Source: a virus (taxonomy: Duplodnaviria; Caudoviricetes). From it: DNA of 64,000 nucleotides. Positions 1-64,000 of the stretch are shown here, piece after piece; position 1 is the stretch's first letter; every line of letters starts with the position of its first letter. The translations under genes were made by a program, and so were the position numbers. The DNA is taken from the IMG/VR virus record IMGVR_UViG_3300020598_000119. One strand, written 5' to 3'. Under the pieces are notes generated by a model. It searched no databases and was not told where the DNA came from. It saw only the letters and a list, made by a program, of their open reading frames with translations.

Positions 1-343
1 TGGTGAAGGCGCAAGCAAGTTGCTTGCCGCAGGCAGGGGAGTAAAAATTGAATACTCCACGACGCCTATTTCCAAGAAGAAGGACCTCGTCGTCCTTAGA
101 CTTAGCGGAAAGTCCGTTTGCGGAACGAAAACAGGATGCCCTGTCCGAGTTGTCAAGCAAACCGATGGAAAATGGAATGCGATCCTCAGCTCATCGACAA
201 TGAAAGACGCGTCTCGCATTATTACTGAACGAGACGGGTACAACGATATAATTTTGGAAACCTCGAAGGGGTTTGCAGCTTATGGGTGGAATGGCTCCGT
301 CTACACAGTTGCCGACCGAATTGAGTCCAATCGGAAGGAGTAG
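1..343 (+). CDS. Hypothetical protein, probably 5'-truncated by the window edge; co-oriented with the transfer genes
   Basis: ORF track 20..343; ends 6 nt before the next ATG, with an AAGGAG RBS overlapping its end. Confidence 0.6.
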   Translation, partial: GEGASKLLAAGRGVKIEYSTTPISKKKDLVVLRLSGKSVCGTKTGCPVRVVKQTDGKWNAILSSSTMKDASRIITERDGYNDIILETSKGFAAYGWNGSVYTVADRIESNRKE

Positions 344-349
344 TCGAAA

Positions 350-1291
350 ATGAAAAAGACATTTGTGCTTTCTCTGGCTCTTGCATCAACAATGATGTTT
401 TCCTCAGCGGCGAACGCGGACGAACTTCGCGCAAAGTTACTGAATTTCGAACGACAAACCGACCTCCCTGTTTCCGCTGAAAGCGTTCAGTCAACATGGT
501 CACAGTTGGTAGCCATGGGTACCAATCAGTTCCTCGGCGGCACAATTGGCGGGTTCAAGCTTGATGAATCTTCTATGATTGCGGGCGCTATGACTGTTGG
601 GACCTCAGAATTCGACAATTTTCTCAGAACAGGAAAGCTGAATTCTTCAAACCCGAATATCGGAAGCATTCTAAGTGAAGCGATGTCAAAAGGCGCTGGG
701 TTTAACCTATCCTCTTTTATCAATAGTTACACCCCCAATGGGGGGATGCTTGGGTCTCAATCTACCGCCAATTTTTCGAATTCCTCGGGTGCGACAGGCG
801 TCGACGGAACCTGTGAACCTGAAATCGCTCAAGGCCTGGTCGATCAAGCAAACAAGCATGTCAATGATATTGTCTCGGTTGCATCCAGTGACGAATTCGG
901 TTTCAGCAGTATAGCACAGACCACTGGAGGCATGACGGGCTTTGCAGGGATGAGTTGCCTTGACAAGCTCTTCCAGAATGCTGGCGCAGACATTCTCTTC
1001 AAACCCCCATCGCTCGGAAATCTCTCCAATCAGCTGCAAAACTGGTCCTGTAATGCAGCCGTTCCAGTGGCAGAACAGGTTGCTGGAGCATTCGGCAACG
1101 ATGCTTTCCAGACCGCCGACTACGGCGGTTTTATGCCTGAAATGACGATGTCGGACGCCCAGACGGGAAATCCGTTTAATAATCCGAAGTCGAATGCAGA
1201 GACGGTTTACGGCGCTAAATTTGCTAAATTCGACGCTCTAAATGACAATGACATTAATTCAAGAGCTTCACTGAGCAAGCTGTTTCGGTGA
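350..1291 (+). CDS. Exported conjugation-associated protein (possibly TraV-like)
   Basis: Signal peptide MKKTFVLSLALASTMMFSSAANA; Cys pair SCLDKLF...WSCNAA; immediately upstream of a TraW/IcmX-like gene. Confidence 0.55.
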   Translation: MKKTFVLSLALASTMMFSSAANADELRAKLLNFERQTDLPVSAESVQSTWSQLVAMGTNQFLGGTIGGFKLDESSMIAGAMTVGTSEFDNFLRTGKLNSSNPNIGSILSEAMSKGAGFNLSSFINSYTPNGGMLGSQSTANFSNSSGATGVDGTCEPEIAQGLVDQANKHVNDIVSVASSDEFGFSSIAQTTGGMTGFAGMSCLDKLFQNAGADILFKPPSLGNLSNQLQNWSCNAAVPVAEQVAGAFGNDAFQTADYGGFMPEMTMSDAQTGNPFNNPKSNAETVYGAKFAKFDALNDNDINSRASLSKLFR

Positions 1292-1315
1292 TTATTGGAT
1301 AAAAGGAGGCATATA

Positions 1316-2542
1316 ATGCTAAAGAAGATAATTGGTTTGTCACTCGTTGCTTCCCTCGGAATGGCGTCCACCGCTTTTGCCCAGTCGACGGGTACGACAG
1401 GTGGTTCTAATCAGCCAAATCAATCGAATCCGGCAGGTCTGGGCACGTCACTGAGTGTTGACTTCCAAACGGCCGGAAGCAGTTGTTGCGGCAAATATTA
1501 TGACCACAGCAATGCCAACGGCAACGCGAAGAATCTGGCCAACCATTTCAGCCAGAAGTTGGCGGCCATGCAACTCGCGATCATCGAAGCAATGAAGCTC
1601 TCGACTGGTCAGCTCTCGGGTAATCTGCGCGAACAGAGCGGCGCAGAACATACACTTGCAGACCAGCAGGACGACCGTGCGACGGTTAAGTCGATTGAGC
1701 AGGCTCGTATTGACGCAATTCGTGATGCTGAATCAGGTTCCAACTCTTGCCGCGTGATCACCGGATCTCGTGGTGGTGCCGCTGGTAAAGGCGCGAAGAA
1801 ATATGCCCGCCAGCTTGCTGTTGAGGTTGATAAGTTCCTCTTGGGTCAGGAAGGCCCTTCCAAGGGCGGCAGGGACGTCGCGATTTCCGCTCGTCTGGGA
1901 GCGCACTGCAAATACGCCTCCCAAACGGATGTGGATTTGGGTCTTTGTTCGGCCGTTGGCGAAAAACCAAATGCGGATATAAGCGCGGCTGAATCGGTTT
2001 TCTATCAAGAAGATGGTGCAGTTTCGACATATACCCCTGAAAGAGAAGCTGCATCTAAGCTCTTTGTGATCAACGCATTTGCAGGCTCCCCTCTGACGGA
2101 GTTAGAACACAGGAAGGCGAGTGACGGCCCAGAACAGTTTGCGAAGAATATCAGCTACGCTAGTCGTTCTGCCATCGCCACCAGCGTCGCTTCTGACTAT
2201 GTTGGCAATCGCGTGGCGCAAAAGGACAAAAAACTTCTCGACTGGGCGCAGGGTAGCGTGCAAAAGATGCCAGGATTCCAGAATGCTGACTTTGACAATG
2301 CCGGAATCAGCAATCACGATTGGATGAAAATCATGTCGAGAAATTTCCTCCTCGACTCCGAACGCCTCGGCGCTTGTGATAAAACTTCGACAAATGCGTT
2401 GAAGTGCATCAAGAACATGGTCGCTGTTCAGACATATATGCAGTTTGAGTCCTATGAAATGCTCGAAAAAATCGGGTTCATTCTTGCAAACCAGCTTTCT
2501 ATTATGAATGACAACACCCGAAAGGAAATTTCCCTCCGATAA
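1316..2542 (+). CDS. TraW/IcmX-like periplasmic type IVB secretion protein
   Basis: AGGAGG RBS before ATG 1316; signal peptide ending AFA; C-terminal helix LKCIKNMVAVQTYMQFESYEMLEKIGFILA resembles the IcmX/TraW C-terminus. Confidence 0.55.
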   Translation: MLKKIIGLSLVASLGMASTAFAQSTGTTGGSNQPNQSNPAGLGTSLSVDFQTAGSSCCGKYYDHSNANGNAKNLANHFSQKLAAMQLAIIEAMKLSTGQLSGNLREQSGAEHTLADQQDDRATVKSIEQARIDAIRDAESGSNSCRVITGSRGGAAGKGAKKYARQLAVEVDKFLLGQEGPSKGGRDVAISARLGAHCKYASQTDVDLGLCSAVGEKPNADISAAESVFYQEDGAVSTYTPEREAASKLFVINAFAGSPLTELEHRKASDGPEQFAKNISYASRSAIATSVASDYVGNRVAQKDKKLLDWAQGSVQKMPGFQNADFDNAGISNHDWMKIMSRNFLLDSERLGACDKTSTNALKCIKNMVAVQTYMQFESYEMLEKIGFILANQLSIMNDNTRKEISLR

Positions 2543-2558
2543 TTGGAGGGAAATTTCC
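2524..2558. repeat. Perfect 14-bp inverted repeat (terminator or operator)
   Basis: GGAAATTTCCCTCC-gataatt-GGAGGGAAATTTCC spanning the stop codon of the TraW-like gene. Confidence 0.7.
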
Positions 2559-2588
2559 GTAAAATTGCCATAATAGGAGACTGCATAA

Positions 2589-3773
2589 ATGAGACTTCCA
2601 AAGCGCGACCTTGCGGTTCAAGAAGCAATCGAAAAGACTGACGAAGAGTCTCACATCGTCAGCGGACCTCTTGATAAGTCCGCCGACAGCGATGCCGTCC
2701 ATGACGAAACTGTTGTAGTAAGCCCAGAGACACAGACCCCTACTGCTGAAGCCGCGCCCGTAAAGAGTGAGCGAGATCAGCTGATCGAAGCCGCATTCCT
2801 TGAGGCTCAAAGGGCCAAGGCCGAGGCACCGCAGGTGCCTACCGAACAGGCTACGTCAACAGAGACGCCTGCTGCAGATGAAGGGAAGCCAGAGCAGGCC
2901 CCAGAAGCTACATCGGAAGCCAGCCCTGAAGCTAAGCCTGAGGACGAACTCGACGAGAACAATCCAATTTACGCCGCATGCCTAAAGGCAGCAGGCGATT
3001 TTGGATACTCAGGCGACGCTCAGAAGCTTCGCGCGAAGGAGCTGTACCAGACAGAGGTCAAGAACAAGCAAAAGGCTCAGAAGGCCGCTGAAGCCGCCGA
3101 AAAGATGCAGCAGCAGATGGGAGGCGGCGGCGCTCCTAGTATCGCAGGTCTTCTCGCCAAGATGTTCTCCAAAACTGGAAATAGCGGAAAGGTCGCGAAA
3201 GAAGGTCTGTCGGAGCGCGTCCTGAACTATCGAGCATCCCAGTTGAACAGCAATTTCCATAGAATGTCGGACAGCATCAAAGCTCTCGACAAGGAAGTCG
3301 GCATACTCAATGAAACGTTCGGGAAAAGCCTCGGCGGCGAAGCGCTTGCTGAAATGGCCACTGCGCAAAATATCTCTGTTTCTCAGTTGGTTTCAGATAT
3401 TCAGGAAGGCAAAAACACCAGTGTTCAAGCCAAGCTGGCGCTGGACAATGCCATGAGTAATCCTGAATTCAATGCTCAGTGGGAAAACGTCACCGACGCG
3501 CGCCTGAGAATGACCGAGGCAGTTGAGAAAACCGGAGCAAGCTTTGCCAAGCTTGAGAAGAGCCACGGCGACCGCTTCGATGCGGAAGAATTCAGCCAGA
3601 AGTTCAATGCTCAACTTGACAGCCTGCAAAAAGGGAACAAACCTATTTCAGGTACAAATGAAGACAAAAATCTCGCAAAAGACTTCCAGAAGAACCTGGA
3701 TCAGGTGATGGAAAAGATGCGCAAGATCATCGCACAGGCAGTCGAAAAGGTGGTGCGAATCTTCTCCAAGTAA
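2589..3773 (+). CDS. Hypothetical coiled-coil protein with acidic disordered N-terminus
   Basis: 394-aa ORF, AGGAG RBS. Confidence 0.75.
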   Translation: MRLPKRDLAVQEAIEKTDEESHIVSGPLDKSADSDAVHDETVVVSPETQTPTAEAAPVKSERDQLIEAAFLEAQRAKAEAPQVPTEQATSTETPAADEGKPEQAPEATSEASPEAKPEDELDENNPIYAACLKAAGDFGYSGDAQKLRAKELYQTEVKNKQKAQKAAEAAEKMQQQMGGGGAPSIAGLLAKMFSKTGNSGKVAKEGLSERVLNYRASQLNSNFHRMSDSIKALDKEVGILNETFGKSLGGEALAEMATAQNISVSQLVSDIQEGKNTSVQAKLALDNAMSNPEFNAQWENVTDARLRMTEAVEKTGASFAKLEKSHGDRFDAEEFSQKFNAQLDSLQKGNKPISGTNEDKNLAKDFQKNLDQVMEKMRKIIAQAVEKVVRIFSK

Positions 3774-3784
3774 ATAGGTTTTAA

Positions 3785-5443
3785 ATGCCCGATTTATTCG
3801 TTATTGAGGCCCCAGGAAAGGCCAAGCACATACAGGAAATTCTAAAGAGCGTCGGCATCGACGCTCGTGTGCAAGCGACGAAAGGGCACCTCTACTCAAT
3901 GCCCGACAGGCTGACCCCTGTCGGGATCGACAGCGGATTTAGAGAATTCGAGCGCAAATTGCGTGAGCCTGAAATCGGCCAGCGAATCCGCGACGAAGCT
4001 GCAAATGCAGAACGCGTATTTATCGCAACGGACGCCGACGAAGAAGGCGACGTAATCGCATGGGACGTGGCAGAATTAATCGCCGATATTCAAGCACACC
4101 CACTGAGAGTTCGCCTGAGGGGAATGGATGAAGAGTCCGTCCTGGAATCTATCGAGGGCGCATCTAATGTTCTCAAGCGAGATGCCATTGCTGGCAGGAC
4201 GCGAGCCATCGTGGATCGAATGATCGGCTCGGTCTTTTCACGCGACGGGGTCGCTGTCGGCCGTGTTGGCACTGCTCTTCTCGGATTGGTTCAAAAGGAA
4301 CAGCCGCCTGTCGTCAGGCTTCGCCTGGTGGCTCCGGCCAAGGAAGGCCGCCCATGGGTCGCAGACTGCGACGTAAAGGCCCCTCTCGACTTCCAGACCG
4401 CCAAGAAGCTTGAGGCCGTGCGTTTTCCTGTTCTGGACGCTTCTGAGCGCAGCGAACGCTCCCAGGGCCGCCCAGGCAACCTTGGAGACATCATGGTGAG
4501 CGCGGGCGACAAGATGGACATGTCGCCAAAAGAAGCCGCCACCTCCATGCAACGCCTTTATGAGGCAGGAAGAGTGTCGTATCCACGCGCCAACTCTCGC
4601 GGCATCTCCAGATCAGTCCTGCGCAAGGTCGCCAAGGCCCTCCAGAAGTCTGGCTACAAGTTCGATGAGAATGTCATTCCCGACAAGCCCGACACTGACG
4701 TTCACGACGCTCCATACCCGATTGGTCGTACCGAAATCGCACGTGATCCAGTTAAGCAGGGACACGACGAAGGCCTTCGCACTCTCATCGCCCGAGACAT
4801 GATCAAGAGCGGCCAGGTTCACGAGCTTCAGTTTGGCGTTGGCGAGCGGGCTGGCACCCATCTGAAGAAGCTAGGATTCAGTGAAGAGGTCGCGACCTAC
4901 GTATCGAACCTGGAATGGCGTCGGGAAATTGGCCCGCAGTACCCCGGTCAGGAAACTTGGCCAGAGAGCAAGGTTACCGTTCGCCGTGCCGACACAGTGC
5001 TTTTGCAGCATGCAGTCGAAGCTGGACTGGGCAAACCATCGACCTGGGCAAACCACATCGACAAGTTCATGAGCCGGGGCCTCGTCGACGAGGATCTCAA
5101 CCTGACTCGCAAAGGCAAGGAATGGATCGCAGCCAGCCCCCCTGCCCTTCTCGACCCGCGCATCTCTGCCGCCATCGAGCAAGCCTGTGATCGCGTCCTG
5201 AAGGGAATGATGGACGATCCAGACCGTGAGCCATGGGAAATCCTCTCGGAAAAAATCATCAACGCACTTCCGGATCAGCTGAAAAAGCCTTTGATGAACG
5301 CCGTTGAGAAAACACCCCCTCATCCGAAACCAGACCCAATTGCTCCATACAGGGAAACGGTCGGTTTGGAGAACATCCTCGAAAACGCCAAGGACAGGGC
5401 CTTCAATTACGGCCCACGTGGACCAGAAGCTCCATCCCAGTAA
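3785..5443 (+). CDS. Type IA DNA topoisomerase (compact, plasmid type)
   Basis: TOPRIM motifs VIEAPGK, ATKGHL, IATDADEEGDVIAW; GRV motif; catalytic Tyr in VSYPR; GLGKPST. Confidence 0.9.
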   Translation: MPDLFVIEAPGKAKHIQEILKSVGIDARVQATKGHLYSMPDRLTPVGIDSGFREFERKLREPEIGQRIRDEAANAERVFIATDADEEGDVIAWDVAELIADIQAHPLRVRLRGMDEESVLESIEGASNVLKRDAIAGRTRAIVDRMIGSVFSRDGVAVGRVGTALLGLVQKEQPPVVRLRLVAPAKEGRPWVADCDVKAPLDFQTAKKLEAVRFPVLDASERSERSQGRPGNLGDIMVSAGDKMDMSPKEAATSMQRLYEAGRVSYPRANSRGISRSVLRKVAKALQKSGYKFDENVIPDKPDTDVHDAPYPIGRTEIARDPVKQGHDEGLRTLIARDMIKSGQVHELQFGVGERAGTHLKKLGFSEEVATYVSNLEWRREIGPQYPGQETWPESKVTVRRADTVLLQHAVEAGLGKPSTWANHIDKFMSRGLVDEDLNLTRKGKEWIAASPPALLDPRISAAIEQACDRVLKGMMDDPDREPWEILSEKIINALPDQLKKPLMNAVEKTPPHPKPDPIAPYRETVGLENILENAKDRAFNYGPRGPEAPSQ

Positions 5444-5466
5444 GTTCTCGGGCGTCTCTCGATCTA

Positions 5467-5498
5467 TTAAAAGGCCGAATAAGATTTCGGCCTTTTAA
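5467..5498. terminator. Bidirectional rho-independent terminator
   Basis: TTAAAAGGCCGAA-N6-TTCGGCCTTTTAA between convergent genes. Confidence 0.8.
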
Positions 5499-5514
5499 AG
5501 GAATATTTTCGACA

Positions 5515-6066
5515 TTAAGTATCGAGTGTGTGGCAGGGAGTTAGTGCATTTTCTCGCAATTCAATCAGGGCGTCAGCCTTCGCAGCCGCCTCGCTTGAAG
5601 TCGCACCGAATGAAACCGGAATATTGGAATAAAGCAGAGTCCAATTTCCGCCAGGAAGATGGGGCCGACGAACCAGCATCAGCGGATAATCTTTATCAAA
5701 ATATGTGAAAGGGCCGCCTTCAGGACCGTTCCAGAAGTCAGGTGCGCCTACGCCGTCTTGATGCTTGTGCTCAGGTAACTGCAAAGGCGCAAATTCAAGC
5801 GCTTGGTCGACAAGCCTGTTCAATCTGCCCGCAATTGAGGTCAGATCGCCACCACTGGAAAGGAAATAGGACACGTAATCCATCGCGCTTGAAGCGACCG
5901 TCAATCTTGCAGCCGTAGAGAGACGCGAATCCCAAAGGGCAGCACGATCTGCCGAGGCCGAAATTGCACGTGAAAGAAAATCACCAAATTGCTTTGATTC
6001 TGGTATTTCTTCCGAAATGGCAGCTATTTCCGCCAGGATTTTATCTATTTTGGTTTTTATATTCAT
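5515..6066 (-). CDS. Hypothetical protein
   Basis: ORF with GGAGG RBS before ATG 6066. Confidence 0.7.
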   Translation of the reverse strand: MNIKTKIDKILAEIAAISEEIPESKQFGDFLSRAISASADRAALWDSRLSTAARLTVASSAMDYVSYFLSSGGDLTSIAGRLNRLVDQALEFAPLQLPEHKHQDGVGAPDFWNGPEGGPFTYFDKDYPLMLVRRPHLPGGNWTLLYSNIPVSFGATSSEAAAKADALIELRENALTPCHTLDT

Positions 6067-6135
6067 ATGTTTAGGGCCTCCGAAGACCAAGTATGTGGTC
6101 AGCGGAAGCCCTAAACAAGCGTATTTATAGCCGAA

Positions 6136-7062
6136 TTATGCAGTCCGCCGCATTAATTCAGGATAGTGATTGGCCGGAGCCGGATCAGGCCGAGTTTCAT
6201 GAACTTGATCCACCAACTGACGGCGGACCTGTTCGCTCATATCGACAGGAGAGAGTTGCTCCTCGGATGTAGTTGCCTCCGATTTCACTGGCTCGTCGAT
6301 TTCGGCCGTTTGCACTGGCTCGGTGCCTGATGCCGAATTCTCATCATGGTTTTCAGCCAGAGCCTTGCGAGCCTCTTCTTCGGCCTTATCCCTCTCGATA
6401 TCCAACCCCAAACGATTTGTGATCAATCGGGCGAAGTCCCGCGCCTTCCCATCAATGAGAGGAGTATATTTCGGGTCATGCCCATCGGCCATGTCGCTAA
6501 AGGACTGGATGTAGGGAAACACCTCCGGCAAAAGAATACCCATCCTGTCCCAACGATGGATCATTTCCCGAATGCGCGGTTTACTCTCCAGAGCGTGCCG
6601 CTTACGGGCTTCTCCCGGCCACTTGTTCAAGACGATAAAGATATCCTTCTTTATCCCCTTTGTTTCGAAGTAGTTCGCCAACTCGAAATAATCCGCCTCC
6701 GCGACCTGCATCTCCTCAGCGCCAGATCCTGTTGGGATCAGGATCATGTCACAGAGTTCAGAAACGACGAAGTCGATGTTGCGGCGATTGGCTCCGCCGT
6801 CGACGACCATCACGGAATTGGGCACCGCCTCCATATAAGTCAGAATTGGCACCATGATGTCTTTAATGTCCCTACTCTGAGGGACGCTCGCGAGCATATA
6901 CTTCCGCGCATCAACCCATTCTGGTGGCCGAGCAGTGCGGACGTCCGTCATCATCATCACAGAGAAGCCGCCCATGTACATCACCCCATGAGCCAGCAGG
7001 TGCGATAGCAAAGATTTGCCAGAGCCACCCTTACGTCCCAAGATACCAACGATGCTGGTCAT
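6136..7062 (-). CDS. parA: ParA-family Walker-type partition ATPase (type Ib-like, no N-terminal HTH)
   Basis: Deviant Walker A RKGGSGKS at the N-terminus; Walker B VVDGG; ILIPT; VLNK. Confidence 0.85.
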   Translation of the reverse strand: MTSIVGILGRKGGSGKSLLSHLLAHGVMYMGGFSVMMMTDVRTARPPEWVDARKYMLASVPQSRDIKDIMVPILTYMEAVPNSVMVVDGGANRRNIDFVVSELCDMILIPTGSGAEEMQVAEADYFELANYFETKGIKKDIFIVLNKWPGEARKRHALESKPRIREMIHRWDRMGILLPEVFPYIQSFSDMADGHDPKYTPLIDGKARDFARLITNRLGLDIERDKAEEEARKALAENHDENSASGTEPVQTAEIDEPVKSEATTSEEQLSPVDMSEQVRRQLVDQVHETRPDPAPANHYPELMRRTA

Positions 7063-7073
7063 CTTATTTCCTT

Positions 7074-7658
7074 TCAAGGTGTTTGAACGTGAAGGCCCAA
7101 ACCATCATCCGTAGGCACGACTTGATCGTCTTTCATATTTGCCTTCGCGTAAGCGATCATGTGGCGAAGGATTTCTGACGTCGGAACTCGCCGATCCAAG
7201 CGAATGGCTTCGGTTCGCGACAGTCGTGCGATCAATTGATGATCGCTGTCATCCAGAGAATATGACTTCTCCGACTTTGTCTTGGTCCTTTTGGCTGGCG
7301 TTGCCACAGGCGCTTCCGGCACAGAAACCGATGCCCTGTCTTCCACCGGAACCTGTTGCTGAACGACGGGAGCCTGATGCTCCACTCGGGCCTGTGGCGC
7401 AGGCGGCTGAACAGTTTGCGGGGCCGGAACAGATTGACCAATAGTCTCGGCCGCCGCCATCTCCGTCATGCGTTGCAGCTCGGCGATTGTGCCACCAGGC
7501 GTGGCGTCTGGATAATGCTGTGCCTGCCGCATACGCTCGGCCAGGCCCGAGTTCAGTATGTCCAGCTTCGACTTGGGTTTTTCACGATTCATGAACGCAC
7601 TCTTCTTGTCGGAAGAGGTTAGCTGGTTCGTCGCAAGTGTTTGGCTGTTGCCGCTCAT
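7074..7658 (-). CDS. Ribbon-helix-helix DNA-binding protein with long disordered N-terminus (ParG/omega-like centromere-binding candidate)
   Basis: C-terminal KSYSLDDSDHQLIARLSR...VPTSEILRHMI fits the RHH strand-helix-helix pattern; directly upstream of parA; GGAGGGAAGG RBS before ATG 7658. Confidence 0.65.
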   Translation of the reverse strand: MSGNSQTLATNQLTSSDKKSAFMNREKPKSKLDILNSGLAERMRQAQHYPDATPGGTIAELQRMTEMAAAETIGQSVPAPQTVQPPAPQARVEHQAPVVQQQVPVEDRASVSVPEAPVATPAKRTKTKSEKSYSLDDSDHQLIARLSRTEAIRLDRRVPTSEILRHMIAYAKANMKDDQVVPTDDGLGLHVQTP

Positions 7659-7754
7659 AACGAGCCTTCCCTCCATTTTTGTTTCACCCGAATCAAAAGG
7701 CCGATCCTCACATTTCAAATACCGCGAATTCCCCGCTATGAGAATCCCAATTGG

Positions 7755-7770
7755 TTAACAAATTATTAAC
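7755..7770. promoter_or_regulatory. CtrA-binding box
   Basis: TTAA-CAAATTA-TTAAC; matches TTAA-N7-TTAAC on both strands; adjacent GANTC at 7742-7746. Confidence 0.6.
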
Positions 7771-9551
7771 CTCACAAGCTCCGAAGTTGTGTGGCGACCA
7801 GTTTAGCAATGTAACACGTTGATTTTATGTGCGTTTGCTAGACCGATAAAATATCATTCAATCACTAAGACAAACTGCGAAACTGAGGGTTTGCGTCATT
7901 TGCAACCTGTTAACTGGGCAGAATCACAAACTGCGAATCTGCCAATCTCCGAAGCGATCATTCGCACAAACCAGCAATCACACATTCCATTTGATTGGCA
8001 ATTGGCCAGTCTCTGATTTTGTCATTCTACTCTCTTGTCAAACTGGCAAAATCCAAACCTGATAGTTTGCGTTTCTGTGAAACTAACAGATTGGCAGTTT
8101 CTCATTTTCGGGGTTTGACAGGCTACGTCTATACCATTTTCCCAGACACACAGACTGCCACCCTGCCCTTCTGCCAAACAGATAGCCTCGTAGCCCGAGC
8201 TTTTCTTAAACAGACAGCATACCAACTTGTCAAAAAATCAAACTTGAAAAGACGCAAAATGACCGCCTATCAAACTACCAACCTGTCAGTTTCGTTGGCG
8301 GGCAGAATGCCAAACCCGCAATATGCGAGATTGCTAACCTACCACTCGGCTAATCTGCCAGGTTCATCGAGACGAAACCTCATAAACTGGCCGAACAACA
8401 CCCCCCTGCTCTGTCAAACTGGTAGTCTGTTAGTTTGTGCATCACACACAGACCGGAACAGATCAATCGTAACCTATCGAAGCTGCGATAGCTAACGCCT
8501 TGTTTTTATTGAATTTGCTAGTTTGATAGTTTGACAAGTTGATCATAATTATCAGGCATTCGAGGGCACAGGCCTGAGGGTTCATCGGGTCAGCGCTCCT
8601 TTCATGAGCAGGCCTTACATTTTATCAAACTGTGATGAATTCCAGCAGTCAAACTATCAAATTGACAATGACCGCAGCTATCAGTCTCTCCGGTTGAGAG
8701 GCCCGCAAATTGCCAATCTGCGGAACAACACAACGATCAAACAGCGAAACCAGCATACAAGCAGTTTCACAATCAGGCAGTTTCCCAAATACCCCGTTTG
8801 CCAAACTATCATTTTATCAACTTGAGACATTAGCAGGCTGACACTCGAACAATTTTGGAATTTCCCAAAGGCACTGCTTATGAAACCAACCGACTGATTT
8901 CTTGGCAGGCAAACAGCCTCCCAGACTATCAGACAGACACTTTTGCACTCTGGTAAGTTCTCATCCTGCTAGCTTGATGAGTTGGCAAAGGCGGTTTTTG
9001 GTTGTCTGTGGGAATGTGTGACTGCTTTTCTCGCACTCTGTGATTTTAATAGTCGACCAGTTTCGTAAGGTCCAAAACTGGCAAAATGAAAGGCTACCAA
9101 GATGGCAGTTTGATCTCCTCTCAATCCGACAGGCCAACAGCTTCACAAGCAAACATTCTGCTGAACTGGCATTTTGCAAAACCCGTTTACAGACACTTTG
9201 CCAAACAGTGAGCCTAGCTAAGGGTCGCACGCACAAAGTGCCACTCTGACAATCTGATAGTTTAAGAGCTTACCAGGGTGCCATTTTGGCATTCTGAGAG
9301 AAGCAATGATTGCATGTGACCCAAAGATGTCCTCGATCCGAAAAGGCGATCAATGAGAACGTCTACGATTGAAAGGAATGAACGCTTGGCGTTCTCTTAC
9401 GACGCGACGCGCGATAAGCGTTGCCATATCGTTCTTGGAGAATACACGGCGAAAGCGAAATCCGAGCGCTCCACACAAACTATCAGACTAACAGGTTGCC
9501 TGCTTCCCAGTTTGCCCGATTGGCAAACTAACATTCCGACAAACTGAGGCT
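7755..9551. repeat. Degenerate 8-bp-period tandem array (consensus YTGNCAR-N) in three phased blocks; candidate centromere or origin
   Basis: Blocks 7755-8546, 8614-9301 and 9472-9551 each keep one register, e.g. 8411 ctgtcaaa ctggtagt ctgttagt; 8515 ttgctagt ttgatagt ttgacaag; 9480 ctatcaga ctaacagg ttgcctgc ttcccagt ttgcccga ttggcaaa. Confidence 0.9.
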
Positions 9552-9942
9552 TCAAATCCGAAAAGCGCTAAACGCGATAGGGGAGGGGCTTCCGATCCAG
9601 GCGATGACAGCAAACCAAAGCGTCAGAGGAGGGGATCGTTCAAAGCGACTGGAGAAACACGAGGGAGACGGAAAGCGAGCATTCCGATGAGCGACACACG
9701 CTCTCCGATTGGGCTGTTCGCGAAAGAACCTCGACCTCGGACGATCAAGACCCATTCCAATCGCGCGGACAAAAATCTCCAGCGATTGGATAGCTAGTAT
9801 GGGATCTCGTTTGGCGAGGACTCAGAACCATCAAACAAAGGTCGCCCTTTTACACTCCTCGAAGAGGACGTGTGGCAACCCTTGACCATTTCAGTATGTG
9901 AGTGTCGGCGGCAAACGCCAAGCGAAAATAGAATTGGCTAAC

Positions 9943-10803
9943 CTAGGCCTCTTCGAAGACATCCAACAGAAGGCCTGCTTCCTGCCGGATAACGTCATCA
10001 CCAGCTGATGCATCGCAGAGTAGCCAACTATTCCCAAGCGTTCGCAAAACGACGTTCGAACGCGTCCACGAAAGCTCATCTCCTTCGCCGTAGTCGATAT
10101 TAAGACGCTGCGCCGACAGCTTGGAAGATCTGTCGGGGTCAATCTCGATGTGGAAGTAGGGGGCCACCCGCCAAGCCGTCCTGGAGTACGTCGCTTCATC
10201 GATCATCGCCGATGGCACCGTCTCTTCAAACAAGGCGATCAATTCTTCAGCAGTACGAGGCTTGTCCCCGCCAATCATGGTCTCGCAGACCTCACCCTCC
10301 TCATCCTCACCAGTCAAGACAATTCCAGCGACACCAAACTGACAGGCCTTATCGAGTTCACCCATCTGGTTCTTCTTGAAATCAACCACAGGGTCATTGG
10401 TCTTGGATTTGTCCATCCCTATGACGACGATTGCCCGATCCACCATCTTCGTCCCCTGTTTCGGGGGGAGGATGCACACTGCAGCATCGTTGAGCAGAAC
10501 AGGGAAGTTGTCGGTCTCGCGGGCGACGATGGTCTCGACAGATTTCACTGAGAGGATGCCGTCTTCGGACACCTCTGCCTTTCGCATAAGGACAATACCA
10601 CCGAGCCTGAGGCCATACTTCTTGAGAACTGAGAAGTCGCTCGGCTGAAAACCAACGGGGACTATACGAACTCGGGCTACATAAACCTGCCCCTCACGCA
10701 CTCCAGGCGCATCAGCGAGAATCTCAACCTTCGCAGCGCCATCAGCATCCCACTTAACAACTCGCGCGATAACGTTGGGTAATGCTGACCCCGACTTAGA
10801 CAT
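9943..10803 (-). CDS. Hypothetical protein
   Basis: Long ORF divergent from sbcB; start uncertain (10803-10863). Confidence 0.7.
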   Translation of the reverse strand: MSKSGSALPNVIARVVKWDADGAAKVEILADAPGVREGQVYVARVRIVPVGFQPSDFSVLKKYGLRLGGIVLMRKAEVSEDGILSVKSVETIVARETDNFPVLLNDAAVCILPPKQGTKMVDRAIVVIGMDKSKTNDPVVDFKKNQMGELDKACQFGVAGIVLTGEDEEGEVCETMIGGDKPRTAEELIALFEETVPSAMIDEATYSRTAWRVAPYFHIEIDPDRSSKLSAQRLNIDYGEGDELSWTRSNVVLRTLGNSWLLCDASAGDDVIRQEAGLLLDVFEEA

Positions 10804-10861
10804 TACTGCTTGCCTATTGCGAACTTCCATTGGACTCTGATGTAAATGCTGGAGTGAATTC

Positions 10862-12271
10862 ATGTCAGACCTCGTTTTCTATGATACTGAAGCTACGGAT
10901 GCAGACATCCGCCACGGGCAAATTACGCAATTTGGCGGTTTAAAGACTGATCTGGACTTCAATATCAGTGAAGAAATCAATTTCCGGGTTAAGCGGCTTC
11001 CATGGGTAGTGCCATCGCCAACGGCTTTGACCGTCACTAAAATGCAAGCCAGAGACCTCGATAACGAGGACGGTGTTTCCGAATATGAAGCTGCACGCAA
11101 GATGGAAAAATTTCTTGTTCCTGGATATGGACAGGAAAGGACATTGGTAACATTTCGCGGACCTTCATTCGACGACGAATTGATCCGTACAACTCTCTTC
11201 AGAAATCTGAATAATCCTTGGTTTTCATCAGGAAAAAAGACATCAAAGCTGGATGTATTCCATCTTGTTCGTCTGGCAAAAACGCTCAATGAGAACGCCT
11301 TAGAAGTCCCAATGGGAGACGAGGGCAAGCTTACCTGGCGATTGGAGAAACTTTGCGAGGCAAACGGCATCCAACTTGACGCACACGATGCCTTGGCTGA
11401 CTCGTATGGAACACTCGAAATCGCGGCTCTTGTTCGCAACACTACACCGAATGCTTGGCACACTTTGATGCGCTGCGGCCTTCCTGCACGGCAAGAAGAA
11501 CTGCTATCGGGCGCATATAGGAACGGCAAACCTCTGCTGTTGTTCCAATTTTTCTCAGAAGCAAAAGTTATTCCTTGCGCAGTCTTGGGAACAAACGACC
11601 AGAAAGGATGGATTCTAGCTGATCTCAGAGCAGAAAACATACCGGATATGGTCGACGACATAAGGGCGACCTTGTTCACCAAAGACACGCCGTTCCCGAT
11701 TGTCAAAAGCAACATGGCTCCGATTTTCTTGGACGAAACGACTGCGAGAGCAATCGATCCATCCATTGACACCAAATCAATAATCGCGAAAGCCAAAGAA
11801 ATCAAGGGGGGACGTTTAGCTGAACAGGCAGTAGAGGCATACAGAGGCCATGCGCATCCACGCCTCGAAAACATGACTTCGGAAGAAAAGATCTATTCCG
11901 GCTTCATCAGCGACAAAGATAAGCCCTTGTTAACTTCATTTCATCGGGCAGATACATGGGAAAAGAAATTGGCGATAAATTTCACAGACGCCCGCCTAAC
12001 GGATTTCAAGGCGCGCATTCTGCTAGACGCCTACTATTCCAATAAGGCTTCATTCCATGAAGAAGATGTGGCCATGCTGCGAGAACAATGCGCAGAGGCT
12101 CTTGATCGCCCATTTGCTGAAGCGAATTCACGCTTCATGACAATCAAGAAAGCGCTCGAAATAGGTGTTCCTCGCGATTGGGCGGACTGGGCAGAAGAGG
12201 TTTTCGATTATAAAATCGAGCCATCATGCGTGCTGGAACAAGAGGGGGATCAGTTGCAGATGTCCTTCTAA
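10862..12271 (+). CDS. sbcB: Exodeoxyribonuclease I (DEDDh 3'-5' ssDNA exonuclease)
   Basis: FYDTEAT, QFGG, FDDELIRTTLFRN, RLEKLCEANGI, AHDALAD, IYSGF motifs. Confidence 0.9.
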   Translation: MSDLVFYDTEATDADIRHGQITQFGGLKTDLDFNISEEINFRVKRLPWVVPSPTALTVTKMQARDLDNEDGVSEYEAARKMEKFLVPGYGQERTLVTFRGPSFDDELIRTTLFRNLNNPWFSSGKKTSKLDVFHLVRLAKTLNENALEVPMGDEGKLTWRLEKLCEANGIQLDAHDALADSYGTLEIAALVRNTTPNAWHTLMRCGLPARQEELLSGAYRNGKPLLLFQFFSEAKVIPCAVLGTNDQKGWILADLRAENIPDMVDDIRATLFTKDTPFPIVKSNMAPIFLDETTARAIDPSIDTKSIIAKAKEIKGGRLAEQAVEAYRGHAHPRLENMTSEEKIYSGFISDKDKPLLTSFHRADTWEKKLAINFTDARLTDFKARILLDAYYSNKASFHEEDVAMLREQCAEALDRPFAEANSRFMTIKKALEIGVPRDWADWAEEVFDYKIEPSCVLEQEGDQLQMSF

Positions 12272-12294
12272 AAAGCCTAGGACATCTACAATGA

Positions 12295-12633
12295 TCAGCT
12301 AGAAACTGCTCTCAAAATCGAAAAATATAGCCAACGAAGGCCGAGAGCAGTCATCCACCATGCACCCATGGCGACGATTATTGTTACCCAAGCCCCACCA
12401 TAATTGATAGCTGCGCTGAAAATCGAACCAGTGGTCACTCCTAAAACGATACTGTTTATGACCTCAATAGGGTTCATCAGCGCCCAACTTACTGAGGAAG
12501 CGCTTGGCAGGCCACCTGCAGCAGCCAAAAAGCTTAATCCATGGGACGTAAGAATCAGCGACAAAATGCCAAAGAAGGCCAAAAGAACAAGATTTATGGC
12601 GAAACCAGCGGCCTTTAATGTCTGTTCAAACAT
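12295..12633 (-). CDS. Small integral membrane protein
   Basis: About three hydrophobic segments; last gene of the Sel1-LDT operon. Confidence 0.7.
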   Translation of the reverse strand: MFEQTLKAAGFAINLVLLAFFGILSLILTSHGLSFLAAAGGLPSASSVSWALMNPIEVINSIVLGVTTGSIFSAAINYGGAWVTIIVAMGAWWMTALGLRWLYFSILRAVSS

Positions 12634-12643
12634 AGACGTTTCC

Positions 12644-13582
12644 TCAGTATTCACGCCAGATCAAGCGCCCGTTCGGCGACGAAGATTGTGGGTAGCCATC
12701 ACTTGGATCTCGCATTGGTACACCCGCGCAATTCGCTCCCTCACCGTCCAGACCATAGATATCTGGGTAGTAGCGAATAATGCCGTCACCATCCGGCCAC
12801 GCAGTCCAATATCCAAGGATAACCGTGATCGGATCAGACGGGGTGTAATCTGTCATGTCGTCGCCTTCGATCAATGCGTCGATATCCTCGCGTGTCCTGT
12901 TCAATGCCCAGGCCGCAACATCGCGAACATGCTCAATACGAACACACCCTGCAGAGCCAGCGCGCACATCGGAATCATATCTGGATGGCTCGTTGGTATC
13001 ATGCAGATAGATACCGTCCGCATTGTGGAGTCCGATTTTCAGCAGTCCAAGCGCGTTGTATGGACTCGGACGCTGAATGAATGAGGATGCTGACTCTGCA
13101 TATTGTGATGCTTCCGATGGAGACATCATCTGACCGTTCACCACGATGTCAAACCCGTTCTCTTCAAAGAACGAGGGATCACTTGCGAGCTTCTTCTTCC
13201 AGTTTTTTCGGCGAATGATGCTCTGCGGCACAGTCCACGTCGGATTCGGCCGCACATAGGTGATACGGGTCGACATTTCTGGGGTAGGGGTCATGTCCAT
13301 GCCCACCACAGCTCGGCTTTCGATAACCGGATCGCCATTCGTGTAGGCCGTCACTACTCCAGACGGAATGTTGACCACAAGGACCTTTCCTGAAGCCGGA
13401 AAGCTAACACCTTTCAATCTCTTCAACGTTCCACGCACAGCAGCATCCTGCTCTCCACATACATGGACATTGGAAGATGCCTCAGACAGCGTTTCCAAAA
13501 TCCAGGAGATCGGAGACGACTGGGCCTGCGTGGCAAACGGAATGCCTACCAGCGCGAACTTCAGGAAATCTCTTCTCTTCAT
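12644..13582 (-). CDS. L,D-transpeptidase (YkuD/YcbB-like) with Tat signal
   Basis: MKRRDFLK twin-arginine motif; VVNIP, NPTWTVP, IYLHDT, SAGCVR catalytic motifs. Confidence 0.92.
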   Translation of the reverse strand: MKRRDFLKFALVGIPFATQAQSSPISWILETLSEASSNVHVCGEQDAAVRGTLKRLKGVSFPASGKVLVVNIPSGVVTAYTNGDPVIESRAVVGMDMTPTPEMSTRITYVRPNPTWTVPQSIIRRKNWKKKLASDPSFFEENGFDIVVNGQMMSPSEASQYAESASSFIQRPSPYNALGLLKIGLHNADGIYLHDTNEPSRYDSDVRAGSAGCVRIEHVRDVAAWALNRTREDIDALIEGDDMTDYTPSDPITVILGYWTAWPDGDGIIRYYPDIYGLDGEGANCAGVPMRDPSDGYPQSSSPNGRLIWREY

Positions 13583-14607
13583 CGTCCTCTAAGTGCTCCA
13601 GATTGCGCCAGGCTCTGAGCCTCCTTGATCTCGGAGGAAGTCATGGAAAGCTCAAGCTTCTGCATTTCGGCCCGAGCATCAGATCCATCCGCGCCAGTGG
13701 AGCGGGCGGCGAGGTTCAACCATGCGTGCGCTAGAATCTTGCTCGGCGCAACGCCTTCACCCCGAAGGTGCATCTGTGCCATCTGACGCTGTGCAGGGGC
13801 ATAGCCCTGACGTGCAGCTATCGTGAAATAGCGAGCCGCTTCAGAGGCATTCTTCGGAGCGCCTGCGCCCTTCAGGTAACGGACACCGAGATTATAGCGG
13901 GCAGGGGCATCGCCCCGTTCTGCAAGCTCCTTAAGATCAACCATGCCACGGCCAGCCATGGCCTTCTCGGACGGGTGCTCGCACCCACAATTCTCGCTAC
14001 CGACTAGACGAGCGATGTCGACCTCGGTGAGCGTGCGGCCATGGACAGCCTTCATCTTCTCGACCGCTTCGCTGTTTCCCGCCATGGCGGCCATGTCGAA
14101 GTACGACTTCGCTACACTCGGGTCGGCAGGAACAGCGATACCGCTCTGGTACATCTGTGCCAACCGGACCTGAGCAGCGGCATTACCCATCTCTGCGGCG
14201 ATCTTGTAGTTGCGCAACGCGCCAGCATAGTCTGGCTTTCCACGGCCAACTTCCTGCAGGAGCGCTAGGTTGTAATAGCCGTTCGAGCTACCAGCCTTGG
14301 CAGCTTTCGAAAAATATCCAGAAGCTCCAGAACCGCCAAACCCACCAACCTGTCCTCGAAGAGCCATGACGCCGAGATTGTTCATGGCACGGACGTCACC
14401 AGCCTTCTCAGCACGCCTATAAGCGGAAACAGCAAGCTCATAATTCTGAGGAACGCCAATGCCGTGCTGGTAACGATAGCCAGCTTCGTAATCACGATTA
14501 AACTCCGCGCGGCTATCAGCAGAATGGACCGGATAGATTTCAGTTGAAGAGCAGCCAGCGAGCGCCAGAACAGCGGCAAGTGCAATTGATAGTTTCATTT
14601 TCGGCAT
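13579..14607 (-). CDS. Sel1-repeat lipoprotein
   Basis: Lipobox LAGC; repeated A.YNLG..Y..G.G Sel1 units. Confidence 0.9.
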   Translation of the reverse strand: MPKMKLSIALAAVLALAGCSSTEIYPVHSADSRAEFNRDYEAGYRYQHGIGVPQNYELAVSAYRRAEKAGDVRAMNNLGVMALRGQVGGFGGSGASGYFSKAAKAGSSNGYYNLALLQEVGRGKPDYAGALRNYKIAAEMGNAAAQVRLAQMYQSGIAVPADPSVAKSYFDMAAMAGNSEAVEKMKAVHGRTLTEVDIARLVGSENCGCEHPSEKAMAGRGMVDLKELAERGDAPARYNLGVRYLKGAGAPKNASEAARYFTIAARQGYAPAQRQMAQMHLRGEGVAPSKILAHAWLNLAARSTGADGSDARAEMQKLELSMTSSEIKEAQSLAQSGALRGR

Positions 14608-14666
14608 TGAATTGGTCCTAGCTATAAAACAGTGCTTAAAAATTGTTGCACCGATTTATCTCCAGC

Positions 14667-15131
14667 TCAAGCCGCCATTTTCCCTGTTTCTTTCAGCCAC
14701 GCAATATATTCAAGATCCCTGGCAGTCCATTTTGGGATGCGTTTCGAATGAATGCCAACGCGCTTCATAATTGCGCGAGCATGAGCTTTTTCAGCCTCTT
14801 CGGCAGCGTTCCTTTCTTCAGTCAAACGCTTTATTTCATCGCGGGCTGGCTTGTATTCGGCATGAATTGAGATCACATGAATCTCTTTTTTCGGCTGCCC
14901 TTTAATGAGCTTGAAAACCTCTCGACCCTTCTTGGATTTCGTTGAACAAACCGAATAAATCTCGACTGGTTTTCGTTCCTTATTCAAGCGGATCATCGCG
15001 TCGTAACCACAGCGCAAGCCCATTCCGCTCCACAGGATTTCTCCTGCAGGAACATCTTCTGAATTAGACCGGAACAGGCGGCAAAAATCGCGATCCTTGT
15101 CTAGAACAATGACGTAATTCTCTTCTGGCAT
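14667..15131 (-). CDS. Hypothetical basic protein
   Basis: 154-aa ORF. Confidence 0.7.
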   Translation of the reverse strand: MPEENYVIVLDKDRDFCRLFRSNSEDVPAGEILWSGMGLRCGYDAMIRLNKERKPVEIYSVCSTKSKKGREVFKLIKGQPKKEIHVISIHAEYKPARDEIKRLTEERNAAEEAEKAHARAIMKRVGIHSKRIPKWTARDLEYIAWLKETGKMAA

Positions 15132-15205
15132 AAGAGTAGCCTTCTTAGAGTTTCCTAGTTAACCAATGTTGATTCAATTAATCGGCCATCGGCAAGCATT
15201 AATCA

Positions 15206-16327
15206 TCACTCTCCAGACAAAAGTATCCGGATTTTCATGTCACAGCGTTCGGCGTAATTTTTGGTCAGCGTAAATGCGGAACACTTGAAATCGATATTGT
15301 TATGTTCGATTGCAGCGTCGATCTCCTTCCACAACTCCTCGTGATGCGGCATGCGCATACCAGGTTGACCTTCAATCGCCCTCATGAAGTCCTTGGAATA
15401 TAGCTCAATCTGCCCACGTGCAGACTTTGTATTCGCGCAAATAACCGACAGGCACTCATGGAGTGCCTGAACCCAGCCACTATGGCCGCTCTGATCCTGC
15501 ACAGTTCCACAATGAAGTGTCTCTTCCATTCGGTCGCTGCCAGAAGACGACACCCAGCAGGCCCATCCATTAAGTCCCTTTGAGGACACGTCATTGGCGA
15601 TGTAGGCAGTGACGGTTCTCTCGTTGATCTGCCGTCGCTTAATCACGATGGGCGAGGGGTCGACATACTCGATGACATGGGTAGGTTTAGCGGGCGCTTC
15701 TGAAAAATCGTGAACGGCAACCGCATCTTCGACAGGCTCTGCCTTGGCAGTGTTAGGAGTTGCAGGCGTCATATATTTCAAGGGTTCCATGAAGTTCGAA
15801 GGCTGTATCACACCACGAACCAACAAAGCGGTTTGCTCTTGGATAGCCCGACGAAGATGGTCTGGCCCCCACGCTTTCTGCAGGACAACAGTGGCGGCAT
15901 CCAAGACCGTCTCAGGGAACAGCTCGTCAAGTTCCTCTTCTTCGAGCTGCTCCTGTGCCTTTTCCAGGCACTCGATAATGGTCATGCCAGCCTCGACAAC
16001 GGAGTCGATATACGACTGCATGGCCTTCTCGGAAATTGTGCGGGGAGGGGACAATGCGTTATCGCCAGTTCCTGTAATCTGATGCATCTTGGCTGCTAGA
16101 ACCAAGAGAACGTCCTCAACCTGCATACATTCAATGAGCGTGTTCATCGCCGCATACCAAATGCCGATCAGCATGCGATCCTTCTGCTCGCGGAATTCAA
16201 GCGGCTGTGCAGATGATAGAATGGCCTTAGAGACGATAGATTTCGCCCGCGCACGCGCTTTGGCATCGTTGGCCTGCGGACTTACGCTTTCGATATCTTC
16301 TTCGATAATCAACTCTTCATCGGACAT
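15206..16327 (-). CDS. Hypothetical protein with degenerate C-terminal RNase HI-like domain
   Basis: C-terminus VTAYIAND...GWAC...ALHECL...ELWKEID...AERCD follows the RNase H layout but lacks most acidic catalytic residues. Confidence 0.6.
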   Translation of the reverse strand: MSDEELIIEEDIESVSPQANDAKARARAKSIVSKAILSSAQPLEFREQKDRMLIGIWYAAMNTLIECMQVEDVLLVLAAKMHQITGTGDNALSPPRTISEKAMQSYIDSVVEAGMTIIECLEKAQEQLEEEELDELFPETVLDAATVVLQKAWGPDHLRRAIQEQTALLVRGVIQPSNFMEPLKYMTPATPNTAKAEPVEDAVAVHDFSEAPAKPTHVIEYVDPSPIVIKRRQINERTVTAYIANDVSSKGLNGWACWVSSSGSDRMEETLHCGTVQDQSGHSGWVQALHECLSVICANTKSARGQIELYSKDFMRAIEGQPGMRMPHHEELWKEIDAAIEHNNIDFKCSAFTLTKNYAERCDMKIRILLSGE

Positions 16328-16493
16328 AGAAAACCCCACGATGTACTCGATTAAGGGTGATCCAATACAAGGAACAGAACAAGTCCAAGAAGAAAAATTA
16401 GTGAGGAAGCCTAGAGCAGGCCGCAAACTATTTCTTAAAAGGGAAGTGAATTTCGAAACGAAACCAAAGCAATAGCTGTTAGCACTTTGAATA

Positions 16494-16536
16494 AAAAAAG
16501 AGGGCGCTCCCATACTATGAGAGGCCCTTCTTTTTT
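16494..16536. terminator. Terminator downstream of the mucR-like gene
   Basis: AAAAAAGAGGGC...GCCCTTCTTTTTT. Confidence 0.7.
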
Positions 16537-16550
16537 GGGTTGCCTAGGCT

Positions 16551-17393
16551 TTAGGCTGCCTTGGCCTCATCGCTCTTTGGGCGACGGCCGCGCTTCACGG
16601 TCTTGGCTTCGTTAGCCTTCGGAGCCGATGCGGCCTTCGGCGGGCGACCACGACGACGCGGAGCCGACGTTTCTTCGGAAACCCTTTCCGATGACACGTT
16701 TTCTGCCTTGGCGCGCTGGTTGGCGATAGTCTTGTTCATAATCTCCTGACGCTTCTTCGCATAATTCGGAGCGACGACAGGGTAGTCAGGGCGCAGACCG
16801 AAGTGAGCGCGATATTCTTCCGGCGTCATACCGTATTTCGTTGCCAGAGCACGTTTGATGAAGGTCTGCTCGACGCCATCAATCAGGTTAACAATGGAGT
16901 CCGGCTTGATGGCATCCTCGGGGTCCATATTATTGAACGGCGTCCGGCTGATGTGCGCGAACTTATATCCCTGCTGCCCTTCGCCTGTTGCCGGAGCAGG
17001 GTAGCTGACTTCGGGATTTTTCTTCGGACGACCGGGGCCGCGCTTCTGGACAGGCTCGCTGCCGACCACTGCTAGGAACGGCAGGGTTTCTTGCGAGCGT
17101 TCTTCGCCACCTTCAGCACCCGCGTTTTCGCTGGATGTCTCCTGGGCGACTTCACCAACCACCAACGAGCGAGGCTTGCGACCGCGACGAGCAGCAGGCT
17201 GTTCAGCTCCTGCGGTCGTCTCAGCGCCAGACGGGGCCACAGCCGCAGCATTTTCACCTGCCACGTTAAAAACCACGTTCTTCACGCGCTCGAAAACGTT
17301 CGGCAAATCCTGCGGATTGACCTGATTATGCTGCACGTATGCAGTCATGAAATTCATCAGGTGGTCGAATGTAGTGGTTTTTTCTTCTGCCAT
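16551..17393 (-). CDS. mucR: MucR/Ros-family regulator with AT-hook insertions
   Basis: N-terminal AYVQHNQV...DLP; core GMTPEEYRAHFGLRPDYPVVAPNYA; GRP/GRK AT-hook-like motifs. Confidence 0.85.
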   Translation of the reverse strand: MAEEKTTTFDHLMNFMTAYVQHNQVNPQDLPNVFERVKNVVFNVAGENAAAVAPSGAETTAGAEQPAARRGRKPRSLVVGEVAQETSSENAGAEGGEERSQETLPFLAVVGSEPVQKRGPGRPKKNPEVSYPAPATGEGQQGYKFAHISRTPFNNMDPEDAIKPDSIVNLIDGVEQTFIKRALATKYGMTPEEYRAHFGLRPDYPVVAPNYAKKRQEIMNKTIANQRAKAENVSSERVSEETSAPRRRGRPPKAASAPKANEAKTVKRGRRPKSDEAKAA

Positions 17394-17766
17394 GTGAGTG
17401 ATCCTTACGTTAAACTCTGTTTGGCTTCCTTGAGAATTCCAAGTCGGCCCTATCGATCTCTTGGTGGATCATTCGTTTTCAGGGCGTCTCTCGGTTATTC
17501 ATATGGCTTCTATATGTATCTTTTTTTCGAACTTCAAGAGGCAAATATGTGAAAAGACCTAGGTTTGTTCATTTTTTTGGTGATTTTAACCGTTCGAGGG
17601 CCATTAATCCCCACCCAACGCGCGTTTTGAGGCCTTTTGATGAAGCTCACCCCTCCAAGATTGACAATTGCGCCTATCCCATCGAGCATTGTTGAAGGTT
17701 ATACATCAGCTAGCGGCAACCGCTTTTAACCAATGCAGACCAAATAACCAGTGGAAACAGTCAAAA

Positions 17767-19740
17767 ATGCAACCTGATGCCTCCCAATCGTTCAATCCAT
17801 CCGCAAAAGCGGAGAACAATAGGGAAACATCGCACAATTCTGCCCAGAAATCGCTCCCTTTACCTCCTTTTAGCGCAAAGAACCCAGGAGAAAAGGCCTC
17901 CGAGGTCTTAAATCGGGTGTTTGGTTACCGAACCTTCAGAGCGGGACAGGACGACATTATCAATCATGTTGCCAATGGGCATAGCGCGTTTGTCCTTAAG
18001 CCAACGGGAGGAGGGAAATCGCTGTGTTATCAGGTACCTGCGCTTATGCGCGATGGGGTAACAGTCGTCCTTTCACCATTATTGGCATTGATGAAAGACC
18101 AGGTAGATACACTTCGTAAGAAAGGTGTACGCGCAGCCGCATTGACTTCTACGAGCAGCTGGACAGAAATCGATGAGATAAAGGCGGCGCTAGCGGCAAA
18201 TAATCTCGACATTCTATATATATCGCCCGAACGACTGAGCCTAGCTTCTTTTAAGCGCCTCATGTCAATTGCAAAGATTGGCCTTTTTGCTATCGATGAA
18301 GCGCATTGTGTGTCCCAATGGGGGCACGATTTTCGTTCCAGCTATCTGAACATTGGCAAATTTCTCGATTTATTTCCTGATGTTCCGAGGATTGCACTTA
18401 CTGCGACTGCCGATCCAGACACACAGGAAGAAGTAGCGACGCGACTTGGCATTACAGAAGCTAGGAAATTCGTAGAAAGTTTTGACCGCCCGAACATCGC
18501 AATTGACATCCAAGACAAGACTGAAGAGGCGAGTCAGGTTATTGAGCTTTTGAGAGATAACGGAGACGAGAACGCTATCGTATTTTGTTCGTCTCGCAGA
18601 AAGGTCGAGGAACTTCACTCTCTACTGGTTGAGAATGGCATTAACTCGATCCCATATCATGCAGCCATGGACCCCGATGTGCGGCGAGCCAACCAAGACA
18701 GGTTCTTGAATGAGAAGCCCGTCGTTGCGGTCGCGACTATCGCGTTTGGTATGGGCATCGACAAACCCGACATTCGCTTGGTTATCCACACAACGATGCC
18801 ACCTACTGCGGAAGGATATTACCAAGAGATCGGTAGGGCCGGACGCGACGGTCAGATGAGCAAGGCTGTCCTTCTCTATTCGCCAAAAGACGTCGTTCAT
18901 CAGATGCGCCATCTTCGCGTAAAATTGGAAGACAGCGCCGAAAACTCGACCGAAAGACAGCAGGCGATCCTGAGCATCAGAAAACTGCAGATGATGCAGG
19001 GAGTTGTTGAAAGCCCTGACTGCCGGAAAACCACGCTCCTTAGATGCTTCGGTGAAAATCTCCCAGAGCCATGTGGCACCTGTGATCGCTGTATATATCC
19101 AGCTGTCACTTACAATGCGACCAAGCCAAGCAATCTATTGGTCAGAACAGTTGGCCTGACCGGACAAAAATACGGGGCAGGGTATCTCATTGAAGTTCTG
19201 CAGGGGCTTACCACCGAACGCGTGATGGCCAACAACCATCAGGACATAGCCACCTTTGGATTGGGTTCCGATTTTAATCGGAAACAATGGCAGTCAATGG
19301 CGCGTCAGCTGGTGGCTGGAGGATATTTGAAATCGACCAAATTAAGCACACTCGAACTCGGCGAGAAAGCCTTTGGCCTCATAAAGGGCAACGACGTTGT
19401 CCACTTAACTCCAATGGGTCGCCAGCGCAGACTGATGCCAAAAAAGAAGGCAGGTGCCGGATTGCCTGAGAGTTTGAGGAACATGCTCGATGACCTGCTG
19501 CGCCTCAGAGAGGATATTGCGGCCGAGTACGGAATTGATCGATCTGCTGTTATAACGGATAGGGCGCTGGAAGAGATCATCTCAGCCCAACCGACCTCTA
19601 TCGAAGATCTCACGAACCTTAAATCGATTTCAGAAGGCCAGATTTCGGAGTATGGCTCTCGACTGCTGTCTGCTGTTAAGAGCCATACTCGAAACGACGA
19701 ACCCGACGCAGGAGTTCAAGAGTTCAATCTCTTCGGTTAG
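17767..19740 (+). CDS. recQ: RecQ DNA helicase
   Basis: [50 protein letters not shown], Zn-RQC CR...CGTCDRC, C-terminal HRDC. Confidence 0.97.
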
Positions 19741-20777
19741 GCGGCCTTCCGACTCGCAGGTGCCCTCGTTGATATCGTCGCCATCACATCGGCTATAGAG
19801 GCTTGAGGCACAGCCTGGGTGCCATCGTCGCTAACGATGTGCAATTGAGTTGGCCCCGAGACTATCACCCAAGCGACATGAGTTCCGCTGGAGCGGATTT
19901 CATAACCCCATGCCATGACATCCTGAGGTTCTTGAGCCACTCCCATCACATGCCTGGAGCCTGGCTTTTCCAGTTTGAGCGGCACCTTCTCCAACGAGAA
20001 CTGACCACCACTTGTCGTCTTGCCATCGTACCTCGGCTCGAATTGGCCTCCAAACCATGACGGTGCTCCGCTCAACAGCGGTGACGATGTGGCAGCCTTT
20101 GGAGGACGCCCTCGCCTGCTGGGAGCTTTGCCAGGTGCCGCACTCTCTGTAGCGACTGCTGCCTTTGGCTTGCGGCCCCGTTTCTGAGGAGCCGACTGAG
20201 GTGAAGCTTGTTCTACTACCTGAGCCTCCGTGGCGGCCTTCTTGGGCCGCCCACGGCCCTTTTTGGGAGCATCAGCCGTCTTCGGCTCTGCGGGTGCCGT
20301 TGATGCACTCTTGGGGGGACGTCCACGGCGCTTTTTAGGAGCTTCAGAAGCTTGAGCTGAGGGTGCTGGTGCGGTTGCGGAAGATTCTGCTTCCTCAGCT
20401 TTCGGAGGTCTGCCTCTGCGTTTTGCGGGCGCTTCTTCAGGTGCAGCCTGGCTGGATGCAGTTGTTCCGATCAATTCGAGATCGTCAATTACCCTTGCAA
20501 GATCGAGAAGGCTACCAAGCGTTATTCTGGCCCCGTCTCCTGAGAATGTGTCCATCAGGACCATCGTAGCGCCCGGGGCAATTTTCTCGTTCCCCGTTGG
20601 CCAGAATTTTGTAAGAACGCTTTTGATCCCTTCCAGGGAAGATGTCTTGACGGAAACACTCTTGGTTCCGGACCTTGATATGCTCGCCATATCACCGTTT
20701 GAAGATGTGGTGATTTTATATGGACCGGGAAGAGTGAGCGTTGCGTCCGTCGATTTCGACTGTTGGACTGCACTCAT
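19737..20777 (-). CDS. Multi-AT-hook, HMGA/histone-like protein
   Basis: [38 protein letters not shown] in an A/P/S/K-rich linker between two globular ends. Confidence 0.8.
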
Positions 20778-20950
20778 TTTTCGACTCCCTACGCGATTGT
20801 TTCCTATCAGATTACGCGCAAATGCTATTTCGAACTTTTTGCAGCTCTCGTCAATGGGGAGCGAAAAATATCATTAAGAGAATTTAGACTTTGGAAATTC
20901 CAATGCCTATGTGACCATGTGTGAAACACACAGATTTGTTTGGAGTTCGT

Positions 20951-21562
20951 ATGCTTGGAAAATTCAAGGTCCGGAAGGATCGCGTTCTCGTTGTTGATTT
21001 CGAATTGACCTGCTGGGAAGGCCAAGCGCCTGAGGGCGAGATGGCGGAGATTATCGAAATTGGTCTCTCAGAGGTAGACGTCGAGAGACTAGAGATCAAG
21101 AAGACAGATTCGTATTTGGTGAAGCCGGAATATTCAACCATCTCGGAATACTGCACTAATTTGACGGGGATCACACCGCAACGCATGCGCAAGCAGGGAA
21201 GGCCGCTTGTTGATGTAGCCAATACCCTGAAAAAGAACTGGGGGTCTGCTTCAAAGGCATGGATGGCTTGGGGGAATGACCGCGAAGCCATAATAATCGA
21301 CTGCATGCGGAAGCAGATCGAAAACCCCTTTTCCGAGGCGTACCACAACATTGGCCAGCAATTCAGCATGATGGTTGGTGCGACATCCTCAATCGGCCTC
21401 AATAAAGCTTTTGAGATGATGGGGATTGAACGAACAGGCACTGCTCACACAGCTGGAGGCGATGCGGAAGATACAGCCTGCCTGTGGGTGCATCTGACAC
21501 AACGAATTCGCTCTGAATTGTTCCCGTCAGACAATTTTGAGATTCAAACTCCGTCGCATTAA
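20951..21562 (+). CDS. DEDDh 3'-5' exonuclease (ERI-1/KapD-like)
   Basis: VVDFELTCW, EIIEIG, LTGIT, WGND, HTAGGDA. Confidence 0.9.
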   Translation: MLGKFKVRKDRVLVVDFELTCWEGQAPEGEMAEIIEIGLSEVDVERLEIKKTDSYLVKPEYSTISEYCTNLTGITPQRMRKQGRPLVDVANTLKKNWGSASKAWMAWGNDREAIIIDCMRKQIENPFSEAYHNIGQQFSMMVGATSSIGLNKAFEMMGIERTGTAHTAGGDAEDTACLWVHLTQRIRSELFPSDNFEIQTPSH

Positions 21563-21637
21563 AATCTAAAACGTTTTGCGCTTTGCTTAACAGCTTTTTC
21601 GGCCGTAAATTAGGTAGATGCCGTTTCGGAGAGTTTC

Positions 21638-23068
21638 ATGATTGCGCTTTTGATCATCGTGATTGTTACCATAAGCCTTGCCGCAGGCATTGGTTACAGC
21701 ATCTTTTCCCTTATTAAATCGGGAGAAGTTTCGCTTGGCATTCAAAAGACTCAAGCGCAAATGCTTCAAATGAGCCATATGATTGGCGGGAGCCTTCAAA
21801 CTCATGATGGCAAGATCATGATTCCCGTTGAATTGACGAACGGCGCTGTCTCGAATGAAGTACCTTCATTCATCCCTTTCCGCCGCACCGCCTACGATAA
21901 AAAGATCACCTATTGCGCCGTGGCACCGACTGGAGCACAGGGCGCTTACGCCTTCGAAGCAGCTAATGGTAGAGACTATATAACCGAAGGAGCACCGCCC
22001 AGCCTGGCTCCAGAAATCCTGACGGCAATCCGAAACGCCAATGTGGTTGCCTATCTGCTTGCTCCTGCGCCGAATACCGAAACTGACCTCGTATGTACTG
22101 AAGTGTCCCTTGGCTCCAGTGGCACGTTCAATCTGACTGCAAACGGTGGGTTCGCGATGCCCATCTTCGGTACCGTAAAAGGCAACACTACGATTGATGT
22201 GAATTCGGCCGAGGAACTGACCGACGCGCTCAACAACATTGCCTACAATCGCCCATCCGACTCCACGATCAATCTGAAGACGGACGTCAACGTCACGACC
22301 AACGAAATCAATAATGTCACCAACCAGCTCGACGGTAGGCGCATTTCTATTGTCAACAAAAGTGGGAGTAGCAATCTGACCTTTACCGGAACAGTTACTC
22401 CGATAGAGATTACGGGCGACGTAAAGTTTGAAAACGTGAAAATGAGAGGAGACCACCTCCCAGCTCTGAATGTGAAGCCAAAAGGCATTCTCGACATCAT
22501 CAACTCAGAAGTCGGACCTATCACGAACGACCTAGGCACGGTTCTGATCGGAGAAAACAGTTTCGTATATGGCACAGCGTCGGCGACGCCTGTGAGCATC
22601 GCAGGCGGAACCGTGAAGATACACCAGACGGCGACAGTCGCTCCTTTGGCCTCGCCAGTCTTCAAGATCAACGGAGGCATGCTCTACGTGAGTGGCAGGC
22701 CGAACATAATGATCACAGCCTCATCCTCTATAACCGATTTCGCTCGGGACACGGTATCGGTTAGTGGCGGAGGCCGGATTGAAGGCAATCAGAACGAAAT
22801 CTCTTTCGCAATCACTGGATCTGCAACCCCATCGGTTACGCTCAGTCCGCTTCCGGAAGTGTCGACGTCCTGCTCTGGTGCGGAATGCGTAGCTACCTGT
22901 AGCGCATATGGCCCCACAGCAAAGGTCGTGGCTGGCAGTTGCTCGGCCGCAGGTAGCGAGCCACTGATTGGCTCGAAACTTGACCGTGATACACAGTCCT
23001 ATTCTTGTTCCTGGGCAATCAATCCGTCTGCAGGCTCCCATCGGGCGACCGCAATCTGCGCATACTGA
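21638..23068 (+). CDS. Large minor pilin / PilV-like tip adhesin
   Basis: Hydrophobic pilin-like N-terminus; beta-rich middle; Cys-rich C-terminus ending ATAICAY; next to pilin genes. Confidence 0.55.
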   Translation: MIALLIIVIVTISLAAGIGYSIFSLIKSGEVSLGIQKTQAQMLQMSHMIGGSLQTHDGKIMIPVELTNGAVSNEVPSFIPFRRTAYDKKITYCAVAPTGAQGAYAFEAANGRDYITEGAPPSLAPEILTAIRNANVVAYLLAPAPNTETDLVCTEVSLGSSGTFNLTANGGFAMPIFGTVKGNTTIDVNSAEELTDALNNIAYNRPSDSTINLKTDVNVTTNEINNVTNQLDGRRISIVNKSGSSNLTFTGTVTPIEITGDVKFENVKMRGDHLPALNVKPKGILDIINSEVGPITNDLGTVLIGENSFVYGTASATPVSIAGGTVKIHQTATVAPLASPVFKINGGMLYVSGRPNIMITASSSITDFARDTVSVSGGGRIEGNQNEISFAITGSATPSVTLSPLPEVSTSCSGAECVATCSAYGPTAKVVAGSCSAAGSEPLIGSKLDRDTQSYSCSWAINPSAGSHRATAICAY

Positions 23069-23069
23069 A

Positions 23070-23397
23070 AACAAAAGGGCTGTGGTCCAACCGCCCTTTA
23101 TACCTCCCCATCAGTCGAGCACGCGGATACGCCGACCCTCCGCGCTACAAACCAATTCCTGAAGCACTCTGGTTGAAACCATTATCCGTGGAAACGCTGG
23201 CGGATTGACAACCGACCGCAGCTCACATCGTTCGTCGCGGGAATGTTTTGGCTTCCGAGTGCTTAAGGAGTCATACCCGACAAGCTTGGAAACATAAAAG
23301 GAGCTAAACCTCTCAGCCAGCTCCTTTAAGCAATGAGTCCTATCAACCGTCCCGCTTGGATTACTTGAAGTGACAGGGAGAACCCCTCTGTCGATAT
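23070..23397 (-). ncRNA. Candidate structured non-coding RNA (~330 nt)
   Basis: At least eight complementary segment pairs; its own terminator at 23074-23099; isolated from upstream genes by the terminator at 23460-23484. Confidence 0.5.
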
Positions 23398-23459
23398 CTC
23401 AGTGGCATACAAGTAAAATGTCTAAATACCAACCCAATGAAGAAATAATAACAAACAAA

Positions 23460-23484
23460 AAGGCAGGTTAAAATGACCTGCCTT
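23460..23484 (-). terminator. Terminator after the second pilin
   Basis: AAGGCAGGT-N7-ACCTGCCTT with T-tract on the minus strand. Confidence 0.75.
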
Positions 23485-23496
23485 ACATAATCAAAC

Positions 23497-23982
23497 TTAG
23501 TTGATAAGCTGACAAACTGGCCATGATTTATATTTATTGGCCAAAATCTCTTCAGGAGTTCCCGCCGCTCCCGAGCATGGTGGGCAACCCTTGTAGGGTT
23601 CGCTTGCCAAATCCGCTACGCTAATGTCATGTCCTGCAACTCGATTCATTGAGGAACACTCGTCAATAGTTTGGTTTTTGATCGGTCGTGAAAGAGTCTG
23701 AGGATTCACCGTCCACTCGCCAGCTGGAACTTCCTTCAAATATTTATTATCCACCAGAAACTGAAGCAATTCTTCATTCTCAAGGTTTGAAGGCGGATAC
23801 ATTGCGTGATCGTTAAAATATAGACGCAACGCACCTTCAATTTGCGAACCAGTATTCATGTTACCAGCATAATCAGCACGGATTTTCGCATCCGAATGCG
23901 CTCCTCCGCCATAATACATTGCTGCGAGGACCAACAGACCTAGAAGAAAAATGGCTATAACTGCGGCTATCAGCTGAAACAT
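23497..23982 (-). CDS. Type IV pilin-like protein (paralog 2)
   Basis: MFQLIAAVIAIFLLGLLVLAAMYYGG; QIEGALRLY; LVDNKYLKEVP; AAGGA RBS before ATG 23982. Confidence 0.8.
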   Translation of the reverse strand: MFQLIAAVIAIFLLGLLVLAAMYYGGGAHSDAKIRADYAGNMNTGSQIEGALRLYFNDHAMYPPSNLENEELLQFLVDNKYLKEVPAGEWTVNPQTLSRPIKNQTIDECSSMNRVAGHDISVADLASEPYKGCPPCSGAAGTPEEILANKYKSWPVCQLIN

Positions 23983-24026
23983 TTTGCTATTCCTTATCTT
24001 ATATAAATAGCACCTCACCTAACAAT

Positions 24027-24061
24027 TTTGGGGAGGGACGGTTTTGCCGACCCTCCCCAAA
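24027..24061 (-). terminator. Terminator after the major pilin
   Basis: TTTGGGGAGGG...CCCTCCCCAAA. Confidence 0.75.
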
Positions 24062-24078
24062 ATCCAGCCCAAATCAAA

Positions 24079-24588
24079 TTAGAGCGGGAAACCGAAGTGC
24101 GTAGCGGCAGTACCGTCAGTTGTCGAAGAAACGGTACCAGCAGTGCTGTCAGCAGTTACACAAAGTCCATTTTGCTTCAGAACTTCGCCAGTCTCATCGA
24201 CATCTGCAGTTGCAGCATCATCAGCGCGGCAGAGTTCTGCAGCTGCAGTTCCCTTGAATGCTACTACTGCATAAAGCTTGCCATCAGAGGCTGCCGCAAT
24301 GTTCCATGCCCCATCAGCGATCTTACCAGCAGTTGGAGCCTGAGCAAGGAAGCCACCCGACACAAGATCGTCAATCGGAGTTTCACCAGCACCAGTTGCA
24401 ACAGCAACACCATGCTCAGTCTTGTACAAGGCAGCCGCACCAGCAATCTGCTGTCCCTGGTTGATGAGCGTGGTAACGTTGGCCTTTTCCGAGGACTTCG
24501 TGAATGCGTCGCCGCCGTAGAAAATCGAAGCGATAGCGAGAGCAGCGATAAGGGCGATGGAGATGACGGCTACAATAAGCTGAAACAT
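24079..24588 (-). CDS. Probable major type IV pilin
   Basis: MFQLIVAVISIALIAALAIASIFYGG; QQIAGAAALY; LVSGGFLAQAP; C-terminal Cys pair; strong RBS and own terminator. Confidence 0.8.
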   Translation of the reverse strand: MFQLIVAVISIALIAALAIASIFYGGDAFTKSSEKANVTTLINQGQQIAGAAALYKTEHGVAVATGAGETPIDDLVSGGFLAQAPTAGKIADGAWNIAAASDGKLYAVVAFKGTAAAELCRADDAATADVDETGEVLKQNGLCVTADSTAGTVSSTTDGTAATHFGFPL

Positions 24589-25053
24589 GATTATTCCTTC
24601 CTGAATAGGCTAACAATTAAGCCTGATGATGTTTCTTGCCGGGGCGGTTTCTTTGTTTTTGTCACCCTGACAGCTTAAGAATTCGCCCCATTTTAATCAC
24701 CGTCAAGCGCTCAAATCAGTATTTATATCGCTTCTAAGCCGTTGATTTTGTAAAACATAATCGTCGTCTAAGTTGGTCAACAAATTTCACTTACATTTTT
24801 TTCTGAACATTTCTGTAAAATGACTTTTATCGGCGTTTTTTATCTGGAAAACACGCCGACAGAAACAAATGACCGACCTCGGGTTGCGGCACACGCATTC
24901 CGGCGTTTTCTGATTGAAAAGATATCTTTAAGGCGGATTTTGATCCGCTAAAGGTTCTTGCTGCCTCCTGCCTCTGACTGGACGATGACAATTTGCCATT
25001 TCCGCTATGCAGGCCGACAAACAACAATCGTATGGATCAATCGGAGCTACTCG

Positions 25054-25620
25054 ATGAACAGAAATGCAGGATTTACGCGACCAGGCATACCAGCCGCTCG
25101 TACTCGACACAGCTCCGAGGTCGAAACCAAGATCGAAGAGCTGGCTACAATAATCAGGCCTTTCCTCAAGGACGATTGTTTCGGATGGATTTCTCCATCA
25201 GGAGACATTCATACCGTCCTCAGCCACGGCCATCTTGATTTCTTCGAACACTACAATGGCACCGACAAACCCGAAGACCTCGACATCTATTTTAGCCTGG
25301 CAAAGCAAGATTTGGACGAGAAGGCTGACAAATGGCTGAAGGATGCTGGGGATGCTCATCCCTGTTGGCACATCTTCTCGTGTCATTATTCATTCGAACC
25401 GGGTGACGAAATTCAAAGCGCGTTCTTGGCCAAGGCCTACGAAAAAGGCTGGGGCCGCATTGGAACATTCGACGGCGATAAGATCGAACTAGAATGTTTT
25501 GGCGAATGCAAGCGCGTTCTGCAGCGCCATGCTCAAGAACTGGCAAAAATGACGGGCCGATCTCTTTTGATCACAGTGATAGAACCGCCACCAGAGATAA
25601 AGCAATCATTCGCACCATAA
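25054..25620 (+). CDS. Hypothetical protein
   Basis: ORF with GGAG RBS; terminator AAGGAGCC...GGCTCCTT at about 25627-25651. Confidence 0.7.
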   Translation: MNRNAGFTRPGIPAARTRHSSEVETKIEELATIIRPFLKDDCFGWISPSGDIHTVLSHGHLDFFEHYNGTDKPEDLDIYFSLAKQDLDEKADKWLKDAGDAHPCWHIFSCHYSFEPGDEIQSAFLAKAYEKGWGRIGTFDGDKIELECFGECKRVLQRHAQELAKMTGRSLLITVIEPPPEIKQSFAP

Positions 25621-25869
25621 ACGAAAAAGGAGCCTCTTTTGAAGGCTCCTTAGACAGGTTTAGACTCTCCCACGTCGTCTTTGACGCAACAGCTCTCATG
25701 AGGGCACCGTGGGCGAGTAATTTTAATTATACCGAGATATTCACTTTTTCAAATGGGAAATACGCGTCGCAGCAGTTGTTGTCGTCGGCCTCAAAGTCCC
25801 GTGTCTGTCTTCTTCAATGTCGCAAACGCAAATCGCCGAGTACCTTGCTTGGGAGATAGGTGCGAAATT

Positions 25870-26323
25870 CTATTTCTTGTTGAGGCGTAGCAACTCTTTG
25901 AGCGCATCAGTCACGTCAACTACGCTATCTGGGCAGACACGTAGCGTCAGGACAGAGGCGGATTCATTTTGCACTGTTGGCGGGTTCCCATATAGGTCTT
26001 CGGGAATCTTCCGTGTAATGCTTACGCATTGTCGCTGCCCGATACATTTCAATGCGACGTCTTGGCGTGTCCTCCAACCCATCAGGGGTCACGTCCTTAA
26101 GCTGAAGGTTTGCTGAGAAGACCCGGTGGTCGCCTCCATAGCTATACGTGCGCTGGATCAGACGATCTTCCTCTTGCGTCGCTGCCGCTGGGCAGCCTAT
26201 CGCCAGGCCAAGTAGCTCAAGCGGCCCTGCAGCGTCTTCCTCCATGCCAGCCTTCGATGGGCTAAGGAATAGCAACGACACCGCGATTGATACAAAGCAC
26301 CCCCTAAGACGCAGCTTGCTCAT
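25870..26323 (-). pseudogene. Probable frameshifted exported protein
   Basis: Signal-peptide ORF 26323-25964 overlaps a second-frame ORF 26082-25870 whose tail is more protein-like. Confidence 0.4.
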
Positions 26324-26522
26324 TCGACACTCCCCGCGTTAGCTAGATTGTTCCGCACTCTATTCCTTGGCAAGCTTGGCGAACATGCGCCGCTGTTCCT
26401 AACTTGGATGTATTTTTACGAACCCAGCTCCATCCAAAGAGGTAATCGTCGACAAGAACCGAGGCCTTTCCAGAAGTGCTATCCTAATCGACAGGTTCAC
26501 CACCAATGAGGGAGGGTATACA

Positions 26523-27389
26523 ATGCGTCTCGTAGGCGTAGTTCTTTTCTGGTTTTGGCTAGCTTCGACGGCGCTTGGACAAACACCTGATCAATTGCTT
26601 GCGGCAGCAAAGAGTGGAAATTGCCCAGAATCCAACTTCCAGCAGTTTAAGCTTCGTACTTCGAACCACTGCGAGATCAACGAGTGTAAGAAGGGACCAG
26701 GATGGGAACAATGCATGAATGACCACTGGGACAAATTTCAATTGTGTCTCAAAGCCGTTAATGCCGAGAACGAGAAAATCCAGATCTACAACGCTTTCAT
26801 TCTGCAGTGCCAAAACAAGAAAATTGAGCGAGATGTGAAGGCTAACAAAGCGATGGAGGAGGCCAAGCGAAACGCTCGGCCGGACCCGGCTCTCAAATCC
26901 TCGCCAGACCATGCTCCAGACGTAGCCCCGAACAAGAAAACGGATTGGTCTTTGCGAGCTAAAAAGACACAACAGCGCTCGCAGAAAGCAGCCGCCAATA
27001 GGCAGCAAGAAACAGACCAGCTGAGGCAACAGAACCAAGACGCTTTCATGGAAAACAGGCAGAGAGCCGCCGAGGAACAGCGTCAAGAAAACGAGGCATC
27101 GCAGCAGCAGGCGACACGCCCCGTTGTCCCGTACCAAACTGACGGTCAGGGTGGATCATCAGGCCCATGGTATGCGAGTGAATACTGCTCACAAGGCATC
27201 GCTATCATTGAAAACAGGGTCTTTACCGGAAAGGCGTGCGCGTATTGCGACCCTGAAAGTTACCTAGGTGCCCGAAGTGTCGATTGCTCAAGTGAATGGG
27301 GTCAGCGAGAAGCAATCCAAAGGTGTGGACGTTCGCTCGAATTGGATAGCTACAGACGTGGCTCTGGAGGACAATGCCTAGGTCAGTAG
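26523..27389 (+). CDS. Secreted Cys-rich/coiled-coil protein
   Basis: Signal peptide; GGAGGG RBS; Cys clusters at both ends with a Q/R/E-rich linker. Confidence 0.75.
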   Translation: MRLVGVVLFWFWLASTALGQTPDQLLAAAKSGNCPESNFQQFKLRTSNHCEINECKKGPGWEQCMNDHWDKFQLCLKAVNAENEKIQIYNAFILQCQNKKIERDVKANKAMEEAKRNARPDPALKSSPDHAPDVAPNKKTDWSLRAKKTQQRSQKAAANRQQETDQLRQQNQDAFMENRQRAAEEQRQENEASQQQATRPVVPYQTDGQGGSSGPWYASEYCSQGIAIIENRVFTGKACAYCDPESYLGARSVDCSSEWGQREAIQRCGRSLELDSYRRGSGGQCLGQ

Positions 27390-27444
27390 GGCAAATACCA
27401 GAAATGGCTTATCATCCCCGCCGTTCGTTCTGCTGATGCTTGCC

Positions 27445-27513
27445 AGAGGAGAACCACCAACCAACCCAAAAAAACCAAAGTTCCGGTTTTTTGGGTTGGT
27501 TGGTGTCTCTTCT
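27445..27513. repeat. Long low-complexity hairpin between convergent genes
   Basis: CACCAACCAACCCAAAAAAACC-N8-GGTTTTTTGGGTTGGTTGGTG. Confidence 0.8.
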
Positions 27514-27536
27514 AACATCTTGTTTTTACATTTTTT

Positions 27537-28700
27537 TTAAATCCCAGCAGAAAACTGGAGCATCGGCAAAATAACCAAACCGAATAAAAGCGCCCCCGCT
27601 GCCGTCATGAAGAGAGCGGCGACCATCTGTAGGGCTGGGGCAAACGATTTGATGCGGGACATATACATGTCTCGATACTGGCGAGCCAACATGTCCAGCG
27701 TTCTTGCCGTGTCCTCTCGGTCTGTCGAGGAAGATAGCGCGGCACGGTCTGTTGGATGCAAGGTCTCCAATGCGTTAGCCCATGTTTTACCGGTTCTAAT
27801 GAAAATAAGTGATCGCTCGATATCCGTTCTCAATGCTCCTCTTGGCGATCCCTCGGCAGTAAGAGCCAAGGATTCTTCCATGGGAATGCCAGACGCTACT
27901 AGCAACCCGAACTTGTAGAGCACAACATATGCGTTTCGCGAAAGGACGAGATCCTTGTAGTAAGGGACCCTCAGGATCAGCTTATCTGCAAAATCTGGAG
28001 CAAGTGCACGTCCTGCAGTGCCGAGCCAGAGAAAGAGTGCGAAGATTACCAAAATGAAAATTTGAATGCCGCACAGAACCTTGCCAACAGTTTCGATCCA
28101 GTCGACGTTAACCGCATCAGATTGCTTGAACATTGGGTTGTCCGTCACCTGAGGGCCGAAATAATAGACGGAGCTGAGCATGAGAGCCGCAGAAACGATA
28201 AAAGTACCAATTGCCGCTGCAATGTCCTTGGCAGCGCCTTTCTGAATGCCAGATATAAGGTATTCGAACTCGGCGGCGTCGCGCAACGCCTTCCAGGTCT
28301 CACCTCCCTGAACACCTGCCTTCACGAGAGCAGCGGTTGCGACTGGAAAATTTTTGCGGTCATTATCGATTGCATCAGCTAGGGTATTGCCAGCCTCAAG
28401 TTGCGCCATCAGACCTTGAGCACATTTCCGGATGCGGCCTGTAAATGTAGTCGCCATCAAATCCAATGCTCTGGTGACAGGCATCTTCGAGCCAATCATG
28501 GAGGACAAGCGCAACATAAATGTGTTTCGCTCACCTGCGCTCATCCCAGTCGAAAGGTCGAAATTCCAACGACGCTTAACGGAAAGGACTTGGGAACCTT
28601 GCTGAAGTGCCTTTTTTTCGGCCTCTTGGGAATCAAGAGCATCAACCTTGATTGATTTAATCCCCGTGTCCGTCACAACGCGTGCAATAAATACCGCCAT
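27537..28700 (-). CDS. Type IV pilus inner-membrane platform protein (GspF/PilC/PilR family)
   Basis: Two T2SSF-like repeats (LEAGNTLADAI, LVKAGVQGG; LVASGIPMEESL), three TM segments, terminal VILPM. Confidence 0.88.
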   Translation of the reverse strand: MAVFIARVVTDTGIKSIKVDALDSQEAEKKALQQGSQVLSVKRRWNFDLSTGMSAGERNTFMLRLSSMIGSKMPVTRALDLMATTFTGRIRKCAQGLMAQLEAGNTLADAIDNDRKNFPVATAALVKAGVQGGETWKALRDAAEFEYLISGIQKGAAKDIAAAIGTFIVSAALMLSSVYYFGPQVTDNPMFKQSDAVNVDWIETVGKVLCGIQIFILVIFALFLWLGTAGRALAPDFADKLILRVPYYKDLVLSRNAYVVLYKFGLLVASGIPMEESLALTAEGSPRGALRTDIERSLIFIRTGKTWANALETLHPTDRAALSSSTDREDTARTLDMLARQYRDMYMSRIKSFAPALQMVAALFMTAAGALLFGLVILPMLQFSAGI

Positions 28701-29209
28701 CAGTTTACCTTAAAGACTAGTGCTATAGAGGGCCTCATAGCGAGATATGGGTAATTAAACCCCACGCTCTCAGTCGTTGCCGTTCCCTGCACTGCATCAA
28801 CACAATTAGTATCAACCTTGATTGTCTGCGACCTGGATAACAAGTTAGCAAATGTCCAAATGCCTCGATCTACCCCGACATTAATCTGGTTAGAAGGAGT
28901 TCGGTAGAGACATAAATGGTCTCCTTCTATTTTCCATTGATAAGGCTGCACGTCACGTGAATATTTCGGAAACTGAGGAATCTTGCCGTTCGGCAAAAAA
29001 CCAACCAATTGATCTATATTTTCTGGCATTAGACCATTATTCACAGACTTGTAATTGAGGACGCCGCTTACAAGTGTCTCATAGTTCGCCCTTACAACAG
29101 CAGCTGTCTCTGTTCTCACACCTATATCGTGGCTATAGTAACTCACTCCGCCAAATACGACGAGAGCCGAGAGTGCGATTGCCATTACAACTACTATCAA
29201 CGCCATCAT
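28700..29209 (-). CDS. Minor pilin-like protein
   Basis: MMALIVVVMAIALSALVVFGGVSYY; position between ATPase and platform genes. Confidence 0.7.
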   Translation of the reverse strand: MMALIVVVMAIALSALVVFGGVSYYSHDIGVRTETAAVVRANYETLVSGVLNYKSVNNGLMPENIDQLVGFLPNGKIPQFPKYSRDVQPYQWKIEGDHLCLYRTPSNQINVGVDRGIWTFANLLSRSQTIKVDTNCVDAVQGTATTESVGFNYPYLAMRPSIALVFKVN

Positions 29210-31347
29210 GATGAGGATATCTCCTGAATGTCTTTGTCACCGCGAAGATATGGCTCAACTGCCGCGCCGAACACGCGAACCAATTCATATTCGTCCGTGA
29301 CACCTGCACGCATTTTTTTTACGGCATCCTCAACCATAGTCGGCCATGTGCGTTTTACGTTCTGCTCAGTCGCATTAATGATGTTGTCGACCTCGGTTGG
29401 GTCTTCAAAATACTCGCATTCAGAAACCACTGTGCGGCCAGTATACTTGGTACCATGACATTTTAGGCACTTACCTCCTTCATGACCCTCACCTGTTCCA
29501 CGGCACTCCGTGCAAACCGTACGGACCAGTGTTTGGACAAGAACCGAGCGGAGCAGGTAACGCAACTCGCGAGGCGGGACACCAAGGTCTCGAAGGCGGC
29601 TGACGGCACCGACAATCGAACCAGTATGCAATGTAGCGAGAACCAGGTGGCCCGTGTCGGCAGCCTTGACCATATTACGTGCGGTCTCTTCGTCGCGCAC
29701 TTCACCAAGGACGATGACGTCAGGGTCAGATCGCATGAAAGCGCGGATAGCCTGAGCAAAAGTAAGGCCCACGGCTGGGTTGACCGACACCTGCGTGACG
29801 TATGGGATGCGATACTCAACGGGGTCTTCAACGGTATAGATCGACTTCTCGAAACGATTAATTTCTTTGATCGACGAGTTGAGCGTCGTGGTCTTACCTG
29901 AACCGGTCGGACCACAGATAAGGCATAGACCATGCTGCTGGTTAAATCCCTTTCTCCACTTGGCGACATCGGTAATACCGAGCTTTCCAAGACTTGGCTG
30001 GACGCGATCAGGGTCAAGAACGCGCAGTACAACCTTTTCACCATCGGCAATTGGGTTAGTAGCCACACGAAAATCAATGCCCTTACCCGCATACTCGATA
30101 TTAAAACCGCCATCCTGAGCCTTGCGCTTTTCGGCCAAGTCCATCGAGGCCTTGTCCTTAACCTGGGCAAGCATGGTGTTATATTCATCGAGCGGACCTT
30201 CATGAACGATGCGTAGGACGCCCAAGATACGAAACATGATCGAATAGGACTTGCGGCGCGGCATGATGTGAATATCTGACGCAGCTTCCCCGAGTGCTCG
30301 ATAGAGAATTCTATTGAGCATGTTTTCTTTTGTGCTCGAAGTGTCGACGACATTGGTCGTCTTCTGCATTTGAGAAATAAAGCCAGCGAGACGCGACGGG
30401 TCGTAGGAAACAAATTTTACGTCAATTAAACCGTAATATTCACGGATAATTTCAAGCACACGCGCTTCGTCAGTCGCCGTGGACACATAAAGAGTGTCCT
30501 CCGTCTCAGCCGAAATAATGATCTGCATGTCCTCAAGGACTTCGACCGGAATTTTCGAACGGGTGACGTTTTCCTGTGCAATGCGCTCAGACGAAGTCGC
30601 TAGAATTGCCTTTACCCGATCAGAATCCGAAAGAAGGCCGTTGCTGACCAAGATTTGACCAATTCGATCACCAGTGACCGCCTGCTCCCGAGAGGCCGCG
30701 TCCAGATGCGTGCTCGTCACCAGCCCTTTTTCGACGAGATACTGACCAAAACGATGCTGCCCCATCTCCGAGCCATCGGGACGGAAAAGCTTCTTTGAAA
30801 CTGGGACTGGATCTACCGGAAACCCTGCTTCCTCTTTCTCATCAATGATCGGTAATGCAGGTTCGTGTGAAGCGTCTTCCTCTGAAGAAGAAGAAAAAGA
30901 GAGGTCGGCCTTCGGCTCCCGCTCTTCATCCAATCTCTCTCCCTGATCATTGTCGACCAAAATTGCATCGAAATCAGCAGAAGAAGTTCCCGCAAGAATA
31001 GGGGCGGGGGCAGGCAGCGCCAGCATGCTCCCCTGACTCGCGTAATCACCCTCACGCTGGTCTAGATCACCATGAATTATTATTTCGCCAGCAAGAGCAT
31101 CGCGAGGCTCATCAAACGCGGGTCCGTCCCAGATTTCACGAAGTCGGTCGTCGGCCGCTTTTCTAAACTGGCTCAGATCAATGGGGTCGAGGGTGAGAAT
31201 TTCGCCATCGACTGCTTCGGTATCTTCTGAGGCGTCGAGTTCAAGCAGGTCAGTGCTATCGATCACAACCGCCTTGTCGCGGCGAAAGACCGATCCAACC
31301 TTTTTTAAGAACTTCGACGCCAGGTCCGATTTCATAAATAAACTCAA
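29206..31347 (-). CDS. Pilus assembly ATPase (GspE/PilB family) with MshEN domain
   Basis: ASDIHI, GPTGSGKTTT, TVEDPVEY, RSDPDVIVLGEVRD, TGHLVLATLH, Zn motif CTEC...CLKC. Confidence 0.95.
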   Translation of the reverse strand: MSLFMKSDLASKFLKKVGSVFRRDKAVVIDSTDLLELDASEDTEAVDGEILTLDPIDLSQFRKAADDRLREIWDGPAFDEPRDALAGEIIIHGDLDQREGDYASQGSMLALPAPAPILAGTSSADFDAILVDNDQGERLDEEREPKADLSFSSSSEEDASHEPALPIIDEKEEAGFPVDPVPVSKKLFRPDGSEMGQHRFGQYLVEKGLVTSTHLDAASREQAVTGDRIGQILVSNGLLSDSDRVKAILATSSERIAQENVTRSKIPVEVLEDMQIIISAETEDTLYVSTATDEARVLEIIREYYGLIDVKFVSYDPSRLAGFISQMQKTTNVVDTSSTKENMLNRILYRALGEAASDIHIMPRRKSYSIMFRILGVLRIVHEGPLDEYNTMLAQVKDKASMDLAEKRKAQDGGFNIEYAGKGIDFRVATNPIADGEKVVLRVLDPDRVQPSLGKLGITDVAKWRKGFNQQHGLCLICGPTGSGKTTTLNSSIKEINRFEKSIYTVEDPVEYRIPYVTQVSVNPAVGLTFAQAIRAFMRSDPDVIVLGEVRDEETARNMVKAADTGHLVLATLHTGSIVGAVSRLRDLGVPPRELRYLLRSVLVQTLVRTVCTECRGTGEGHEGGKCLKCHGTKYTGRTVVSECEYFEDPTEVDNIINATEQNVKRTWPTMVEDAVKKMRAGVTDEYELVRVFGAAVEPYLRGDKDIQEISSS

Positions 31348-31357
31348 TCTGTCAGAA

Positions 31358-31540
31358 TTACTTCTTTGCCCGCTTTACGAAAGCCGACATACGCGAGGCT
31401 GGGCGGTACCAAGCTGCCCAGAGGCCAGCGACACCAATTGCGCCAATAATCCATGAATGCGAATAAATGCCGTATCCAAGGACGCCAAGCGCAAGCACCC
31501 AGTCCAGAATACGAACGTTCTTCGAATTTAGATCGACCAT
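31358..31540 (-). CDS. Small two-TM membrane protein (paralog A)
   Basis: AAAGGA RBS; DW...YGI...AWYRPASR. Confidence 0.75.
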   Translation of the reverse strand: MVDLNSKNVRILDWVLALGVLGYGIYSHSWIIGAIGVAGLWAAWYRPASRMSAFVKRAKK

Positions 31541-31553
31541 GATTATTTTCCTT

Positions 31554-31769
31554 TCATCGTTTCTGAACGAACCTCTTGAGCCAGCGCTGATAACGACTGA
31601 CGGGACGATACCAAGCCATTGCACAGCCCAAAATGCCGACAATGGAAATAAGCGTATTTTCCGCCCAAATTCCATATAGCAAGGTTGCAACAGCCGATAT
31701 CCAATCAAAGGCCTTTAGATATGGATTGTCAAAATCAAAATTCCAAATCCATGCGAAAAAAGAGTGCAT
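31554..31769 (-). CDS. Small two-TM membrane protein (paralog B)
   Basis: DW...YGI...AWYRPVSR; start overlaps the upstream stop. Confidence 0.75.
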   Translation of the reverse strand: MHSFFAWIWNFDFDNPYLKAFDWISAVATLLYGIWAENTLISIVGILGCAMAWYRPVSRYQRWLKRFVQKR

Positions 31770-32137
31770 TACTTTCCCTTCACGAATCTAAGTCTGAGCG
31801 CGATCTCGCCATCCGTTGCTCCTGGGCATTTATCTCCCAAGCAGACATCAGCCAGCGTCTTGTTTGGGCACATCAAAGCAGCCACTGTCGCGTCAGTTAA
31901 AGCCTTGCGAGGCTCAATAATCTTACCGATTGTAACAGTCACATCGCCATTAACTGGCGTTACCTTTGCATTCGGAAGCGTATTTAGCAGCTTGAGGCAC
32001 TGTCTTTCTGTGGCCGCGATCTGCCGTTCTGCACGAAGTTGTGCGTCCGTTGCGTCCCTAATAATTAAGGTTCCACCGCCAAAAAATGCAAACGAAGAGA
32101 AAATTAGGCCGACACCTATAGCGGTTCGAAATTTCAC
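31769..32137 (-). CDS. Pilus accessory bitopic protein
   Basis: N-terminal TM; four Cys; translationally coupled within the operon. Confidence 0.7.
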   Translation of the reverse strand: MKFRTAIGVGLIFSSFAFFGGGTLIIRDATDAQLRAERQIAATERQCLKLLNTLPNAKVTPVNGDVTVTIGKIIEPRKALTDATVAALMCPNKTLADVCLGDKCPGATDGEIALRLRFVKGK

Positions 32138-33096
32138 TTTTTCTCTCCTTCCGTTTCAGCGGCAGGAGTAATCTGATCAGCTCCACCATTTTGCCCTACA
32201 TCGTTTGCGTTCTGAGCAGCATTCTTCTTAGCAATCTCTTCCTTGAGGGCTTCGATGCTACCTGCAACCGGAGGAACTTTTGTCTGATCATTAGCCGCTC
32301 CTTCAGGCTGCGGACCAGCTGGTGGCGGAACTGGGTCGGCATCAAGGTTCGAAAAACGATCTGGCTCAGCCACAGGCATCGGCTCGATATTTTCTTTCAC
32401 TTTATCGAGCAGGCTTTGCGTTTTGTCCTTCAATTCCTGCAAACCTGGAACATCATGGGCACGCATCACTGCGTTCCAATCATTGTCCTTAAATTCCAGC
32501 TTGGACACGATCTCAGTCACCTTGGTGTTGGCTACCCGATTCCATTGTGCATGCGGCATCTCCGCAAAGTTTGCGGCTGGAACCGAAGGTCCTGGGTTTG
32601 CGACGAGAGCATAAAATGTCAGCGCAGAAATGAAATAAAGCGCACCCGCACCACTCATTGCCATGCCCACGGCCATCGTTGCCGTGCCCTTGCGCTGCGC
32701 AGGGTACATCTTCGACTTCGGAAGAAGGGGAGGAACACCAGAGGCAAAGACTTCTTGGCTCTCGCGTTGAGATAGCAAAATGCCAATCGGCTTGCCGTCG
32801 CGCATCATTACCCGGAATGCACGGTCGCCTGTCGGGAACCAATACTGCTTTGAAGGGTCTTCGGTCAGCGCCTCTATGACGGACTCAATATACCCCTTGC
32901 CTTGACCACCTTCCTGAGCTTCCCAGAAATAGCCGCCAAGGAATGGAGCAACTGCATACCAGCTGGCACCAGACGCGGTAAAGCGCTTGGCAATGTAGCC
33001 CTTGGCAATATCAGCCGCGTCCTTCTTGGTTCCAACGCCCTCGTTCCAGCCAACAACGGCATTGAGCGGCACCCAGTTGTCTCGATTAGCTGCCAT
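32134..33096 (-). CDS. Pilus alignment/accessory protein (PilO-like position)
   Basis: Single central TM; directly follows the secretin gene. Confidence 0.6.
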   Translation of the reverse strand: MAANRDNWVPLNAVVGWNEGVGTKKDAADIAKGYIAKRFTASGASWYAVAPFLGGYFWEAQEGGQGKGYIESVIEALTEDPSKQYWFPTGDRAFRVMMRDGKPIGILLSQRESQEVFASGVPPLLPKSKMYPAQRKGTATMAVGMAMSGAGALYFISALTFYALVANPGPSVPAANFAEMPHAQWNRVANTKVTEIVSKLEFKDNDWNAVMRAHDVPGLQELKDKTQSLLDKVKENIEPMPVAEPDRFSNLDADPVPPPAGPQPEGAANDQTKVPPVAGSIEALKEEIAKKNAAQNANDVGQNGGADQITPAAETEGEKK

Positions 33097-33097
33097 G

Positions 33098-34699
33098 TCA
33101 CCGCTCCGCTTCGTATACCGTCAAAGTTGGACGGAGGATGATGAAGAGAGCGTTGCGCGTGACATTCCGACTACGAGCACCAGCGGTCTTATCCGAGCGA
33201 CCTGTATCCTGCAGGCGCTTGCGCAAGAAGGCAGGCTCATTGCCCTTGCTTTCATCGCTGTCATACTGGAGACCACCGATAACCACCGTGCGGCCAGCCT
33301 GAACACGAACGATGTCGTTCATATTCTGTTTCTGGACCAGAGGCTGCGTCAGCGTGCCGATCTGATTGCCAGCCTTCAGCTCTACGAACTCAAGGATCGC
33401 GTCGAGCTTGACGTCGACATCGACCGTGACGACTTCTGCATCAGAGTCGTAGTGCGGCTTCATCTCGATAGTGAGTCCAGTCTCCACCTTTTCAGTCTCG
33501 GTCGAGCCAATGGAATTATCGCCATTGTTTGTGTTGGAAACGCCCTTCACATACGGGACTTCCTGACCGGACTGAAGTTTCACCACAGAGCCAGAGAGCG
33601 TCTTCAGTGAGACGTTCTGGGTAATGTTGGTCGTTCCAAAATTCGAAAGGAAGTTCACTGCACCTGCGACCGTCACCGCTCCATATGTGCCGAACACCTG
33701 ACCAAGATTGGTCTTAGACAACGTAAGGCCAGCGTTTGTCAGGTCGATTGCATGACCTACGAGGTCGCCAGGTTCACCGCGTGTCTCACTACTGCCACTG
33801 CCGTTGTCGTTACCGTTACCGTTATTGTTGCCGCTCGAACCAGTACTGGTATCCCTACTACGCGTCAGATCGTCGATGCCCTTAGGAGTGCTATTGAGGG
33901 CGATTTGAAACTTGTTCCAGTCAAAGCCAGTATCGGACTTATCGTTCAATGCAAGGCTAACAACCGCAACCTGAAGGTTGACGACAGCAAGGTTGCGAGC
34001 CATTCGATTAAGGAACGGACCAATGACTTGGTCCTGTGTCGTCGGCGACGCCGTGTAGATGATCTTACCGCCTCGAAGTGAAACGACGATATTGTCCGCG
34101 CCAAGGTTCTTGATCTCATCCTTAACGGAATCAAGTATGTCCTTATTCTGCGGCAGCGTGATCGCATATCGCTCCTGATTTGAAATGTAGATCAGGCCAT
34201 TTTCATACCAAGTCACGATCCCAAGCCCCGTTCGAAGGGCCGACATCATTTCGCCAATCGTGCCCTGGAATGCGAGAAAGGGAAGTTTGCGCTTCAGAAT
34301 ATCCTCACCCTGAGACGGATTACTCCACTGGAACGCCACTTGAACATTCACAGCGCTCAGTGTCTGTACGAGCGAAGAAAGCGTCGCTTCATTATCGGCA
34401 GGGAATTTCACATCAATAGGCATCGAGGCGATATGCGACGGAAGCGGAGCACCTACCGAGACAGCCTTCATCGACGACTTCGGCACCTTGATCCGCTCGA
34501 TGGCGAGAGGAGTGTCGTCAACGAACTGTTGAGCGATTTTCCCTTGCTCTGCCTTTGTCGAGGGAAGCGTGTTTGGCTTCGGCAGCGAAGACGTGCAGCC
34601 AGCCAGGACAGCGCTAATTAGAGCAATGCTTGATGCCGTCGCCGCTTTCCGCCACTTGGAAGAGTGTGTTGTTGCTGTCACGATAAAGCGCCTTTCCAT
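33098..34699 (-). CDS. Lipoprotein secretin (PilN/BfpB-like)
   Basis: Lipobox LAGC; GFDW; GQEVPYV; VETGLTIEMKP; GRTVVIGGL; LFIILRP. Confidence 0.9.
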   Translation of the reverse strand: MERRFIVTATTHSSKWRKAATASSIALISAVLAGCTSSLPKPNTLPSTKAEQGKIAQQFVDDTPLAIERIKVPKSSMKAVSVGAPLPSHIASMPIDVKFPADNEATLSSLVQTLSAVNVQVAFQWSNPSQGEDILKRKLPFLAFQGTIGEMMSALRTGLGIVTWYENGLIYISNQERYAITLPQNKDILDSVKDEIKNLGADNIVVSLRGGKIIYTASPTTQDQVIGPFLNRMARNLAVVNLQVAVVSLALNDKSDTGFDWNKFQIALNSTPKGIDDLTRSRDTSTGSSGNNNGNGNDNGSGSSETRGEPGDLVGHAIDLTNAGLTLSKTNLGQVFGTYGAVTVAGAVNFLSNFGTTNITQNVSLKTLSGSVVKLQSGQEVPYVKGVSNTNNGDNSIGSTETEKVETGLTIEMKPHYDSDAEVVTVDVDVKLDAILEFVELKAGNQIGTLTQPLVQKQNMNDIVRVQAGRTVVIGGLQYDSDESKGNEPAFLRKRLQDTGRSDKTAGARSRNVTRNALFIILRPTLTVYEAER

Positions 34700-35123
34700 T
34701 TACGCAAGAAATGAACTTGGAATTTTCTGGGATATTGCTGGCCACCGGCGAACTTTCAGAACCACCGTTTTCGCCACCGGCGGAAGGCGCAGGGACCTGC
34801 TTAGCAATATCTGCTGACACTTCCTTGATCGCCGCATCAATACGTCTGCGCATTTTGATTTCCAGAGACGCCTGCGCAGCAGAGACGTCCTGCATGATTA
34901 GAGATTTCAGCTCAGGTTGCAGTTCCCACACAATATTGCGCATGCGTTCGTCCTGACGAGCCTGTTCTTCGGCCTCGGTCGGAGGCGCGACGAAGGGATT
35001 GCTGCGATCCTGTGCGTTCGCATTGTTAATCCCGACCATCAATGTGACCGCAGAGATAATTCCCAGCAATTTTCTAGTTAGCATCGGCATCCTGCTCGTT
35101 TTCATATCCATAGATGAGGACAT
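34614..35123 (-). CDS. Exported pilus accessory protein (PilP-like)
   Basis: Signal peptide, RSNPFVAP motif, FISCVNGKALY; first gene of the pilus operon. Confidence 0.6.
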   Translation of the reverse strand: MSSSMDMKTSRMPMLTRKLLGIISAVTLMVGINNANAQDRSNPFVAPPTEAEEQARQDERMRNIVWELQPELKSLIMQDVSAAQASLEIKMRRRIDAAIKEVSADIAKQVPAPSAGGENGGSESSPVASNIPENSKFISCVNGKALYRDSNNTLFQVAESGDGIKHCSN

Positions 35124-35218
35124 ATTTATCGATCAGTGGTCAAGCACTCTGTGTGGTTTTCTTCTGATCGTGCTAGCGGTTTAATTAAAGGAAAATATTT
35201 AGTCAAGGGAATCGGCGG

Positions 35219-36703
35219 ATGAAGCAGCCGAATAATATAAGATTCGCGGTCAATCAAATTTCGATAATAGCCAATAAATGTCAGGCGTCCATAAGCACGC
35301 GAATCCAAAATCTCAGCGAGAAAATCAAGAATACCAACGAAATCAATCTCCAGCTGAAAAATACGATCACAGAAAGCGCAAAAGGCCCTTCTTGGGCGCG
35401 CATACCCTTGGCCAAAAATATGTGGGAAATAGGTTCCGGGAAAATATGGAACCGCCGCCTGCCGCTTCTTAAAAAGCAATACCTACAAAATGCAAAAGAA
35501 ATGAAGCACCTGAAAAATGTGTTGTCGACCGAAAAGAAGGTGCTCCAGCGCATCCAAGAGATGCTCAAGCGGTTGCAAGATTTGGCAGCGAACAAGGCGT
35601 CCTATGATGAGATGCCACAGGAACTCAGCCAGCAGATGCACGCAATCGTTTCAGACTTGAAGCGCTTTCCGATTGTCACGGAGCACGGTATCGGCCACGC
35701 GATCACGGCTATACAAGGGCTTGCGGATGAAGCAAGGCGACAGCGCCCCATCGTCATGCCTCCCGTGATCAGGAAAGATAAGGCGACTGATCAGCATCTC
35801 CTGCCTTATAAGGCGTCGTATCACGAACCCATCTACCTTCCGATACCGAAGAACCTCGGATTTCATGCCAAGGCGATTGGTGCCCAGTACGATCCTAATA
35901 TCGCCAAAGCAGGGCGCTATTTCGTCCCCGCAAACACCGATCTGAAGCCGTTTGATCGATATCTGCCCCTCGCCTTCAGGCAGGAGCCACCCAAACTTCG
36001 CTTCTACCCACAGGAGCCGGACACCGTAAAAAAGGTGAACCTCAGGACGATCTTTGATGATGTCACGTGGGACTATATTCGCACCACCAACTACGCAAAG
36101 ACCGACAATCGTTGCGTCATCTGCGGCAAACGAAGTGGAGAGTTCCTGGATCGAATGGCTCCAGAGAAGACCCATAATCGAGCTGATAAGGTCGAATGCC
36201 ATGAGGTCTGGGAGTGGTACCGTCCCAAAAAAGATATCTCGATTGGAGTGCAACAATTAAAAGGCCTCTATATCGTATGTTTTAAGTGCCACATGTCGTT
36301 TCACGACGGAATTGCGCGCAGCATGTTGCGAGCCGAAGAAGACGAGCTGCAATTTGCACGAGATCTACACGCACATCGTTCTCACATCACCAGAGTGGAT
36401 CAAGCTACGCTCTACAACGAAATGGTCGATCTGAATAAAAGAACAAAGACGATGAACAAGATCGATTACTGGATCGTGGATTTAAGCCATCTTACCAACC
36501 AGGACTATATGCGACACATCGCACCAATTTTTCTGGAACATAATCGTGCAGGGATTGGCGTAGAGCAGATAGCTGGCTTTGAATTCGCGACTGACACGGG
36601 CGAAAAATTGCCAGCGCGGGGCGTTAAAGAAATATTCTACGAAATGGCACCGCGATACCCCGCGATTTCTGTCGAAAGTTTACTAGCAAAACATCGAATG
36701 TAA
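35219..36703 (+). CDS. Coiled-coil + HNH-like Zn nuclease-domain protein
   Basis: RCVICG...ECHEVW...VCFKCHMSFH. Confidence 0.7.
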   Translation: MKQPNNIRFAVNQISIIANKCQASISTRIQNLSEKIKNTNEINLQLKNTITESAKGPSWARIPLAKNMWEIGSGKIWNRRLPLLKKQYLQNAKEMKHLKNVLSTEKKVLQRIQEMLKRLQDLAANKASYDEMPQELSQQMHAIVSDLKRFPIVTEHGIGHAITAIQGLADEARRQRPIVMPPVIRKDKATDQHLLPYKASYHEPIYLPIPKNLGFHAKAIGAQYDPNIAKAGRYFVPANTDLKPFDRYLPLAFRQEPPKLRFYPQEPDTVKKVNLRTIFDDVTWDYIRTTNYAKTDNRCVICGKRSGEFLDRMAPEKTHNRADKVECHEVWEWYRPKKDISIGVQQLKGLYIVCFKCHMSFHDGIARSMLRAEEDELQFARDLHAHRSHITRVDQATLYNEMVDLNKRTKTMNKIDYWIVDLSHLTNQDYMRHIAPIFLEHNRAGIGVEQIAGFEFATDTGEKLPARGVKEIFYEMAPRYPAISVESLLAKHRM

Positions 36704-36794
36704 AGGCGAATATTTCCTTCGGAGCATACGTTTTCGATTGACCCACACCGCGCCCACACCGACCATAAATATGTAATTAGTGCGGAGAATTATT

Positions 36795-37643
36795 GTGAAT
36801 AAATTATCCCAGCTCATCGAGAATGCCGAGACCTCCATCCACGAGCTGGCTGAACAGCTAGACGTCGACGTGCTTGAGGTCGCCATGGCCAAACGAGGTA
36901 TTGGATTCACGCATTTCGATACTGTCTGCGCCCTCGCCGATGCGCTCGAATGTGACATTGAGGATATCTACCCTACGCTTGCGGGCCACGTAGAAGCCTT
37001 CGACGAGGAAGGCATCTCGCTGGAAGAAATGCGCGCTCGCATGATATCGGAAGATCACTTGCAGGTTCTCGTCGACGCAGGCATCGATCCTGATCCTGAG
37101 CGCTGGTTCGTCATACTGAAACTTAAGTCTGGCAACGAACGGCGCTATCGTATCGCATCAGGCGATCTCCAGGTGCTCACCGAAGAGATAGAAACGGCGG
37201 AGAACTCCGAAGGCTTCTTCGTCTTCACTGCCGACTGTCGCACGATTGTGCTGCGGAAGTCCGCGATGAAGCAGATTCAAATCCGCAATGAGGCAAGCTA
37301 TGCGCGCTTCTCCTCAAACGAGGATGCAAACCACTTGACCATCGTTTCTACGACGTCGCCACGCCCCGAGGCAATCGAGGTCGAACCAGACCTTCCAGGG
37401 GCAGGACCCGAGTCATGTCCGATCACGATGTTGATCCAGAAAGCCATGAACAACGAGCCTATCGGTCCATACTTCAAGATGGAGGATGAAGGCGATGACC
37501 GTTACATCAACCTCGATGAAATGGAACTTCTGGAAATTCCGTTGGGACTGGTGATGCCGCACCTCTATGAATATGAGGTCGAAGAGGCGTTTTCCGATGG
37601 AAATATTCCTTTGGAGGACATGATTCCAGCAGGCAACGCATAA
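36795..37643 (+). CDS. XRE/Cro-like HTH protein with acidic C-terminal domain
   Basis: SIHELAEQLDVD...LADALECDIEDIY. Confidence 0.75.
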   Translation: MNKLSQLIENAETSIHELAEQLDVDVLEVAMAKRGIGFTHFDTVCALADALECDIEDIYPTLAGHVEAFDEEGISLEEMRARMISEDHLQVLVDAGIDPDPERWFVILKLKSGNERRYRIASGDLQVLTEEIETAENSEGFFVFTADCRTIVLRKSAMKQIQIRNEASYARFSSNEDANHLTIVSTTSPRPEAIEVEPDLPGAGPESCPITMLIQKAMNNEPIGPYFKMEDEGDDRYINLDEMELLEIPLGLVMPHLYEYEVEEAFSDGNIPLEDMIPAGNA

Positions 37644-37657
37644 TTCCTTTAATTATT

Positions 37658-37691
37658 CCTTATTTCCCTGTTGCCAGAAATTGAAATAAGG
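37658..37691. promoter_or_regulatory. Inverted-repeat operator upstream of the methylase
   Basis: CCTTATTTC-N16-GAAATAAGG overlapping a TTGCCA hexamer and the RBS. Confidence 0.55.
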
Positions 37692-37705
37692 GGAAGCATT
37701 TATGT

Positions 37706-40003
37706 ATGAGTACAGAAAACGCTTCCCCATTTTATGCAGAAACATTTCTGCTTCGCGCTGCCACTGGGCAGAATACGGCCGCTATCGCCAAGAAATTAGG
37801 CGTTAAATCCGCCCAATTGAAGAAGTGGGAGAACGGCGCTGAGCCGACCCCAGTCGAAATTACGACAAAACTTAAGGCTCTTCAGCCCGAGCCTCGACAT
37901 CAAAGTCAGAATAAATTTCGTTTTATCGATCTGTTCGCTGGCATTGGCGGCCTTCGAAAGGCTTTCGAAAATGCAGGTGGAGAATGCGTTTTTACGAGCG
38001 AATGGAACCAAAACGCGCTTGAAACCTACATGGCGAATTACGGCGTTGGGCATCCCGTCGCTGGTGACATCACTAAGGTCGAAGCTTCGGAAATTCCTGA
38101 CCACGACATTCTCGTTGGAGGGTTTCCCTGCTTCCCTGCTGGCACTCTAATCGAGACCGAGACTCGCTTCCGTCCTATCGAAGACATCAGAGCTGGCGAC
38201 ATGGTCGCCACTCATCAGCATCGGCTGCGCAAGGTTCTAACTGCCATGCGCCGCGATGATGCAGAACTTTATGACGTCAAAATAACAGGCATCCCATCGT
38301 TCAAAACGACTGATGAACATCCTTTCTACGTGCGCAAGAAGCAGCGTTCATGGAACAATGCTCGTCGTGGTTATGATTACACATTTGGCGAGCCTGAATG
38401 GATCGCCGCACAAGATCTAACTGGTGATCACTACGCCGCACTGCCTGTAGACACGGAATTTCTTAGCCAAGGCGATGAGCCTTTCAGCGGCAACGCTTTC
38501 TGGTACCTTGTAGGTCGATGGCTAGGCGATGGATGGATCGCCGATTATCCAAGAACAGAAGAAGGGCGAGAAAATTCTCGTATTCGTAAAGTGCTAATTT
38601 GCACTGGCACAGAGGACGCCGACAATCTAGAAACTGCTATTAAGGCGGCGGGGTTCTCTTGCACGAGAGTTACAGAGCGAACCGTCGTTAAATTCCACAT
38701 TTGTTCGAAGGATTTTGTCGAATTTCTGGCTCAGTTTGGTCGCTGTGCTGACGGCAAGCAACTTCCACGACGAATTTTCTCGCTGCCCCTATCCGCACAG
38801 AAGGAGATTTGGAATGGCTGGATGGACGCTGATGGCTACAAGCACAAGGACTCTGAAAAATATTCGGCGACATCCATCAACAGAGCGCTTTCACTTCAAA
38901 TGGCGAGATTGGCTCGCAATGTTTACGGTCGAGTCGCGACGGTTAAGCGATCCAACGTCCCTCCCACGAAGGTGATCGAAGGACGCAATGTAAATCAGCG
39001 CGCTCAGTACCACACGACGCTTGCCCCAACCAATCACGGCCTCACATTTATCGAGGGGAATTATGCTTGGGTAAAGGTGAAGTCCGTCAAAAAGACAGGT
39101 GAAACTGCTACCGTCTACAATATCGAGGTCGAAGAAGATAATTCCTACGTTGCAGAGGGCGTTATTGTCCATAATTGCCAGCCGTTTTCACTGGCCGGAG
39201 TTTCGAAGAAAAACTCAACTGGCACACCCCATGGCTTCGAGGACAAAACACAAGGCACCCTGTTCTTCGACGTCGCGCGCATCATCAAGGAAAAGCGTCC
39301 GAAGGCATTCTTGCTTGAGAACGTTCGAAACCTCGCTGCTCACGACAAGGGTCGCACTTTCGAGGTGATAAAGAACGTCCTTCAGGAAGAACTCGGCTAT
39401 ACAATCGCATGGAAGATCATGGAAGGCACGCCATGGGTTCCGCAGCGTCGTCCTCGCATCGCGATTGTCGGCTTCCGCGACGGTTTCCAGTTCGATTTCG
39501 ACACCGTCAACACCAGAACCAATCGCCAGCCCGTGCTTGGAGACATTCTACATGCGCCAGGCGAAGCTCCTGAAGGCGATGATCGATTTGCAACCGATGG
39601 CGTGGTCCATGACAAATACACGCTGACTGACGGTCTATGGGCATACCTGCAGGCTCATGCCGCTCTCCACAAGGAGAAGGGCAACGGCTTCGGCTACGGC
39701 ATGCATGGCCCTAATGACATCGCCCGCACACTGACAGCTCGATACTACAAGGATGGCGCTGAGATCCTGATCCATCAGGAGGGCAAGAACCCGAGACGCC
39801 TCACACCGCGTGAGTGCGCACGTCTCATGGGCTTTGAGTACCCAGGTGAGGCCGAGATGATCATCCCGGTTTCGGATACGCAGGCGTACAAGCAATTCGG
39901 CAACTCGGTCATCATTCCAATGTTTGCCGAGATCGCAAAGGCCATGGTTCCAACCGTGCTCGAACAGATCGCCGAGGAGCAGGAAAACGAAAAGGCCGCT
40001 TAG
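37706..40003 (+). CDS. dcm: C5-cytosine DNA methyltransferase (Dcm/M.EcoRII-like) with N-terminal HTH and an intein
   Basis: FIDLFAGIGG; GFP|CQPFS split by an intein; QGTLFFDVARII; LLENV; KGNGFGYG; LTARYYKDG; QFGNSV. Confidence 0.92.
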   Translation: MSTENASPFYAETFLLRAATGQNTAAIAKKLGVKSAQLKKWENGAEPTPVEITTKLKALQPEPRHQSQNKFRFIDLFAGIGGLRKAFENAGGECVFTSEWNQNALETYMANYGVGHPVAGDITKVEASEIPDHDILVGGFPCFPAGTLIETETRFRPIEDIRAGDMVATHQHRLRKVLTAMRRDDAELYDVKITGIPSFKTTDEHPFYVRKKQRSWNNARRGYDYTFGEPEWIAAQDLTGDHYAALPVDTEFLSQGDEPFSGNAFWYLVGRWLGDGWIADYPRTEEGRENSRIRKVLICTGTEDADNLETAIKAAGFSCTRVTERTVVKFHICSKDFVEFLAQFGRCADGKQLPRRIFSLPLSAQKEIWNGWMDADGYKHKDSEKYSATSINRALSLQMARLARNVYGRVATVKRSNVPPTKVIEGRNVNQRAQYHTTLAPTNHGLTFIEGNYAWVKVKSVKKTGETATVYNIEVEEDNSYVAEGVIVHNCQPFSLAGVSKKNSTGTPHGFEDKTQGTLFFDVARIIKEKRPKAFLLENVRNLAAHDKGRTFEVIKNVLQEELGYTIAWKIMEGTPWVPQRRPRIAIVGFRDGFQFDFDTVNTRTNRQPVLGDILHAPGEAPEGDDRFATDGVVHDKYTLTDGLWAYLQAHAALHKEKGNGFGYGMHGPNDIARTLTARYYKDGAEILIHQEGKNPRRLTPRECARLMGFEYPGEAEMIIPVSDTQAYKQFGNSVIIPMFAEIAKAMVPTVLEQIAEEQENEKAA
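38129..39175 (+). mobile_element. Intein with LAGLIDADG homing endonuclease (349 aa)
   Basis: Starts CFPAGTLI; block B TTDEHPFY; LVGRWLGDG and WNGWMDADG; ends VYNIEVEEDNSYVAEGVIVHN followed by Cys. Confidence 0.95.
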
Positions 40004-40011
40004 GGCGGCCT
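39993..40011. terminator. GC hairpin at the methylase stop
   Basis: AGGCCGC-ttagg-GCGGCCT. Confidence 0.6.
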
Positions 40012-40073
40012 GATAACCTGTTCGTCTGATAGTTTAACAGCCTGCCGAGTTGTCAGCTTGGCAGGCTATTTGC
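40010..40073. repeat. Satellite octamer array (8 units)
   Basis: ctgataac ctgttcgt ctgatagt ttaacagc ctgccgag ttgtcagc ttggcagg ctatttgc. Confidence 0.8.
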
Positions 40074-41570
40074 TTACAGGCTGAACTGCGCGTTGAGACT
40101 CTGCTCCTCAGCCAGTTGCAGACCCTTACTGACGTGCTGAAGCGCAAGCGTGCCATGCTCATCGGAAAGCTTGGTGCCGTGGCGGGTGACGTAAGAAGCA
40201 ACCCTCGGCTCATTGTCGTTTGTCTCAACGAGCACTATCGCCTTGGAGCCTTCGGTGCCGCCCTTGATCGGACTGACAACTACAATGTTGCCTCGTCCTT
40301 CCAAGGCAGCTGTCAGGTACTATGAGAGATCGGTGTCATACTCCAGCGCGAGGTCGCGCAACGTATGACAGTCGACAACCTCCCAAGCTCGCTCGCTATC
40401 GCTGTAAGTAGGCAGAACATTCAGGCTCGTATCGAACCATTCAAGAGCGCCAGGGGTTCTGCTATCCCATAAACGCAGCGCCTCCTTGACCTCTGCAACG
40501 GACTTAACGAAGTTAGCTGGACAGGCATAATTTACGTCGTGCTTGAATGTCGAGAGTTCCGAATTCCCTCTGTCGTTAACCAATGAATCCAAATTAGCGG
40601 CTTCCACGCGCCTCATGGCATCAATCATTTCAGCTGTCGGCTGATGATGTTTCGCTACCGCCATACTCATATCATACCAAGCTGTTGCCAGATACTTATC
40701 AAGGGCGCGGACGTTTTTCGAAACATGATGGACGAAACTCTTAGCCGTATTATAAAGCATCTCCATATCACCACGGAACTCGATTTCCCATGGGGATATC
40801 CGATCAATAACTACCCGGTTGACAAACTCAATCCCGGCAGCATCTGCAATCCGCTTGCCCTCAACGAGCGCGCGATCCAATTCATCCAAGCCGAACCGCA
40901 TGCCAGAAGCGTCCTCGTTCCTTTGCAGATAATACCTGGTTTTCGAGAGCTGGTTTTTACGGGATTCAGACAAGCAGAGCTGCAACTTGCCTTCGAACGT
41001 GTATGTCAGCAAAAGCGCAGGCTCGACAGTTTTTTCATAGACAAAACCATCGATAATCGCCAGTTCATCGGCATATTTCTGCAGTGCCTGCGTCGTGTCA
41101 TCCAGGAGTGAGTTTACCTTTCTCACGCCGTTTATTTTATTGGCAGTTTCATAGTCCCGGAAGTTCGAGTAAGCCAATGTCTCTTTTTGGTACCGCTTGT
41201 CTCCGAACAAACCAGCTGATCGACCACCATAAGTTCCGCCTGAAAACACATTATTTTCGTCATTCTTGGCACTTTTCAGCTGCTCCATAAGCATATCAAC
41301 AGTGGCGATCTGAACGTAAAGCTCACCTTCAATTGAGCGCACTTCGACAGATTTTCCGTCGATCATTTGGTATCGTGCACGATACTGAAACGAACTGTTA
41401 GGGTCTATTTCCGGCTTCATCTCACCAAGAACATGAACGATAGGTGCTTCATCCGCAGGAACCTCACGAATGTCAACGGCGACCACCGTCGAGAACACAG
41501 CCGTTTCATCATTTCTCTTTTTCGGAAGGAGATATTTCGTTTCATAATGAGTTGGGACTTCAAAGCGCAT
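40074..41570 (-). pseudogene. Paralog of 41575-43053 interrupted by an in-frame TAG
   Basis: ORF 41570-40320 continues in frame after the TAG to 40074 (498 aa total versus 492 aa for the paralog). Confidence 0.65.
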
Positions 41571-41574
41571 TTAA

Positions 41575-43053
41575 TTAGCTCCCGAGGCTGATGGTTTCGA
41601 ATGCCAGCATCTCTTCTTCCTTGAGCCTGGCCTCATTGGTGACGCGAACGAATTCAGCGAAATGGCCTTCCATTTCCACACGCAGGCTTTCATCAATCGG
41701 AGAAATGATCTCGATGAAGTCATTCTCATCAAGAGTAGCGACCGCATGATTACCTGTTGCGTAGGCGTGAATAGATGCAATTATCCGCTTGCCACTTTCG
41801 ACTGCTCTGGTCGCTGCATCGAGATTCATTCCTGAGAGCTTACAGCAATCAACTACATGCCCTTTTGAACCGAGTTCCATCACACTCCTCTGTCCGATGC
41901 TAATTGAAGAGATAGGTCCTGACAGGATCGGCCACGTTTCATGTTCGTCTCTTTTATCCCAGCGATTGAGAATTTTTTCAGCGGCAGATTTTATGCCATC
42001 TAGGTCATCACGAAGAACTCCTTGTCGAGCGGAGTGAAGATTGTCCTCACTCTTCACTCGGTGATTGAACATGCGATCATCACCTTCACGTATTGCCCCA
42101 ATGCGAATGTCCTCGACTAAGTCATCGCTTAGCTCGATCTCACAAAATTCCTTTACTGCCGCAATCAACCTGTCAGTCACTCGGTTTCCTGCGTCTTCAT
42201 ATGCATCACGGAATTCAAACCATTTCTGAAGGTACGGCAAAGACAAGCTTGCGGCGTCTTTGTCCAGACAATTTCTGAGAGAAGCCGCCAAAAGCATCGT
42301 GTCTCGGTTGTCGCCATCGTATGTAAAAACTGTGGGATCAAAGACCTCTATGTGAGGCATTTCTCTACGATTTTCCCCTTGAGAATGCTTGTGTGCGAGA
42401 TTGATATTACACGTAGTATCGCTTCTGTCGGAAAGTAGGCCGTAGATTGAGTGCTCTTCATAATCAAATCGAGAGAAAGAATTTTGGCCACGACATGTGA
42501 CCGAAGGCTTGTCGGTGTATTTACAAATCGTGAACACAGGTTCGGGGATTTCTTCATAAACAACACCATCGACGATCAAAAGCTGTTCGGCCAGTTTCGT
42601 GAGGCTTTTTGCCATTCGAGCACCCTTGTCGTCACTGATGGTTCGATGAGGTGCTCCAAATGGCTGGGCCGCCAGAATTTGCTCGCCCGTCGTGTACTTG
42701 ATCTCACGTTCAAAAGCCCTCGACACCTTAGGATGGGCTTTATCAAAGAGAGTCCCTTCGAAACCTTTCTCAAGACCCTTATTGAATTCTTCGACCGAGT
42801 ATTTTTCTACAAAATATCGCCCATCTACGAATCGAATTTCACGAGGCTCTTCGCCTTTTTTAAATGAGAAATTTTTGGCTCCATCCTGAATAGAGTTTGT
42901 CTTCTGGCCGATCTTGGCGACCAATGGTGCTTCGCTCGGAGACAGCTCTCGAATTTCGACTTCGACATTCGAACGACCATAAGCCACATCAGGGTTCTGA
43001 TGCCTGTAACGGACAAATGAGATCGTATAGTCGAAATTGATATCCAAACGCAT
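41575..43053 (-). CDS. Hypothetical protein (tandem paralog family)
   Basis: Shares VEIRE....EAP.V, E.R..(D/E)G..(F/Y)V and L.I.DG.VYE...EP with the downstream ORF. Confidence 0.8.
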   Translation of the reverse strand: MRLDINFDYTISFVRYRHQNPDVAYGRSNVEVEIRELSPSEAPLVAKIGQKTNSIQDGAKNFSFKKGEEPREIRFVDGRYFVEKYSVEEFNKGLEKGFEGTLFDKAHPKVSRAFEREIKYTTGEQILAAQPFGAPHRTISDDKGARMAKSLTKLAEQLLIVDGVVYEEIPEPVFTICKYTDKPSVTCRGQNSFSRFDYEEHSIYGLLSDRSDTTCNINLAHKHSQGENRREMPHIEVFDPTVFTYDGDNRDTMLLAASLRNCLDKDAASLSLPYLQKWFEFRDAYEDAGNRVTDRLIAAVKEFCEIELSDDLVEDIRIGAIREGDDRMFNHRVKSEDNLHSARQGVLRDDLDGIKSAAEKILNRWDKRDEHETWPILSGPISSISIGQRSVMELGSKGHVVDCCKLSGMNLDAATRAVESGKRIIASIHAYATGNHAVATLDENDFIEIISPIDESLRVEMEGHFAEFVRVTNEARLKEEEMLAFETISLGS

Positions 43054-43318
43054 GTTTCATCTCCAGAGGAAGCTCGCGTCCGATGATATATGCTCGTGTT
43101 GAAAGGAAGAAATCATCCAACGAGCAGTCTGTAAGAGGCCATTTATGACCCGTTATTTGGGTTTATGTGGCCTAAAAGGACATAAATGTCACTTTGAAAC
43201 ACTACCGGACACAACGTGCCGAATTAAGTTGACACCATTTATATAGTCCTGAACCATTAATCATCGCCAGGCAGCGAAAGGTGCATGCAGGGCATGATGT
43301 GAGAAAGGTACTAATTAA

Positions 43319-43846
43319 ATGAAGAAACTCATTATTGCAGCTGGCGCACTCATTCTGGCAAGCGCTCCTGCCTTTGCTGATGGCGCATTCGACGGCTTCT
43401 ACGCAGGCGTTGATGGTCTCTACAGCAACACCAAGATCGATGGCGAGAAGGATGGCTCGTTCTCGGGTCGCGTGAACGCTGGCTACGGCAAGACCTACAG
43501 CAAGATTTACCTCGGCGGCGAAGGCAACCTGGATTTCAGCGGCTTCGACATGTCAGTCGGCGGCGAGAAGATCAAGAAGGACCTCGGTTATGGCGCGACT
43601 GGTCGCCTTGGTTATGAGTTCTCGCCAAGGTATCTCGGCTATGGCCTCGTCGGTTACGAGCGCGCTGACATAGAGGTGGGTGGCAGCAAGGAAACTTTTG
43701 ACGGCATTCGTTTCGGCGCTGGCGTCGAAACCAAGGTTCAGAACAACATCTCTGTCCGCACCGAAGTCAGCCAGTCACGCCTGAAGAACGACGACGTCAC
43801 GATCAAGGACCTGAAGTCCACGGTCGGTCTGGCAATCCGCTTCTAA
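43319..43846 (+). CDS. Eight-stranded outer-membrane beta-barrel (Omp25/RopB-like)
   Basis: Signal peptide; FDGFYAG; GRLGY; GAGVE; terminal Phe; downstream terminator. Confidence 0.9.
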   Translation: MKKLIIAAGALILASAPAFADGAFDGFYAGVDGLYSNTKIDGEKDGSFSGRVNAGYGKTYSKIYLGGEGNLDFSGFDMSVGGEKIKKDLGYGATGRLGYEFSPRYLGYGLVGYERADIEVGGSKETFDGIRFGAGVETKVQNNISVRTEVSQSRLKNDDVTIKDLKSTVGLAIRF

Positions 43847-43901
43847 GGCTCCTCTGCCTGGAACGAAATCAGGGGGAGGGTGCAAGCTCTTCCCCTTCTG
43901 T

Positions 43902-44669
43902 TTGAAAGGGATCGGTAGGTTGGAGTTTCTGGAAGACAAGATTGTCGATGAGGACGATCAGCGTTTCATTGTCAGATTTTCAGCATGGGAAGGCCCGATT
44001 GAGGCAATGCTGGAACTCGCACGCTCCCAGAAGATCGATCTCCTGCAAATTGATATCCTGGAACTCGTTTCACAGTTTGAAGCCGTCGTCGGCAAGGCCA
44101 TGGCCCTTAGAATGGAACTCGCGGCCGACTGGCTCGTGATGGCATCATGGATGACTTACCTGAAGTCGCGCATCCTGCTCAAACAACCCAAGTCTGACGG
44201 CAAGGAAGAACTCTCTGAAGACGCCCTGGCTTTTCATTTGAAGCGCCTCGATGCCGTGAAAACCGCAGCCGATAAAATCCAGAAGCAAATCATGCTGAAC
44301 AAGGATTGGTTTGGTCCAGGTGGTGCAGGCGGGGCAGGGGTTCAGAGCAACCGTCTGGTTGTGTCCTTCCACGAATTCCTCGCCGCTTATCCAACGCCGA
44401 AAGAAAAAGACTTCGTCGCCGAGCCACGCATCCTGAAGCCCTTTGACCTCGCGTCAGTCGACGAGGCCATAACGCGTCTCAAGGTCGAAATGCCCAGCGA
44501 ATGGACCAACCTTGTCGACCTAATCCCGAAGGCATCCGGTCTACGTCTTCGATCCAACATTGCCACCAGTCTGATCGGAACCCTCGAACTCGCGCGCAGC
44601 GGGATCGCAGAGATTAAGCAATCGGACTTGATGGAGCCAATCTACGTGAAGAGGATCGGCAATGAGTGA
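43902..44669 (+). CDS. scpA: Kleisin ScpA
   Basis: WEGPIEAMLELARSQKIDL; AADWLVMASWMTYLKSRILL; C-terminal TLELARSG...Q...PIYV. Confidence 0.88.
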   Translation: MKGIGRLEFLEDKIVDEDDQRFIVRFSAWEGPIEAMLELARSQKIDLLQIDILELVSQFEAVVGKAMALRMELAADWLVMASWMTYLKSRILLKQPKSDGKEELSEDALAFHLKRLDAVKTAADKIQKQIMLNKDWFGPGGAGGAGVQSNRLVVSFHEFLAAYPTPKEKDFVAEPRILKPFDLASVDEAITRLKVEMPSEWTNLVDLIPKASGLRLRSNIATSLIGTLELARSGIAEIKQSDLMEPIYVKRIGNE

Positions 44670-45243
44670 GCACATTCAGGATCACCATTTGGTCGAGACC
44701 ATCCTTGCTTCATCTAAGAACCCGGTCTCTCTGGATGACCTACGCACGCGGCTACCGATAGGCGTCAATGTCGAAGCCTCGCTACGGAGGCTGATGGACG
44801 AGTATAAGGGGCGTTCGCTACAGGTCATCGAAGTCGCAGGCGGATGGACATTGAGAACCAAGCCTGAGCTTTCTGACCTCTGTCGCAAGTTTCTGCGCAA
44901 GCCAATAAGGCTCACCAATGCGGCACTCGAAACGCTGGTCACCATTGCCTACTTTCAACCCGTCACCCGCCCAGAGATTGAGCGCATTCGCGGTGTTACA
45001 GTGGCGAAAGCAATCCTTGATCTGCTCCTCTGGTCCGAATGGATCAGGCCGGGGCCGCGACGTCAAACGCCAGGCAATCCACTGACGTTCGTAGCGACCA
45101 ACAAATTCCTGCAGCAGTTCGACTTCAAGAGTTTCGACGATCTGCCTGATATCAACGAGCTGCGCGCAGCTGGCATTCTCAATGCAGAGAAGGATCTCGG
45201 CATGCCCCTGCCAGACGCTGACTCTGAGCTTAGCGAAATGTGA
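44662..45243 (+). CDS. scpB: ScpB
   Basis: EVAGGWTLRT; AALETLVTIAYFQPVTRPEIERIRGV; FLQQF....DDLP. Confidence 0.93.
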   Translation: MSEHIQDHHLVETILASSKNPVSLDDLRTRLPIGVNVEASLRRLMDEYKGRSLQVIEVAGGWTLRTKPELSDLCRKFLRKPIRLTNAALETLVTIAYFQPVTRPEIERIRGVTVAKAILDLLLWSEWIRPGPRRQTPGNPLTFVATNKFLQQFDFKSFDDLPDINELRAAGILNAEKDLGMPLPDADSELSEM

Positions 45244-45805
45244 AGTCGTTGCGCTGTTCGGATGCGGCCTGAGCAGCACGCGCCCACTCTTCTACCTTGG
45301 GCTTCAGCTCCTTAATCGGAATACCATATCCTTTCGCCCAAACTACAATCAGGCGATTGATCAAGCGGTCCTTATCTCTCGCCTGAAATCCGTGCCCATG
45401 CTCGATCAAGGTATCGAACTTGCTGTCGATCCCATCCAAATACTCGATCCGGAACTGCCCTACTTCCTGCAGCGCATCCACCATGAGCTGCGCTTCACCG
45501 CGCGAGCGATTTACTGGTTGCTTGGAAACAATCTTCATCTTCTCGATCAAGCAGGCATTCATCGCGGCCCAAATAGCATTGCGCGCCTCACTGACTGCCA
45601 AAGCTCCTGCCTCGATCTTGTCTACGATAGCCGCTTCTTTGGGTAATTCTTTCCGCGCCTTCTCTGGTGTCAGCGTCACCGCGAGATCAAAGAAACGATC
45701 ATACGCAAGAAGGTTGTCGTGGACCAACTTCGCCTGCGCATCCTGCATATCATTTCGCTTGTGGACGGCGTCAGTGTACGGCTTTGCAATTTCAAGATCG
45801 GACAT
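45230..45805 (-). CDS. Hypothetical helical protein
   Basis: 191-aa ORF. Confidence 0.7.
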   Translation of the reverse strand: MSDLEIAKPYTDAVHKRNDMQDAQAKLVHDNLLAYDRFFDLAVTLTPEKARKELPKEAAIVDKIEAGALAVSEARNAIWAAMNACLIEKMKIVSKQPVNRSRGEAQLMVDALQEVGQFRIEYLDGIDSKFDTLIEHGHGFQARDKDRLINRLIVVWAKGYGIPIKELKPKVEEWARAAQAASEQRNDFTFR

Positions 45806-45810
45806 GGCAG

Positions 45811-46521
45811 CTACTTCCTAAATGTGTCGTAGATATTATAGGCACGAGTGGCCTGAGCCGCCTTGCTTGGAATAGACTTATCTTCCTTCGGCCCCCAGCT
45901 TCCCTTCTCATAAGAATTGTCGCCATATCCGTACTCGCGATTGGCATCATCGCGATATTCATCACTGCCCCATACGCGACCACCAGAACCTCGGGTCCAT
46001 TTAACGCCATCCAGAGCCTTGAAGAAAATTTTTCCTAGTGCCGTATCCCTTGCGTCATCGCAGGCGTGATTATTCTGGGGAACATCCCAATAAACCTTTT
46101 TGGTCGTATTGTCGAACGTCAGGGAGCAGTTGATATTCGAAAACTCAGTGACATTATTACCGAGTTTCGGAAACATTTTCTGGGTAGGTCGAACAAGTCG
46201 CCGTTTCTTCGTCTTATGGCAATATTCGCTCAGTGCCCACACGACAGTCAGCTCGTCTTGCCTGGACAGGTTTCTATTTGGCTTTACCGCCCAAGGATTC
46301 TCTGGCAGTCGCAGCTTTTCGATTTCCTCAAAGCCAGCATAATTGATGTCGAAATTCTTCTGGCCTTTGGCGAGCACGATCAAACAATCATACAACTGCT
46401 TAGCAATCTCCAACTGGCGGGTATGAAGTTCATTCATCTCCTCGCGAATTTTCGCCTTAAAGCCAGCCCATTCCGCTGATGGTATGGTGAACTCACCTTT
46501 TTCCCATTCATTTCTCGCCAT
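45811..46521 (-). CDS. Hypothetical protein
   Basis: AAGGAG RBS before ATG 46521. Confidence 0.75.
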   Translation of the reverse strand: MARNEWEKGEFTIPSAEWAGFKAKIREEMNELHTRQLEIAKQLYDCLIVLAKGQKNFDINYAGFEEIEKLRLPENPWAVKPNRNLSRQDELTVVWALSEYCHKTKKRRLVRPTQKMFPKLGNNVTEFSNINCSLTFDNTTKKVYWDVPQNNHACDDARDTALGKIFFKALDGVKWTRGSGGRVWGSDEYRDDANREYGYGDNSYEKGSWGPKEDKSIPSKAAQATRAYNIYDTFRK

Positions 46522-46620
46522 TTCAAAGCTCCTTCGATTTCTCACAGATTATTGAAGAGATTCGAAATTCACAAAATTTGATTGCCTCGTGTCGGTCGCG
46601 CCGCCAACATAAAGGAAATC

Positions 46621-47040
46621 ATGGGTGCGATTATGGACGAGAACAGGCTTAAAATATCAGCTGAAGAACTGGATTATGTAGAAGACATCATAAATCAGGT
46701 GATGGCCTCCCTGCCAGATCTCGGGTTCAGGGCCAGCCACGCGCGTTTTCCATACTCGCTGCATCACGACTACTACCGAACCAGGCTACGCATTCACGGC
46801 CGCCGCCTCCGTCACGAGGAAGTAGCGATCATCCTGAATCAATGGGCCTCAAAACAGGAAAAGCCCGTTGACGCTTACGTCTGGCAGGCCATTTCAGGAG
46901 CAATTCGAAATCTGCAGGGCAGGGAGAAAATCAACATCCCCGACCACATCCGTCAGGGAATGGAAAGCGTTGCCCATGGTGAAACATTCGAAGCATGGGC
47001 TAAGACTTTCCTGAAAGAAGCGGCAAGAGAAAACGCCTAG
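46621..47040 (+). CDS. Hypothetical protein
   Basis: AAAGGA RBS. Confidence 0.65.
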   Translation: MGAIMDENRLKISAEELDYVEDIINQVMASLPDLGFRASHARFPYSLHHDYYRTRLRIHGRRLRHEEVAIILNQWASKQEKPVDAYVWQAISGAIRNLQGREKINIPDHIRQGMESVAHGETFEAWAKTFLKEAARENA

Positions 47041-47768
47041 AGCGCGAACGCCTCATGCAGCGATTCCGAAAGCGCAGCGCCAATCTCTTCTTCAAGCTGA
47101 TCAGAGGTTTTGACGTCAGGCACTTCCATGTTGGCAAGCTTGAAAGGATGCGCAGCATATTTCGAAGCATGATGAGACAGGACTGAAACTAGGCTCTCGT
47201 AGAGCGAGATTTCAACCAAGTTTTTCTCATGACCTTGCTTGCTCAAGTCGACGACACGCTCCTTGAAATGGAAAATCCATTTGGACAGGGAGGATGCCCC
47301 TGCTGTTTTCATCGTTTCAAGTTCATGAATCAACGATGCAACAATACCAAGGCGCTGGTCTACGAGAGCCTTGAACTCTTCATAGTCTGCATCGTTTAAT
47401 TGAGGCTCATTTTGAACCACCTGCTTCTGCCGCCCCATCAGTCGACCAAACCAACCGTCTTGATCTTGCTGAACAACCGGACGGCTTGCCGGAACTCGTT
47501 TGGACAGGGATTCTTCATAAGCGCGGAGCGCCTCGTGGAGCATCTCCTGAATATCGTTGGACTGCCGTGCGAACGAAATCAGAAAATCGTCTTCAAAGTT
47601 CAGGACATCAATTTCTGATTGGACGTCTTCTGCGCTAAGCGCCACACGCTCAACTCGCAACTCCATCAGGCGATCATGCATGCGGCCACTCTGAGCCGTG
47701 ATTACTGTACGATAATTATGAAAGCTCTCCGATAGAGCCTTAATAGATTCATCAACGTTGGAGAACAT
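47037..47768 (-). CDS. Hypothetical coiled-coil protein
   Basis: ORF with GAAGGG RBS; contains a GWFGRLMG amphipathic motif. Confidence 0.7.
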   Translation of the reverse strand: MFSNVDESIKALSESFHNYRTVITAQSGRMHDRLMELRVERVALSAEDVQSEIDVLNFEDDFLISFARQSNDIQEMLHEALRAYEESLSKRVPASRPVVQQDQDGWFGRLMGRQKQVVQNEPQLNDADYEEFKALVDQRLGIVASLIHELETMKTAGASSLSKWIFHFKERVVDLSKQGHEKNLVEISLYESLVSVLSHHASKYAAHPFKLANMEVPDVKTSDQLEEEIGAALSESLHEAFAL

Positions 47769-47889
47769 TTTCTGCCCTTCATAAATGCGTATATGCGTTT
47801 TAATGAGGGTGTCATCAGAATAATAAACGTTCAAGAAAAAAGTGGACGGAATTAATTTTTCCACCCACTTTCCCGTCTTAAATTAATTT

Positions 47890-48690
47890 TCAAGACATCT
47901 GCAGTTTGACGGCTTCGCGAACAGGTTTTGTGCGGGCAAGAAACCTGTCCAGCACATCACGGATGTCTTGCGACAGCTTTTCTGTACAACGGTGCACGAT
48001 GTCATCAGGAATGCCGAACTTCGGTTCCACGATAGCGCCTGCGATGGCAGCTTGCGTGTCAGCATCGTTGCCAAGCGAGACCGCGTTGCGAACCGCATCT
48101 TCGAACGAGGTCGCTTCCAGTGCGCAGATGATAGCTTCCGGCACGCTGTCAGGGCAGGTGGTCTTGAAACGCGGATAGTTCCAGCGAATACCGTCGACCG
48201 TACGATCAAGATCGTAGCCAGTAAGGTCAGCGATCACCTGCTTGATCTCGTCGTGACGCCCTTCGACCGCCAGACGCACGGCCACGGCCACCGCAACAGC
48301 GCCCTTGATGCCCTCGGGATGTGAGTGAGACGGCATGGCACTTTCGGTTGCCATCTTGATTGCTTCCTCGACGCTGCCAGCGAGCCAGCCAATAGCACTC
48401 ACGCGCATAGCAGAACCGTTGCCGAATGAATCGCCCTGAGTACGTTGTGGATTAAGAAGCCATGCCTTAAAGCCCTTGCCGAAACCGTCCTCTATATGAC
48501 GCAGGCCGAATTCAACGAGAGCATCCTCATAGCTTATTCCCGACATCGCAGCATGTGCAATCGCAGCGGTCAACACCGTATCATCGGAGAAACGTGATCC
48601 GTCACGGAACAAATCGAATTCCTTCGTGCGGATCGGATATTCAAATTCATATGGGCGACCAATCACGTCACCACAGATAGCTCCAAGCAT
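47890..48690 (-). CDS. ADP-ribosylglycohydrolase (DraG/ARH family)
   Basis: MLGAICGDVIG, FSDDT, GNGSAMRVS, SHSHPEG, GNDADTQAAIAG. Confidence 0.93.
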   Translation of the reverse strand: MLGAICGDVIGRPYEFEYPIRTKEFDLFRDGSRFSDDTVLTAAIAHAAMSGISYEDALVEFGLRHIEDGFGKGFKAWLLNPQRTQGDSFGNGSAMRVSAIGWLAGSVEEAIKMATESAMPSHSHPEGIKGAVAVAVAVRLAVEGRHDEIKQVIADLTGYDLDRTVDGIRWNYPRFKTTCPDSVPEAIICALEATSFEDAVRNAVSLGNDADTQAAIAGAIVEPKFGIPDDIVHRCTEKLSQDIRDVLDRFLARTKPVREAVKLQMS

Positions 48691-48870
48691 GAACACCTCT
48701 TTCTTACTCGCGGCGATAAATGCCAAAAATCCTGCGAAATTGCAATTTAATTTTTGTTCTGATTCCAGTTTTAGACGCATGTAGGGGAATTAAGCGTTCA
48801 GGCAAAATCAGTTGACACTTTCTCTTTATGCCCACAGCATATTAATTATCGAGAATTTACCGGGGTAAAT

Positions 48871-50718
48871 ATGTCGGGACTAAATCAGGAACAACGTGCG
48901 GCTGCGTCCCACAATTCAGGTCATGCCATCGTCTTGGCAGGACCTGGCACGGGCAAAACCAGCACTCTTGTCGCCCGACACTCATTTCTCCGTTCTCGCG
49001 GTATTGCCAGCGAACATATTCTGGTTTCGACTTTCACTAACAAGGCCGCCGAAGAGCTGAAGGCTCGGTTGGGCAAAAATGCTCCCTCGTCCGCCTGGAT
49101 CGGCACCTTTCACGGCATTTGCCTTCGACTTTTGAGACGTTTCAACGAAAATGCGAAGCTGAAGAAGAACTTCAAGGTCCTCGATCCAGGCGCGCAGAAA
49201 GAACTGATCGCCAAGGCAGGCATCGTCTGGGATGCGGACGATGGAGACCTTACCGACGTCATCGGCAGGTGGAAGGATTCCCTTGTTTCGCCCGAGGATG
49301 CGATGGCTGAAGCGATCCGCAAGGGCAATTCGATTCTGAGCCTCGCAGCCGAGCACTACCAAACCTATGAAGATGAATTGGCCAGAAGGGGCGATCTGGA
49401 TTTCTCCGACCTAGTCACCCGTTCTCTACAGGTAATGCGCACCTCACCAGAGGTTATAGACTTCATTCGAACTCGCATTACGCATGCGCTGGTCGACGAA
49501 TTCCAAGACGTTAACAGATCTCAGGTAGAGTTTCTTCAAGCACTTGCCGCCGCAGGAACGACGATTTGGGCGGTCGCCGATGACGATCAGGCACTTTATG
49601 GATGGCGCGGCGGCAACGTCCGTTACACCGTCCACTTTTCCCAGTTCTTCAAGGACGCAAAGACCTACACACTCGTCGTCAATTACCGATGCGATCCAGC
49701 AATCATTGCGGCGGCCAATGTCAGCATCGCCAATAACGTCAACCGCGTTCGCAAAGTGCTGAAACCATCTCGCCAGCATAATAAGAACTTTGTCGTTCGC
49801 ATTCGTCCATTCCGCACGGAAAAGGACGAGGCTGAATGGGTTGCCTCATCCATTGAGCGCTATCTGAAACAGGGCGCGAAGCCACGAGACATCGCCGTAC
49901 TGATCCGGACTTCCTCCGTCACACCTGCCATCCAGCAGGCCTTTGAAGCGCGCCAAATCCCATTTTCTTTATCTGGGACTCAGAGCTTCTGGGAGTTGCC
50001 GGAAGTCACAGCCGTTGCAGACGTGCTCAATGCTATCGAACAAGGACAGCCTGGTCGCATTGCCGCCCGCTTCAAGGGCGTTCTAGACCTCGTGAACACG
50101 ATGAAAGGCTCGTCCCCAAAGGAGGCCGCCAGTGCTGTCGGTCGACTAGTCGGAGACCAACCACCTCAGGGTGTAACCGGAGAAAGAGCCGCCTTGTGGT
50201 CAGATGCTTGTGAAGCGGCCGCAGGCATAGCAACGACGTTCAACAGTGCCACAGCATTCATCGGTCACATCAACGAAATGGCTGCGAAGAGTTCCACGTC
50301 GGAAAGCGAAGGCATATCGATCACCACTGTCCATTCCTCCAAGGGCCTTGAATGGCGTCACGTCGTTATCGCTGGCGCTGAAGCATCGTTGATGCCTCAT
50401 CATCGATCTGACGATCCCGAGGAAGAGCGCAGACTGTTTTACGTCGCACTAACGCGCTCCAAGGGGGCCGTGGACATCACCTTCTCCAAGTTCCGGTTTG
50501 GCAAGAGCCAGTCACCATCTCCATACCTCTCCGAAATCTCGAAAGCACCAACAGGAGCGGTCGTGTGGGCGGGTGGAGAGCAACCCCCTGAATCTCAACA
50601 ACCGCAAACATCAACCGCTCCTGCACAGAGGGCGGAACAACCAAATCAGAACAACGCCATGCCGAAGGTCTACAGACGGCGTGGTGGCAAAAGCCTGATC
50701 CCGCCTGAAGAGCGTTAA
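48871..50718 (+). CDS. UvrD/PcrA/Rep SF1 helicase
   Basis: LAGPGTGKT, TFTNKAA, GTFH, VDEFQD, DDDQALYGWRG, NYR, TVHSSKGLEW, EERRLFYVALTR. Confidence 0.95.
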   Translation: MSGLNQEQRAAASHNSGHAIVLAGPGTGKTSTLVARHSFLRSRGIASEHILVSTFTNKAAEELKARLGKNAPSSAWIGTFHGICLRLLRRFNENAKLKKNFKVLDPGAQKELIAKAGIVWDADDGDLTDVIGRWKDSLVSPEDAMAEAIRKGNSILSLAAEHYQTYEDELARRGDLDFSDLVTRSLQVMRTSPEVIDFIRTRITHALVDEFQDVNRSQVEFLQALAAAGTTIWAVADDDQALYGWRGGNVRYTVHFSQFFKDAKTYTLVVNYRCDPAIIAAANVSIANNVNRVRKVLKPSRQHNKNFVVRIRPFRTEKDEAEWVASSIERYLKQGAKPRDIAVLIRTSSVTPAIQQAFEARQIPFSLSGTQSFWELPEVTAVADVLNAIEQGQPGRIAARFKGVLDLVNTMKGSSPKEAASAVGRLVGDQPPQGVTGERAALWSDACEAAAGIATTFNSATAFIGHINEMAAKSSTSESEGISITTVHSSKGLEWRHVVIAGAEASLMPHHRSDDPEEERRLFYVALTRSKGAVDITFSKFRFGKSQSPSPYLSEISKAPTGAVVWAGGEQPPESQQPQTSTAPAQRAEQPNQNNAMPKVYRRRGGKSLIPPEER

Positions 50719-50720
50719 AT

Positions 50721-51083
50721 ATGAAAAAAATGAAAACTTCGAAGCGCTTCCGTATTTACAAGGAAATGCGTCGTGAACTGATAGAAAAATACCCAGCAGC
50801 TTTTCCTGCGAAAGGGAAACGGCCGCCGTTGAAGGTGGGTATCGTGAAAGATATTTTGGCTGACGGATCGCTAAATTCGACTGCTAATAATCTTCGTATT
50901 TTTCTCTCTATCTGGACGCGCTCGACTGCTTATCTCCAGAGCGTCGCTAAAATGCGACCGCGCATCACTCTAAGCGGGGAAGTATGCGCGGAAATAAGCA
51001 AGGTCCACGCATCAACAGCCGCAGAGATCATTGTCTCCAGAAAAAATAAAAAGCTGAATAATTTGACTTCCACTGGGCAATAA
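50721..51083 (+). CDS. ProQ/FinO-family RNA chaperone
   Basis: YPAAF...PLKVGIVKDI...WTRSTAYL...RITLSGE. Confidence 0.85.
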   Translation: MKKMKTSKRFRIYKEMRRELIEKYPAAFPAKGKRPPLKVGIVKDILADGSLNSTANNLRIFLSIWTRSTAYLQSVAKMRPRITLSGEVCAEISKVHASTAAEIIVSRKNKKLNNLTSTGQ

Positions 51084-51120
51084 TCTAAAAAAGCTGTCAA
51101 CATTTTAGATTGGAGTGAAT

Positions 51121-52872
51121 ATGCTTATTGATCGCGACAACGCACAATTTTGCGGAGAAAAATCCGTAAAAGGCCGTACATGGGCAATCAAGAAACTCGT
51201 TGAAAGCACTGCGATTGAAGGCGTCCATCCTATTGCAACGAGTGTTGCTCTGGCTCGTGGATTCGATCCTGAACGTTTTTTCTCTCCGGCCATCCGCACG
51301 GAAATGCCTGATCCCTATCATCTGAAGTCGATGAAAGAAGCTGTTGAAAGCTTCTGTGATGCTGTTCAGGCTGACAAGAAAATCATGATCTATGGCGACT
51401 ACGACGTCGATGGCGCAACCTCGACTTCACTCGTGCTTCGTTGGCTGACCAGCATGGGCTACTCCAAAGTCCTATACTACATCCCAGACCGACTGGCCGA
51501 AGGCTACGGCCCGAATGCAGATGCAATCCGCCGAGTTCACACGGAAGAAGCCATCGAATATCTCCTTTGCCTCGACAGCGGCACCACGGCGCACGGCCCA
51601 CTCGGAGTCGCTTCTGAACTCGGTCTTGAGATTGTTATTCTCGACCACCACGAACCTGATGATCGTGATCCTCCCGGCATCCTGGTTAATCCGAAGCGTC
51701 GTGATGAAGATCGCAAGTTCGACTATCTTTGCACAGCAGGGCTGGCGTTCCTGTTTCTCGTTGGCGTTCAGCGCGAGATGCGTAATCGCGGATATTTCAC
51801 GACCGAGCGTCCTGAGATCAATCTAATGCAATGGCTCGGCATCGTTGCCCTCGGTACTGTTGCAGACCTTGTTCCACTGGTCGGCCTCAATCGCGCATAT
51901 GTCGCTGTCGGCCTTCCGCTCATGGAACGCATTCCAGGCATTCGTGCTCTCAACATCGCCAACGGTGACGCAGGTTATACTGCTACGACCTGTGGCTTTG
52001 TGTTTGGCCCGTGCATCAACGCAGCTGGCCGCATCGGTGACACCCGTCAGGGAACATACCTGCTCTGGTCTGACGATGAAGCTGAAGTCGAGCAGATCGC
52101 GCAGGCGCTGGTCGAGACCAACAAGGAACGACAGGACATTCAAAAGGCTGCAATGCAGGATGCCATCGAAATGGGCAGACAGCGTGCGGACGATGGTGTG
52201 ATCGTCCTTTACAATCCAGATTGGCATCCTGGCGTGGTTGGTCTGGTCGCTTCCAAGGTCAAGGACGCGCTGGACAAGCCAGCTGTCATTATCGGCGCGG
52301 GCGGTTCGGCATCATGCCGCGCAGTTGACGGGTTCGACATCGGTGGGGCGGTCATTGCAGCTCGTGAAGCTGGCATCCTGCTCAAGGGCGGCGGTCACGC
52401 AGCGGCGGCAGGCCTGACGGTCCTGCCAGAGCGCATCGATGAGTTGCGTAAGTTCCTGTGCGAGCGCGCTATTGGATTCCAGCATCCTGCAACGGAAATC
52501 GACCTTGCCTTCAAGGCAGGCGCACTGAACCCTGCACTGGTCGAGGCACTCGAAACGCTTGAACCATTCGGCATGAAAAATCCGAAACCGCGCGTGGCCG
52601 TTCTCAATGGTCTGGTGAAGTCAGTCCGCATCATGAAAGAACTCCACGTGAAGCTCTTCATTTCAGAAGGTGGGAGCGAAACTGAGGCCATGATGTGGAA
52701 TGCAATCGGCACGCCACTCGGTGATGCATTGTCTGCCTGTGAAGGCCGCTATGTCGACATCTACGGCACTGCCCGCATCGACAGCTTTGGCGGCAAACGT
52801 CGCGCCACAGTCATTGTCGAGGACGCCATCATTGGCCCTTCGTTTGACGCTGTTGACCGGGACGCAGCGTAA
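51121..52872 (+). CDS. recJ: RecJ 5'-3' ssDNA exonuclease
   Basis: YGDYDVDGATS, PDRLAEGYG, LDHH, ALGTVADLVPL, INAAGR, GGHAAAAG, LEPFG..NP. Confidence 0.96.
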   Translation: MLIDRDNAQFCGEKSVKGRTWAIKKLVESTAIEGVHPIATSVALARGFDPERFFSPAIRTEMPDPYHLKSMKEAVESFCDAVQADKKIMIYGDYDVDGATSTSLVLRWLTSMGYSKVLYYIPDRLAEGYGPNADAIRRVHTEEAIEYLLCLDSGTTAHGPLGVASELGLEIVILDHHEPDDRDPPGILVNPKRRDEDRKFDYLCTAGLAFLFLVGVQREMRNRGYFTTERPEINLMQWLGIVALGTVADLVPLVGLNRAYVAVGLPLMERIPGIRALNIANGDAGYTATTCGFVFGPCINAAGRIGDTRQGTYLLWSDDEAEVEQIAQALVETNKERQDIQKAAMQDAIEMGRQRADDGVIVLYNPDWHPGVVGLVASKVKDALDKPAVIIGAGGSASCRAVDGFDIGGAVIAAREAGILLKGGGHAAAAGLTVLPERIDELRKFLCERAIGFQHPATEIDLAFKAGALNPALVEALETLEPFGMKNPKPRVAVLNGLVKSVRIMKELHVKLFISEGGSETEAMMWNAIGTPLGDALSACEGRYVDIYGTARIDSFGGKRRATVIVEDAIIGPSFDAVDRDAA

Positions 52873-52885
52873 ACTGCTGAGGTCA

Positions 52886-53710
52886 CTAACCTCTGGTCGT
52901 ACCTCTTGATCTTGCGGCGAATGTCGCAAAATCAGAGGCAACATCATTTATTGTAAATCCGATTCGATAAATCGCATCACGAAAACTTTGATGGTAGCCG
53001 TCCTGAACGTAAGGCTCACCTTCGATCATCTTTGAATTGCGACAGAAGGGCGTGTAATAATTTGGACCATTACCCCATGGATCGGGGAGGGGACAATCTC
53101 CTAAATGGCGGCAAATAACTTCGACTAGATTCACAAATGCCTTCATTTTTCTAGTACCCCAGATATCTTCAACAGAGTATTTGCAGATATCCACAGAACC
53201 ATCATCATTACATTTTATAAACCGCCTGATATCGAACGGGTCAAAGGAGAACCAACGAGGAGCAGTAACTATTTTTTTTGCTTTTGCGTCTGCCAAATTG
53301 CATCCTTCACAAAGAACAACAGTTTGAAACCTTCTCCTAAAACCAAATGGGACACCCTTCTCATTCAGGATGTCAGCTATATGATCATGATGATGAACCA
53401 ACCGACAGTGGATAGTCCCATCATTGGTTTTTCTCATTATCTCAATTTTGTTTCTCATACACGCAGGACATCTCCACCATTGTGGAGTTAGAAGAAATCC
53501 TGCTCGGAAAGACATCGGACCAATATTTGCCTTTAAATCCGAGGTCCGAAGCTTTACTGCATCGCGCCAGAAACCGTCCAATTCACCCATACAAGTGGTC
53601 TGAACATCGGCATCTGACAGAGAAACCAAGTCATTTACGGTATAGATCGCTTGCGGCAATTTCTTCTCCGGCTTCCATCGACCAAATACGGGATTTTGCA
53701 ACAAGTTCAT
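52886..53710 (-). CDS. Zn-binding HNH-like protein (AT-rich)
   Basis: WRCPAC...HHHDH...LCEGCN; start uncertain. Confidence 0.6.
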   Translation of the reverse strand: MNLLQNPVFGRWKPEKKLPQAIYTVNDLVSLSDADVQTTCMGELDGFWRDAVKLRTSDLKANIGPMSFRAGFLLTPQWWRCPACMRNKIEIMRKTNDGTIHCRLVHHHDHIADILNEKGVPFGFRRRFQTVVLCEGCNLADAKAKKIVTAPRWFSFDPFDIRRFIKCNDDGSVDICKYSVEDIWGTRKMKAFVNLVEVICRHLGDCPLPDPWGNGPNYYTPFCRNSKMIEGEPYVQDGYHQSFRDAIYRIGFTINDVASDFATFAARSRGTTRG

Positions 53711-54326
53711 CAATAGAATATATTGAGAAAAGTCTGTTGTAGTCAAACATTGCCTGTTTATGGACATTCAAATCACGTCCCCACGCTTTGTGAAGAGCAA
53801 GTATAAATCCGAGTGGCGGGTAAAGTTGTCTTATTGTTTTAACTTCATCCCTTATACAATCATGCAGTATAAACTGAACTAGATTCTCATGTCCTGCGTG
53901 GATGTATTTTCTATTTACTCTCTCAAACCCAATCTCATTCCAAACAGGACTATGAAAAAAGGCCTTCATCCACCCAATAATTGCTTCCTCATGCCACCCA
54001 AGAGGGGCTGCAAAGTATTCTGCGCCACCTCTGCCATCGGAAAATATAAATATAGGCAGGCCAGCAGGATACATAGTATTGTCCATGTATAAACAGGCAT
54101 AGAGCAACTTTTGCCTCAAAACGATATTAAGATCCTGCAGATCATTACCACTCGTGTGCATATAGAAAACTGGATGAAAGGATGGAATATCGTTGGCTAC
54201 AAGCTGATCAATTGTGATCAATTGAGATGGAAAGCTGGGAAAGGGTCTATGAAGTTTCCCGCCCACGACTATTGTCGATACTGAATTCATTCCACCCTCC
54301 CAATAACTTATTGTGAAGTATGGCAT
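53631..54326 (-). CDS. Hypothetical protein (AT-rich), overlapping the HNH-like ORF
   Basis: 231-aa ORF. Confidence 0.6.
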   Translation of the reverse strand: MPYFTISYWEGGMNSVSTIVVGGKLHRPFPSFPSQLITIDQLVANDIPSFHPVFYMHTSGNDLQDLNIVLRQKLLYACLYMDNTMYPAGLPIFIFSDGRGGAEYFAAPLGWHEEAIIGWMKAFFHSPVWNEIGFERVNRKYIHAGHENLVQFILHDCIRDEVKTIRQLYPPLGFILALHKAWGRDLNVHKQAMFDYNRLFSIYSIDELVAKSRIWSMEAGEEIAASDLYRK

Positions 54327-54367
54327 AAAAACTCATCGGCCAAAATCGGCCAAAACGTGGATAAGCA

Positions 54368-54721
54368 CTATTTTCTTTCGCCATCGTAGTAATGCCAGCA
54401 GCTCGCATGAATTAGCGTCGGAAGGCCAAGGCCATCTGCCTGTCCAACTTGACGATACCCTCGTCTGAGGAGATAGGCCAGCAGACGTTCATTCATGACG
54501 TTCTCATGCAAGAACCTGTATTTTTGCTCATACTCGTCCAAGAATTTCGTGAAACCACCATTACCTGGTTTGTCAGCCTCTGCATTCGCAATTTCGAAAT
54601 CCGCTGAATGGAGCGCTACCACTGGCTTGCGCACATAAATTCGTACGCCGTATTCTTTAACCCATTCAGAGCGACGGAAGAAATCGCTCGCTACAAAATC
54701 ATCAAATCTACGGTAACGCAT
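54368..54721 (-). CDS. Small GNAT-like hypothetical protein
   Basis: PGNGGFTKFL and ENVMNERL...LLRRGY resemble GNAT motifs A and B. Confidence 0.5.
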   Translation of the reverse strand: MRYRRFDDFVASDFFRRSEWVKEYGVRIYVRKPVVALHSADFEIANAEADKPGNGGFTKFLDEYEQKYRFLHENVMNERLLAYLLRRGYRQVGQADGLGLPTLIHASCWHYYDGERK

Positions 54722-54752
54722 ATACGTCCTCGCGAGGCAACCTCGCGTTCAA

Positions 54753-55130
54753 TTAAAACGAAGGAGGACGATTCAGCAAGTCCGGCCTCACTTCACCAAT
54801 TTTGGTCAGTGTATCGAGTAGAATTGAAACCCTATTGGGGTTCGCCGTCATCCGGTTCATCTCAGCGACGGTTTCATCGCAGACAGGAAAGCGAACGATT
54901 TCCACAGGATCGCTATCCTCAATCAGCATGTACTGCGCGCCCTTCTTCTTGAACCACGCGTCGACCGATTTGGCACTGCCCATGTGCAGCATGACGTCAC
55001 CCGCGTAAGCGATAGCCAGTTCGCCGCTGCCATCACATACGTGTCGCAGGCCCGTGCTGAGAGCCGCTCGCGGCCCTTCGCGGAACCAGACATCTCCATG
55101 CTCGATCACGTATGGGCCATCAGTATTCAT
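54753..55130 (-). CDS. Hypothetical protein
   Basis: GAGGA RBS; 125 aa. Confidence 0.7.
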   Translation of the reverse strand: MNTDGPYVIEHGDVWFREGPRAALSTGLRHVCDGSGELAIAYAGDVMLHMGSAKSVDAWFKKKGAQYMLIEDSDPVEIVRFPVCDETVAEMNRMTANPNRVSILLDTLTKIGEVRPDLLNRPPSF

Positions 55131-55140
55131 ATTCCGGTTC

Positions 55141-55212
55141 CTCTCAACCTATCATTTTCACAGACTATCAACTCAGCCCTTTGTGAAACACACAAACTGA
55201 CAAGCTGCCTGC
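55141..55212. repeat. Satellite octamer array (9 units)
   Basis: ctctcaac ctatcatt ttcacaga ctatcaac tcagccct ttgtgaaa cacacaaa ctgacaag ctgcctgc. Confidence 0.7.
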
Positions 55213-55781
55213 TAGGAGCAAACTTCTGTGCTTCCCCTTGAAATCACTGGGAGTTTTCCTCCTGGGGACAGCAAACTGACGTCAATCCCCGAGCATTTGC
55301 CAGCCTGCCAAACTCGGCTCATGGCAAATTGATTGCCTGTTTCCTCGTCTACGACCGTGGAGGAACCGCGATATGCAGCCTCGGTGGCAGCACGATCAAA
55401 GCTCTCGCGCATGGTCGCAGGCACATGCCGATCCACCCAAAGCGACTTCTCTGAGGCGACGTTTGCGAACTCGTTGGTTCCGCTGTCAGCTTGAACATCT
55501 GGAAGAGAGCTGCGCTCCATGTCGGGGACAGGCTTTACCGTAAGCTGGTCGTCCTGCGAACCAGTGGCGGGTGGGTATCTCCATGCCGAGTCTCCTCTCC
55601 AGCCCTTCGACTGACGCACTTCTGGTTCATCCTTTTGGGGCATCTGATACGGTTCCCATCCAGCATTTGGAGCTTGAACCGAGGGGCCGACGTTAGCCGG
55701 AGGGACAGGAACATCCATACCGACCGAGCATCCAGCTACGAGAGCAAATGTTGAGATAACAAAAGGCATTCTGAAATTCAC
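55212..55781 (-). CDS. Lipoprotein
   Basis: Lipobox VAGC; C-terminal Cys pair. Confidence 0.8.
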   Translation of the reverse strand: MNFRMPFVISTFALVAGCSVGMDVPVPPANVGPSVQAPNAGWEPYQMPQKDEPEVRQSKGWRGDSAWRYPPATGSQDDQLTVKPVPDMERSSLPDVQADSGTNEFANVASEKSLWVDRHVPATMRESFDRAATEAAYRGSSTVVDEETGNQFAMSRVWQAGKCSGIDVSLLSPGGKLPVISRGSTEVCS

Positions 55782-55792
55782 GAAATTCTCCT

Positions 55793-56386
55793 TCAGAACG
55801 TATCGCCAATATCATCTACAATTATTTGTTGTTTTTTCTTCAATGCCAATCCGGTTGGGGCAGGGCGGTCGAAATTATTCTGTCTCGAAGCTGGTTGCTT
55901 TATAGAATTTGTACTTGGTCTACCTAACCCAAGATTTGTGCCAGACGTCGTATTTGTCGGACGTGAAGCCAAACTATTAATTGCAGGTTTCCCAGGCCAC
56001 AATTTAGCAGCCGCGCTATTTTGCTGGGGCATGGCGTTGCCATTTTGTCTTGAATATGGGTTCTCATTCGGCTTTTCCATCGGCGCAGTTGCGGTCGGCT
56101 TTGCCTTCCCAAAACTCATCCGACCTGTCGGCCTAACTGGTTCATCATCGTCGAAATTGGGCGTAGCAGGAGCCTCAACGACCTGTTTTTGAATGCCTTT
56201 TTCCTCAAGCATTTCCTCAAATGTATCGATAGGATGTATCCCTCGACGCAGAGCGAAAGCTGCTTCGATAATAAATTCTCGGCGATATTCCTCGGGAACC
56301 ATTTCCCATAGATTCAAAGGGATAGACGGCGGGCATTCGACATCCCACGACTCATCGTCCCAAATTGAACCTGCAGTCTCCGACAT
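55793..56386 (-). CDS. Hypothetical, largely disordered protein
   Basis: 197 aa; N/P/T-rich; acidic tip DDIGDTF. Confidence 0.7.
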   Translation of the reverse strand: MSETAGSIWDDESWDVECPPSIPLNLWEMVPEEYRREFIIEAAFALRRGIHPIDTFEEMLEEKGIQKQVVEAPATPNFDDDEPVRPTGRMSFGKAKPTATAPMEKPNENPYSRQNGNAMPQQNSAAAKLWPGKPAINSLASRPTNTTSGTNLGLGRPSTNSIKQPASRQNNFDRPAPTGLALKKKQQIIVDDIGDTF

Positions 56387-56520
56387 TCAATCTTCCATAA
56401 AGCTTCACTATCAGGCATTATCGATTAATCCCCGAAAAACACAATAATTATTATGGGAAAAATATTGACAAACAAGCACTAATTGGGCATTTATCCAAGG
56501 GTAAATTCGGAGATAACTTC

Positions 56521-59500
56521 TTGAATAACGACAAATATGACATGGGTTTTGATGATGAGTTTGATGATGAAAATCTCGACGACATCCCCGTGTTTGACGA
56601 GGACGAAATTCCGGAGGAGCTGTTAGCGGCCCTCCCTTCTGACACTGACAAGGAATTCGAGACAGCGGTCGAGCACATGTATCGACCCAATGAATCGATC
56701 TTTGGCGCGGTCGCTCGCGACATGGTCAAAGCGGGCTGGTCCATTTTCCCTCAGGAGATCGACGGCAATCGTCGTCCTGGCACCGTTGACGGTCGAATGA
56801 TCAAGTGGTCGGAAGATCACAAACTGGCGACCCAGCTCCCGACCGATGCTGCACTCGATAAGTGGACCGCGCAGTGTCCAAGCCTCAACGTGGCTGTCGT
56901 TCTCGGGGCTGGTAGTGGCTACTCCCTCGTACTCGACGTCGATATTGTGGAGCCAGAACTGAGCCGTCAGGTTCAGGAGCTGGCGGACAAGATGTTCGGC
57001 TACACGCCATTCCGTCGTATTGGTAACTGGCCCAAGATCGCTCTGGTCTATCGCCATGACCCAGATGACGAGATTCCAAACCGCTCGCCAAAATTCGTGC
57101 CATTCGACACACCTGAAAATCCAGACAATGTCGATCAAGGCCTCGAAGTCATTTCTGACGGCAAGCCAATGACGTTTTATGGCAAGCACCACAAAACTGG
57201 TCGCTACTTCCAATGGCTCGACGCAAATCCTCAGTTCTTCGGACCTGAAGACGCACCGCTCGTAACTTCGCAGCAAATCAACGATTTTTTCGATGCCGTC
57301 GACAGCCTACGTCAATTTTCGAAGTCTGCTTCGTTTGACGGACCCATGGCGACATGGGAATGGGATGAAGATGCCCAGATCAACGTCCCAAAGATCCGTG
57401 CCGCTGCGGGTGCCAAGGACTGGACTGAAGATGAAAATGGCAAGGTTGTTGACGGTCGTGAAGCCTATCTGACACGCCTCGCTTTCCGTATCGTGACGGC
57501 AAACCCAGGAACATCGACAACACCTCAGGGCAGAGAAACTCTCGTCAAGATTGTCGTTCAACAATTCATAGACACTGCAGAATGCTCAGGCCGCTGGAAA
57601 GGCAACAACCTTATTCGCGAAGCCAAGTCCAAGGTAAATCGTACTGCCGAGAAGATGAAGGCTGGCCAAATCAAGCCGTTCGTTCCAGCTCGCGACAGCC
57701 AAGGCGATTATATCATTGCGTCTACCGCTCGTGACTATGTGCCTGCGCAGCCTCGCAATCCTGAAGGTGACTCTCTCGATTTTCTGCCACCTTTCGTCGA
57801 TCCGACATCTCCAAATTTCAATCCGAACGCGCCTAACCAAAGGCGTCCAATGCGAATTGAAGTGCTCGGCCACAGCCAAGAAGCCTTCGAAGAGCGCAAA
57901 ATCGAAGAAGACCGTACACGGATCGCAAAAAGCGTTCAGGACGGCCTCTTAAAGGCGTTCAACAGTTTCTGGGATGAAGTCTACGACATGGATCGTCGCG
58001 AATCACGCATCCACATCCTCAAGGCTCCTACGGGTGCTGGTAAGACGTCGCGCGGCATTTCGTTCGTCGCAGAAGACCCGCGCACCAAGGAAGAATATAC
58101 GATCTTTGGCTCAGACGGTGAGATCGAACACCAAGGCCGTTGCCCCGTGCTGTTCCTCCTGCCCACCTACGACAACATCGAAGAACTCCGCCACCGTTCT
58201 CAGGTGCTGAACCTCGATCCCACTCTGAGTGATGAAGACTTGCGTGCTCAGGCAGAATCAATGGGATTGATCCACGCAGATGCTCTCGCGGGTAAGATCG
58301 AAGAACTTCGTCGGGATGCCAAAAATGCAGGCCTGACAACCATGCTCTATCAGGGCAAGCTGCGCGCTGGTTGCCAGATGAAAGAGAAGATGGAAATCGC
58401 TATGGCTGCAGGCATGGGTACGTCACGCCTGTGCAAGGCTGATATCCCAACTAAAGAGAAGGATGATAACGGCAAAACGATCATGGATACCAAGTTTTGC
58501 CCCTTCTACGAAGGATGCCCCGCCATCACGCAGAAAGAGCAGATTCAGAACTCTCACGTCGTTTTCTTGCCGCACGCGTTCTTGGCCCTAAACATTCCTG
58601 ACGAGCTGAAGCACGTCCGCGCCGTGGTGGCAGACGAACGCATCCATCATCTCTTCCTGCACACGACTGAATTTGATCTCGACATCTTCACCTCCCCACG
58701 TAAGCCGCCAAAGCTCACAAAAAAGGAGAAAGAAGCTGGAGAAGATCCAACGTCGTTCAACCCGTTGCGCCTGAAAGCAGCGGGCATTGTAAATCGTGCG
58801 TTGTTGACCAATAAGGACCCTGCTGAGGAACTCCTTAAGGCACAGTTGGAGATTATAAAAAATCTTCCCGAATCGCTGACCCCAGAACAGCGAAGAATCG
58901 AAACCGAGCGAGTATATACATGGATAAAGGCGGCACTTCGCACTTGCGGAGCGTCTCTACAACGCGACGGTGACATTACGCCAGACATCGATATGGAAGA
59001 ACTGCGCATCCTCTGCTCCCAGCCAACTGGCGTACAGGTTCGTGAAGAGCATCGTTTCTGGAAAATCGTCGAGGAACGCTACCTCATGCGCTTGGAAGAA
59101 TACCAGAATGAGCGACTGAGTCCGAATTTTAAACGCAAAACTAAAGGCGACCGAGACTATCGTATCCAGTACGTGGAAGATGTTCGGCCCAATGGCGAAC
59201 CGCATCCAAAAATCCGCATTTCGTGGCGCGACACCCCAAACTGGGTAAACCGCCCAATGCTCCTTCTTGACGCGTCTGCCGCTCCTGAAATGATCAGCAA
59301 AATCTGGTCGGGCAAAGAAGTCGAAGTTCACGACATTCCCGCCGCACTTAACGTGCGAACGGTTGCTATCGCAGATCGAACCTATTCGAACTCCTCGGTA
59401 ATCGCAGCACCTAGTGCATCTGCACAAGACAAGCAGGCGTCAGCGAAAATTCTGACGAACATTCGCCGCGCAATCAGCGCAGTATCAGCTCTATATGGAT

Positions 59501-60828
59501 GGAGCCGCACAGTTGCTGGTGGATCGATCCTCGTCCGACGTGCTGTCAACATGGCTTGGGAAGGCCCACACAACGTCGATTGGTGTCACTTTGGAGCTAT
59601 GCGCGGTCTCGACTTTGCAAAGTACCATTCTGCAGCAATCTCGGTAGGCCGCATGGAGCTACCAGTTCGCACGCTTGATGGTCTGGTTGCGGCATTGACC
59701 TATGATGACGATGAGCCGGAAAAGCCATTCGACAGCCTTGGCACAGGCCTCGGCCGCGATAACCAACCATTGCGAATTCCAACTGGCACGCAACGCATCA
59801 AGATGCGCTCCGGCCACGACATCAACATGCCCGTACCGATGTTTCCAGGTAAGTGGGGGCGCATGATCCAGCGTCAGTACCGCGAGGAAGAACTCCTGCA
59901 GTTCCTCGGTCGTCTGCGTCCGGTGTATCGTGAAGGTATGGCTCCCATCTGGTTTAGCCTGTCGTCGGTTATCCCTGAGGAAGTGATCGTCGACGACCTG
60001 ATCAACATGGAAGACCTGGTCAAGGCAAACACAGGCTCAGTTTGGGAAGCTATGCGTCGTTCGCATGGCATTCTGGACTCTCGTATTGCGGCGGATGTCT
60101 GTGACGATCTCTTCGCTTCTCAAGAACGTGTCTGCTACTTCATGAAGCAGCTTGGCATGAATGACAAAACGGGTGAAATCGACCGTCGCGTAGCTTGGGG
60201 GATCGTATCTTATCGTTGGAAAACGAAATCTGGTGAAACAGGGCATTCATTCGTAAGGGCTGATCTAAAAGATCGCGACGAGGCGTTACGTAACGCCATC
60301 GAGAAGCACATGGAAAGTTCCGTGGTTTCGCTGGAGCAATTGTCGACGCCGCTGCCACAAACTCTCGCCATGGGTCGCAAGGTCGATAAAATCGAAGACG
60401 CACTCGGGACCCATGATGCTCGTCGCGTGATTGAAGAGCAAAATGCACTAGAAAGTGCGATTGCGATTCTCATGTCGACGCCACCAGAGGCCATAGAGCA
60501 TTTGCGGGCCAACAACCTGCGCACGCGTCAGGTTCCGGTCTCGGTGCCGAGTGGAGTGACATACGAGGACGACAAGACAGGGTCAAAGGAAAGCCGGATC
60601 AGCCTGATTGAAGCTGAAACCCGTTTGGCGATTTCAAAGCTATGGTCAACACTGGGCAAGGCAAAGGTCGAAAAGGAAGATCTGGGCGCTGAAGCTGCCA
60701 TCCTTCACGCTGAAACTGGCGTGGCAACAGAGGATACCTATGAGAGCGCTGGCGCGTCGACAAACGACGATACTGGTGAGTTCCAGATCATGGTATTCGA
60801 TAATGAGGACATTTCTATTCCGTATTGA
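56521..60828 (+). CDS. Prim-Pol (AEP) primase-polymerase fused to an XPD/DinG-like SF2 helicase
   Basis: GWSIFP, NVAVVLG...VLDVD, GKHHKTGRYFQW; APTGAGKT, LLPTY, four-Cys cluster, VVADE, LLDASA, RGLDF, QFLGRLR. Confidence 0.8.
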   Translation: MNNDKYDMGFDDEFDDENLDDIPVFDEDEIPEELLAALPSDTDKEFETAVEHMYRPNESIFGAVARDMVKAGWSIFPQEIDGNRRPGTVDGRMIKWSEDHKLATQLPTDAALDKWTAQCPSLNVAVVLGAGSGYSLVLDVDIVEPELSRQVQELADKMFGYTPFRRIGNWPKIALVYRHDPDDEIPNRSPKFVPFDTPENPDNVDQGLEVISDGKPMTFYGKHHKTGRYFQWLDANPQFFGPEDAPLVTSQQINDFFDAVDSLRQFSKSASFDGPMATWEWDEDAQINVPKIRAAAGAKDWTEDENGKVVDGREAYLTRLAFRIVTANPGTSTTPQGRETLVKIVVQQFIDTAECSGRWKGNNLIREAKSKVNRTAEKMKAGQIKPFVPARDSQGDYIIASTARDYVPAQPRNPEGDSLDFLPPFVDPTSPNFNPNAPNQRRPMRIEVLGHSQEAFEERKIEEDRTRIAKSVQDGLLKAFNSFWDEVYDMDRRESRIHILKAPTGAGKTSRGISFVAEDPRTKEEYTIFGSDGEIEHQGRCPVLFLLPTYDNIEELRHRSQVLNLDPTLSDEDLRAQAESMGLIHADALAGKIEELRRDAKNAGLTTMLYQGKLRAGCQMKEKMEIAMAAGMGTSRLCKADIPTKEKDDNGKTIMDTKFCPFYEGCPAITQKEQIQNSHVVFLPHAFLALNIPDELKHVRAVVADERIHHLFLHTTEFDLDIFTSPRKPPKLTKKEKEAGEDPTSFNPLRLKAAGIVNRALLTNKDPAEELLKAQLEIIKNLPESLTPEQRRIETERVYTWIKAALRTCGASLQRDGDITPDIDMEELRILCSQPTGVQVREEHRFWKIVEERYLMRLEEYQNERLSPNFKRKTKGDRDYRIQYVEDVRPNGEPHPKIRISWRDTPNWVNRPMLLLDASAAPEMISKIWSGKEVEVHDIPAALNVRTVAIADRTYSNSSVIAAPSASAQDKQASAKILTNIRRAISAVSALYGWSRTVAGGSILVRRAVNMAWEGPHNVDWCHFGAMRGLDFAKYHSAAISVGRMELPVRTLDGLVAALTYDDDEPEKPFDSLGTGLGRDNQPLRIPTGTQRIKMRSGHDINMPVPMFPGKWGRMIQRQYREEELLQFLGRLRPVYREGMAPIWFSLSSVIPEEVIVDDLINMEDLVKANTGSVWEAMRRSHGILDSRIAADVCDDLFASQERVCYFMKQLGMNDKTGEIDRRVAWGIVSYRWKTKSGETGHSFVRADLKDRDEALRNAIEKHMESSVVSLEQLSTPLPQTLAMGRKVDKIEDALGTHDARRVIEEQNALESAIAILMSTPPEAIEHLRANNLRTRQVPVSVPSGVTYEDDKTGSKESRISLIEAETRLAISKLWSTLGKAKVEKEDLGAEAAILHAETGVATEDTYESAGASTNDDTGEFQIMVFDNEDISIPY

Positions 60829-60845
60829 TCGTCCATACCTGAAAC

Positions 60846-60877
60846 ATAAAAAAGCTGGCGGGAGCCAGCTTTTTTAT
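60846..60877. terminator. Bidirectional terminator
   Basis: ATAAAAAAGCTGGC-ggga-GCCAGCTTTTTTAT. Confidence 0.85.
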
Positions 60878-60881
60878 GAAT

Positions 60882-61736
60882 TCATCGACGATTTCTTGAG
60901 TGCCATTTGCCGAGGACGTCAGGCGCATCAAGACGGCGCGGATATCCTTCACCATTTGCCGCGATCATCTTACGAACGGCTGAATGCCCCTTGCCAGTCT
61001 CTGGATATGTCAATGTGATTTCGACGCCATATTGCAACTCATCGTACCCTTGCCCTGGCTTATCGGTGCGTGCGGTGACGAGAAATGGCCAGCAATGGAT
61101 GGGCATCGGGACGATTGTCGGATCAGCAGCCTTCACGAACGAGAACTCAGCGAAGACCATATTGCCAACGACAAGGCCGAGTTGGTCCGCTTCCTCCGGA
61201 TGAAGGTGCAGGGTTCCCTTGGTCGTGCGACCGACATAGGGTTCTGTGGCTTTCTCAAAGACAGCCTTATCTTCATCCGCCATGCGCTTGATCAGAGGCA
61301 TCACGATCTTGGCGTTTGCGTCACGCGCTGGAATATTCCAGGTCGTCTCACGCGGCTGACGCCCCTTGCGCTTCATCATCTCATGCAGCGTCCAGTTCGC
61401 AACATGACCGTCTGGAAGTGTGATCCGAAGACCACCAGCACCAAACTTGATCGCATATTTCTTTGAGACGCATGCAAAAGCGGAGAACTTCCCTACCGCC
61501 TCTCGCCAGCCATTGGGAGCATGCGACCACAATTCCTTTTCGAAGGCCTCAACAACACTCTCTTCGGTGTTCTTCGTCAGGCTCGGAATAATCACCCACG
61601 ATTTTCTGTCCCCGTTAAATTGAGCCTTAAATCTCTTAGACATCCCTCTAAGCTCACCATGTTCGAATGGGAAAAACACCTCTATGCGGTCAGCATCAAC
61701 GGATAATGTGACGGAACCAAAGTCTACGGTCGGCAT
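60882..61736 (-). CDS. Hypothetical protein with N-terminal HARP/DUF5710-like segment
   Basis: FPFE...KAQFNGDRKSWVI; AAGGAG RBS. Confidence 0.65.
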   Translation of the reverse strand: MPTVDFGSVTLSVDADRIEVFFPFEHGELRGMSKRFKAQFNGDRKSWVIIPSLTKNTEESVVEAFEKELWSHAPNGWREAVGKFSAFACVSKKYAIKFGAGGLRITLPDGHVANWTLHEMMKRKGRQPRETTWNIPARDANAKIVMPLIKRMADEDKAVFEKATEPYVGRTTKGTLHLHPEEADQLGLVVGNMVFAEFSFVKAADPTIVPMPIHCWPFLVTARTDKPGQGYDELQYGVEITLTYPETGKGHSAVRKMIAANGEGYPRRLDAPDVLGKWHSRNRR

Positions 61737-61894
61737 GAAAACTCCTTATTTCGACAAAAATTGTAAGCGGGATGAGAATTTGTCGCAATAATCCGTTTTT
61801 TCTTGATTTTCCTGATTCTTGTCCACATTTTTATTGACATAGAAAATGTGTGGTGCACAATTTAAAGGAAATATCCAACACCAAGGAACGAGTA

Positions 61895-62686
61895 ATGACC
61901 AAAAAGATCAGCACAATTATCGGCTCAGACAAGGGCGGCGTCGGCAAGTCCATGATCGCGCAGATCATGACCCTGATATATGACAAGGGAGGCTTCCCGC
62001 TTCAGGTCATCGAAGTCGACAATCAGCGCAAACTGTCGTCCGTTCTGGGCAAGGATCGCATCAATGTTTCGCTCTCAGCGACACCCGATCTTGAGGACAT
62101 TAGCCGTCGACCACATCAGGCTGAAGCTTTTTTCAATCCGGCCTACATCGAATGGACCAAGGGCGCGTCGTTGACCGATCTCGGTGCTAACGTCACGTCC
62201 TCACTGCTGGCTTGGGTCCGCCACTGCGATATTACCCAGCTCGCCGTTGAAGACGGCATCCACATCCAGTTCGTTGCATGCGCTTCGCCCGACGAGCAGG
62301 CCCTTCGCTCGGCACTGTCGGCAATCGTGGACGCCCGCAACACTCTTGGTGTTTGCGCCAACTATTTCATCGTTCTCAACGAGATGGTGGGTTACAGCGG
62401 CTTTGACCCCTATACCAACAGCGAAAGCTACAGGGAAATCCAGGCAATGGCTCAGCGCGACGAGCTAACCATAATTGACATTCCTTACTGCGACAGCCGC
62501 CTCTTCGAACATGGCAAGGCGATGAACCTCGACATGGTTCAGATCGTCCATGAATCAGACAAGATCGCAAAGGCTGCTGGCTTCGACATGGTCACGACCC
62601 GCGTCCACAAGCGCAAAATGATGGAATGGCTCAAGCAGACCCAGAAGAACATGGAACCGTTGCTACAATCGCCAGAGGCCGCCTAA
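61895..62686 (+). CDS. ParA/MinD-superfamily ATPase (StbB/TraL-like)
   Basis: SDKGGVGKS, IEVD, TDLGAN, IVLNE. Confidence 0.8.
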   Translation: MTKKISTIIGSDKGGVGKSMIAQIMTLIYDKGGFPLQVIEVDNQRKLSSVLGKDRINVSLSATPDLEDISRRPHQAEAFFNPAYIEWTKGASLTDLGANVTSSLLAWVRHCDITQLAVEDGIHIQFVACASPDEQALRSALSAIVDARNTLGVCANYFIVLNEMVGYSGFDPYTNSESYREIQAMAQRDELTIIDIPYCDSRLFEHGKAMNLDMVQIVHESDKIAKAAGFDMVTTRVHKRKMMEWLKQTQKNMEPLLQSPEAA

Positions 62687-62713
62687 TCCTTCAGAGAAGA
62701 CGAGGAGAATAGC

Positions 62714-63292
62714 ATGACACGCAGTCTGAACTCCCCTCTCTTCTCCGAAGAAGACTTCGCAATGGCTGAACAGGACGTTCGCGAAGCGATGGCTATGAAG
62801 GCGAGAAATACGTCTGTCACCATCCCAGTCGCAAAACCTGCGGCGACGGCCGAACTCAAGACAGCCAACGCAATAGTCCCGTTACCCCCTCATGAAACGA
62901 AATCGGCATCGCCCGTTGACGACATGATGGATATGAAAGGGATACTCACGAAGCTTCTCAATGAAGAGACCCTCGACGTTAAAAATGCAGCCGAAGGTGC
63001 GACTTCGGCTCTGCCGTCCAAACCAACTTTAGAGCCATCTGCAGTTCACAAAATACCGGAGTTTCTGAAGCGAGAAAAAGCCGAGGATCACCTCGATATG
63101 AACGAAGGCTTTCGGATCGTTCAACGAAGCCAAACCGAGAAATCTGGAATTTCTTGGAAACTTCCATATGCGGTTATTGGATCGATAATAACTGCAGCTT
63201 CTATGATTTCAGGAATTGGCTTCCCAACGTTGTTTGCGGTTATCACAATGGCTCCGCTCATCGATGCCGAGTTCTATAAACGGAGCCATTGA
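62714..63292 (+). CDS. Hypothetical protein with C-terminal membrane anchor
   Basis: GAGGAG RBS; C-terminal hydrophobic hairpin. Confidence 0.7.
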   Translation: MTRSLNSPLFSEEDFAMAEQDVREAMAMKARNTSVTIPVAKPAATAELKTANAIVPLPPHETKSASPVDDMMDMKGILTKLLNEETLDVKNAAEGATSALPSKPTLEPSAVHKIPEFLKREKAEDHLDMNEGFRIVQRSQTEKSGISWKLPYAVIGSIITAASMISGIGFPTLFAVITMAPLIDAEFYKRSH

Positions 63293-63298
63293 GTGAAA

Positions 63299-63874
63299 TT
63301 ACATTCCAGGCGGCCTGCCAAAAGCTTTCGCCTGGGATCGCAGCGCAGACTGAACTGGTTTTGCAATGGTCGAACCAAGAAGACTTTCGGTAACAGAAAT
63401 CTCATGAACGATTTTCTTTAAATCATTCAGACTCGCTTCCCCAGGCCGTTCAGGAAAAACATTGAGGCGAGGCTTATACGTTCCACGCCGTTTTTTCATT
63501 CGCGAAGGCGTAAACGACGGCAGACCACCTTTCGATTTTGTGTTCTCAGGCTGGTCAAGATTGAGAGCGTCACGCACGATAGCGTCAGCCTCGGCAAGGA
63601 AGTCACCTTTCACTTGCACGAAACGGAGCAGCCCATCAATAGCTGCTCTAAGCTTGACAGGATCATTGATACCTTCTGGACCAGTAACATCCTTCCCGTC
63701 AGACACCGCACCTGATGCATCCACGGCTTCAAGTGCAATTTGAACCTGCTTCAGCTTGTCCGCAAACTCACTGGTGTCGCCAGAAATTCGAATGCATTTC
63801 GGAGCAGGATTTCCGGTCAGCTCGATGCCAAGCGCCCTGACGCATTCTATCAAATCATGAATTTCTTTCTTCAT
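63299..63874 (-). CDS. Hypothetical protein
   Basis: 191-aa ORF. Confidence 0.65.
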   Translation of the reverse strand: MKKEIHDLIECVRALGIELTGNPAPKCIRISGDTSEFADKLKQVQIALEAVDASGAVSDGKDVTGPEGINDPVKLRAAIDGLLRFVQVKGDFLAEADAIVRDALNLDQPENTKSKGGLPSFTPSRMKKRRGTYKPRLNVFPERPGEASLNDLKKIVHEISVTESLLGSTIAKPVQSALRSQAKAFGRPPGM

Positions 63875-64000
63875 TTTTCGACCCCATTTTCACCTCGAAA
63901 TCATGACTGCTATTTATGAAGAGGTCAAATTTCCAGATGTAAATTGAAATTATTTTAGCAAGGCCACTTGCGGAAACGTTTTTTACAGGGCTAGCTTAGT

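Follow-up and report, generated by a model that had tools for sequence, protein, structure and literature searches.

The non-coding DNA upstream of a ribbon-helix-helix (RHH)–ATPase operon in the window (the whole stretch of 64,000 nucleotides analyzed here, from a rhizobial mobile element) consists largely of a lattice of about 192 degenerate 8-bp units arranged in phase-coherent blocks. The lattice is under phase-specific purifying selection and is co-inherited with the RHH/ATPase gene pair. We propose, with a probability of roughly 0.55, that it is the DNA of a type Ib-like partition complex and also an operator, with one RHH dimer on each unit. If so, the array is probably a protein-coated centromere, one that exceeds about tenfold every site described for segregation systems of this type. 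The features discussed below are:

7755–8546 (no strand): lattice block 1, promoter-proximal; ~99 units of 8 bp, starts = 3 mod 8; strong part 7755–8448
8547–8613 (no strand): inter-block spacer, outside the lattice; ~57% identity among close relatives
8614–9301 (no strand): lattice block 2, the distal one; 86 units sharing a register, starts = 6 mod 8
9472–9551 (no strand): lattice block 3, a small outlier; 9–10 units; HMM 9475–9547
7659–7754 (minus strand): non-lattice leader of ~96 bp from the lattice edge to the RHH start codon; GGAGG ribosome-binding site; promoter presumed here, its position inferred
7074–7658 (minus strand): RHH-family protein gene, 194 aa; C-terminal RHH domain, residues ~130–175
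6136–7062 (minus strand): ParA-type ATPase gene, 308 aa; deviant Walker A GRKGGSGKS; acidic C-terminal tail
5515–6066 (minus strand): third module gene, ~183 aa; follows the ATPase gene in all syntenic loci
9943–10803 (minus strand): conserved 286-aa gene upstream of the lattice on the same strand; context, possible alternative binder
40010–40067 (no strand): satellite array of 7 in-register units with the lattice consensus, between two convergent genes
55141–55209 (no strand): satellite array of 8–9 in-register units with the lattice consensus, intergenic

Structure and conservation of the lattice

Fourier analysis yielded a power at period 8.0 of 15.6 for 7755–8546 and 13.3 for 8614–9301, compared with 0.73 ± 0.41 (maximum 2.7) in dinucleotide shuffles, a separation that bears out the period-8 signal over shuffled controls expected by the initial annotation. 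Harmonics at periods 4 and 2 accompany the peak in both long blocks, and a sliding scan of all 64 kb exceeded a power of 4 only in 7721–9300. A 9-state Viterbi HMM placed the blocks at 7755–8542, 8614–9301 and 9475–9547 with 192 whole units, nearly identical to the three blocks and ~195 units annotated initially. Two of the annotation's claims need qualification. A single register through block 1 as far as 8546 holds for 7755–8448, but the tail (8449–8546) is weak and was assigned to background in the de novo-seeded model. Confinement of the peak to the blocks holds in that they give the sole long signal in the 64 kb, but the two short satellites at 40010–40067 and 55141–55209 lie outside them; in 12 shuffles of 62 kb no segment was called.

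The phase table of the lattice reads Y1 T2 (70%) G3 (50%) N4 C5 (50–64%) A6 (77%) R7 W8, corresponding to the consensus YTGNCARW and an information content of ~3 bits per unit. Comparison of the unit matrix with its own reverse complement gave r = 0.92 (null 99th percentile 0.82), consistent with the self-complementary Y-T-G-N-C-A-R-N first proposed, except that the palindrome is slightly polar at positions 1 and 7. Perfect TGNCA cores in block 1 all fall in a single phase (15 of 15), and each of the nine units in 9472–9543 opens with Y and has C as its fifth base, as claimed. The earlier remark that neighboring units are almost never identical is also correct: there are no identical adjacent pairs, the mean Hamming distance between neighbors is 4.8 of 8, and 97 of the 99 units in block 1 are distinct. 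Abutting palindromic 8-bp units with a period of exactly 8 are the arrangement of a MetJ-type tandem operator.

Tandem Repeats Finder is nearly blind to the lattice, reporting just two arrays of 2.6–2.8 copies each. The lattice shows that functional arrays can escape standard repeat finders; since such arrays are invisible to these programs, spectral scans of mobile elements may uncover more. The strength of the units follows no super-period (16 bp, 32 bp or other), with autocorrelation of ~0 at lags of 1–10 units in nine loci. GANTC (CcrM) and GATC sites are not enriched in the lattice, and neither an Rfam search of 7000–10500 nor megablast of 5500–10900 against plasmid and phage collections returned a match. 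An iteron/DnaA-box origin was considered and rejected: the period is 8 bp and not the iteron length of 17–22 bp, no DnaA box occurs within 7755–9551 at ≤1 mismatch, and the lattice, with a GC content of 42–48% versus 51% for the window, contains no sharp AT-rich dip.

Examination of related loci revealed an excess of lag-8 matches upstream of the RHH gene in all 13 family loci, the remotest RHH relatives included, in line with the arrays that the initial annotation proposed to look for beside RHH orthologues. These loci derive from Mesorhizobium, Pararhizobium, Agrobacterium rubi, Sinorhizobium meliloti and metagenomes, and their GC contents range from 36 to 62%. None of the seven loci from more distant ParA relatives shows the excess. 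Remote RHH relatives whose contigs are short keep the lattice upstream, and the architecture of two coherent blocks preceding the gene pair is conserved in all 13 loci, being retained at an RHH protein identity of just 27–36% and a 26-point difference in GC. The length of block 2, usually ~680 bp, is ~650–730 bp in eight of nine loci; a 70–71-bp counterpart of block 3 is present in L014 and L003; the gap from lattice to RHH start codon is 75–116 bp in all relatives; and the leader (7659–7754) is 85–96% conserved. All nine modelled loci have a palindromic unit matrix (r = 0.88–0.95, above the null 99th percentile), a sequence pattern that fits recognition by a two-fold symmetric dimer. In L007 the consensus is TMNKA instead of TGNCA.

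Substitution rates vary with phase, at 0.125–0.151 for unit positions 1, 2, 5 and 6 versus 0.214–0.288 for positions 4 and 8 (Fisher p = 1e-4 to 7e-8). Divergence affects 0.16–0.21 of sites in the lattice versus 0.27–0.40 in non-lattice intergenic DNA, and identity in 24-bp bins is mostly 80–95% in the blocks, 50–60% in the spacers and 20–45% in distal intergenic DNA. Indels are rare where the blocks are well defined, and each of the three unambiguous ones there measures exactly 8 bp; the register is kept through ~20% sequence divergence. The phase-specific substitutions, conserved blocks and 8-bp indels uphold the original suggestion of selection rather than recent slippage. The divergence of the related loci excludes their being recent copies of one another. 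The register shift across the 8547–8613 spacer is not conserved between loci, and because it varies we dropped the idea that blocks 1 and 2 are helically phased to each other.

The proteins of the module and their neighbors

The product of 7074–7658 starts with a conserved segment of ~50 aa, in which F22 is invariant and has basic residues as neighbors. A disordered linker, variable and rich in Pro and Gln, joins this segment to the C-terminal RHH domain, whose ribbon is EKSYSLD. In its AF2 model residues 130–136 are extended and are followed by helices 137–154 and 160–174, with pLDDT values of 79–91 over residues 130–175. A fold search with this domain returned RHH proteins as nearly all of its top matches (Z-scores of 5.5–3.5 over ~45 residues); the best was TraM (Z 5.5, rmsd 2.7, 50 residues aligned), and PutA, NikR, Arc, omega and the pCXC100 ParB were also found. 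Homodimer prediction scored 0.72 versus 0.00 for the best control, where the score mark is reached by 20 of 30 solved homodimers and one of 23 single chains. The predicted contacts agree by at least 95% between runs, the pLDDT of the partner is 82, and residue 132 contacts residue 132. Because RHH dimers have been solved many times over, this pass may reflect likeness to them. On these models the 194-aa protein carries an RHH fold at its C-terminus and is predicted to form an intertwined dimer, in agreement with its initial annotation as an RHH protein.

Sequence searches were less informative than the models. Pfam RHH families matched none of 11 family members at E ≤ 5, and a PDB sequence search with the RHH protein found no match. 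The predicted DNA-facing ribbon residues are Ser/Ser/Asp, which is unusually non-basic, and no co-variation of these residues with the lattice consensus is visible; both observations count against the partition reading. L007 has the same residues and a different consensus, and as the ribbon residues do not track consensus changes between lineages, co-variation is not claimed.

The ATPase gene starts 11 nt past the RHH stop codon; in relatives the pair overlaps or nearly abuts, and the order RHH to ATPase is the same in the window and in every related locus. This order reverses that of classical type Ib operons, a point that also speaks against a partition role. Judged by its sequence, the product is a ParA-type ATPase, as annotated. 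Its Walker A motif, GRKGGSGKS, begins at residue 9 and hardly varies among 21 homologues, and homologues at 41–46% identity carry PF13614 or PF01656. The best PDB matches of the ATPase profile are TP228 ParF (4dzz, E 1.1e-6), the nearest solved relative, and then ParA 5u1g. Like the ATPases of type Ib systems, it is a small ParA-type protein that lacks an N-terminal DNA-binding domain. Pfam returned nothing for the window ATPase at E ≤ 0.01, VirC1 included, and its score against NCBIfam ParA_partition (NF041546) was 23.5 bits versus a cut-off of 180. Neither the RHH protein nor the ATPase reaches any curated family threshold, which weighs against assigning the module to partition.

Pfam gave no match for the RHH protein, the third-gene product or the 286-aa protein, PDB sequence searches with single module proteins produced nothing useful, and the ESM Atlas yielded no usable match for the 286-aa and 183-aa proteins. 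The model of the 286-aa protein is mostly beta. An OB fold was considered for it and rejected: the Foldseek matches are OB-fold-like but non-significant (E > 1e-3), and we make no claim of fold. Neighboring genes encode topoisomerase III, a TraW-like protein, an RNase_T-type exonuclease, type IV pilus components, RecQ and UvrD. In the nearest genome the module sits within a 1.19-Mb contig, and for this reason the element may be integrated, a state in which it would be strange to find a constitutive centromere.

A promoter/terminator scan found sites no commoner than in shuffles, with no consensus promoter at the lattice edge. The satellite at 40010–40067 lies between convergent genes and is therefore not an operator. 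Both observations tell against a combined partition and operator role.

A candidate partition complex and competing readings

What we infer for a type Ib-like partition complex is binding, at one dimer per unit and with a particular filament geometry, along with ATPase stimulation, segregation and autoregulation. The RHH protein is the candidate occupant of an array whose presence, and whose inheritance together with the operon, can be read from the DNA. One RHH dimer would sit on each pseudo-palindromic 8-bp unit, which is made up of YTGNCAR and a single spacer base. Since a single unit holds ~3 bits, binding would have to be cooperative, and the exact register over ~85–100 units would allow dimers nucleating anywhere to merge into a gap-free filament. 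If each dimer advances the filament by 8 bp and turns it by roughly 274 degrees, the ~190 dimers on the DNA would form a left-handed protein helix. The conserved N-terminal domains, carried on long Pro/Gln-rich linkers, would give the coated DNA the appearance of a bottle brush, and this complex may recruit and stimulate the ParF-like ATPase and position the large element, or an excised form of it, on the nucleoid. Because some 90 bp separate the lattice edge from the start codon, a complete filament would run right up to the promoter; this would match protein supply to site number, and the lattice probably doubles as the autoregulatory operator of the operon.

RHH centromere-binding proteins have no known spreading by CTP-driven sliding (PMC7602700), and it is thus unclear how such systems handle replicons of hundreds of kilobases. 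The lattice suggests an answer, namely that ~190 phased weak sites in the DNA itself set how large the complex becomes, and it would offer a clear natural example of selection for register and joint occupancy instead of for individual sites. We put forward, tentatively and at somewhat less than even odds, a wider model of hard-wired spreading. The RHH/ParA family on very large rhizobial elements would encode a complex of ParB-CTP size (~190 dimers) as a phase-coherent lattice of very weak sites that only a cooperative filament reads, with no sliding from a point site; the coherence length of ~85 units, which the distal block conserves, would make the functional unit a filament of defined length, and the whole a regional, sequence-periodic bacterial centromere.

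The main rival reading, which we consider unlikely, is that the RHH-coated array serves conjugation by recruiting the DNA of the element, or its relaxosome, to a type IV secretion system in the manner of VirC1/VirC2 or TraM. The module does lie amid conjugation and DNA-processing genes, but no nick site was identified beside the lattice, nor a relaxase gene in the Pfam annotation of the neighboring genes. VirC2 is a ~200-aa protein with a C-terminal RHH fold and is the partner of the ParA-like VirC1 in Rhizobiales, so the pair resembles the module; Pfam VirC1 was not matched, however, and the ATPase profile is closest to the partition ATPase ParF, in a comparison where VirC1 has no solved structure with which to compete. 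The relaxosome protein TraM is the best structural match of the RHH domain, and the element may be integrated, whereas the overdrive and sbmA–C sites span tens of base pairs versus 1.6 kb. There are known cases of partition proteins aiding type IV secretion (PMC8716806, PMC4949242).

It is quite improbable that the lattice is a regulatory sink or silencer with no role in DNA movement, its ~190 weak sites titrating the RHH repressor so as to time or buffer operon expression or activation of the element, or forming a barrier to transcription. Repression is a second role of the RHH proteins in type Ib systems (PMC3130281), and the array ends at a conserved 75–116 bp from the start codon; operators, however, need neither ~190 units nor two blocks of conserved length. 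Short satellite arrays elsewhere in the element would suit a sink, but one of them lies between convergent gene ends, and at every locus the RHH gene has a translationally coupled partner encoding a ParA-type ATPase.

We likewise give little credence to a different reader of the lattice (the 286-aa protein, a host nucleoid protein or a replication initiator) or to a structural or origin element. The 286-aa gene is as syntenic with the lattice as the operon is, but its faint OB-fold DNA-binding matches are non-significant (E > 1e-3), and remote RHH relatives on short contigs keep the upstream lattice. TG/CA dinucleotide steps are flexible; the palindromic 8-bp unit, on the other hand, suits a symmetric dimer on duplex DNA, and there are RHH precedents at exactly that period. 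The persistence of the lattice at 62% GC argues against an AT-preferring reader, and its lack of DnaA boxes and of an AT-rich dip against an origin.

Finally, a functionless microsatellite decaying after replication slippage would account for tandem 8-bp periodicity in non-coding DNA but is scarcely credible, being already contradicted by the conservation data: neighbors are never identical and Tandem Repeats Finder is nearly empty, the register outlasts ~20% divergence with phase-specific substitutions and blocks better conserved than their flanks, and the architecture is kept at 27–36% RHH identity and a 26-point GC difference.

Relation to known systems

The partition reading finds its closest parallel in ParF–ParG/parH of TP228, which also pairs an RHH binder with a flexible N-terminal part and a small ParA-type ATPase, and has degenerate boxes at 8-bp spacing in two clusters upstream of the operon. 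There the boxes recur every 8 bp and each binds one ParG dimer; the dimers coat the site cooperatively, and it is both centromere and operator (PMC3130281). The two systems differ in that parH has 20 boxes over ~160 bp, compared with ~192 units over ~1.6 kb here, and consists of oriented ACTC tetramers with AT-rich spacers instead of a palindromic TGNCA core. The TP228 operon is ATPase-first and this one RHH-first, and ParG has 76 aa compared with 194 aa, including a long Pro/Gln linker, for the RHH protein here; the two RHH proteins have no detectable sequence relationship. The initial estimate of an array about tenfold larger than known ones is confirmed by the 20 boxes of TP228 (PMC3130281) and the 7–8 repeats per array of pESBL (PMC7602700).

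In pESBL (IncI), one small ParB occupies each 8-bp repeat, binding is weak on a single octamer and cooperative on arrays, and the arrays flank the operon (PMC7602700). Each of those arrays has 7–8 nearly identical GATAACAA repeats, whereas a block here has 86–99 non-identical units of ~3 bits. MetJ operators contain 2–5 boxes, and MetJ differs from the present system in controlling transcription with a co-repressor and having no ATPase partner. An RHH dimer sits on each of its 8-bp palindromic units, which abut with a period of exactly 8 bp (PMC3413123). RHH dimers of pSM19035 omega bind consecutive short repeats cooperatively at several plasmid sites and activate the ParA ATPase (PMC9499535). 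Omega is also among the fold matches of the RHH domain here, but the heptad parS of omega/delta has a period of 7 bp. Each pSM19035 site has 7–10 heptads.

Agrobacterium VirC1/VirC2, of the Rhizobiales, is similar in combining a ParA-like ATPase with a ~200-aa protein that has a C-terminal RHH fold. F-like TraM, which acts at sbm sites (PMC3159463), is the top structural match. The VirC1/VirC2 overdrive and the TraM sbm sites, in contrast to the lattice, extend over tens of base pairs and flank a nick site, whereas neither a nick site nor a neighboring relaxase was found here. In type Ia and chromosomal ParB-CTP systems, hundreds of centromere-binding proteins cover kilobases around the centromere (PMC8494293). 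The likeness is one of functional analogy only: those complexes start from one or a few parS sites and reach their size through CTP-driven sliding and condensation, whereas the size of the complex proposed here would be encoded in the DNA.

A cryptic array of 8-bp units

The initial annotation described three blocks of phase-locked octamers upstream of an RHH-ParA operon. The main features of the locus are:

6136-7062 (-): ParA-type ATPase, 308 aa, downstream of the RHH gene
7074-7658 (-): RHH protein, 194 aa
7755-8546: array block 1
8614-9301: array block 2, the distal block
9472-9551: array block 3

Fourier analysis confirmed that the lattice exists. The period-8.0 power was 15.6 in 7755-8546 and 13.3 in 8614-9301, with accompanying harmonics at 4 and 2 in both long blocks, compared to 0.73±0.41 (maximum 2.7) in dinucleotide-preserving shuffles. 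A sliding scan of all 64 kb of the window revealed power >4 only within 7721-9300. A Viterbi model that combined eight cyclic states with one background state and penalised slips returned essentially the same three blocks (7755-8542, 8614-9301, and 9475-9547), comprising 192 whole units. Folding the blocks modulo 8 gave Y1 T2 G3 N4 C5 A6 R7 W8 (T2 ~70%, A6 ~77%), in agreement with the proposed Y-T-G-N-C-A-R-N consensus; the unit's information content totals only ~3 bits. The unit had also been considered self-complementary, and its matrix is indeed palindromic (r=0.92 against its own reverse complement; null 99th percentile 0.82), with slight polarity at positions 1 and 7. All 15 perfect TGNCA occurrences in block 1 fall in one phase (15/15).

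Neighbouring units, reported as almost never identical, are in fact never so, with a mean Hamming distance of 4.8 of 8. Tandem Repeats Finder returned two arrays only, each of <3 copies. The array is indeed cryptic. In block 1, the lattice signal is weak over the final ~100 bp. A perfect CCAATTGG palindrome at 7748-7772, the promoter-proximal edge of the lattice, overlaps a GGTTAA-N7-TTAACC inverted repeat and could be a separate operator or nucleation site.

Applied to the entire window, the lattice Viterbi model, which called zero segments in 12 shuffles of 62 kb, also picked up two short satellite arrays well away from the main lattice:

40010-40067: 7 in-register units, YTGNCARW consensus, between convergent genes
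55141-55209: 8-9 in-register units, YTGNCARW consensus

Mesorhizobium sp. SP-1A carries both satellite regions at 98-100% identity, so conservation is uninformative on selection at these sites.

Conservation of the units, their register, and the locus

The main region is also present in SP-1A, the nearest genome among those compared, and closer or similar copies occur on two metagenomic contigs, with 77-80% intergenic identity between the window and these copies. Substitutions track how informative each position of the unit is: positions 1, 2, 5, and 6 changed at rates of 0.125-0.151, against 0.214-0.288 for positions 4 and 8 (Fisher p of 1e-4 to 7e-8 in three comparisons that share the window sequence and hence are not independent). 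In 24-bp bins, identity is mostly 80-95% within the blocks, ~57% in the inter-block spacer, and ~50-65% across 9302-9470; DNA past 9603 is barely alignable. Indels outside the blocks are numerous and of arbitrary lengths, whereas those in well-defined block parts are few, the three clear events each being exactly 8 bp. Together these data show that unit sequence, and above all register, is kept by selection, as the initial annotation had proposed for the spacing. They exclude slippage debris as the origin of the array.

Compared with SP-1A (contig segment G001:C2:852246-916856), the window is a mosaic. The 30-41 kb interval is 99-100% identical and the partition module 77-95%, and three segments, at 26.0-27.5, 53.0-54.0, and ~23.2-24.4 kb, have no counterpart or match poorly, a pattern suggestive of recombination among related elements. 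Just distal to the lattice, SP-1A has ~4 kb (G001:C2:861840-865866) in place of the window's 228 bp at 9605-9833, the product of an insertion or a deletion.

The RHH family is small: a word-indexed search yielded 8 clusters, and a set of 1.84 billion proteins contained 59 representatives at E<=1e-3. For the ATPase, 38 relatives could be detected, including those of Agrobacterium rubi and Sinorhizobium meliloti, and only 1/401 sampled genomes of the order encoded it at E<=1e-25. Every locus with sufficient flanking DNA shares the gene order exonuclease, 287-aa gene, 1.9-2.5 kb gap, RHH, ATPase, ~185-aa gene, topoisomerase III. The initial annotation had suggested looking for period-8 arrays beside RHH orthologues on related megaplasmids. 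The gap upstream of the RHH gene shows a strong match excess at lags 8, 16, 24, and 32 in 13/13 loci, which span 36% to 62% GC and include the two remotest RHH relatives examined. A lag-8 excess was observed in 0/7 loci of more distant ParA relatives, at 25-31% identity. De novo-seeded models resolved each locus into two long register-locked blocks with a break between them. Despite complete sequence turnover, the distal block measures 648-727 bp (~82-90 units) in 8/9 loci; counterparts of window 8614-9301 were modelled in related loci L003, L006, L007, L010, L011, L012, and L014. The array stops 75-116 bp upstream of the RHH start codon across loci. The consensus drifts by lineage, to TMNKA in L007 and to a CAG-rich form at 62% GC, and remains palindromic (r=0.88-0.95).

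The RHH protein, the ATPase, and neighbouring genes

In the 194-aa protein, a variable Pro/Gln-rich linker with predicted disorder joins the N-terminal ~50 residues to the C-terminal domain, both of which are conserved. The protein matched none of the curated RHH families. Its assignment as RHH-type is favoured by a confident AlphaFold model of residues 130-175, an extended segment followed by two helices, for which almost every top row of a Foldseek-independent fold search (48,161 chains) was an RHH protein. TraM was the best match (Z 5.5, rmsd 2.7, 50 aligned), followed by CdbA, PutA, NikR, ParD, Arc, omega, and pCXC100 ParB, all with the low Z values to be expected from a domain of ~45 residues. 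Dimer prediction with two copies of residues 122-194 scored 0.72 versus 0.00 for the best control, passing a mark reached by 20/30 solved homodimers and 1/23 single chains, with at least 95% contact agreement between runs and a partner pLDDT of 82. Residue 132 touches residue 132 in the predicted dimer, the arrangement of an antiparallel ribbon. Because solved structures include many RHH dimers, likeness to these may account for the pass.

The ATPase has a nearly invariant Walker A motif, GRKGGSGKS. As a single sequence it falls far under curated family thresholds; the best solved relatives of its profile are TP228 ParF and a ParA. Residues ~225-308 (window 6136-6400, -) form an acidic low-complexity C-terminal tail of ~80 residues, which relatives of 243-279 aa lack or have in shorter form.

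Other genes of the element include the following:

9943-10803 (-): conserved 286-aa protein without a family, between the RNase_T-type exonuclease gene and the lattice at every locus; mostly-beta model (pLDDT 72) that resembles OB-fold single-strand-binding proteins (RPA, SSB) only faintly
16551-17393 (-) and 19737-20777 (-): a Ros/MucR-domain protein bearing a long N-terminal extension, and an AT-hook protein; both could be nucleoid-associated regulators of the element
37706-40003 (+): C-5 cytosine DNA methylase gene split by an intein (Hint/Intein_splicing domains, residues ~141-490)

Proposed mechanism, alternatives, and known systems

MetJ binds abutting 8-bp palindromic met-box units as an RHH dimer (PMC3413123), ParG coats parH/OF cooperatively with an 8-bp period and one dimer per box (PMC3130281), and pESBL ParB places one protein per octamer, single units being bound weakly (PMC7602700). 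By analogy with these precedents we infer each step of the mechanism, from binding and filament formation to ATPase display and autoregulation. One RHH dimer would occupy each 8-bp unit and coating would grow cooperatively. Register would thereby become the property under selection, since filaments begun anywhere in a block could fuse gap-free. The N-terminal domains of ~190 dimers, tethered by long linkers, would be presented to the ParF-like ATPase, and at its promoter-proximal edge the array would permit autoregulation.

The serious alternative to this candidate centromere is recruitment for conjugation in the manner of VirC1/VirC2 or TraM, which is favoured by the transfer and DNA-processing genes in the neighbourhood and by possible chromosomal integration of the element. 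The array may instead serve purely for titration or silencing, or another protein, such as the 286-aa one with its faint OB-like matches, may read the lattice. The origin of replication offered as an alternative in the initial annotation is not supported.

Both the components of the proposed partition system and its 8-bp grammar are those of known type Ib systems. We found no array of comparable size in the published literature searched, and the claim of a roughly tenfold larger scale stands, with ~192 units versus 7-20 in the compared systems. Beyond scale, the new features are extreme degeneracy joined to perfect register, a conserved division into two blocks, the distal one ~680 bp, a gene order reversed relative to type Ib, and a binding protein built with a long linker.
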